IMG/VR virus record: IMGVR_UViG_3300022879_000177
Coordinates: 1-28,130 of that record
From: a virus
Taxonomy: Duplodnaviria > Caudoviricetes
Length of the DNA stretch: 28,130 nucleotides
Strand: one strand, 5' to 3'
The notes under the pieces are model-generated. The model searched no databases. It saw nothing but the letters and a program-made list of their open reading frames with translations, and was not told where the DNA came from. Made by a program: the position numbers and the translations under genes. Of the stretch, positions 1-28,130 are shown one piece after another; the stretch's first letter is position 1, and the number at the start of each line of letters is the position of its first letter.

Positions 1-109
1 TGAGCATCTGCGCACAGGATCGTTAAGCGTTTCCCAGCCATAAAACCGTGCAGTGGGCTGGCGTGAATTGAGCGATCTATGATCAGGAAATCACAGGAGG
101 GTGGCATTC

Positions 110-430
110 ATGAAGCTGCGGATTAGTTTAGCACTCATCACCGCCCTCAGTGGTTGTGGTACCGTCCGAACGCTCTCGGACGAGTCGAAAGCCGTGGATG
201 AATTGGCGAAATGGCACACGCATTGCCACACGATGCCCCGAGCATACAGCGGCGTTGCTTATCAATTCTGTAATCTCAACGGCCCGCCACGATCGGGGGC
301 GCACTGGGCGCCGTTTCCTATCATGTTGGATATGGCTGCGTCAGGGATTGCTGATACCATTATTCTTCCCTACACCGGCTATCAGCAGTACCAACGCGGG
401 AATGTGCCGATTCGCAGGCTGGAGTATTGA
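110..430 (+). CDS. YceK/YidQ-family (DUF1375-like) lipoprotein
   Basis: AGGAGG at 95-100; lipobox LSGC followed by GT; YSGV and D...S...DT..LPY motifs typical of the family. Confidence 0.75.
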   Translation: MKLRISLALITALSGCGTVRTLSDESKAVDELAKWHTHCHTMPRAYSGVAYQFCNLNGPPRSGAHWAPFPIMLDMAASGIADTIILPYTGYQQYQRGNVPIRRLEY

Positions 431-520
431 GTGGGCACCCCGACCTCTGTCCTCGGCGCACCAATGCAACTGCCGCCTCAACTACCGAGATAGTTTACCT
501 ACTGGGTCAAGGAGACCTGC

Positions 521-973
521 ATGAATGAGTGGGCTAGCAACCCTCAATGGTGGATCAGCACCACCGTCGCAGCGGTAATAGGCGTTATGATTCCAAAAAT
601 TTATCGAGGTCTTGGGGCTTGGCTTCTGTCCGGCGCAAAAGGCAAGCTTTTGAAAGGCTTGAGGCATCAAAAATACAAAAGACTCAAGAAGATTAAATCC
701 AAGCGTTTCGATAGCGTCGCAATTAATCGTGAAATTACGTTGAACTATGCGCTCTTTGTGGTCTTCGCGTCTACAGCTATAGGTACCCTAGCTGCAGTTA
801 TCAACCTCCCCTTTGGCTCACACTTGAGCCACACGTTGACTATCGCCATTAGTCTTTTAATGGCGCTTCCGGCGTTGGCATTTGAGGTAGCCTGGCTTAC
901 TGTATCTTCAAGAGTTGACGATTTGCTAAAGTATCGGAAACGCATCAAGCGGGTGCATCGAGGGCTTTATTGA
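521..973 (+). CDS. hypothetical membrane protein (about 3 TM segments)
   Basis: AAGGAG RBS; 150-aa ORF with hydrophobic stretches separated by Lys/Arg-rich loops; AT-rich. Confidence 0.65.
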   Translation: MNEWASNPQWWISTTVAAVIGVMIPKIYRGLGAWLLSGAKGKLLKGLRHQKYKRLKKIKSKRFDSVAINREITLNYALFVVFASTAIGTLAAVINLPFGSHLSHTLTIAISLLMALPALAFEVAWLTVSSRVDDLLKYRKRIKRVHRGLY

Positions 974-1053
974 TAGCTCATTGCAGCGCAATCCTACCTC
1001 ACCTTTGAATATCTTGGCGACATCAAGGATGACAGCATGATGGAGAATTCAAA

Positions 1054-1209
1054 CTAGATTCTGTATGAAAAGAGATGTCGCAAACGCCGCATTGAACAAA
1101 TCAGCGAGCCCCGAGCGGCATAGCCTTTCGCGAGCTCGTTGAAACGTGTCACGATCCGGCGTTTTTCTTTCAGCCACCCAAACATGCACTCGATGATGTT
1201 GCGCTGTCG
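1054..1209 (-). pseudogene. IS5-family transposase, degenerate C-terminal fragment
   Basis: Minus strand reads RQRNIIECMFGWLKEKRRIVTRFNELAKGYAA...MRRLRHLFSYRI*, matching the IS5 R-N-x-I-E-R-x-F-x-x-L-K-x-x-R-R-I-x-T-R-F-D-K-L-A signature; the stop lies in CTAG. Confidence 0.8.
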
Positions 1210-1318
1210 TCTGAATGAGCCTGAGATGGGCTGAAATTCCGACTCGAACTCCTGCCACTACCCCCTCCCAAGCCAAATAATCCCCCTGCCGCATCCGGCC
1301 ACGGAGGGCAGCACTGGG

Positions 1319-1519
1319 TCACCATCTTCCTGCGAGGAAGAACATACCTCCAGCAACGCCGGTGATGAAAACGCCGTCCCATATATCGCCGCAAGTAGCG
1401 TTACCTGACAAGTACGCTTCGACCTGAGCAGCCAAAAAGAAGATCGCGATCAACAGAGCCACGCCCATGATGCGCCGCTGAACCTTAAACCTGGCCTTTT
1501 CAGTTCCGAACCACAGCAT
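1319..1519 (-). CDS. small two-TM hypothetical protein
   Basis: AAAGGAGG RBS upstream; 66 aa with two hydrophobic segments. Confidence 0.65.
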   Translation of the reverse strand: MLWFGTEKARFKVQRRIMGVALLIAIFFLAAQVEAYLSGNATCGDIWDGVFITGVAGGMFFLAGRW

Positions 1520-1608
1520 GCAATCCTCCTTTCATGATTCATCCTTGGACCCAAGATACCCCGCGCTTTCACTCGGGTCACGGAGCGCGCGCATACATGG
1601 AAAAGATC

Positions 1609-1910
1609 ATGAGCAACTACATCGGCGTCATCCTCGATAGCGACCCGCATCGGCGTATTCACAGCGACCCCACCAGGAATGTGCAGTGCGGCGAGGTGGC
1701 TGAGATGCTCCCGCTCAAGCAGTGGGAAGTCCTCACCAACGGCACGTACGACAGGGATGAAGTTCAGTACATGCTGGGCGATGCGCGCCATTACGTGCAG
1801 CGTGCTGGGCAGCCACACACAGCCAGGCAAAGTACCGGGCCTACGAAGAACTGACCACGTGCTTCAACAACGATGCGACAGCCATGCTGATCTTCAAGAT
1901 TTGCCCTGCC
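1609..1910 (+). pseudogene. decayed paralog of the phage gene at 19480-19863
   Basis: MSN is joined directly to YIGVILDSDP (35 codons of the paralog absent); LPLK motif; a frameshifted tail SQAKYRAYE matches SQAKYKAYE. Confidence 0.75.
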
Positions 1911-1932
1911 GCATGGTCGCTGCCCGCTCTAG

Positions 1933-1960
1933 CGAGGTGGCACCTATTGATGCCACCTCG
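1933..1960. terminator. strong stem-loop downstream of the small ORF 1988-2071
   Basis: CGAGGTGGCA-8 nt-TGCCACCTCG perfect 10-bp inverted repeat; no clear U-tract. Confidence 0.45.
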
Positions 1961-1987
1961 GCTTCGGCCTCCTGTTTGCTTGACGAT

Positions 1988-2071
1988 TTAAGTATTCAAG
2001 TACCGAAGCATTTCGGTCATCAGTTCGATAACCACTGTAACCAGTTGCAACCAGCAAATCTGTCTTACCAT
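1988..2071 (-). CDS. 27-aa amphipathic peptide, candidate type I toxin
   Basis: AGAGGAG RBS; MVRQICWLQLVTVVIELMTEMLRYLNT*; RBS lies inside a hairpin (2078-2102). Confidence 0.5.
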   Translation of the reverse strand: MVRQICWLQLVTVVIELMTEMLRYLNT

Positions 2072-2411
2072 CTGAAACTCCTCTTGGGCGACCCTAAAGG
2101 AGATGTGCAACACCGCTCGATAAGACGCGAGACATGGGCTGCGTCAGCGGACGTTGGATAACCCTACGGCGCTGCCCGCCAGCGCCTTACCTTCAAAAAG
2201 GAAAACGCGACCTTGAGTTAAACGGCATCGTGGGAATGGCAATGGGTCCGGCACCCGACATCGACCACTCATGCCGATCCGGCATACGACCTGCGTCGAT
2301 CTACCTGCCCCCCCCCGAATAAATCGATGTCACCACCGCCTATCACCCCGTTGGCACTCTGTACCCTCGCCAGCGCCCTAATGGATGTACCCCTATAACG
2401 GGAGACTCCTT

Positions 2412-2777
2412 ATGAAACTGATTCGACTCCAAACCTTGCTGATAGCCATGTGCGTCGGCATTGGGTCCCCACTCGCGTTAGCGGCAAGCAGCATGAACGA
2501 CAACAACAGCGTGGGCTCACCAGGAACGCCGGGCGCTGATAGTGGGAGCAGCCCCAAGGGCGGCGGAGCAAGCGGCTCTGGAACGCACGGGGACAGCCTT
2601 GGCACAGGAAATAGTACCGGGAGCAACGGCACTGACAATACCGGGGGAGATGGCACCAACAAGAACGGTCAATCCAGCGGGTCGGATGGCAAGCCTGGCC
2701 CAGGTAGTAGCACCGGTGGAAGCGGAACCGGTAGTAGTGGGGCAGGAGGCGGCACAGGAGGCAGTGGTGGCAGTTGA
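2412..2777 (+). CDS. secreted Gly/Ser/Thr-rich low-complexity protein
   Basis: GGAG RBS; signal peptide ending ALA-A; mature part almost entirely G/S/T/N/D. Confidence 0.7.
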   Translation: MKLIRLQTLLIAMCVGIGSPLALAASSMNDNNSVGSPGTPGADSGSSPKGGGASGSGTHGDSLGTGNSTGSNGTDNTGGDGTNKNGQSSGSDGKPGPGSSTGGSGTGSSGAGGGTGGSGGS

Positions 2778-2879
2778 TATGGCTGCGGAGCACCTTCAGT
2801 GATAACGGTAGAGATGGGCGAACGGGCTCCACTGCCCCTTGAAGCGAAACGAGAAGCCGAACGCCGCAGTCTGCTCTGA

Positions 2880-3092
2880 AAGCGACCAAGGCCCGGGCGA
2901 TATACACGGCAGGAACCCCTCGGCGTTGACCCTGAGCTTGCCCGGGAATGGCTCGACCCGAGTGGATCACCGGAGCGGGCTTCGTCAATCCTGAAACAGG
3001 GGTTCATGCCGGCAGCGGATTTCCGTTGGTATCCAGTAGATAAGCCGGTGAGTGAGGTCAGGAATGAGGGAGAATCGTGGTTACGCCGATAG
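2880..3092 (+). pseudogene. SOS-response-associated peptidase (SRAP) C-terminal remnant
   Basis: GDIHGRNP..L [frameshift] PELAREWLDP...PERA..I...FRWYPVDKPVSEVRNEG resembles SRAP DIHDRxP...EWLDP...WxPVxxxVGNVRNxG. Confidence 0.75.
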
Positions 3093-3155
3093 ACAGCGAA
3101 AACCATCAGGGTCAGCTAGAGTTTTGATGAGTGAAAGCACCGCGAGATAACGATC

Positions 3156-3476
3156 ATGCTAAAACAAGAAGCAGATGACGTAATTGAGCGTATCAGGGAC
3201 GATCTGAAAAGGCACGGCGTGCTCATCGGCTACGATCCAGAGCTGACGCCTGCGGATTTCGGCTGCGACCTGGATCACCACGTTGCTCAGGTCAGAGAGG
3301 ATCCGAACAACCGCGTATTGCGTATATCGATACATGACGAAGGCTTGTGGAACCAGCTCCGGCAGGGGGCCGTGTATCGCTGTATCGTCAGTGAGTGTCA
3401 AGGAAAGCTATTCGGCATTCCCATTACGATAGAACCAAGAACTGATGCGTCCTACACCATTCAGTACAAACTTTAA
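3156..3476 (+). CDS. hypothetical protein
   Basis: 106-aa ORF with globular-protein composition; no recognised motif. Confidence 0.55.
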   Translation: MLKQEADDVIERIRDDLKRHGVLIGYDPELTPADFGCDLDHHVAQVREDPNNRVLRISIHDEGLWNQLRQGAVYRCIVSECQGKLFGIPITIEPRTDASYTIQYKL

Positions 3477-3602
3477 AACGTCAGCAGGGTAGTTTGCCGG
3501 CCATCCTACCCGAGCTGGCGCGATCGGTCCCGGCTGAACCCTCTGCACCTGTTCCGTCGCAGTGAGCTTTGACGTATCGCTTCACCGTGCCTGAGGCGCC
3601 TC

Positions 3603-3653
3603 AAGCAAAGTGGGTGCCGCTGCTGAATGAAGTTGAGATCAGGCGCCAGCCCG
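3603..3653 (+). pseudogene. micro-fragment of a tyrosine integrase
   Basis: Encodes WVPLLNEVEIRRQP, versus WVPVLNELGIRRRP in the integrase at ~27987-28028. Confidence 0.55.
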
Positions 3654-3779
3654 AGTATCTGATCACTTCATTTATAGTGAGGCCGTGAAGGGGTTCGCTC
3701 TTGCGCCGAAAGCCATCCTGTAGCGAAGATGCTGACTGGAGCACATGTGTACTCCAGCCAGCTGTGACTGCTCTCCGCT

Positions 3780-4082
3780 CTATTTCGAGCAGGCCGCGAG
3801 ATGTTCTGTTGCAACCAGGCCCTCGGTGGCGATTCGGCGCGCACGTCCCACGCCCCAAGCCAGTGCCCTGGTCATCGACTCGCCTGGGCGGGAGTCGATG
3901 ACCTCTTCGTGAAGCGCAGCGCCAGCGGGCGCATAGACGCCGATGAACATCTGCGTGTTGCCCGTCCGCGCCAGCCTCACCTGAACATCGATAAACGTGC
4001 CGTCATCGAGCGTTTCGTCGTGCTCTCGGTGGTGGAGTGTGGGATCCGCCCACTGCCAATAAACGTCTCCGCGAATTCGCAT
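3780..4082 (-). CDS. hypothetical prophage protein, paralog of 24051-24350
   Basis: GGAGG RBS before ATG at 4082; MRIRGDVYWQWAD..HDETL.DGTFIDVQVRL.RTG.TQMFIGVY shared with the paralog. Confidence 0.8.
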   Translation of the reverse strand: MRIRGDVYWQWADPTLHHREHDETLDDGTFIDVQVRLARTGNTQMFIGVYAPAGAALHEEVIDSRPGESMTRALAWGVGRARRIATEGLVATEHLAACSK

Positions 4083-4325
4083 GCCGCCTCCTACGACTGA
4101 AGTCATTTCGTGTATGGCCAAAAACCACGATAGCGAAGCGCAGCCGCTGCACAACTGGAAAAGGCCGAACTGCGAACTGAATCGGACCGCCGGCCCAAAA
4201 ACTTCTACACCACCAATAACTTGTACAACTTTTGCCGTGATATAGCGGCCAAGCACGACGTCATGCCTGGAGAAAGTAACTGATTCAGCCGCTAGCCATT
4301 GAGCCTCGTAGAACGAGCGCCGCAA

Positions 4326-4769
4326 GAGCGGACAAAGACCACGCATCACCGGATAATCCTGCTCAATGAGCGGGCGCAACGCCATCAGCTAGGCACGGCG
4401 AATGGCCAACCTGAAGCGCATGGCCTCTAATCTGCTCGCCCCGTCAGTCCGTTCGTGTTCCACCCTCGTAAAGGTGGGCTGTGGATCAACGAGCCAAGTG
4501 TTACAATCCGCCACTTCAAATCAGCGCTCAAGGCGCTGGACATCCGTGAACGCCGTCAGTACGACACCCGCCACACCTACGCAACCATGTGCCTGATGCC
4601 TGGGATGAACCCTGCGTTCATTGCAAATCGGCTTGGCCACAGCGTCGAGATGTTGCTTTCTACCTACGCGAAATGGATCAGCTCCTCCTCGGACTGGAGG
4701 GAGCTGGAGAAGCTGCCGCCCCGCGTCGAATTTGCCCAAAATTGGCCCAAAAATGACGAGAGGGCCTAA
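4326..4769 (+). pseudogene. tyrosine integrase C-terminal remnant
   Basis: ERTKT...LLNERA (frameshifts and a stop) then YDTRHTYATMCLMPGMNPAFIANRLGHSVEMLLSTYAKW; N-terminal half absent. Confidence 0.9.
4731..4753. repeat. putative integrase arm-type sites
   Basis: Tandem TTGCCCAAAA / TTGGCCCAAAA at the integrase 3' end. Confidence 0.45.
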
Positions 4770-4801
4770 ATACACCTCTGGAACCCCCGCAGGACAAGCA
4801 C

Positions 4802-4834
4802 TTGATTTCTACCGCTAACATCACCATGCAGTTT
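4802..4834 (+). other. att core: duplicated 5' end of an ABC-F ATPase gene (ybiT-like)
   Basis: TTG ATT TCT ACC GCT AAC ATC ACC ATG CAG TTT = (M)ISTANITMQF, the N-terminus of YbiT-type ABC-F proteins; continues into unrelated sequence and stops after a few codons. Confidence 0.75.
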
Positions 4835-4913
4835 TTTAGTGGTGTTGGCCGGTGGTAAAGGGTTGATTTCATTGGGCTCAGCCCCCCTCCGCTCCCCCTC
4901 AATCCCCCATCAG

Positions 4914-4932
4914 TGGTATCAAAATTGGTATC
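4914..4932. repeat. putative integrase arm-type sites of the right-hand element
   Basis: TGGTATC-AAAAT-TGGTATC direct repeat ~80 bp from the att core. Confidence 0.5.
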
Positions 4933-4951
4933 GCTTCTTGTACCGCCAACT

Positions 4952-5077
4952 GTCCGCTATCGACCCATAGCTGCCTCTCGCGAAGGGCAGCAATCGGCCA
5001 ATAGCAGCCGTTGGTGGGCGGCTGCTGTCGACCCATCGCTGCCTGTCAGCACAGGCAGAAATCGGCCACAAGTTGAC
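4952..5077. repeat. cluster A: four 24-bp quasi-palindromic units, 34-bp period
   Basis: Units start at 4952, 4986, 5020 and 5054; central hexamers CGACCC, CGGCCA, CGACCC, CGGCCA. Confidence 0.9.
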
Positions 5078-5135
5078 GTTCGTTCAAGACGGCTCAGAGG
5101 AAAAAATATTCGCCCCTTGCTCGGAGCGAGCTTAT

Positions 5136-6056
5136 TTAGCGCCACCGACCTTTTGCGGTGAAGTTAATCTGGCCAGAGCCGGGGTCCATATGCATCATGA
5201 TTTCTTGAGGGGGCTCAATAAACACGCTAGGAAAACCCCACTGAATGGGCGGCTGGATAACGTCACCACTAGCACTTACAAAAGCAACTCGCATTCCACT
5301 TCTGCTTTTCATCAATTTTGAATAGTTGCCATCTGAACTCTTGCCGCCATGCACCAATCTTTCCTCAGGGAATCCCTCAAGATACTCCAGATATTTAATA
5401 AAATTATTTTGCTTCGCTACATCCCCTGCCAGATACTTAATAGAGGCGTCTATGCTTTGTTTGTCGCAGAAAAATGTATAGTTAATGCACCAGAGGTCTT
5501 TGGTTATTTCATTTTTCAGAGGGACTGACCATTTAACCAGCGGCAACGACCTTGAAGGCATTACTCCATCACTTTCAGCTTCACCCCCAAACAAAGAGGA
5601 AAGAACTGTGGATTTAGCCTCATCAAATATTACGCAGACCGGAGCGTTGATTTTAGGCTCGAATTTAGCCAGTTCATTAAACTCTTTGCTTAAAAATATG
5701 CTTCTTTGCTCGTCAAATATAATATCGCCTTGACTAACGCATCCGCGAAACATGAAGTTGCTGGCCACGCCCAACTCCAAAAACAAATGAATAGATCCTA
5801 TGAAATTGTTAACAGATGCAATATTTTCGATATCGTGGGACACTAAAAGTATTGAGTCGGAAACGATTTCTGATATTTCGAAGTTGTTGCCTGGACCTTC
5901 ATAGTCGTCAGGCACTCCGAAAAATACTTTGGTTTTTGCTATATCCACAAATTGAGAGTACTTATGGTAGATCTCTTCAATTCCAAAATTCTCAATCATG
6001 GCGGAATAGCCAAGGACATCTAGAAAGCATATCAATCTATTCTTGTAATGTTTCAA
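5136..6056 (-). CDS. class III adenylate/guanylate-cyclase-like domain protein with unknown C-terminal region
   Basis: FLDVLGY, VSDSILL and FRGCVSQG motifs (two metal-binding Asp positions); TTG start after AAGGTG; AT-rich. Confidence 0.65.
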   Translation of the reverse strand: MKHYKNRLICFLDVLGYSAMIENFGIEEIYHKYSQFVDIAKTKVFFGVPDDYEGPGNNFEISEIVSDSILLVSHDIENIASVNNFIGSIHLFLELGVASNFMFRGCVSQGDIIFDEQRSIFLSKEFNELAKFEPKINAPVCVIFDEAKSTVLSSLFGGEAESDGVMPSRSLPLVKWSVPLKNEITKDLWCINYTFFCDKQSIDASIKYLAGDVAKQNNFIKYLEYLEGFPEERLVHGGKSSDGNYSKLMKSRSGMRVAFVSASGDVIQPPIQWGFPSVFIEPPQEIMMHMDPGSGQINFTAKGRWR

Positions 6057-6177
6057 AATACACCTTGAATAAGTTGTTATTTCGAGGACTCATTTCGAGC
6101 ACTTGCATAGATACGCTACCGTTTCGACAGAATGGTGTCCATTGAGCGCTTCTGCGTCACCGCCCTTGGTCCTGACC

Positions 6178-6235
6178 GTCCTCTTTTGGCCGACTCCCGC
6201 CTGTCGTGACCGGCAGAGAGCGGCCAAAAGCAGAC
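6178..6235. repeat. cluster B: two 24-bp units in inverted orientation
   Basis: Units at 6178 (core TGGCCG) and 6212 (core CGGCCA); CTTTTGGCCG pairs with CGGCCAAAAG. Confidence 0.9.
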
Positions 6236-6281
6236 GTTGAGTTTCTTGCCGAGCCTAAACAGCGAGTCGAATCTCTGCGCT

Positions 6282-7115
6282 TCATTGTAAGTTTGCTGGG
6301 CCAAAAGTACCGGTTATTTTCCAAACCGTAGATTGATGCTCTTCAAATTTTCCGCCCAAATCTAATCCGGTGCCCTTTATGGTGGCTTTGAAACCAGCAT
6401 TCAACCCGTAATCATCCGAGTACGTTAGTGACAAATTGAAATTCTTTAATCCGTTGTTTACGCGAGCGGTGGCAACAGCTTGCCAAAGGGCTTCATGACG
6501 GTACCAAGTCAGATTCTCAGGAATTGACGGTGCGTCATGCCCTGTCAGTTTTGCATCAAAAATAATTGCGGAGTTCTCTGCTCCCTTTTTGCCGACGCCG
6601 ACCGATGCAGAATCTCCAGTTGGGGTTGTAACGCCGAGGCCTGCTGAAAATTCTTGATCCCAGCCGCTGACATGCTCAACCTTGATTTCATTAGCGCCAA
6701 GGCTCGATAGAAGCGTTATCACCTCTGCAAACTTATGTTCGAACGCCTGACGGTGAAACGAGCTAGCAGTGTAGTACATCAGAGGATTTGCTGGATGCTG
6801 AGCGTAAACAACATTTTCTCGCGGATGACCTGGCGGAAAAATAAGATTCATTTTCTTAGATTCTGAATAGCTGAGAGTGGTGAGATCAGCCCCTTTATCC
6901 AAAGCCTCCATAATTGTTTTAATTAGATCTACGGCTTGCTTGCCGAGAGTGATGGCAAATGGCTCTCCATAAAAGGAGAACACTGAATTAGCGATCTTCT
7001 GTACGAAAGTTTCTTCAGGCGCTACTTGTGCCATCTGGACTTCGCGCATTGCTTCAGCTGTTTTATCCGGGACCACGACAATCAGTCTATGGCCAATCTC
7101 GTAGCTGTCATCCAT
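6282..7115 (-). CDS. hypothetical protein, beta-rich
   Basis: 277-aa AT-rich ORF; YAQHP..YY, LLSSLGANEIKV and LTWYRHEALWQ blocks; no function recognised. Confidence 0.75.
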   Translation of the reverse strand: MDDSYEIGHRLIVVVPDKTAEAMREVQMAQVAPEETFVQKIANSVFSFYGEPFAITLGKQAVDLIKTIMEALDKGADLTTLSYSESKKMNLIFPPGHPRENVVYAQHPANPLMYYTASSFHRQAFEHKFAEVITLLSSLGANEIKVEHVSGWDQEFSAGLGVTTPTGDSASVGVGKKGAENSAIIFDAKLTGHDAPSIPENLTWYRHEALWQAVATARVNNGLKNFNLSLTYSDDYGLNAGFKATIKGTGLDLGGKFEEHQSTVWKITGTFGPANLQ

Positions 7116-7264
7116 GAGGATTTCGATACTCTAAGTAGATTGATAAATGGTGGTTTTCAGAGCCTACTCGATTTGGAAAGGAACTCCAACTGCGAGCTGG
7201 TTGATCTCTACCTGATCTATTCGCTGGTACGCCTATGACATGGATGACATTTTGAGCCGATGCT

Positions 7265-7322
7265 GTCAGCTTTTGGCCGCGAGCGGTCCTAGGCGAAGGG
7301 CAGCTATGGGTCGATAGCGGCC
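7265..7322. repeat. cluster C: two 24-bp units, inverted relative to cluster A
   Basis: Units at 7265 (TGGCCG) and 7299 (GGGTCG); reverse complement of 7299-7322 matches 4952-4975 at 23/24. Confidence 0.9.
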
Positions 7323-7514
7323 ATTCACTTGCCGCAGGCTTCACGCCGGGTAGCGGTTTTCAAAACCGTGGCATAAACGCCCGATCCATGCGGCGCCAGA
7401 AGCGAAATCGATTCCAAAACAAAGACGAAACGGCACGGCTACAGGCCGCATACTGCAAGGGGCGCCGTTTGGGTTTTGGAATCGATTTAAGCGACTTTCA
7501 CGAGGCTCTTCGTC

Positions 7515-7934
7515 ATGACGCAAAGTGAATTCTTCAAGCGCCTTGGCGCGCCGCTCAAGAACACCCGTTGGTCGTGGGGTGCTCTTCGAACGGGTGGCGC
7601 TCTTGTGCTCAGACTATGAAAAGATCGCACAAGGGAGTTCGACGGGCACTGCTTCGCAATGCTCACACATCACAAAAGATACGCGCATAACCAAGGAAAC
7701 CCCGGATACAAGGAGCGCAATCGTCACGTAGAGGAAATACGTGGCGGAACTTGCTGCTACATGGTCATGTGCCAAGTAGAAGACGTTGCGGCCACCCCCC
7801 GTTAGATACGCAGCTTTGACCAGGAAAACGTCTACCTTGGAGGGACCTTGCGTGAGTTCGAAGGGGACTGGTGGATCGAGATCGTGAAGCCGATCCCCGC
7901 TGCCGAGCTGTTCAGGCCAGTACTGCAGCAGTAG
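7515..7934 (+). pseudogene. hypothetical gene with two in-frame nonsense codons
   Basis: MTQSEFFKRLGAPLKNTRWSWGALR...VLRL*KD...TPR*IRSFD...WWIEI; TGA at 7617-7619, TAG at 7803-7805, frame otherwise intact. Confidence 0.7.
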
Positions 7935-8100
7935 CGTAAGAATCACAGCTCAGGCCGCGCCGTTAGCGGCCTATGCATCGCAGCTGTCTAATATGCATTG
8001 GCGAGTTTGGGCGACTTTCGCCCAGTAAAACCGAGAAACATCAGCGCGGTTTTAGACAGCCAAAGCACCCTCCTCCGGCGTTCTGCCGACCCCTCCTCTT

Positions 8101-8388
8101 TTACTTTTTGGCCGGCCGCAGTATCTCGTGCACGTAGTAGTTCGGCTCTGGCTCGATGTACTTGAACAGTCCGCACGCGTACCACTCCTCGTGCTCGGCC
8201 AAGCCGTACAGCCGCGCCGACTCGACAAACTCGAGCATCTCGCACAACTGATCAGGATCCACCTCTCGGCGCCGGTGCGCCGCCTTTGCCATCTCGCTCA
8301 GGACCGCCGCAAGGCCATCTGGGTCGGTGGCCAATTCGCACTGGTCGTTGAGCTCATCCAGCCAGGCTCTCGGCAATGTGCTCATCAT
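8101..8388 (-). CDS. hypothetical prophage protein, second gene of a LexA-box operon
   Basis: ATGA overlap with the upstream gene; [15 protein letters not shown]...[14 protein letters not shown]. Confidence 0.7.
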
Positions 8389-8677
8389 TCTGCCCGGCAC
8401 CACCACGACTGCGCGTACAGCACACCGTCGATATCCTCGATGCCGTTGATGTTCATCCCGAGCTGGGCCATCCCGTTGACCTTGGCGTCGTGCAGTCGCG
8501 GGATGATGTCGCCGCTGGCGTCGGGTTGAACACCCAGGCCTGGGTGGCCACCCGGCCAAGCGGCTCACTGTGGTGGTCGCCGATGTGGATGTCGGCCCGC
8601 AGGGGCTTGATCTTCCTGAGCTGATCGTTGGGGATGGCCACGCCATTCACGCGGCGGCGCACGAGGAGGAAGTACAT
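8385..8677 (-). pseudogene. hypothetical prophage protein, frameshifted
   Basis: [12 protein letters not shown]...WVFNPTP, then continuation [18 protein letters not shown]...[10 protein letters not shown] in another frame after ~8515, ending in an ATGA overlap. Confidence 0.7.
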
Positions 8678-8689
8678 GGGGCACCAATA

Positions 8690-8705
8690 CTGTATATGGA
8701 TACAG
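8690..8705. promoter_or_regulatory. LexA (SOS) box
   Basis: CTGTATATGGATACAG within TACTGT-N8-ACAGTA, 12 bp upstream of the ATG at 8677. Confidence 0.9.
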
Positions 8706-8741
8706 TATCGTATCCACAGATCGCGCTCGACAGCAACTCGG

Positions 8742-9245
8742 TCAGCCGGGCGGCATCAGGGAGTCGCGTTCTCGCTCGCACTGCTGCCCGGCGATCCGGG
8801 CGAGGTCATAAGCTTTCGCCAGCTCTCCCGCTCTCGCATCAGCCCGTGCGAACAGGTCGGAGAGCACCATGGCGGCGCGGGTGGCTGCCTGGCCTCGGGC
8901 GACAGCGGCGGTATCCGTGCCGGGACAACTGACGGCGGCGGCGAAATTGGCGGCGTCACCGCGCACCCGCTGACCAGCAGGATCAGCGCCAGCGGCGCCA
9001 GCACCAGCAATCGTTCGTTCTTCCTGAGCATGAGCTCTCGCCTCCTCCTGCGCCGCAGCGCGTCGTTGTTCTTCCTGCCGGGCGCCGCGCTCGCCGATCA
9101 CCTCGGCCAGGCGGTCGCCGCTGTCTCGTTGTGCTGATGCGACGGCGGCCTCGGCACGCTCGACCGAGCGGCCGTGCTGGTACGTCAGCCAGTAGGTACC
9201 CAGGAGGGCAAGCAGCAGCGCGCACCTGATGACCAAGGACTTCAT
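8742..9245 (-). CDS. Rz-like i-spanin (DUF2514-type lysis protein)
   Basis: N-terminal TM, Ala/Arg/Glu coiled coil, directly downstream of and overlapping the endolysin. Confidence 0.85.
   Translation of the reverse strand: MKSLVIRCALLLALLGTYWLTYQHGRSVERAEAAVASAQRDSGDRLAEVIGERGARQEEQRRAAAQEEARAHAQEERTIAGAGAAGADPAGQRVRGDAANFAAAVSCPGTDTAAVARGQAATRAAMVLSDLFARADARAGELAKAYDLARIAGQQCERERDSLMPPG
8756..9031 (-). CDS. Rz1-like o-spanin lipoprotein embedded in Rz
   Basis: Signal peptide with lipobox LVSGC, Pro-rich mature region, fully nested in another frame. Confidence 0.75.
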   Translation of the reverse strand: MLRKNERLLVLAPLALILLVSGCAVTPPISPPPSVVPARIPPLSPEARQPPAPPWCSPTCSHGLMRERESWRKLMTSPGSPGSSASENATP

Positions 9246-9868
9246 GCCAGCACCCGCAGCGCCAGGTCATACAGCGCCTTTCGCTCTGCCGCGCCATGTG
9301 GAACCCGGCCCGGCTGGCCGGTGTTGATGACGCTGCCGATATCCTGGATGCGGCCGGCGTCGGCCATCTCGTTCAACCCGTGCTTCGCCCACCACCAGGC
9401 GGCGGACTGGGCAGCGTGCTCGGCCTGCTCGAGCAACCCAGGGTCGTCTTCCAGCGGCAGGCCAAGGCCGGCGCCAGCGGCGCGGTAGTTGGAGCGGCCG
9501 GTGACCTGCAGCAGGCCACGCCCGCGGTACTGCCAGCCATCACCGGATGACTCGGGGCCGTTGCCCATCCGGCCGCCGTAGACCTTGTTAGCGATCTTCT
9601 CAGGCTGGCGGGCGTAGCCGGGCGCGGTCTGGCTGGTGAACCTGGTGGGCCAGATCTTCACCAGCGCCTCGCCGCTGTAGTTCAGGTTCTCGACCAGGTT
9701 GCGCAGCTGGCCGGACTCGTGGCCAACCTGAGCCAAGAAAGCCGCCTGACGGACACGACTATCGATCTTCCAGCGCACCATCGCCCGGTTCAGCGCAGGC
9801 AAAAAAATGCCCGCTACTGGGCGGGCTTTGGGCAGGATCTGCAGCAACTGCTGGTCGGTAATCAGCAT
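9242..9868 (-). CDS. glycoside hydrolase family 19 endolysin
   Basis: AAFLAQVGHESG, ENLNYS and GDGWQYRGRGLLQVTGRSNY motifs; GGAGA RBS before ATG at 9868. Confidence 0.95.
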   Translation of the reverse strand: MLITDQQLLQILPKARPVAGIFLPALNRAMVRWKIDSRVRQAAFLAQVGHESGQLRNLVENLNYSGEALVKIWPTRFTSQTAPGYARQPEKIANKVYGGRMGNGPESSGDGWQYRGRGLLQVTGRSNYRAAGAGLGLPLEDDPGLLEQAEHAAQSAAWWWAKHGLNEMADAGRIQDIGSVINTGQPGRVPHGAAERKALYDLALRVLA

Positions 9869-10016
9869 AGGTGTTCTCCAGGCGAGAAAATTCGCCAAAT
9901 AGCGCTTGATGGGTTCGAAGAGATTGGTTGTGCTGGTATGCTCGACTCACTCGTTTTCGCGCTGTTTCTTCTGGGCGACTATCCAGTAAATCGAATCAAT
10001 ATTCGGCGGTCAAAAC

Positions 10017-12044
10017 ATGAGATTTGAACCAATTTGCCAGGCAAGGCAGGACGTGATTTACACCCAAACGCTGGTGCTTATTGCGGTTATAATTTCGGTT
10101 GTATCTGCTGCTTTCGCCCTACAACATCTGTTCTCCCTAATTCAAATTGGTTCACACATAGTGACTCCCACTCTTGCAGAGCCAAGGGTGGCAACCCCGT
10201 CACCTTTTGCTCCCGAACCAGTTGAGCGGGCTATCTTCGTTACTCTTGCAGCCCTGTCACCAATCTGCCTAGTAGCAGCGGCAAAACTAATGAAAGCGAG
10301 GGCCCCTACTAACTTTGCCAGATGGCCCATTTCCATTGCGCTCTGTATACTCTTGACCGCTCCTTTCGTGTCATCTGAATTCACATCAGTTCTATTCTTC
10401 CCAGTATCGTTAGCACATGAAAGCAGACCAGTAATGCTATCAGCCGCAGCGCTGCTGACGGCGATGGTACTCGCGGAGAACAAATTCAGGTCATCCCAGG
10501 CTAAGCCCGGAGGCGCAGCATTCCTAATCCTATCGTGCCTTCTTGCCTTCTTCTTGCAGATTGCACCTTATCGAGTGGCCTCGGAAAACACTGTAACAAC
10601 TGCGGCGCAATGGTCAGTCAGTTATGATGCCGCGATATTTGCGCTTACCCAAGTGATCGCTGGAAAAACCCTACTTAGCGACCTGCCATCTCAATACGGA
10701 TTATTTCCTGAATTAATCGCCCCTATCTTTAAAACCATAGGATCTAGCATTTTCACCATAAACACATTCTTCGCCACGCTTCAAATGCTAGGCCTGTATT
10801 GCATTGCAAGCATACTAAACAGATTCATCCGCAACACAGCATTGAAAACAATGACTTTCCTCTGCGTGATCATTAGCACGGGTCTATTCCTTTACCTGAA
10901 CGAGGTCAAGGAAGAATTATACATGCAATACTACCCTATTCGTTTTATTTGCCCCGCCGTAGCATTGCTTGCTTTTTCCGCATACTGCATAAACCCATCA
11001 AGAAAACTAATTGTCGCACTCGGAATCATTTCAGGAATATCCATATTCTGGAACTTCGATTCGGGCATCCCCGTCCTTATCGCAATATGTGCAACACTGT
11101 TCGTGAGGCCAGCATTCCGGGACAGCCCTAGCATTAGAGATTGGTTCCCCGCCCTATCAGTATTTGCTATAGCAGCGGTAGTATTCTTGGCCTTGATGAC
11201 TAACTTAAGGATAAAATCCGGTGCTCCTTTACAAATTGGAGAGGCAATTTCCTACCAAAAACTATTCTATGGCTCAGGCTTCATGATGCTGCCTATGCCT
11301 ACAAACTTTAATCCCTGGCAGGTTGTCATATTGGGTTTTGCCGCAGGCGGTGTAGCCTCTCTCACAGGATGGCGACGCAGAAGCAAAAATCCCGTTTACG
11401 ACTTTTTGTTCTGCGTTTCACTTATGGGCCTTGGCCTTTTCACCTATTACCAAGGCCGTTCACACATATTCTGCCTGATGATGGTTTTGTGGCCAGTTTT
11501 GATTGTGGCAGGCATCCTTACTGATTTAGTCCTTCGATCACTACAAAAGGGTCGCACCCACAGTAGCTCACTACTACTGGCATTACCGTTTATCTCCTTC
11601 GCGAGCCTCGGAGCCACAACACTCGCCTTTAGTAGCGATGAGTTGATCACCACAGGATTGACCAACCTCCAACGCATTAACCAGCCTAAAGACAAACTGG
11701 TCACAGACGAGCTAAACTTCCTACGTGCAACTGACAAAGGGCGCAACTGCCTAATCCTGTCTCAACGCCAAGCAATTTATCATGCAGAACTCAATACATC
11801 ATCTCCAGTTTCAGGCCCAGGAATGATCGAGACGTTGTTACAGAAGGACCTGGATGAGATGCAAAACAACGCAATGAAAAGCAACATAAACTGCATCTAT
11901 CTTGGCATCGGCGAATACTCGCGCACGCTAGCCAAACTTAACGACAGTAGATTAATAGCTGAATATCCCATTATCGCAAAGAACGATCTAGGCACGATTT
12001 TGTTACTGGAGCCAAAGCAAACAACTATCAATCCAGCCAAATGA
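10017..12044 (+). CDS. large polytopic membrane protein, probable GT-C-like surface-polysaccharide modification enzyme
   Basis: 675 aa with more than 10 hydrophobic segments; periplasmic-type loop GKTLLSDLPSQYG; AT-rich; antisense to the tail/lysis operon. Confidence 0.6.
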   Translation: MRFEPICQARQDVIYTQTLVLIAVIISVVSAAFALQHLFSLIQIGSHIVTPTLAEPRVATPSPFAPEPVERAIFVTLAALSPICLVAAAKLMKARAPTNFARWPISIALCILLTAPFVSSEFTSVLFFPVSLAHESRPVMLSAAALLTAMVLAENKFRSSQAKPGGAAFLILSCLLAFFLQIAPYRVASENTVTTAAQWSVSYDAAIFALTQVIAGKTLLSDLPSQYGLFPELIAPIFKTIGSSIFTINTFFATLQMLGLYCIASILNRFIRNTALKTMTFLCVIISTGLFLYLNEVKEELYMQYYPIRFICPAVALLAFSAYCINPSRKLIVALGIISGISIFWNFDSGIPVLIAICATLFVRPAFRDSPSIRDWFPALSVFAIAAVVFLALMTNLRIKSGAPLQIGEAISYQKLFYGSGFMMLPMPTNFNPWQVVILGFAAGGVASLTGWRRRSKNPVYDFLFCVSLMGLGLFTYYQGRSHIFCLMMVLWPVLIVAGILTDLVLRSLQKGRTHSSSLLLALPFISFASLGATTLAFSSDELITTGLTNLQRINQPKDKLVTDELNFLRATDKGRNCLILSQRQAIYHAELNTSSPVSGPGMIETLLQKDLDEMQNNAMKSNINCIYLGIGEYSRTLAKLNDSRLIAEYPIIAKNDLGTILLLEPKQTTINPAK

Positions 12045-12058
12045 CACGTCGATGATGA

Positions 12059-12089
12059 TTCAGCGCCACCTGATGAAGGCGGCGCTGAA
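12059..12089. terminator. hairpin between convergent genes
   Basis: TTCAGCGCC...GGCGCTGAA inverted repeat. Confidence 0.6.
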
Positions 12090-12115
12090 CATTATGACTC
12101 TAAACAATGCCCCAA

Positions 12116-12535
12116 TCATCTTGGCAAGCCAGGCCATTCAGGAAGATTTTCCGCAAGATTAACTCTATTGATCGCAACACGGTATTCCATCCATCCCTCA
12201 AGCGTTGACACCTCATCAGGAGTGGCCTTGTCGAGATAAACTGCATCCTGTAAGGGCGCCATTGCCAATGTGGCCTCGGCCAATAAGCGATCCCGGATGG
12301 CTCTATTTATGGCCAGGATTTGTTCAGGGGTGGGCGGAATGGGCTCAGGCTCGGGCGGAGCTGTGAAGTTTTCTCCATTGTAGCTCCAACCAATGCCTGC
12401 TTCATCGGAGGGAATGACGACCAGCCCCGCGCCGCAAGTCCATTCCGATTCACCGTCCCAGAGCGTCGTATTGACAACGAGGCCAGATTTTCCATCTACA
12501 ACTGCATATCGGTTTATTTCCATGAGACTCACCAC
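12116..12535 (-). CDS. tail fibre assembly protein
   Basis: AGIGWSY and PLQDAV....AT.DE...L..W..YRVAINRV...WP motifs; follows the tail fibre. Confidence 0.9.
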   Translation of the reverse strand: MVSLMEINRYAVVDGKSGLVVNTTLWDGESEWTCGAGLVVIPSDEAGIGWSYNGENFTAPPEPEPIPPTPEQILAINRAIRDRLLAEATLAMAPLQDAVYLDKATPDEVSTLEGWMEYRVAINRVNLAENLPEWPGLPR

Positions 12536-13368
12536 TCAATTATGACCAATCCAGGCATTCCGGCCCCACCGGTATAGCCCACAGAGGTGGCCAGGCCGGA
12601 ATAAGCACCACCTGCACCAGAACCCCCAGAGCCGTACCCGTAGCCAGGCCTGCCTGCAATGCCAGAGTTTGCGCCGGCGCGAGGGGCTCCGCCGCCGCCG
12701 CCGAAAGGCGAGGAAGCTCCAACACCACCAACAGATGAGTAGGTCTGAACGGCATCGCCACCATCGGAGCCCGCAGGGTAACCGGCACCTCCACTGCCTC
12801 CCCCCCACGCAGTGCTTGACGAACCCGCGCCTCCCGGCTTGCCGCCAGCACCGCCGGTCATGGTGATCAACGCGGCTATTACGGTGTTCCCGCCCGTTCC
12901 ACCCGTCCCAGCAATCCCCCCGGCTGTCCCTCCAGCGCCCACCGTCACTGGGATCACTTGGCCTGGCGTAACAGCAAACGGCTGCCGCATTACCGACTGG
13001 CCCGCGCCCCCGCCACCCGCGCACGCAGAGATATTGCCAGTGGCGCCGATGGGCAGTGTCCCACCACCTCCGCCGCCACCCGCGCATCCAGAAACCCAGA
13101 CCTGCGAAACCCCGGCGGGCACCTTGAAACTGCCGTTGGATGTGTATCTGACCAAGCCTGTTCTAGCCCTGACCGCTTGAAGCAGTTGTGTTAAATCGCC
13201 CTCATCCGGAACCAGCCCTGCGGCCTCGATGACGTTCAGCACCTCAGAAGTAATCGCGTTCCCCCAAGAGGCCGGGATCAATGATCCGGGCGTACCGTTT
13301 ACTACGTCCTCATCAACAAACTTGCCGCCAACCAGCCCTGCGTTGGGCACACTTTTTGGATAGTCCAC
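12529..13368 (-). CDS. short glycine-rich tail fibre protein
   Basis: MDYPKSVP..GLV.GKFVDED...GTPGSLIPASWGN fibre N-terminus followed by a Gly-rich domain. Confidence 0.85.
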   Translation of the reverse strand: MDYPKSVPNAGLVGGKFVDEDVVNGTPGSLIPASWGNAITSEVLNVIEAAGLVPDEGDLTQLLQAVRARTGLVRYTSNGSFKVPAGVSQVWVSGCAGGGGGGGTLPIGATGNISACAGGGGAGQSVMRQPFAVTPGQVIPVTVGAGGTAGGIAGTGGTGGNTVIAALITMTGGAGGKPGGAGSSSTAWGGGSGGAGYPAGSDGGDAVQTYSSVGGVGASSPFGGGGGAPRAGANSGIAGRPGYGYGSGGSGAGGAYSGLATSVGYTGGAGMPGLVIIEW

Positions 13369-13378
13369 GCGTTTTTCC

Positions 13379-13984
13379 TCAGTTGTAATCGATGATGGTC
13401 AGCGTGTGCGCTGGGGCTGCCCTGCGGATGACACACTCCAGGGCATCGCCTGGGTTGGTACCGAAGCGCTCCCCCCAATAGCTCACGCCGAAGCGCCGCC
13501 CAACCCGCTGACGCCCGCCGGTATGCAGGGTCCACATGAACTGAGCGTTCCAGGTGCCAAAGTGCGCGGAGCCGAAGCGGGCACGCCCCCAGCGTGGCGC
13601 CCGGTGTTCTGTCACGGTTGCGTTTGGGTATCCCTGCCCCGCAGCCAAGCTGATGAAGTAGGCAATGGTCTGGCTGCCGACGGCGACCAGGCGCTGCTGC
13701 ACGGCCAGGCGCCGGTCTTCGAATGAGGGATTCACGCCGAGGCAGGAATCGGGCAGGTTCATGACCTGCTCCCAGTCAGGTACAAGCTCGCTCACACCGG
13801 CGGCATCCATCTCGTTGAGCGCCGCTGCCGCGCGCGCCTCGACCCTGGCGAACTCCCGCGATACACCTTCCAGCACCAGCTCAACCTCGGGGACCAGCTC
13901 GGGATCCCATGCCGGCCCGTGGGGCAGCAGCGCACGTAACTGCTGTTTGTACTGTTCCGCCGTTCTCACGCCAGCCATGTGCAA
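13379..13984 (-). CDS. YmfQ/DUF2313-family baseplate protein (Mu gp48-like)
   Basis: LLPHGPAW, DWE...LPD and LECVIRRAAPAHT motifs; position after baseplate J. Confidence 0.9.
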   Translation of the reverse strand: MHMAGVRTAEQYKQQLRALLPHGPAWDPELVPEVELVLEGVSREFARVEARAAAALNEMDAAGVSELVPDWEQVMNLPDSCLGVNPSFEDRRLAVQQRLVAVGSQTIAYFISLAAGQGYPNATVTEHRAPRWGRARFGSAHFGTWNAQFMWTLHTGGRQRVGRRFGVSYWGERFGTNPGDALECVIRRAAPAHTLTIIDYN

Positions 13985-15006
13985 CCTCCAAATGTCAGCA
14001 GCTGGTTGCTGGTGGGCTCCAGATCAGCTGCGGGATAAACCAGCTGGTGGTCCCACTCGCCTTTGGCGCCGCTGATGGCCTCGCGCATGTGGCTGAGCAG
14101 CAGCGTCTCGCCGAGTCCGGCTTCGCGGTTGTGCAGGTCGGCCAGCTGCGCCTCCACTGCGGCCCGCGTCACTGACGTATCTGGGTCCAAGCGGATCTGG
14201 TAGACCACTGGAGCAATCGAGGGGGCGAGCACATACACCTCTGCCGTCACCGGTCGGCGCGCTTCGATATAGGTTTTCACCTCGGCCAGTTCACCTGCAT
14301 CAGGCACCGGGTTGGCGTCGTCGTCACGCATAATGAACACGCCAACCGTGCCAGGGCCCATGTAGTTGCGCACGCACCAGGCGCGGGTGACGCCAGCGCA
14401 TTCGAGCGCCCAGGTCTCATAGTCGTCCTTGCTACCGCCATGCGGGATCACGCGGTAAGAACGAATCACCCGCGACCGCAGCGACTCGACGCTTTCCTTA
14501 GGCGTGCCACCGGTCAAGCCGAGGCCCAGCACCGTGAAAGTGCCGCCAATCCCCTGCACCGGCTGCACCAGACTCAAGGTCAGGCCGGCATCGGCGTTGC
14601 CCAAAGTCCCCGCGTCTACCGCCTCCACGGTGGTTTGGTTGGCTCCGGCGCTGGTCGTCACCCCCAGGGTGACCTTGTACGATCGGCCGTCCTGAGCCTG
14701 CAGCACCGTGTCGACATCCAGCACTGCGCCGGCCGCTGCCTGGAAGCTCACCTCACCGTGCGCTGGCGACGCGACCTTGCGCGGCTGCTGCAGCCGCAGT
14801 GAAGCGATACGTTCAAGCGTTTCTTCGTCAGCGGTATCGGGCAGGATCTGTTCGATGATCCAGTTCAGATAGCCATACAGGCCGAACGCGGTACCCGCCT
14901 GGGCCCGCGCTAGCACCTGGGCATCGGAGTGGCGCAAGGCGTTGCTGCCCAGGTCAGCCTGGGAGCGGCTGATCAGCGTGGGCAGCGAAGGTGTTTCAAA
15001 CGGCAT
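13966..15006 (-). CDS. baseplate J / Mu gp47-family protein
   Basis: ILPDTADEE.L, GGSKDDYETWA and GPGTVGV motifs. Confidence 0.93.
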   Translation of the reverse strand: MPFETPSLPTLISRSQADLGSNALRHSDAQVLARAQAGTAFGLYGYLNWIIEQILPDTADEETLERIASLRLQQPRKVASPAHGEVSFQAAAGAVLDVDTVLQAQDGRSYKVTLGVTTSAGANQTTVEAVDAGTLGNADAGLTLSLVQPVQGIGGTFTVLGLGLTGGTPKESVESLRSRVIRSYRVIPHGGSKDDYETWALECAGVTRAWCVRNYMGPGTVGVFIMRDDDANPVPDAGELAEVKTYIEARRPVTAEVYVLAPSIAPVVYQIRLDPDTSVTRAAVEAQLADLHNREAGLGETLLLSHMREAISGAKGEWDHQLVYPAADLEPTSNQLLTFGGCTWLA

Positions 15007-15385
15007 AGGTCACCTGCCACAGTTGGTCCGAATCGATGATGAGCGCGGCGCCACTGAGCAACGTCAGTACGACCCGCAGGTTGAGGCGATCGTCCCCGGC
15101 ACGCTCGCTGGAAATGGCGATATCAAGCACCTGGCCGTCATCAACCAGCCAACCCAGGGCCTCTTCGGCATAGAACTCGGCATCACGCTGGGTGCGGTCG
15201 GTAAGCTTCACCCGGCGCAGCAGCCACAGGCGCGATCCAATGCGGTCGTCGGCCACCCGGGGGAAGCTGTCGCCCCACCAGCCGTAGCGCTCCTCGTCGT
15301 CGACGGGATCGTCCGGGCCGGCGCGGCGCCAGGTAAACAGGCTGATCACGACGGTGCGGACTAGGTTCTTATCGGTGTCGTTCAT
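14996..15385 (-). CDS. Mu gp46-family baseplate protein
   Basis: ISLFTWRRA, GWWGDSF, IGSRLWLL and YAEEALGWLVDDG; true start is the ATG at 15385. Confidence 0.92.
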   Translation of the reverse strand: MNDTDKNLVRTVVISLFTWRRAGPDDPVDDEERYGWWGDSFPRVADDRIGSRLWLLRRVKLTDRTQRDAEFYAEEALGWLVDDGQVLDIAISSERAGDDRLNLRVVLTLLSGAALIIDSDQLWQVTYAV

Positions 15386-15894
15386 GGTGCACCGCCTACC
15401 GGCTTCTGCGTTTGGCTTGGACCCGCCATGACGCCGCCATGCACGTGCTCCACTTGGCTGATGCCAGCGGCCACCTGGTCGCCTACAGATTCGATCCGGC
15501 CGGTGGTCTTGATCAGCGGCGTGTCGAACTCCACTAACGTGCCGGCCTTCACCTTCAGCGTCATGGTCTGCAGCTCGACGACACGTCCGCGCTTGAACAC
15601 GAAGGTGTCGCCTTCGTCGGTGTACAGCGCTACTTCCCCTGGCTGCAGCTCCTTGAGGCGGAAGCGACGGTCGGCCACGCAGACCACTACACCGTGCGAG
15701 CGGTCGCCGCCCAGGAACAGCGCCACACCTTCGGCGCCCGGCAGTGGATGGCTGGTGTAGCCGTAGGGCTCGAAGTGCTCCAGATCGTCCTTGACCTCGC
15801 CTGCGGTAAGGCGCATCTGCAGTGTTTGAAGCATGCTGCCCGCCGAGGCCAGGGCCACGGTGCCGCGAGCAATCATGCGCGTCAGCATGGTCAT
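15382..15894 (-). CDS. baseplate assembly protein V / Mu gp45 spike
   Basis: EHFEPYGYTSHP, GEVALYTDEG and C-terminal HVH iron-binding motif. Confidence 0.92.
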   Translation of the reverse strand: MTMLTRMIARGTVALASAGSMLQTLQMRLTAGEVKDDLEHFEPYGYTSHPLPGAEGVALFLGGDRSHGVVVCVADRRFRLKELQPGEVALYTDEGDTFVFKRGRVVELQTMTLKVKAGTLVEFDTPLIKTTGRIESVGDQVAAGISQVEHVHGGVMAGPSQTQKPVGGAP

Positions 15895-16200
15895 TTTTTC
15901 CCCCAGTCTTCCGGTAGCAGGTATTCGAAGTTGTCGCCCTTCTTGCCCTTCTTGAGCTTGCGCCGCTTGAGCGGGTCCGCCGGCTCTGGCTCATAGCCTT
16001 CGGGCGGGCCAACCACCAAGGTAGTAACCATCCCACTGTCGTTCAGGGTGTAAGTCACCTCGGCGATGACCATGTCGCGCTCGAAGCCGATCAGCGGGTC
16101 AATCACCCGCACGACGGTGTTGTGCTTCCACAGCGCGCTGTTGCTCTGTCGCCAGCCCTGCACGGTGTAGGTCGCTTGCAGGGCCTTGCCCATGCGGTTG
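15891..16200 (-). pseudogene. baseplate hub (Mu gp44/P-like), C-terminal ~100 aa only
   Basis: YTVQGWRQ..ALW..N..V.V.D motif; 5' part missing at the deletion junction. Confidence 0.8.
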
Positions 16201-16311
16201 CAGCAAATGGCCGCTGGACAGCTCCCACTTGCCGATAGCGATGGCCCACTACCAGGAATGTTGCGAGCTGGAACGTGCTGCCTGATTCAACTGGCTTGAA
16301 CTCGCGCGGTG

Positions 16312-16346
16312 ATCCCTCTGTGCATTCCCAGAGTGCACAGAGGGAT
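16312..16346. repeat. perfect 13-bp inverted repeat
   Basis: ATCCCTCTGTGCA-9 nt-TGCACAGAGGGAT. Confidence 0.7.
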
Positions 16347-16415
16347 GCGGGCGTCCGCATCACGGTTGGAAGGCAATCGTGCCAGGCCAATGATTTTATC
16401 GTCAGGAGAACACCC

Positions 16416-17090
16416 ATGACCGTAAACATCAGCAATCTAACGATCACCACCCCCGTGCCAGTATCTTCTACTAACCCCGTTGCTCTCGAGGTGAGCGGCG
16501 CTGTAGCGATCGCTGAGTTACCGAGCATCGTTAAGGTCCTGAGCGACGGATCTATCCAGTTCTCGGCGCCCACCAAAGGCGCCTCGAGTAAAAGCACCCA
16601 CCGCACGCGCTGCGAGTGGAAAGAGGCCAGCTACTGGTCTTTGGCGAGCGCTGCCGAGCACATCAACATGCAGGAGATGATGCTCACGAAGGTCAACTCC
16701 GCGCAGAAAGTGGTGATCTCGCAGTTGCATGTGAAGGACGACGACAGCCCACCAGTGAAGGTCTTCTGGAGCAAAGGGAACATCACCTTGGGGTTCCGCG
16801 AAACCTTCAACCAGGCCACCCCGGTCAACACCACCCTGCTCAAGGGTGTTCCCCTGGGTGCGAAGTTCACCGTCACCCTCCGCGTGCTCGCCTCGGGCGC
16901 TTTGACCGTGACCGCCAGTTGCAATGGCAAGGCCGGGTCGTCCGGCAGCCTCCACATGGACAGTTCCTGGCGATCATCGCTGCTGAACTTCCACGGCGGC
17001 GTTTACAACCAGGTCGATTACACCGATGCCACCCCTGCAGACGACGGCTCAATCTGCATCGTGAGCAACCTATCACTCACCCACAATTAA
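16416..17090 (+). CDS. polysaccharide lyase family 7 (alginate-lyase-like) protein
   Basis: AGGAG RBS; RTRCEWKE, VVISQLH and FHGGVYNQ correspond to the PL7 RxELR, QIH and YFKAGxYxQ regions. Confidence 0.8.
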   Translation: MTVNISNLTITTPVPVSSTNPVALEVSGAVAIAELPSIVKVLSDGSIQFSAPTKGASSKSTHRTRCEWKEASYWSLASAAEHINMQEMMLTKVNSAQKVVISQLHVKDDDSPPVKVFWSKGNITLGFRETFNQATPVNTTLLKGVPLGAKFTVTLRVLASGALTVTASCNGKAGSSGSLHMDSSWRSSLLNFHGGVYNQVDYTDATPADDGSICIVSNLSLTHN

Positions 17091-17166
17091 TCTTCCCCCA
17101 CCCCGCTCAACCAGCGACAAGTCAGCCTGACGTTAACTGCCCGATCTACCTGGTTCCCCATCACCA

Positions 17167-17280
17167 GGCTGCATCGGTGTGTGATCTGTGAGACGTGGCC
17201 GCTGAAACCCAAGCGCCTAGATGGATGCGCCGAAACGCGGAAACGGGGCGCTCAATACCAGATCACACACCAATGCAGCC
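17167..17280 (+). promoter_or_regulatory. long stem-loop leader (22-bp stem) upstream of the LuxR-type gene
   Basis: 17167-17188 and 17259-17280 are inverted repeats matching at 21/22. Confidence 0.6.
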
Positions 17281-17295
17281 CACCGAGGACACTTC

Positions 17296-17679
17296 ATGGA
17301 AACGATCACTCGCGGCTCATGGATTGGCCAGCTCGGCAAGGCGCTGGCTCCCCGTGAGCTCGAAGCACTGCTGTGGGTGGCTCAAGGCCTCACCACAAAG
17401 GAAATCGCCAAGCAGATGGCGGTCAGCCCGGGCACCGTGGCCAATCGGATCGAGGCTGCGCTGTTCAAGCTGGAAGCCGGCCGGCGCATCGAGGCGGTCA
17501 CCAAGGCCATGCGCCAACAGATCATCAGCCCACTCTGCATCATGCTCGCCGGCCTTATCGCCATGCATGCGGTGATCGACGACAGCGACCCGATGCGCCG
17601 CGACCGCCGCGCGCCGGAGCGCCGCACTGCTCAAGTTCGAATCGTTCGCAAGGCTGAGGCCTTCGAGCTTCACGCCTGA
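17296..17679 (+). CDS. LuxR-type HTH transcriptional regulator
   Basis: LAPRELEALLWVAQGLTTKEIAKQMAVSPGTV...KL; GAGG RBS. Confidence 0.9.
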   Translation: METITRGSWIGQLGKALAPRELEALLWVAQGLTTKEIAKQMAVSPGTVANRIEAALFKLEAGRRIEAVTKAMRQQIISPLCIMLAGLIAMHAVIDDSDPMRRDRRAPERRTAQVRIVRKAEAFELHA

Positions 17680-17697
17680 CCCACTGAGGACCACCCA

Positions 17698-18030
17698 ATG
17701 AACGCAGCCATTCGCAATAGCCGTGTGCAGTACCAGCAGGTGCAGCAGCTGGCCGAAGCCGCCTCCGCCCAGTTCCGAAGCAACTCGCGGTTCTTCGTCC
17801 AGCAGGGCGAGAACAACAGCTGGGCCATCGTCGGCTCCGATGACAATCGCCTGTACGGGCAGCGCCGCCGCTACTTCGACGCGGTCACCTACGCCCAGAG
17901 CCTGGAGCGCGCAGTCGAAGCCAAGAAGCTGCCAGTTGTCACCGTGAAACAGGCTGGCGATCGCGCCACACGTTGGGGTTCGCTGCTGGCCCTGCTGCTG
18001 ATCATCAGCGCAGCGGTGGCGCAGTCATGA
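17698..18030 (+). CDS. hypothetical phage protein with C-terminal TM
   Basis: GAGG RBS; ATGA overlap with ssb. Confidence 0.75.
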
Positions 18031-18518
18031 GCCGCGGGGTAAACAAGGTGATCTTGGTCGGCACCTGCGGACAGGACCCGGATGTGCGCTACCTGCCGAA
18101 TGGCAATGCGGTCACCAACCTCAGCCTGGCCACCAGTGAGCAGTGGACGGACAAGCGCTCGGGCGAGAAGGTCGAACGCACCGAGTGGCACCGGGTGTCG
18201 CTGTTCGGCAAAGTCGCCGAGATCGCCGGCGAGTACCTGCGCAAAGGTGCCCAGTGCTACATCGAGGGCATGCTGCAGACCCGCGAATGGGAGAAGGACG
18301 GCATCAAGCGGTACACCACCGAGATCATCGTCGACATCAACGGCACGATGCAGCTGCTCGGAAGCCGGCCGCAGGGCCAGCAGCCAGGCCAGGTGCCAGA
18401 CCGGCAGCCTCAACAGCGCCGGACTTCGCCGCAACAGCCGGACCAGCAGGCTGCTTCGCCTGACAGCTTCGACGACGATATTCCGTTCGCGCCCCTCCAC
18501 CACCTCGCTGGTTCGTAG
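18027..18518 (+). CDS. ssb: single-stranded DNA-binding protein
   Basis: [20 protein letters not shown] and FDDDIPF motifs (short extension after DIPF). Confidence 0.95.
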
Positions 18519-18580
18519 CCATGAAACGCGGACAGCGGCATCACCGCATACATCTTCGGCAACACCTGTCGCGAAATCCA

Positions 18581-19369
18581 TTAATCCTTGTCTTGATTGT
18601 TATCTTGATCTTGGTGGTTATCGCTCACTTCCGATTTGAGTTTTTTAGTAATTTCAACTATCTGAGCAGGAGTCAGAGCTAGATCCGCCCAGCGCCTAGC
18701 AGAATCCGACTTCATTTCAGGGACTGTACTGAGATAATTCTTCCATTTCATTAAGTCAGAAGTGGGCATTATCGCAGGTTGCTGAGTCTCTAAAATAGAA
18801 ATACGTTTAGACATTTCACGAGTAGCGCTGAGTATTTCCATCATCACATCTTGTTGAGGGCGTGGCTTACTAATTTTCTCAGGCTCGTTCTCTGCTAACG
18901 CCAACGCAAATTCAGTCTCAAATTGAGGCCAGTATACGGCAAAAGCTTTTTCCAAGACACGCTCGCCTAGTGAGCGCTCCGCTAGGCAGGCGTTAAGAGT
19001 TCGTATTAACTCCCATACGCTCTCTTTATTTGGCTTAGTATGATTGAACTGAGCAAGGGGGTCAGTTAGATCGTGAGGTTCAAGATCAACAAGGAAGGTG
19101 CAAACGCGATTCCCGCTCAGCCCCTTAGCGAGGGCTCCTGACTCAAAGAGAATCCAGGGCTTATCCTTGTTGTCGTGAGTTAAACACACAATTCCTACCG
19201 AGATATCTCGGAGCTTCTCATTAATTTCAGTGAACCATAACGCCCCTCTGTCAATATGCTTAGTAGATATCCAAGGCTCTGATGCTTGTAATACGCATTT
19301 AATCCAGTCACTAAGAACCTCCGCTACAGCTCGACTCCGATCACCAGACCAACTGATAAAGACTTTCAC
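18581..19369 (-). CDS. TIR-domain protein with helical C-terminal region
   Basis: KVFISWSG, PWIS...IDRG..W, GIVCLT and PWILFESGAL (conserved Glu); GTG start after GGAG; AT-rich. Confidence 0.85.
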   Translation of the reverse strand: MKVFISWSGDRSRAVAEVLSDWIKCVLQASEPWISTKHIDRGALWFTEINEKLRDISVGIVCLTHDNKDKPWILFESGALAKGLSGNRVCTFLVDLEPHDLTDPLAQFNHTKPNKESVWELIRTLNACLAERSLGERVLEKAFAVYWPQFETEFALALAENEPEKISKPRPQQDVMMEILSATREMSKRISILETQQPAIMPTSDLMKWKNYLSTVPEMKSDSARRWADLALTPAQIVEITKKLKSEVSDNHQDQDNNQDKD

Positions 19370-19479
19370 GAGCACACTCCGATGCAATTGATATCAAACT
19401 ACCTTAATACCGCATCCCAAACCAAATTGCCACCATGCCGCATCCGGCCACGGAGGGCGGCGCATGCATGGAGAAAGCC

Positions 19480-19863
19480 ATGAGCAACTTTAACTGCGAC
19501 TACGTTCGCCGCCACTACGACGTGCCGGCCGAGATCGGACGCCGCGTGATAGCCAACGGCGAGCCTGGCGTGATAATGGCCGATCGCGGGCACTACATCG
19601 GCGTCATCCTCGACAGCGACCCGAAGAAGCGCATCCGCAACTACCACCCGACCTGGGAAATGCATAACGGCGAGATGGCCGAGAAGCTGCCGCTGAAGCG
19701 CTACCAGGTGCTGGTGGCCGGATGGGACTGGTGGGACATCACCAATCGCACCGTCGTCGATGTGTTCGCCAGCACCCCGTCGCAGGCCAAGTACAAGGCC
19801 TACGAGCGGTGCGAGTACCACGACATCGAGTGCATGTTCGGCTTCAAGGTCCGCCGGGCCTGA
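19480..19863 (+). CDS. hypothetical phage protein
   Basis: GGAG RBS; high-GC3 codon usage; decayed paralog at 1609-1910. Confidence 0.8.
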   Translation: MSNFNCDYVRRHYDVPAEIGRRVIANGEPGVIMADRGHYIGVILDSDPKKRIRNYHPTWEMHNGEMAEKLPLKRYQVLVAGWDWWDITNRTVVDVFASTPSQAKYKAYERCEYHDIECMFGFKVRRA

Positions 19864-19908
19864 CTCTCCAGCGCTGCCCGCCAGCGTCTTCCACTAGTGG
19901 ACTCGCCT

Positions 19909-20337
19909 TTATCTCACCGATGTATTTTTCAGGAACCTGTTTAGCTCGTTGGCCAGCTTGTTTCTCTGGCTTGATCCGTAGTTGCTTATAAGGCCAGCGC
20001 TAAGCACGTTGCCTATGTTCTTGTCATCCAGCGTTTTTCTCAACGCCTCATAAGCATCAACGACGCCCTGATCAAAGTAGAGCCTGATTGCAGGATCAAC
20101 AAGATCAAGCTCTTTAACGCTCTTCTCCGCCATTGCCTTGTTAGCTCCTGCGAGCACGGCCTCCGCTTTAGCTTCCAAAACAGCGAGTCGGGCCGCCCGC
20201 GATTCGCGAGCTGACTTTGTATCGAGAGCCTTTTGAGTGAACTTATTAGTGAAGTAGCCGCCGGTGACTGTCGCAGCGACAGGCCCCAGCCAGGCGCCAA
20301 ACTTCCCGATTAGCGGTACAAGCTGAGTCCAGTCCAT
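19909..20337 (-). CDS. hypothetical moron protein with N-terminal hydrophobic segment
   Basis: Antisense ORF within the early operon, flanked by short direct repeats. Confidence 0.65.
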   Translation of the reverse strand: MDWTQLVPLIGKFGAWLGPVAATVTGGYFTNKFTQKALDTKSARESRAARLAVLEAKAEAVLAGANKAMAEKSVKELDLVDPAIRLYFDQGVVDAYEALRKTLDDKNIGNVLSAGLISNYGSSQRNKLANELNRFLKNTSVR

Positions 20338-20550
20338 CAAACACCCGTTAGGAAAGCAAAACGCGTAGCTTGAAGATGTGACCGGTCAATTTCAACAGTT
20401 CCACTTGTCAATTTTTATCACTCCGCCAGCCCGACTGATGAAGCCCTGGCGCCCGCCAGCGCCTTCCCCTATTCAACGATAACGCCTCCCCGGCGAGGGC
20501 GGCGCCTGCACGCAAGGTCTATCGGATAGCAAATACCTTAGATTGTTAGC

Positions 20551-21213
20551 TCACGCACTGAGAAACGGGTGCTTTTCAGCATAATATGTTGGATAAGGGT
20601 CTTCCTCATCTTCGTAACTTACAATGGAGAAAGATTGTCTACCCAGACGACCGACGCGGCTTGTGTATTCAACTGACAAGACAAAGTTTTCCCATGGATT
20701 CATACCACTCCTCCGGAGAGATACGCAATCACCCGAAAACATTGTACCTATGCCTTTGTTTGGATACTCTCTACCTCCAAGCTCAGCAACAACTTTAATG
20801 TCTTCGCAATACTCTCCAAGATTATGCAAGTCAAAGGAAAAAAAGAAGTCACCTTCACTATCCCAGCCGGTACGGGATGCCACAACTTTGAAAAGCGGCT
20901 CAAGAGAGTTTTCATGATTGCGGAGAGAAATCTCATTTGCCGAAGCCATCTTCGCCTGCTGAGTTACAGAATTGTTTAATTCCGTCGCTTGAAGCTTAAG
21001 AGCCTCTGTACCCTGCCTTAACTCGTCGCCTTGCTGAAAATACCCAAAAACCAGCCAAGCCAGAGCCAATGGCCCGAAGGCTCCCGCGAGATAATCTCCT
21101 AGCTCATTAAGTTCCAATACCTTCAGATCGTCGACTCTAAACAAGCACATCAGTGTAAAACCAGAGATATAGAGCGTCGAAAATATTAGGGCCAACTTTG
21201 TCCTTAAGCTCAT
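20551..21213 (-). CDS. hypothetical two-TM plus coiled-coil moron protein
   Basis: LNELGDYLAGAFGPLALAWLVFGYFQQGDELR block; AT-rich; antisense. Confidence 0.75.
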   Translation of the reverse strand: MSLRTKLALIFSTLYISGFTLMCLFRVDDLKVLELNELGDYLAGAFGPLALAWLVFGYFQQGDELRQGTEALKLQATELNNSVTQQAKMASANEISLRNHENSLEPLFKVVASRTGWDSEGDFFFSFDLHNLGEYCEDIKVVAELGGREYPNKGIGTMFSGDCVSLRRSGMNPWENFVLSVEYTSRVGRLGRQSFSIVSYEDEEDPYPTYYAEKHPFLSA

Positions 21214-21267
21214 TTCTATTGAATCCCTCTTTTTTCCAGGCAAACATAGTACTGGCCAGGAGCTGCC

Positions 21268-22032
21268 ATGTTCAATCGAATCGTCTGCCAGTTCAGTTGC
21301 GGCGCTGCTTCGGCCGTAGCCACCAAGCTAACCTTGGCCGAGTACGGCAGTACGCACGACGTGCAGATCATCAACGCCTTCCTCGCCAATGAGCACGAAG
21401 ACAATCGTCGGTTCGCCCAGGACTGCGAAGCCTGGTTCGGGCAGCCAATCACCGTCCTGCGCGACGAGAAGTACGGGGCCAACGTGCTTGAGGTCTTTCG
21501 CCGTGAGCGGTACATGAAGGGCCGCACCGGAGCCCCGTGCACCAAGATCTTGAAGCGGCGCCTGCTCGACAACTGGAAGCAACCCGGCGACGTGATGGTC
21601 TTCGGCTACACGGCCGAAGAGGCCGATCGGCTCGACGACTTCCGCGAACGCAATCCGGACCGCCCTGTCATCGCCCCGCTGATCGAGCGCGGGCTGGGCA
21701 AAGAAGACTGCAAGGCGTTGATCCAGCGCGCCGGCATTGAGCTGCCGCTGATGTACCGCATGGGTTACCACAACGCCAACTGCAAAGCTTGTGTGAAGGG
21801 AGGTGAGGGTTATTTCCGGGCCATCCGTGAAGACTTTCCTGAGGATTTCGAAGCGCTGTGCTTGATCCAGGACGAGCTGGGTCCAGGCTCCTACCTCTTC
21901 CGCAACCGCGACACCAACGTGCGCTTCTCCCTACGCGAACTCGGCGATGGCCCAGTGCGCCGCAACGAAAAAATCCCCTCCTGCTCGTTCTTCTGCGAAA
22001 TGGCAGAGGCCGACATCATCGCCAAAGCCTGA
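21268..22032 (+). CDS. PAPS-reductase-like (PP-loop) phage protein
   Basis: FSCGAASAVA loop, PCT..LK, GY...E..R, PLI, MYRMGYHNANC..CVK and SC..FC motifs. Confidence 0.75.
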   Translation: MFNRIVCQFSCGAASAVATKLTLAEYGSTHDVQIINAFLANEHEDNRRFAQDCEAWFGQPITVLRDEKYGANVLEVFRRERYMKGRTGAPCTKILKRRLLDNWKQPGDVMVFGYTAEEADRLDDFRERNPDRPVIAPLIERGLGKEDCKALIQRAGIELPLMYRMGYHNANCKACVKGGEGYFRAIREDFPEDFEALCLIQDELGPGSYLFRNRDTNVRFSLRELGDGPVRRNEKIPSCSFFCEMAEADIIAKA

Positions 22033-22044
22033 CACGGAAACACC

Positions 22045-22077
22045 ATGACCACAGCAATCGACCTGTTCGCCGGCCTA
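22045..22077 (+). pseudogene. DNA cytosine-5 methyltransferase, N-terminal stub
   Basis: MTTAIDLFAGL is C5-MTase motif I; similarity stops abruptly. Confidence 0.65.
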
Positions 22078-22118
22078 AGCAGATGCATTCGATACGAGCC
22101 GTATGGAATCACATCCCG

Positions 22119-22967
22119 TCAGTCATCAAACTCGAGGTAGAGTAGATCCTTAGCTATCGCGTCATTAATATTTTCCGCGCTCATCCGCCCCCCCTTGGTA
22201 TCACTTTTCTGAAGGACCTTTTTACCTATTACAAGGAATTGTTTTCTGAAAGAGAGATATTCCCTAACACCTTCATGACCTAGGTCAAATAAGCGATTAC
22301 GCTCTTTTAGCCCAAAGTCTTCAGAAGTCCGTAATGGATCTTCATAACCTTCTGGAAAGCTCATGAAAGTATAGACTACATTGATTATCCTCGTAGGGAT
22401 CCAGCTTCTACCGCCGTCTGGGTGAGTCGGGCTAGTAACAACATCACCAATGGTCTGACCTTGAGCTCCGCCGCAAAAAAAAGCACCACAAATCTCTTTA
22501 CCATCAAGCCGCAACAAATCGCGGAATTTGTGCCGCTGGAAGTCACGCTCAGCTTCAAAAATCAAATTATGCGTTTCAGTTGTTATTTTGCTGCTCAACG
22601 CCTCTGCTCTAGAGATCAAGCGAGCAGAGGTCACCCACGCGACTCTATCGTTAGTCAACTTACCATCCGACACAAGGACACTAGCCGCTCTATCAATTAA
22701 TGACAAAGCACTTCCCAAATTCGTAGCTGATTGTGCATATTCTTTTTCATGCCTGTAAGACCCAATACCAACAATCATGGTGCCAGCAATAAACAGCATA
22801 ATAACCACTTGTATGCAGTCTGCCAGCTGCATGGTTTGAACCTTTGGGGCAGCGGCCCATATAAACAACATGCACGCCAAGGAAAACACTATGCCAATAA
22901 TTATTGGCATCAACTCACGAGTGCACTGCAATAAAGCCCGGAACCACTCTCGAATCCAACTACGCAT
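22119..22967 (-). CDS. hypothetical two-TM moron protein
   Basis: Long AT-rich antisense ORF; two N-terminal hydrophobic segments; start uncertain (22967 or 22997). Confidence 0.75.
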   Translation of the reverse strand: MRSWIREWFRALLQCTRELMPIIIGIVFSLACMLFIWAAAPKVQTMQLADCIQVVIMLFIAGTMIVGIGSYRHEKEYAQSATNLGSALSLIDRAASVLVSDGKLTNDRVAWVTSARLISRAEALSSKITTETHNLIFEAERDFQRHKFRDLLRLDGKEICGAFFCGGAQGQTIGDVVTSPTHPDGGRSWIPTRIINVVYTFMSFPEGYEDPLRTSEDFGLKERNRLFDLGHEGVREYLSFRKQFLVIGKKVLQKSDTKGGRMSAENINDAIAKDLLYLEFDD

Positions 22968-23118
22968 TAAAACGCCCCATAGCAAATTATTTTGCACAAA
23001 TTAATCGACTTCAAAGCCAATTTTTCGCGACTACTAACAGCCTTTATGGATCCGAAAGACTGGATGAGCGAGATTACCATTCATATCAACTGCACAGCCA
23101 ATCCGGCGAGGTACAGCC

Positions 23119-23787
23119 ATGCCCACAGAAAGCCGATCCAGCAACACCGAGATGGTCAGCGTGCCGCCATACATTGGCATGGAGCCGCTGGTTGGACGCT
23201 ATTACCCAGCAGAATGCCGCCGTTGCGGTTGGGTTGGCAGCTCCGAAGAGTTGACCGAGGACGATGCGCAATGCACGCGCCACGTTGGTGATCACCTGTG
23301 CCTGGGCGACTGCGACGAACTTGAGCGGCATGATCTGCTGACTATCATCCAGGCCATGGCCCAGCCGACCCAGCACCAGGGTGAGCTCGCCCAGTGCGAG
23401 GCCATGGCCGCAATGGTTGAAGAACGCGAATGGGCTGAGCATGTCGGTACCGGCCCAGTGTCGAGCCGGGTTGAGGCAGCCTTCACTCAGCTGCACAACG
23501 AGCTGTCAGAAGCACGGCAACTCAGCGACACCCTGCGCGCCCAGCTGGCTGAAATGGTCAGCGCTTTTCGCTCGATCAATTTCGGTCCCGCTCATGCAGT
23601 ACGGGCGCAGGATGATGATGACCCTTGCTACCCCCAGCGCAAGCAGTGGATTGAATGGCTGCTTGGGCTGTGCGATGCCGCCAGCATAGAGTCGAGCGCG
23701 CCAACTGCGCAGCAGCGCCAGGCACTTAAAGACGAAGATCGCCTCGGCATCGAACGCTTGCCAGCAGAGCCGGAGGCGAAGCCGTGA
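23119..23787 (+). CDS. hypothetical phage protein with CxxC motif
   Basis: GAGG RBS; CRRCGW motif; GTGA overlap with the next gene. Confidence 0.75.
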   Translation: MPTESRSSNTEMVSVPPYIGMEPLVGRYYPAECRRCGWVGSSEELTEDDAQCTRHVGDHLCLGDCDELERHDLLTIIQAMAQPTQHQGELAQCEAMAAMVEEREWAEHVGTGPVSSRVEAAFTQLHNELSEARQLSDTLRAQLAEMVSAFRSINFGPAHAVRAQDDDDPCYPQRKQWIEWLLGLCDAASIESSAPTAQQRQALKDEDRLGIERLPAEPEAKP

Positions 23788-24038
23788 AGACGCACTTCGC
23801 ACCTTTCACCGACCTGGAAGATGTCGAGCAAGCGCCATGCGGCACCTGGCTAGGGGAATCCTCCGAGCTGTCAGGCGACTGGGCCAAAGTCGATTGCCGA
23901 CTCTGCAAGAAGCGCCGAGAAAGGATCATCGCAGCCGCAGCTGATGAAGAGCGCTTCATAGTCGAGCAGATGGGCGACATGGCGGCCTTCATGCGCTCGG
24001 AAGGCTCGAAAGAGAACATCTGTACTCTCAACCTGTAA
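23784..24038 (+). CDS. hypothetical phage protein (Cys motifs)
   Basis: Coupled ORF; APCG...VDCRLC. Confidence 0.7.
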   Translation: MKTHFAPFTDLEDVEQAPCGTWLGESSELSGDWAKVDCRLCKKRRERIIAAAADEERFIVEQMGDMAAFMRSEGSKENICTLNL

Positions 24039-24050
24039 CCCCTCTCCCCT

Positions 24051-24350
24051 CTATTTAGAGGCAGCAAAGCGGTCGGCGGCCGGACCACCATCGGTTGCTA
24101 TGCGACGAGCACGCCCAACACCCCAGGCCAGCGCTCTGGTCATTGACTCGCCAGGACGAGAATCAAATGCTTCCTCGTGGAGCGACATACCGCTCGACGC
24201 GTACACGCCTATGAACATCTGCGTCGTACCTGTTCGCGACAGTCGCACCTGGACATCGATGAAGGTTCCATCACTGAGCGTCTCGTCATGAGTTCGATGG
24301 TGAAGCGTTGCGTCAGCCCAGGCCCAGAAAACTTCACCGCGTATCCTCAT
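24051..24350 (-). CDS. hypothetical protein, paralog of 3780-4082
   Basis: AGGAG RBS; clear similarity to 3780-4082. Confidence 0.8.
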   Translation of the reverse strand: MRIRGEVFWAWADATLHHRTHDETLSDGTFIDVQVRLSRTGTTQMFIGVYASSGMSLHEEAFDSRPGESMTRALAWGVGRARRIATDGGPAADRFAASK

Positions 24351-24515
24351 GGCGCACTCCTAATACTTTGGTCTTATTCGGATGGTGTATTGCCACCATA
24401 GCCAAAGCCCTGCGCTACGCAACTCAGCACCGCCGGTTTGTGATTTGAATCAGACAACCGGCTGTAACCCTCCCCCCTCTATTCACTGCCGCGATATGGC
24501 GGCCAAGGATCTGCC

Positions 24516-24704
24516 GTGGGCAAAACAATCATCCTGACGGGTCGAGCGATCGTTAACTTCAAAAGGGTCATGTACGACGTGCCGGACGATGAGGTCCAAG
24601 AACTGCTCGAAAGTAATGATCTGCGGGAATCGCAGATTGATGACGATGATCTCCGCGACATCGAGTGCATCCACGACGACGTCGCCATCGAGGTGACGCC
24701 ATGA
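24516..24704 (+). CDS. small acidic phage protein
   Basis: AAGGA RBS, GTG start, ATGA overlap. Confidence 0.65.
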   Translation: MGKTIILTGRAIVNFKRVMYDVPDDEVQELLESNDLRESQIDDDDLRDIECIHDDVAIEVTP

Positions 24705-24952
24705 CCCGCCTCGCCCTCTGCCTCCTGCTGCTGTCCACCGGCGCCAGCGCAACCGAGAACGTCATCGAAGTGCAGCACGACAGCCAGCGCGGCGTCACCT
24801 GCTACCTGCTCAACGGGGTCGGCATCAGCAGCATCCCCGTCAGCCAGCTGCAGGCCGGCAACCAGCGCCAGCTCTCCCCGCACGAAACACAACCCAAACC
24901 TACACCCGCACTGGCGCCTGGGCGCTGGATTGATGAGAGGTATCAGCTGTGA
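24701..24952 (+). CDS. small phage protein with signal peptide
   Basis: MTRLALCLLLLSTGASA signal; HDSQRGVTCY. Confidence 0.7.
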   Translation: MTRLALCLLLLSTGASATENVIEVQHDSQRGVTCYLLNGVGISSIPVSQLQAGNQRQLSPHETQPKPTPALAPGRWIDERYQL

Positions 24953-25284
24953 CTGAGCTTGAAGAACTGCTGCTCGCCGCTAAGGCCGCTGGAATTGAAG
25001 TGGAACCGTGCACCTGCAGCGATCCGAAATGGCCGCTGCGCATCAAGGGCCAGTCGGGCACCCGGGCACATTGGAACCCTCACATCAACGACGGCGACGC
25101 ATTCAAGCTGGCCATTGACCTGGGCATGCAAGTCAACGTCGAAGGCTCTGGTGAGGATGAAGCCGTATGGGCTGACGACACCATGATCTGGGTGAACAGC
25201 GAATACGCCCAGGGCGATCGCCGGAAGGCTGCACGCACTGCCATCGTCAGCGTTGCCGCCCAGCGCGGGGAGCAGATGCCATGA
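24949..25284 (+). CDS. hypothetical phage protein
   Basis: WNP...DGDAFKLA and R.AIV..AA motifs; overlapping start/stop codons. Confidence 0.75.
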   Translation: MTELEELLLAAKAAGIEVEPCTCSDPKWPLRIKGQSGTRAHWNPHINDGDAFKLAIDLGMQVNVEGSGEDEAVWADDTMIWVNSEYAQGDRRKAARTAIVSVAAQRGEQMP

Positions 25285-25682
25285 CCGACCTGATCGAAGT
25301 GAAGACGGCCAGGCTGATCGGCGCGCCGCTGGACTGGGCGGTGGCCATGGCCGAGGGCTTCAGCTCAGACCCAGACCGTCTCACGACAATCTGGCGCGCC
25401 GAGGACGACCCGACCAGCGTCAGCATCCGTGGTGCCGCCGAAGGCTTCGGCTATCGCCCATCCGCCAACTGGGAGCACGGCGGCCCGCTGATCGACAAGC
25501 ACCGCGGCAGCACTCAGCACGCTCCGGGCCTGGCCGAGGAGGCCTGCTACAGCGGCGGCCCAGCCGGTGCCGGGATCTGGCTCTACGGCCCCACCGCCCT
25601 GGTCGCCTTCTGCCGCGGCTTCGTGCACCACATGCTCGGCAATACCGTCCAGGTGCCGAAGGAGCTGATGCCATGTTCTTGA
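25281..25682 (+). CDS. NinX/DUF2591-like phage protein
   Basis: L.GAPLDWAVA.AEG, Y.PS.NW..GGPLI and GPT.LVA.CR motifs. Confidence 0.8.
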   Translation: MTDLIEVKTARLIGAPLDWAVAMAEGFSSDPDRLTTIWRAEDDPTSVSIRGAAEGFGYRPSANWEHGGPLIDKHRGSTQHAPGLAEEACYSGGPAGAGIWLYGPTALVAFCRGFVHHMLGNTVQVPKELMPCS

Positions 25683-25738
25683 TCCCACTAGCCGCACCAC
25701 TGCTCATGGCCTACCTGATATACAGGGGGCCGCGATGA
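25673..25738 (+). CDS. possible 21-aa hydrophobic peptide
   Basis: AAGGAG upstream; MFLIPLAAPLLMAYLIYRGPR; ATGA overlap with the methyltransferase. Confidence 0.4.
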   Translation: MFLIPLAAPLLMAYLIYRGPR

Positions 25739-26217
25739 GTGCTGCAGTCAAGGTGCTCGACCCCTGCAGCGCAAGCCGAATGATGTGGTTCGACAAGCAA
25801 GACCAGCGCGCCCTGTTCGGCGACATCCGCGACGAAGAGTATCTGCTCTGCGATGGGCGGGTGCTGAAGGTTGAACCCGATGTGCTGATGGACTTCCGGC
25901 AACTGCCCTTCGAGGAGTCAACCTTCCGCCTGGTCGTATTCGACCCGCCACACCTCACTCGGGCCGGGGTGGACAGCTGGATGCGCGCGAAGTACGGCCT
26001 GCTCACGAGCGACTGGCGCGAAGACATCCGTCAGGGCTTTGCCGAGTGCTTCCGCGTGCTGGAGCCCGAGGGCATTCTGGTCTTCAAGTGGAACGAAACC
26101 CAGGTGCTGGTCAGCGAGCTTTTGGCTCTCACCGATGAAAAGCCCCTGTTTGGCCACAAGTCCGGCAAGCGCGAAAAGACTCACTGGATCACCTTCATGA
26201 AGCGCCCAGCAGCCTAA
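25735..26217 (+). CDS. SAM-dependent (probably amino/N6-type) methyltransferase
   Basis: VLDPCSASRM, VVFDPPH and ECFRVL.P.G motifs. Confidence 0.85.
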   Translation: MSAAVKVLDPCSASRMMWFDKQDQRALFGDIRDEEYLLCDGRVLKVEPDVLMDFRQLPFEESTFRLVVFDPPHLTRAGVDSWMRAKYGLLTSDWREDIRQGFAECFRVLEPEGILVFKWNETQVLVSELLALTDEKPLFGHKSGKREKTHWITFMKRPAA

Positions 26218-26262
26218 CCCCTCCCCCTACAACTCAAGCCCGCCGACATGCGCGGGCAAGGA

Positions 26263-26766
26263 TCACTGCTTGGGCGAGGTCTTTAGGTAAGTCAGTGCAT
26301 CGCTGAATCGCTGCGCTCGCTCCAGGCTACCAGTCCGGATCGAGCCGAGCTCTCTGCCGTCTTGCCCGCGAATTACCACGGTGAAGCGACTGGACCTGCC
26401 CCGCTTTTGGTAGATGGAAATATCGTCGATGGAATTCAGGTAAATACGCCTGCTGGCGTCTCTCGTCACACTCGTGCTGCTGCCGGCAGCGAAAGCGCCC
26501 GAGCCGAGGGGCGCAGCAGAAGCAAACCCCGTAGCCTCCGAAATCACGCCGTCCGACAAGATGATGACCTTGTCGGTGATCAACACAGACTGGGGTCGGA
26601 ATTTCTTTCCATAGTCCTCAAAAAAAGCCTGCTCGACTAAATCGGCCGCCTGCTGACGATCACTGAATTGTGTAGCAGATGGCGCGTAGCTCACGCGCTG
26701 GCTGCCACATCCCGCGATTGCAAAGGTCAGCAGGATCACTGCACACCATTTAATTCCATTTGACAT
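26263..26766 (-). CDS. moron lipoprotein
   Basis: Signal peptide with lipobox IAGC; antisense in the early operon. Confidence 0.75.
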   Translation of the reverse strand: MSNGIKWCAVILLTFAIAGCGSQRVSYAPSATQFSDRQQAADLVEQAFFEDYGKKFRPQSVLITDKVIILSDGVISEATGFASAAPLGSGAFAAGSSTSVTRDASRRIYLNSIDDISIYQKRGRSSRFTVVIRGQDGRELGSIRTGSLERAQRFSDALTYLKTSPKQ

Positions 26767-26865
26767 GCGACCCCCTGGCTCTGGAAACGAAGCCGGAGAT
26801 TATCCGCGAGCCAATGAATTATCCATAGTCCAACCTGCCGCCACCGGCGGCGTGGAGACCATTCC

Positions 26866-27198
26866 ATGGAAACCCAAAGTACCGGTGACGTCGACAAGGT
26901 CACCGAACAACGCATGGCTGACCTGCTCGGCTGCACCAAGCGCTCCCTGGAGCACCGCCGCCAGCGCGGCACCATTCCCGAAGGCGTCTGGATTAAGCAC
27001 GGCGGCCGGATCATCTACAGCAAGAAGAGGTACGACGAATGGCTGGAAAGCCAATGGATTTACCCTGAGGGATCGAAGTCTTCCGTGGCTCCCTCCGCAT
27101 TCGTTTCACATGGGACGGTATCCGTCGATGTGAAACGCTCCCCTACCCCGCGACACAAAAAGGCGTCAAAGCTGCATCCGTCCTTCGCGATCAGGTAA
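26866..27198 (+). CDS. excisionase-like protein
   Basis: EQRMADLLGCTKRSLE..R..G.IPEGVW winged-HTH-like; overlaps the integrase 5' end. Confidence 0.75.
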   Translation: METQSTGDVDKVTEQRMADLLGCTKRSLEHRRQRGTIPEGVWIKHGGRIIYSKKRYDEWLESQWIYPEGSKSSVAPSAFVSHGTVSVDVKRSPTPRHKKASKLHPSFAIR

Positions 27199-28130
27199 CC
27201 AGCCTTAACAGGCTCGGGCTGTTAGACCAGGACAAATACGCCGAGCTGTTCCCGGGCTCCCAAACAGTGGTCGGCGGCAAGCCGACCTTCGGTGAGTACG
27301 CTCAGCTCTGGCTGGATAGCCGCGAGATCACGCAAGGCACGCACAACAACTACAAGAGCGCATTGAACCTGTATTGGGTGCCGCGCCTGGCCATGGTGCG
27401 TCTCGACCTTATCACCACCACCCTGATCCGGCGCATCATCACCGAAACCGAATGGACCTCGGCGAATGTGAAACGCAATGCGATCACCAGGTTATCGACG
27501 ATCCTGGCCGCCGCCGCGCGCGAAGGTCTGCTGACGAAGAACCCGGCCGAGGTGATCGAGCTGCCGAGGCGGTCGAGAAAGGAGATCGACCCGTTCACGC
27601 TCGACGAAGCCAACACCATCATCGCCAAACTCTACGAGCACAAGCACTGGCCGAGCCGGATTTACGCGGCGCTCTTCGAGTTCATGTTCTTCACAGGTCT
27701 GCGGCTCTCAGAGGCGTTGGCAGTACGATGGGATGTGATCGATGAGGAGAAGAAGACGGTGCACGTCAAGAGGACCGTCGCACTGGGCGAGGTTGAGGAA
27801 AGGACGAAGACAGGGAGGGATCGGTTCGTCCTGTTGAATGAAAGGGCTTTGCGGGCGATCCAGTACGCCAGGGAGTACGCGGAGCGCCGCAAGCATGGGA
27901 AGGGAGCGGTGACCGTGAGCCCGTTCGTGTTCCCGCCATCGAAGAACGCGGAGTACGTGAGGCAAACGTCCGACCTGCACAAGCAATGGGTGCCGGTGCT
28001 CAATGAATTGGGTATCAGGCGTCGGCCCCCATACAACTGCCGTCACACCTATGCGACAATATGCTTAATGTCCGGCCTCAACCCCGCATTTATCGCCCAA
28101 CAGCTGGGTCACAGCGTGCAAATGCTGCTG
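27039..28130 (+). pseudogene. tyrosine integrase with arm-binding domain; nonsense codon at codon 10; cut by the window edge
   Basis: MAGKPMDLP*GIEVFRGSLRIRF...FTGLRLSE...YNCRHTYAT...QLGHS; TGA at 27066-27068, open thereafter. Confidence 0.85.

What the first reader, a model, noticed from the sequence alone, without database searches (positions are those of the whole stretch)
4952..7322. Cassette-like gene array punctuated by 24-bp quasi-palindromic units on an exact 34-bp period
Seen: eight units at 4952, 4986, 5020, 5054 | 6178, 6212 | 7265, 7299. Each has 9-bp arms (roughly GKCWGCWWT...WWAGCWGMC) around an asymmetric hexamer, with 10-bp spacers. Their orientations are ordered. Each of the two genes sits between a CGGCCA unit on its left and an inverted TGGCCG unit on its right (6221-6235 matches the reverse complement of 7265-7279 at 14/15). 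The outermost units are CGACCC/GGGTCG, a 23/24 inverted pair enclosing the whole 2.4 kb. The enclosed genes are AT-rich and unrelated to each other, and the block begins ~120 bp from an att core. Known: inverted arms around a 6-8 bp asymmetric core is the layout of tyrosine-recombinase sites. Inference: these are recombination sites of an integron-like or shufflon-like gene-capture system that is not attC, CRISPR or REP, with the recombinase acting in trans. Cluster A (two dimers with no gene between) may be an empty slot.
Basis: partly seen in the sequence, partly recalled or inferred. Interest (0 to 1): 0.9.

Follow-up and report, generated by a model that had tools for sequence, protein, structure and literature searches.

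The report
Recombinase-shuffled gene modules in Pseudomonas prophage
The eight short repeats mark the points where this phage's accessory genes have been swapped and flipped in other genomes, and they are likely the target sites of a very small, widespread DNA recombinase that I could not find described, which would make this a gene-shuffling system separate from integrons.

Summary
All eight units are at the stated coordinates, and each outscores all 28,051 background positions. They belong to a Pseudomonas-wide site family (90 of 121 genomes; scrambled-core control 4 of 121) with two fixed 6-bp cores.

They are real crossover points. In four isolate assemblies of another organism (probably one event), 4994-6193 is inverted between the cores of units 2 and 5, and the 98%-identical block ends at the core of unit 7. 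In 16 independent junction groups, identity runs through arm and core, then drops to background. The 28 bp between adjacent cores recur as gene-less linker modules.

The likely enzyme is a 206-residue, catalytic-domain-only tyrosine recombinase. It has a site beside it in 18 of 22 loci, but it is absent from this window and shows no genome-level co-occurrence (p=0.35).

The system works like Acinetobacter dif modules, with unrelated sites and probably its own enzyme. It is not attC, REP, MITE or CRISPR. Ten literature searches found no description; earlier AI notes in this scan flagged the same recombinase.

The parts
4455..4769 (+). C-terminal remnant of a phage integrase from an older prophage, ending just before the att core
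   Evidence: Pfam Phage_integrase E=0.0017, below cutoff; 72-75% DNA identity to Pseudomonas phage integrases; stops upstream in frame
4802..4833 (+). att core, the first codons of a host gene (ABC-F-like by my reading of the sequence, recalled); the array lies just inside the next prophage's end
   Evidence: L026, L049 and L055 continue into the host gene here; loose ends at 4802, 4829, 4833
4952..4975 (+). Site 1, core CGACCC 4961-4966; the left arm belongs to the prophage backbone
   Evidence: homology with L036 and L057 ends at position 20 of this unit
4967..4994 (.). 28-bp gene-less linker module between core CGACCC and core CGGCCA
   Evidence: 28/28 identical in L181 and 27/28 in L115, with different outer arms and unrelated flanks
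4986..5009 (+). Site 2, core CGGCCA 4995-5000; left breakpoint of the natural inversion and left end of the block in organism A
   Evidence: joint 4994/6194 and 5002/6186 on opposite strands, 8 nt fitting both sides; loose end at 4993 in run X7
5020..5043 (+). Site 3, core CGACCC 5029-5034; 5001-5028 and 5035-5062 are two further 28-bp linkers
   Evidence: best matches elsewhere only 22 and 24 of 28
5054..5077 (+). Site 4, core CGGCCA 5063-5068, degenerate arms; left boundary of cargo module 1
5136..6056 (-). Cargo gene 1, 306 aa, function unknown; weak lead to a class III cyclase-like fold
   Evidence: no Pfam, NCBIfam, PADLOC or PDB-sequence hit; 50 homologues; atlas lead 0.87 to PF00211 clusters; relative L257 (77% DNA) also lies between units
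6178..6201 (-). Site 5, core TGGCCG 6187-6192; right breakpoint of the natural inversion
   Evidence: foreign sequence follows 6193 in runs X9, X10, X13, X17
6193..6220 (.). 28-bp back-to-back linker joining the two cargo modules; elsewhere the recombinase module occupies this kind of slot
   Evidence: 27/28 in L267 and 26/28 in L262 (both loci were fetched by similarity to the window, so not independent); L147 has a linker where L110 has the recombinase module
6212..6235 (+). Site 6, core CGGCCA 6221-6226; left boundary of cargo module 2
6282..7115 (-). Cargo gene 2, 277 aa, function unknown
   Evidence: no Pfam, NCBIfam or PADLOC hit; 80 homologues; model pLDDT 79 with no Foldseek PDB match at E<=0.001; relative in G364 (L258/L269, 81-84% DNA) has units on both sides
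7265..7288 (-). Site 7, core TGGCCG 7274-7279; right end of the block in organism B
   Evidence: loose end at 7279 followed by a different arm in X9, X10, X13, X17
7299..7322 (-). Site 8, core GGGTCG 7308-7313; outer boundary, inverted partner of site 1; 7280-7307 is a fifth linker
   Evidence: loose end at 7320 in X7

Best explanation
The units are crossover sites at which DNA modules have been swapped and inverted in related genomes, and the enzyme is likely a 206-residue tyrosine recombinase encoded elsewhere that would cut at the edges of the 6-bp core. Each joint is arm + core + arm, and a module is everything between two cores: a cargo gene or operon, the recombinase gene itself, or a 28-bp linker. 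Shown by comparison: breakpoints at the cores, core shared across junctions, one inversion between identical inverted cores, recurrence of linkers in unrelated contexts. Inferred: recombination needs matching cores, so CGACCC and CGGCCA act as two channels; inverted same-core pairs invert; direct same-core pairs excise; two successive crossovers between a phage, plasmid or island and another array (cointegrate, then resolution) exchange modules; linkers convert core type or orientation so that modules can be chained; the 34-bp period is two full sites abutting (14+6+14). The prophage keeps the outer arms of sites 1 and 8 as a standing cargo slot.
For: (1) Runs X9, X10, X13 and X17 (organism B, four studies, nearly the same substitutions, so counted as one event) carry 4994-6193 inverted against 6194-7279 at about 98% identity; the joint lies in 8 shared bases spanning the cores of sites 2 and 5, and the outer ends are at 6193 and 7279, both core edges. 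Run X7 (organism A) holds 4993-7320 colinear with foreign flanks starting at site 2 and within the outer arm of site 8. (2) 31 of 372 internal alignment ends among 100 unit-bearing loci fall on a unit in both loci, against 0.08 with shifted units and 0.68, maximum 5, with units placed at random intergenic positions; the ends are not all independent. (3) Of 57 left-shared junction pairs, 46 passed filters and form 16 independent groups: variable positions match 94/96 in the shared arm, 27/32 in the core, 27/64 in the far arm, near the background between random units. L110/L147 shows the mirror case. (4) Cores are bimodal: 168 CGACCC and 163 CGGCCA of 383 (the seed pattern fixed about one of each per locus). 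The full pattern is in 90 of 121 Pseudomonas genomes against 4 of 121 with a scrambled core. (5) 43 pairs of linkers at >=26/28 among 166, against 0.48 after column shuffling. (6) The recombinase family is in 7 of 63 unit-bearing 12-kb loci against 0.05 expected from the genus sample; 18 of 22 loci chosen by the protein alone have a site 45-85 bp upstream or 28-35 bp downstream, all facing outward, against 0 of 66 and 0 of 42 for phage-integrase loci. R57, K85, H154, R157, H180 and Y189 are invariant in 32 sequences down to 56% identity; the model matches XerA, XerH and Cre. (7) Similar arms with other cores lie beside distant members in 7 of 35 loci, against 0 shuffled.
Against: The recombinase gene is not in the window and the host genome is not held. 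Genome-level co-occurrence is not significant: sites in 27 of 33 genomes with the gene and 63 of 88 without, Fisher p=0.35. 28 of 35 distant recombinase loci had no site within 150 bp by the Pseudomonas arm matrix. The core differs across the junction at 5 of 32 positions. In only 9 of 21 orthologous prophage ends did the matrix find a unit (L040 has a degenerate one by eye); L039, L042, L059 and L043 lost the block by deletions whose far ends are not at units, and several others carry cargo with no unit found. Genes between direct sites (37 of 107 neighbour pairs) do not favour identical cores: 12 same, 19 different, 6 ambiguous. No circle or mixed population was seen; only contigs were available. 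The protein lacks a core-binding domain, so how it reads a 9-14 bp arm is unexplained. The 150-fold enrichment is inflated because sites and gene both live in accessory islands.
Confidence: 0.76

Rival explanations
1. The sites are true crossover points, but the enzyme is a host recombinase (XerC/XerD or another conserved one) or needs one; the small recombinase is only a frequent passenger module.
For: Sites are in 90 of 121 genomes and the small recombinase in only 33 of 121, many copies broken; being bracketed by sites is what any cargo shows; dif modules use host XerCD (PMC13141974, passages); the protein lacks a core-binding domain.
Against: A XerD-arm-like 5-mer (recalled) is not enriched in the units: 18 of 383 against 18 shuffled. 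The small recombinase has its own conserved inner arms and faces the opposite arm type from cargo. Similar arms sit beside distant members. It is the only recombinase that my clustering of 711 proteins found abutting units repeatedly.
Confidence: 0.15
2. The units are the scars or ends of a selfish miniature element (MITE- or REP-like) that accumulates in islands; breakpoints cluster there through ordinary microhomology or homologous recombination.
For: Units are short, dispersed and intergenic (296 of 308 outside long ORFs, 32% expected); the recombinase module alone is a mobile unit of about 730 bp.
Against: No target-site duplication of 3-10 bp around sites 1 and 8; the backbone keeps the outer arm when cargo changes; identity drops at the core edge and not at random within the 24-mer; 0-9 strict copies per genome; no REP tetranucleotide enrichment.
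Confidence: 0.04
3. An integron-like system in which the 58-bp dimers fold as single-stranded hairpins (attC-like) or form hairpin telomeres.
For: The dimers fold: -22.6 kcal/mol for the bottom strand of 6170-6243; same-direction dimers show mild complementarity at 3 of 39 position pairs, p<=0.004.
Against: Arm-to-arm pairing within units equals the independent expectation at all 12 pairs; back-to-back dimers show no covariation (one of 39 pairs at p=0.048); the mild signal can come from recurring linker lineages; attC core GTTRRRY in 12 of 383 against 31 shuffled; single units also act as breakpoints; integron-integrase model score 25 against cutoff 265.
Confidence: 0.04
4. The prophage's own integrase or an island integrase uses the units as accessory sites.
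For: The array begins 120 bp from att; one large integrase ends 7 bp from a unit in L110, and plasmid loci L001 and L003 have integrases nearby.
Against: The same sites occur on plasmids and chromosomal islands with unrelated integrases or none; 0 of 66 phage-integrase loci have a unit at the gene start and 0 of 42 within 100 bp downstream; the att core has a different sequence.
Confidence: 0.01

Closest known systems
pdif / dif modules of Acinetobacter plasmids (XerC/XerD; PMC13141974, passages read)
   Same: Two arms around a 6-bp spacer; single genes between inversely oriented sites; two module types by which arm faces inward; gene-less modules exist; inversion and deletion between sites with identical or near-identical spacers; module replacement through cointegrates.
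   Different: No XerD-like arm motif found; the putative enzyme is a single mobile catalytic-domain-only recombinase that is itself a module; only two dominant cores; frequent 28-bp mixed-arm linkers giving a 34-bp period, whereas C and D modules normally alternate; found in Pseudomonas prophages, plasmids and chromosomal islands.
Integrons (IntI, attI, attC)
   Same: Arrays of unrelated, low-GC single genes or operons, some matching anti-phage families; arrays without the enzyme nearby; special sites next to the recombinase gene.
   Different: No hairpin covariation, no GTTRRRY core, genes in both orientations, mostly inverted flanking sites, recombinase far below the IntI cutoff and about 110 residues shorter.
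Cre/loxP, Flp/FRT and engineered recombinase-mediated cassette exchange (recalled)
   Same: 34-bp site length, inverted arms around an asymmetric core, heterospecific cores as separate channels; catalytic fold match to Cre.
   Different: 6-bp core, degenerate arms, natural multi-site arrays, enzyme without a core-binding domain.
FimB/FimE invertases and the R64 shufflon (Rci) (recalled; NF007371 score 22-28 against cutoff 222)
   Same: FimB/FimE are about 200 residues; inversion between inverted sites.
   Different: No invertible promoter or fused gene tip here; cargo is exchanged between replicons and not merely flipped at one locus.

Membership tests
Integron attC array | GTTRRRY / RYYYAAC core at site ends | tested here: not met
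   12 of 383 units with flanks against 31 shuffled
Integron attC array | Site read as a single-stranded hairpin (structure conserved over sequence) | tested here: not met
   No arm-to-arm covariation in units or back-to-back dimers
Integron attC array | IntI integrase | tested here: not met
   Associated recombinase scores 25 against cutoff 265 (TIGR02249); none in the window
pdif (Xer) modules | Two arms around a 6-bp spacer with crossover at the spacer | tested here: met
pdif (Xer) modules | Genes flanked by inversely oriented sites | tested here: met
   Both window genes; 61 inward-facing of 107 neighbour pairs
pdif (Xer) modules | Arms are XerC and XerD binding sites | tested here: not met
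   A XerD-arm 5-mer recalled from memory is not enriched (18 against 18 of 383); arms are GC-rich. A full dif profile was not run.
pdif (Xer) modules | Recombination catalysed by host XerCD | not testable with these tools
   Needs a bench test
REP / REPIN | GTAG or GGAG tetranucleotide beside a self-pairing palindrome, high copy number | tested here: not met
   161 of 383 against 243 shuffled; 0-9 strict copies per genome; no covariation
MITE / IS ends | Target-site duplication; both terminal repeats leave with the element | tested here: not met
   No 3-10 bp duplication; the outer arm stays with the backbone
CRISPR array or described RNA family | Direct repeats with 26-45 bp unique spacers; Rfam match | tested here: not met
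   Mixed orientation and 10-bp spacers; no Rfam match at E<=1 in 3500-8500
Tyrosine recombinase superfamily (for the 206-aa protein) | R-K-H-R-H-Y catalytic set and catalytic fold | tested here: met
Simple tyrosine recombinases (PMC8138268) | Core-binding domain plus catalytic domain | tested here: not met
   Only about 25 poorly ordered residues precede the catalytic domain; only PF00589 in 32 of 32 members. The paper's appendix and profile set were not seen.

The most novel reading that the evidence does not exclude
A third large gene-module system of Proteobacteria, beside integrons and dif modules: a self-mobile, catalytic-domain-only tyrosine recombinase performs natural cassette exchange using two heterospecific cores, with 28-bp linker modules that travel on their own as adaptors between core types and orientations, and it stocks prophages, plasmids and islands with defence and other accessory genes.
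Probability: 0.55. Interest if true: 0.9.

Novelty: new variant of a known kind. Interest (0 to 1): 0.78.

Why it matters
If right, a short motif marks exchangeable accessory-gene modules in about three quarters of the Pseudomonas genomes sampled, so it could be used, as attC has been, to list candidate anti-phage and niche genes: 16 of 87 hand-picked cargo proteins already match PADLOC models (no control set). It gives a site-specific explanation for rapid gene turnover at prophage ends and island hot spots. It assigns a testable substrate to a very abundant protein family annotated only as 'integrase' (all 8,000 scored candidates matched; 425 plasmid records; 38 of 301 genomes across the phylum). 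A 206-residue recombinase with two natural non-cross-reacting cores would be a compact engineering tool and a structural puzzle, since it lacks the core-binding domain. Members also occur on resistance plasmids, so the system may contribute to plasmid plasticity; I saw no resistance gene between units.

Tried and rejected
Rfam, tRNA and tmRNA scans found nothing. Phage and plasmid BLAST found only the integrase remnant and isolated units, not the cargo. Hairpin, attC and hairpin-telomere models were rejected for lack of covariation. REP, MITE and target-duplication tests were negative. Genome-level co-occurrence of sites and recombinase was not significant.

No clean empty allele was found at the prophage slot: L039, L042, L059 and L043 are larger deletions. 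Of the first 80 loci, 17 had fewer than two units, mostly chance pattern matches outside Pseudomonas, and were left out. Duplicate loci were dropped. Eleven of 57 left-shared and 6 of 10 right-shared pairs were dropped because sharing did not reach the unit or ran on past it.

Soil-metagenome runs X1, X6, X8 and locus L298 are identical to the window and probably its source, so they are not counted; their short joints (side about 30 nt) were disregarded. Distant relatives of gene 1 (32-48% identity; L299-L304) have no flanking units, 0 of 6. Gene 2 relatives L091 and L092 have none upstream, and their contigs end at the gene. A search of 401 genomes of the order for the gene 2 family found none.

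Cargo function is unresolved: the gasdermin lead for gene 2 (atlas score 0.88) was not supported by Foldseek, and the wider fold search could not be run.

Literature: searches returned no description of these sites or this recombinase family (listings and abstract starts only); one search was for pdif. Most subscription papers are not in the library.
Full report
OBSERVATION. The window is a virus record with Pseudomonas prophage genes. The eight units, their cores, the 34-bp period, the 23/24 outer inverted pair and the position 120 bp inside an att core are all as described. Each unit, left out of the training set, scores above all 28,051 other window positions. The layout is: integrase remnant 4455-4769, att core 4802-4833, then the array just inside the end of a second prophage whose integrase is at the far end of the window.

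A WIDESPREAD SITE FAMILY. Single units and dimers appeared on four Pseudomonas plasmid hits (three confirmed by the matrix) and in 20 viral loci. An iterated matrix found 415 units in 910 kb against 3 in shuffled sequence. Among 383 distinct units the core is CGACCC (168) or CGGCCA (163), and intermediates are rare; the seed pattern fixed about one of each per locus. Beyond the seed matches there are 83 further dimers at exactly 34 bp, against 10 pairs at any other spacing under 200 bp (slightly different threshold). In an even sample of 121 Pseudomonas genomes the strict pattern occurs in 90 (231 matches; reversed control 3 matches), and the same arms with a scrambled core in 4. One of the 90, G097, is unpublished and contributes only to these tallies. 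Units lie outside long ORFs in 296 of 308 cases. Neighbouring units separated by genes face inward in 61, the same way in 37 and outward in 9 of 107 pairs. Arms do not covary with each other, so the site is read as duplex sequence. TC and GA are conserved three to four bases outside the 24-mer, which suggests 13-14 bp arms and explains the period as two abutting 34-bp sites (inference).

THE UNITS ARE CROSSOVER POINTS. At the same prophage slot, L038, L040, L041 and L045 share sequence up to the end of the first unit, carry different cargo, and L038, L040 and L045 resume at the last unit. Across 100 unit-bearing loci, 31 of 372 internal alignment ends lie on a unit in both loci, against 0.08 for shifted units and 0.68 (maximum 5) for random intergenic placement; these ends are not all independent. 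Fine mapping used 46 of 57 left-shared pairs, reduced to 16 independent groups: 94/96 variable positions match in the shared arm, 27/32 in the core and 27/64 in the far arm. The mirror case, L110 against L147, is identical from the core onward. The core therefore goes with both sides, as expected of the overlap region of a tyrosine recombinase (established knowledge).

DIRECT EVIDENCE FOR THIS BLOCK. Four isolate assemblies of coded organism B, from four studies, hold 4994-6193 inverted against 6194-7279 at about 98% identity. The joint lies within 8 shared bases that span the CGGCCA core of site 2 and the TGGCCG core of site 5. The block's outer ends are 6193 and 7279, both core edges. The four share nearly all substitutions, so this is one event. 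An 8-bp repeat is too short to make misassembly likely (inference). A contig of organism A holds 4993-7320 in window order, with foreign flanks beginning at site 2 and in the outer arm of site 8. Relatives of both cargo genes in other Pseudomonas genomes (L257; L258 with L269) also lie between units with other neighbours.

LINKER MODULES. The 28 bp between two adjacent cores recur: 43 pairs at 26 or more of 28 among 166 same-direction linkers, against 0.48 after column shuffling; 33 of 46 such pairs over all orientations have unrelated flanks on both sides. The window's first linker is 28/28 in L181 and 27/28 in L115, both found by the pattern scan and not by similarity to the window, and identity stops at the cores. 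Cluster A is thus three linkers in a row. Among non-seed same-direction dimers, 26 join different cores and 6 the same core, which fits an adaptor role (inference).

THE LIKELY ENZYME. Clustering 711 proteins from 63 loci gave one recombinase family that repeatedly abuts units: a 206-aa protein. It has the full catalytic set (R57, K85, H154, R157, H180, Y189), matches only PF00589, is far below the XerC, XerD, IntI and Fim cutoffs, and models as a catalytic domain with a short disordered N-terminus, matching XerA, XerH and Cre. It is in 7 of the 63 loci against 0.05 expected (inflated by shared island location). Of 22 loci chosen by the protein alone (two are duplicates), 18 have a site close upstream or downstream, always facing outward, with a distinct inner arm that stays with the gene while core and outer arm vary. 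Phage integrases show no such bracketing. L147 has a 28-bp linker where L110 has this module, next to the same cargo. Distant members have similar arms with other cores nearby in 7 of 35 loci, against 0 shuffled. Against the assignment: the gene is absent from the window; genome-level co-occurrence is not significant (27 of 33 against 63 of 88, p=0.35); 28 of 35 distant loci had no recognisable site; and bracketing alone would also be true of a passenger.

OTHER RESULTS AGAINST A TIDY PICTURE. Only 9 of 21 orthologous prophage ends had a unit by the matrix; four lost the block through deletions not bounded by units, and others carry cargo without units. Direct flanking pairs do not favour identical cores. 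No circles were seen, and only contigs were available. How genes first acquire their arms is unexplained.

CARGO. Neither window gene matches Pfam, NCBIfam or PADLOC. Gene 1 has a weak cyclase-like lead; gene 2 has no fold match. Of 87 proteins that I picked by hand from between units, 16 match PADLOC models, among them Shedu, a defence reverse transcriptase and a type IIG restriction enzyme; there was no control set.

COMPARISON. The behaviour matches dif modules as described in PMC13141974 (twelve passages seen): 6-bp spacer, inversely oriented sites, two module types, inversion between identical spacers, exchange through cointegrates. Membership fails on arm sequence; Xer dependence could not be tested. 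attC, REP, MITE and CRISPR criteria were tested and not met. PMC8138268 (passages and part 2 of 8 of the text) lists simple recombinase subgroups as having a core-binding domain and names no catalytic-only group in what I read; its appendix and datasets, which I did not see, may include this family. Nine further searches found no description (listings only). Statements on loxP, FRT, Fim, Rci and the host gene name are recalled. Earlier AI notes in this scan reached a similar reading for the same recombinase family in other genomes; they are not support, and I found the protein before seeing them.

VERDICT. That the units are site-specific crossover points is close to certain (about 0.95); that the small recombinase is the enzyme is likely (about 0.76 overall). 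It is a new variant of the dif-module kind, possibly a system in its own right. Interest 0.78.

Noticed in passing
window 7352-7488: A 137-bp non-coding element with an inverted repeat (7405-7427 / 7466-7488) follows the array and is shared at 76-90% with prophage ends L038, L040, L045, L046, L056, L058 and L088, with or without units. Loose ends fall at 7485-7488. Function unknown.
   Followed up: partly
window 4455-4950: Tandem-prophage junction: integrase remnant, att core, then a new prophage arm with a short direct repeat at about 4914-4932 that may be integrase arm-type sites. The same junction recurs in many viral loci.
   Followed up: partly
window 7095-7264: The stretch between gene 2 and site 7 is about 80% identical to sequence beside units in L259 and L260, where other genes are the cargo; it may be the 3' remnant of an earlier gene.
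   Followed up: no
window 7517-7935: Pseudogene of about 140 codons with two in-frame stops, just outside the array.
   Followed up: no
window 27050-28130: The prophage's integrase has an in-frame stop near its start and is cut by the contig end.
   Followed up: no
window 5984: The organism B copy of cargo gene 1 is frameshifted here.
   Followed up: no
window 18581-19387, 20551-21243, 22119-22997, 10017-12044: Other low-GC accessory genes in the prophage, including a TIR-domain protein (PF13676), have no units around them.
   Followed up: no
L234 (E. coli plasmid), L279, L280: Members of the recombinase family here have the same arm type around different cores (TCGCTC, GTGCCA); L234 lies close to IS26 and sul2/strAB.
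   Followed up: partly
L001 3336-8055: On a Pseudomonas megaplasmid an inverted outer pair of units encloses a serine-recombinase plus two RepB-like genes; a similar gene trio lies next to the small recombinase in L237.
   Followed up: no
L230 3265-7947: The ptx phosphite-oxidation operon lies between a weak unit and the small recombinase gene on a Pseudomonas plasmid.
   Followed up: no
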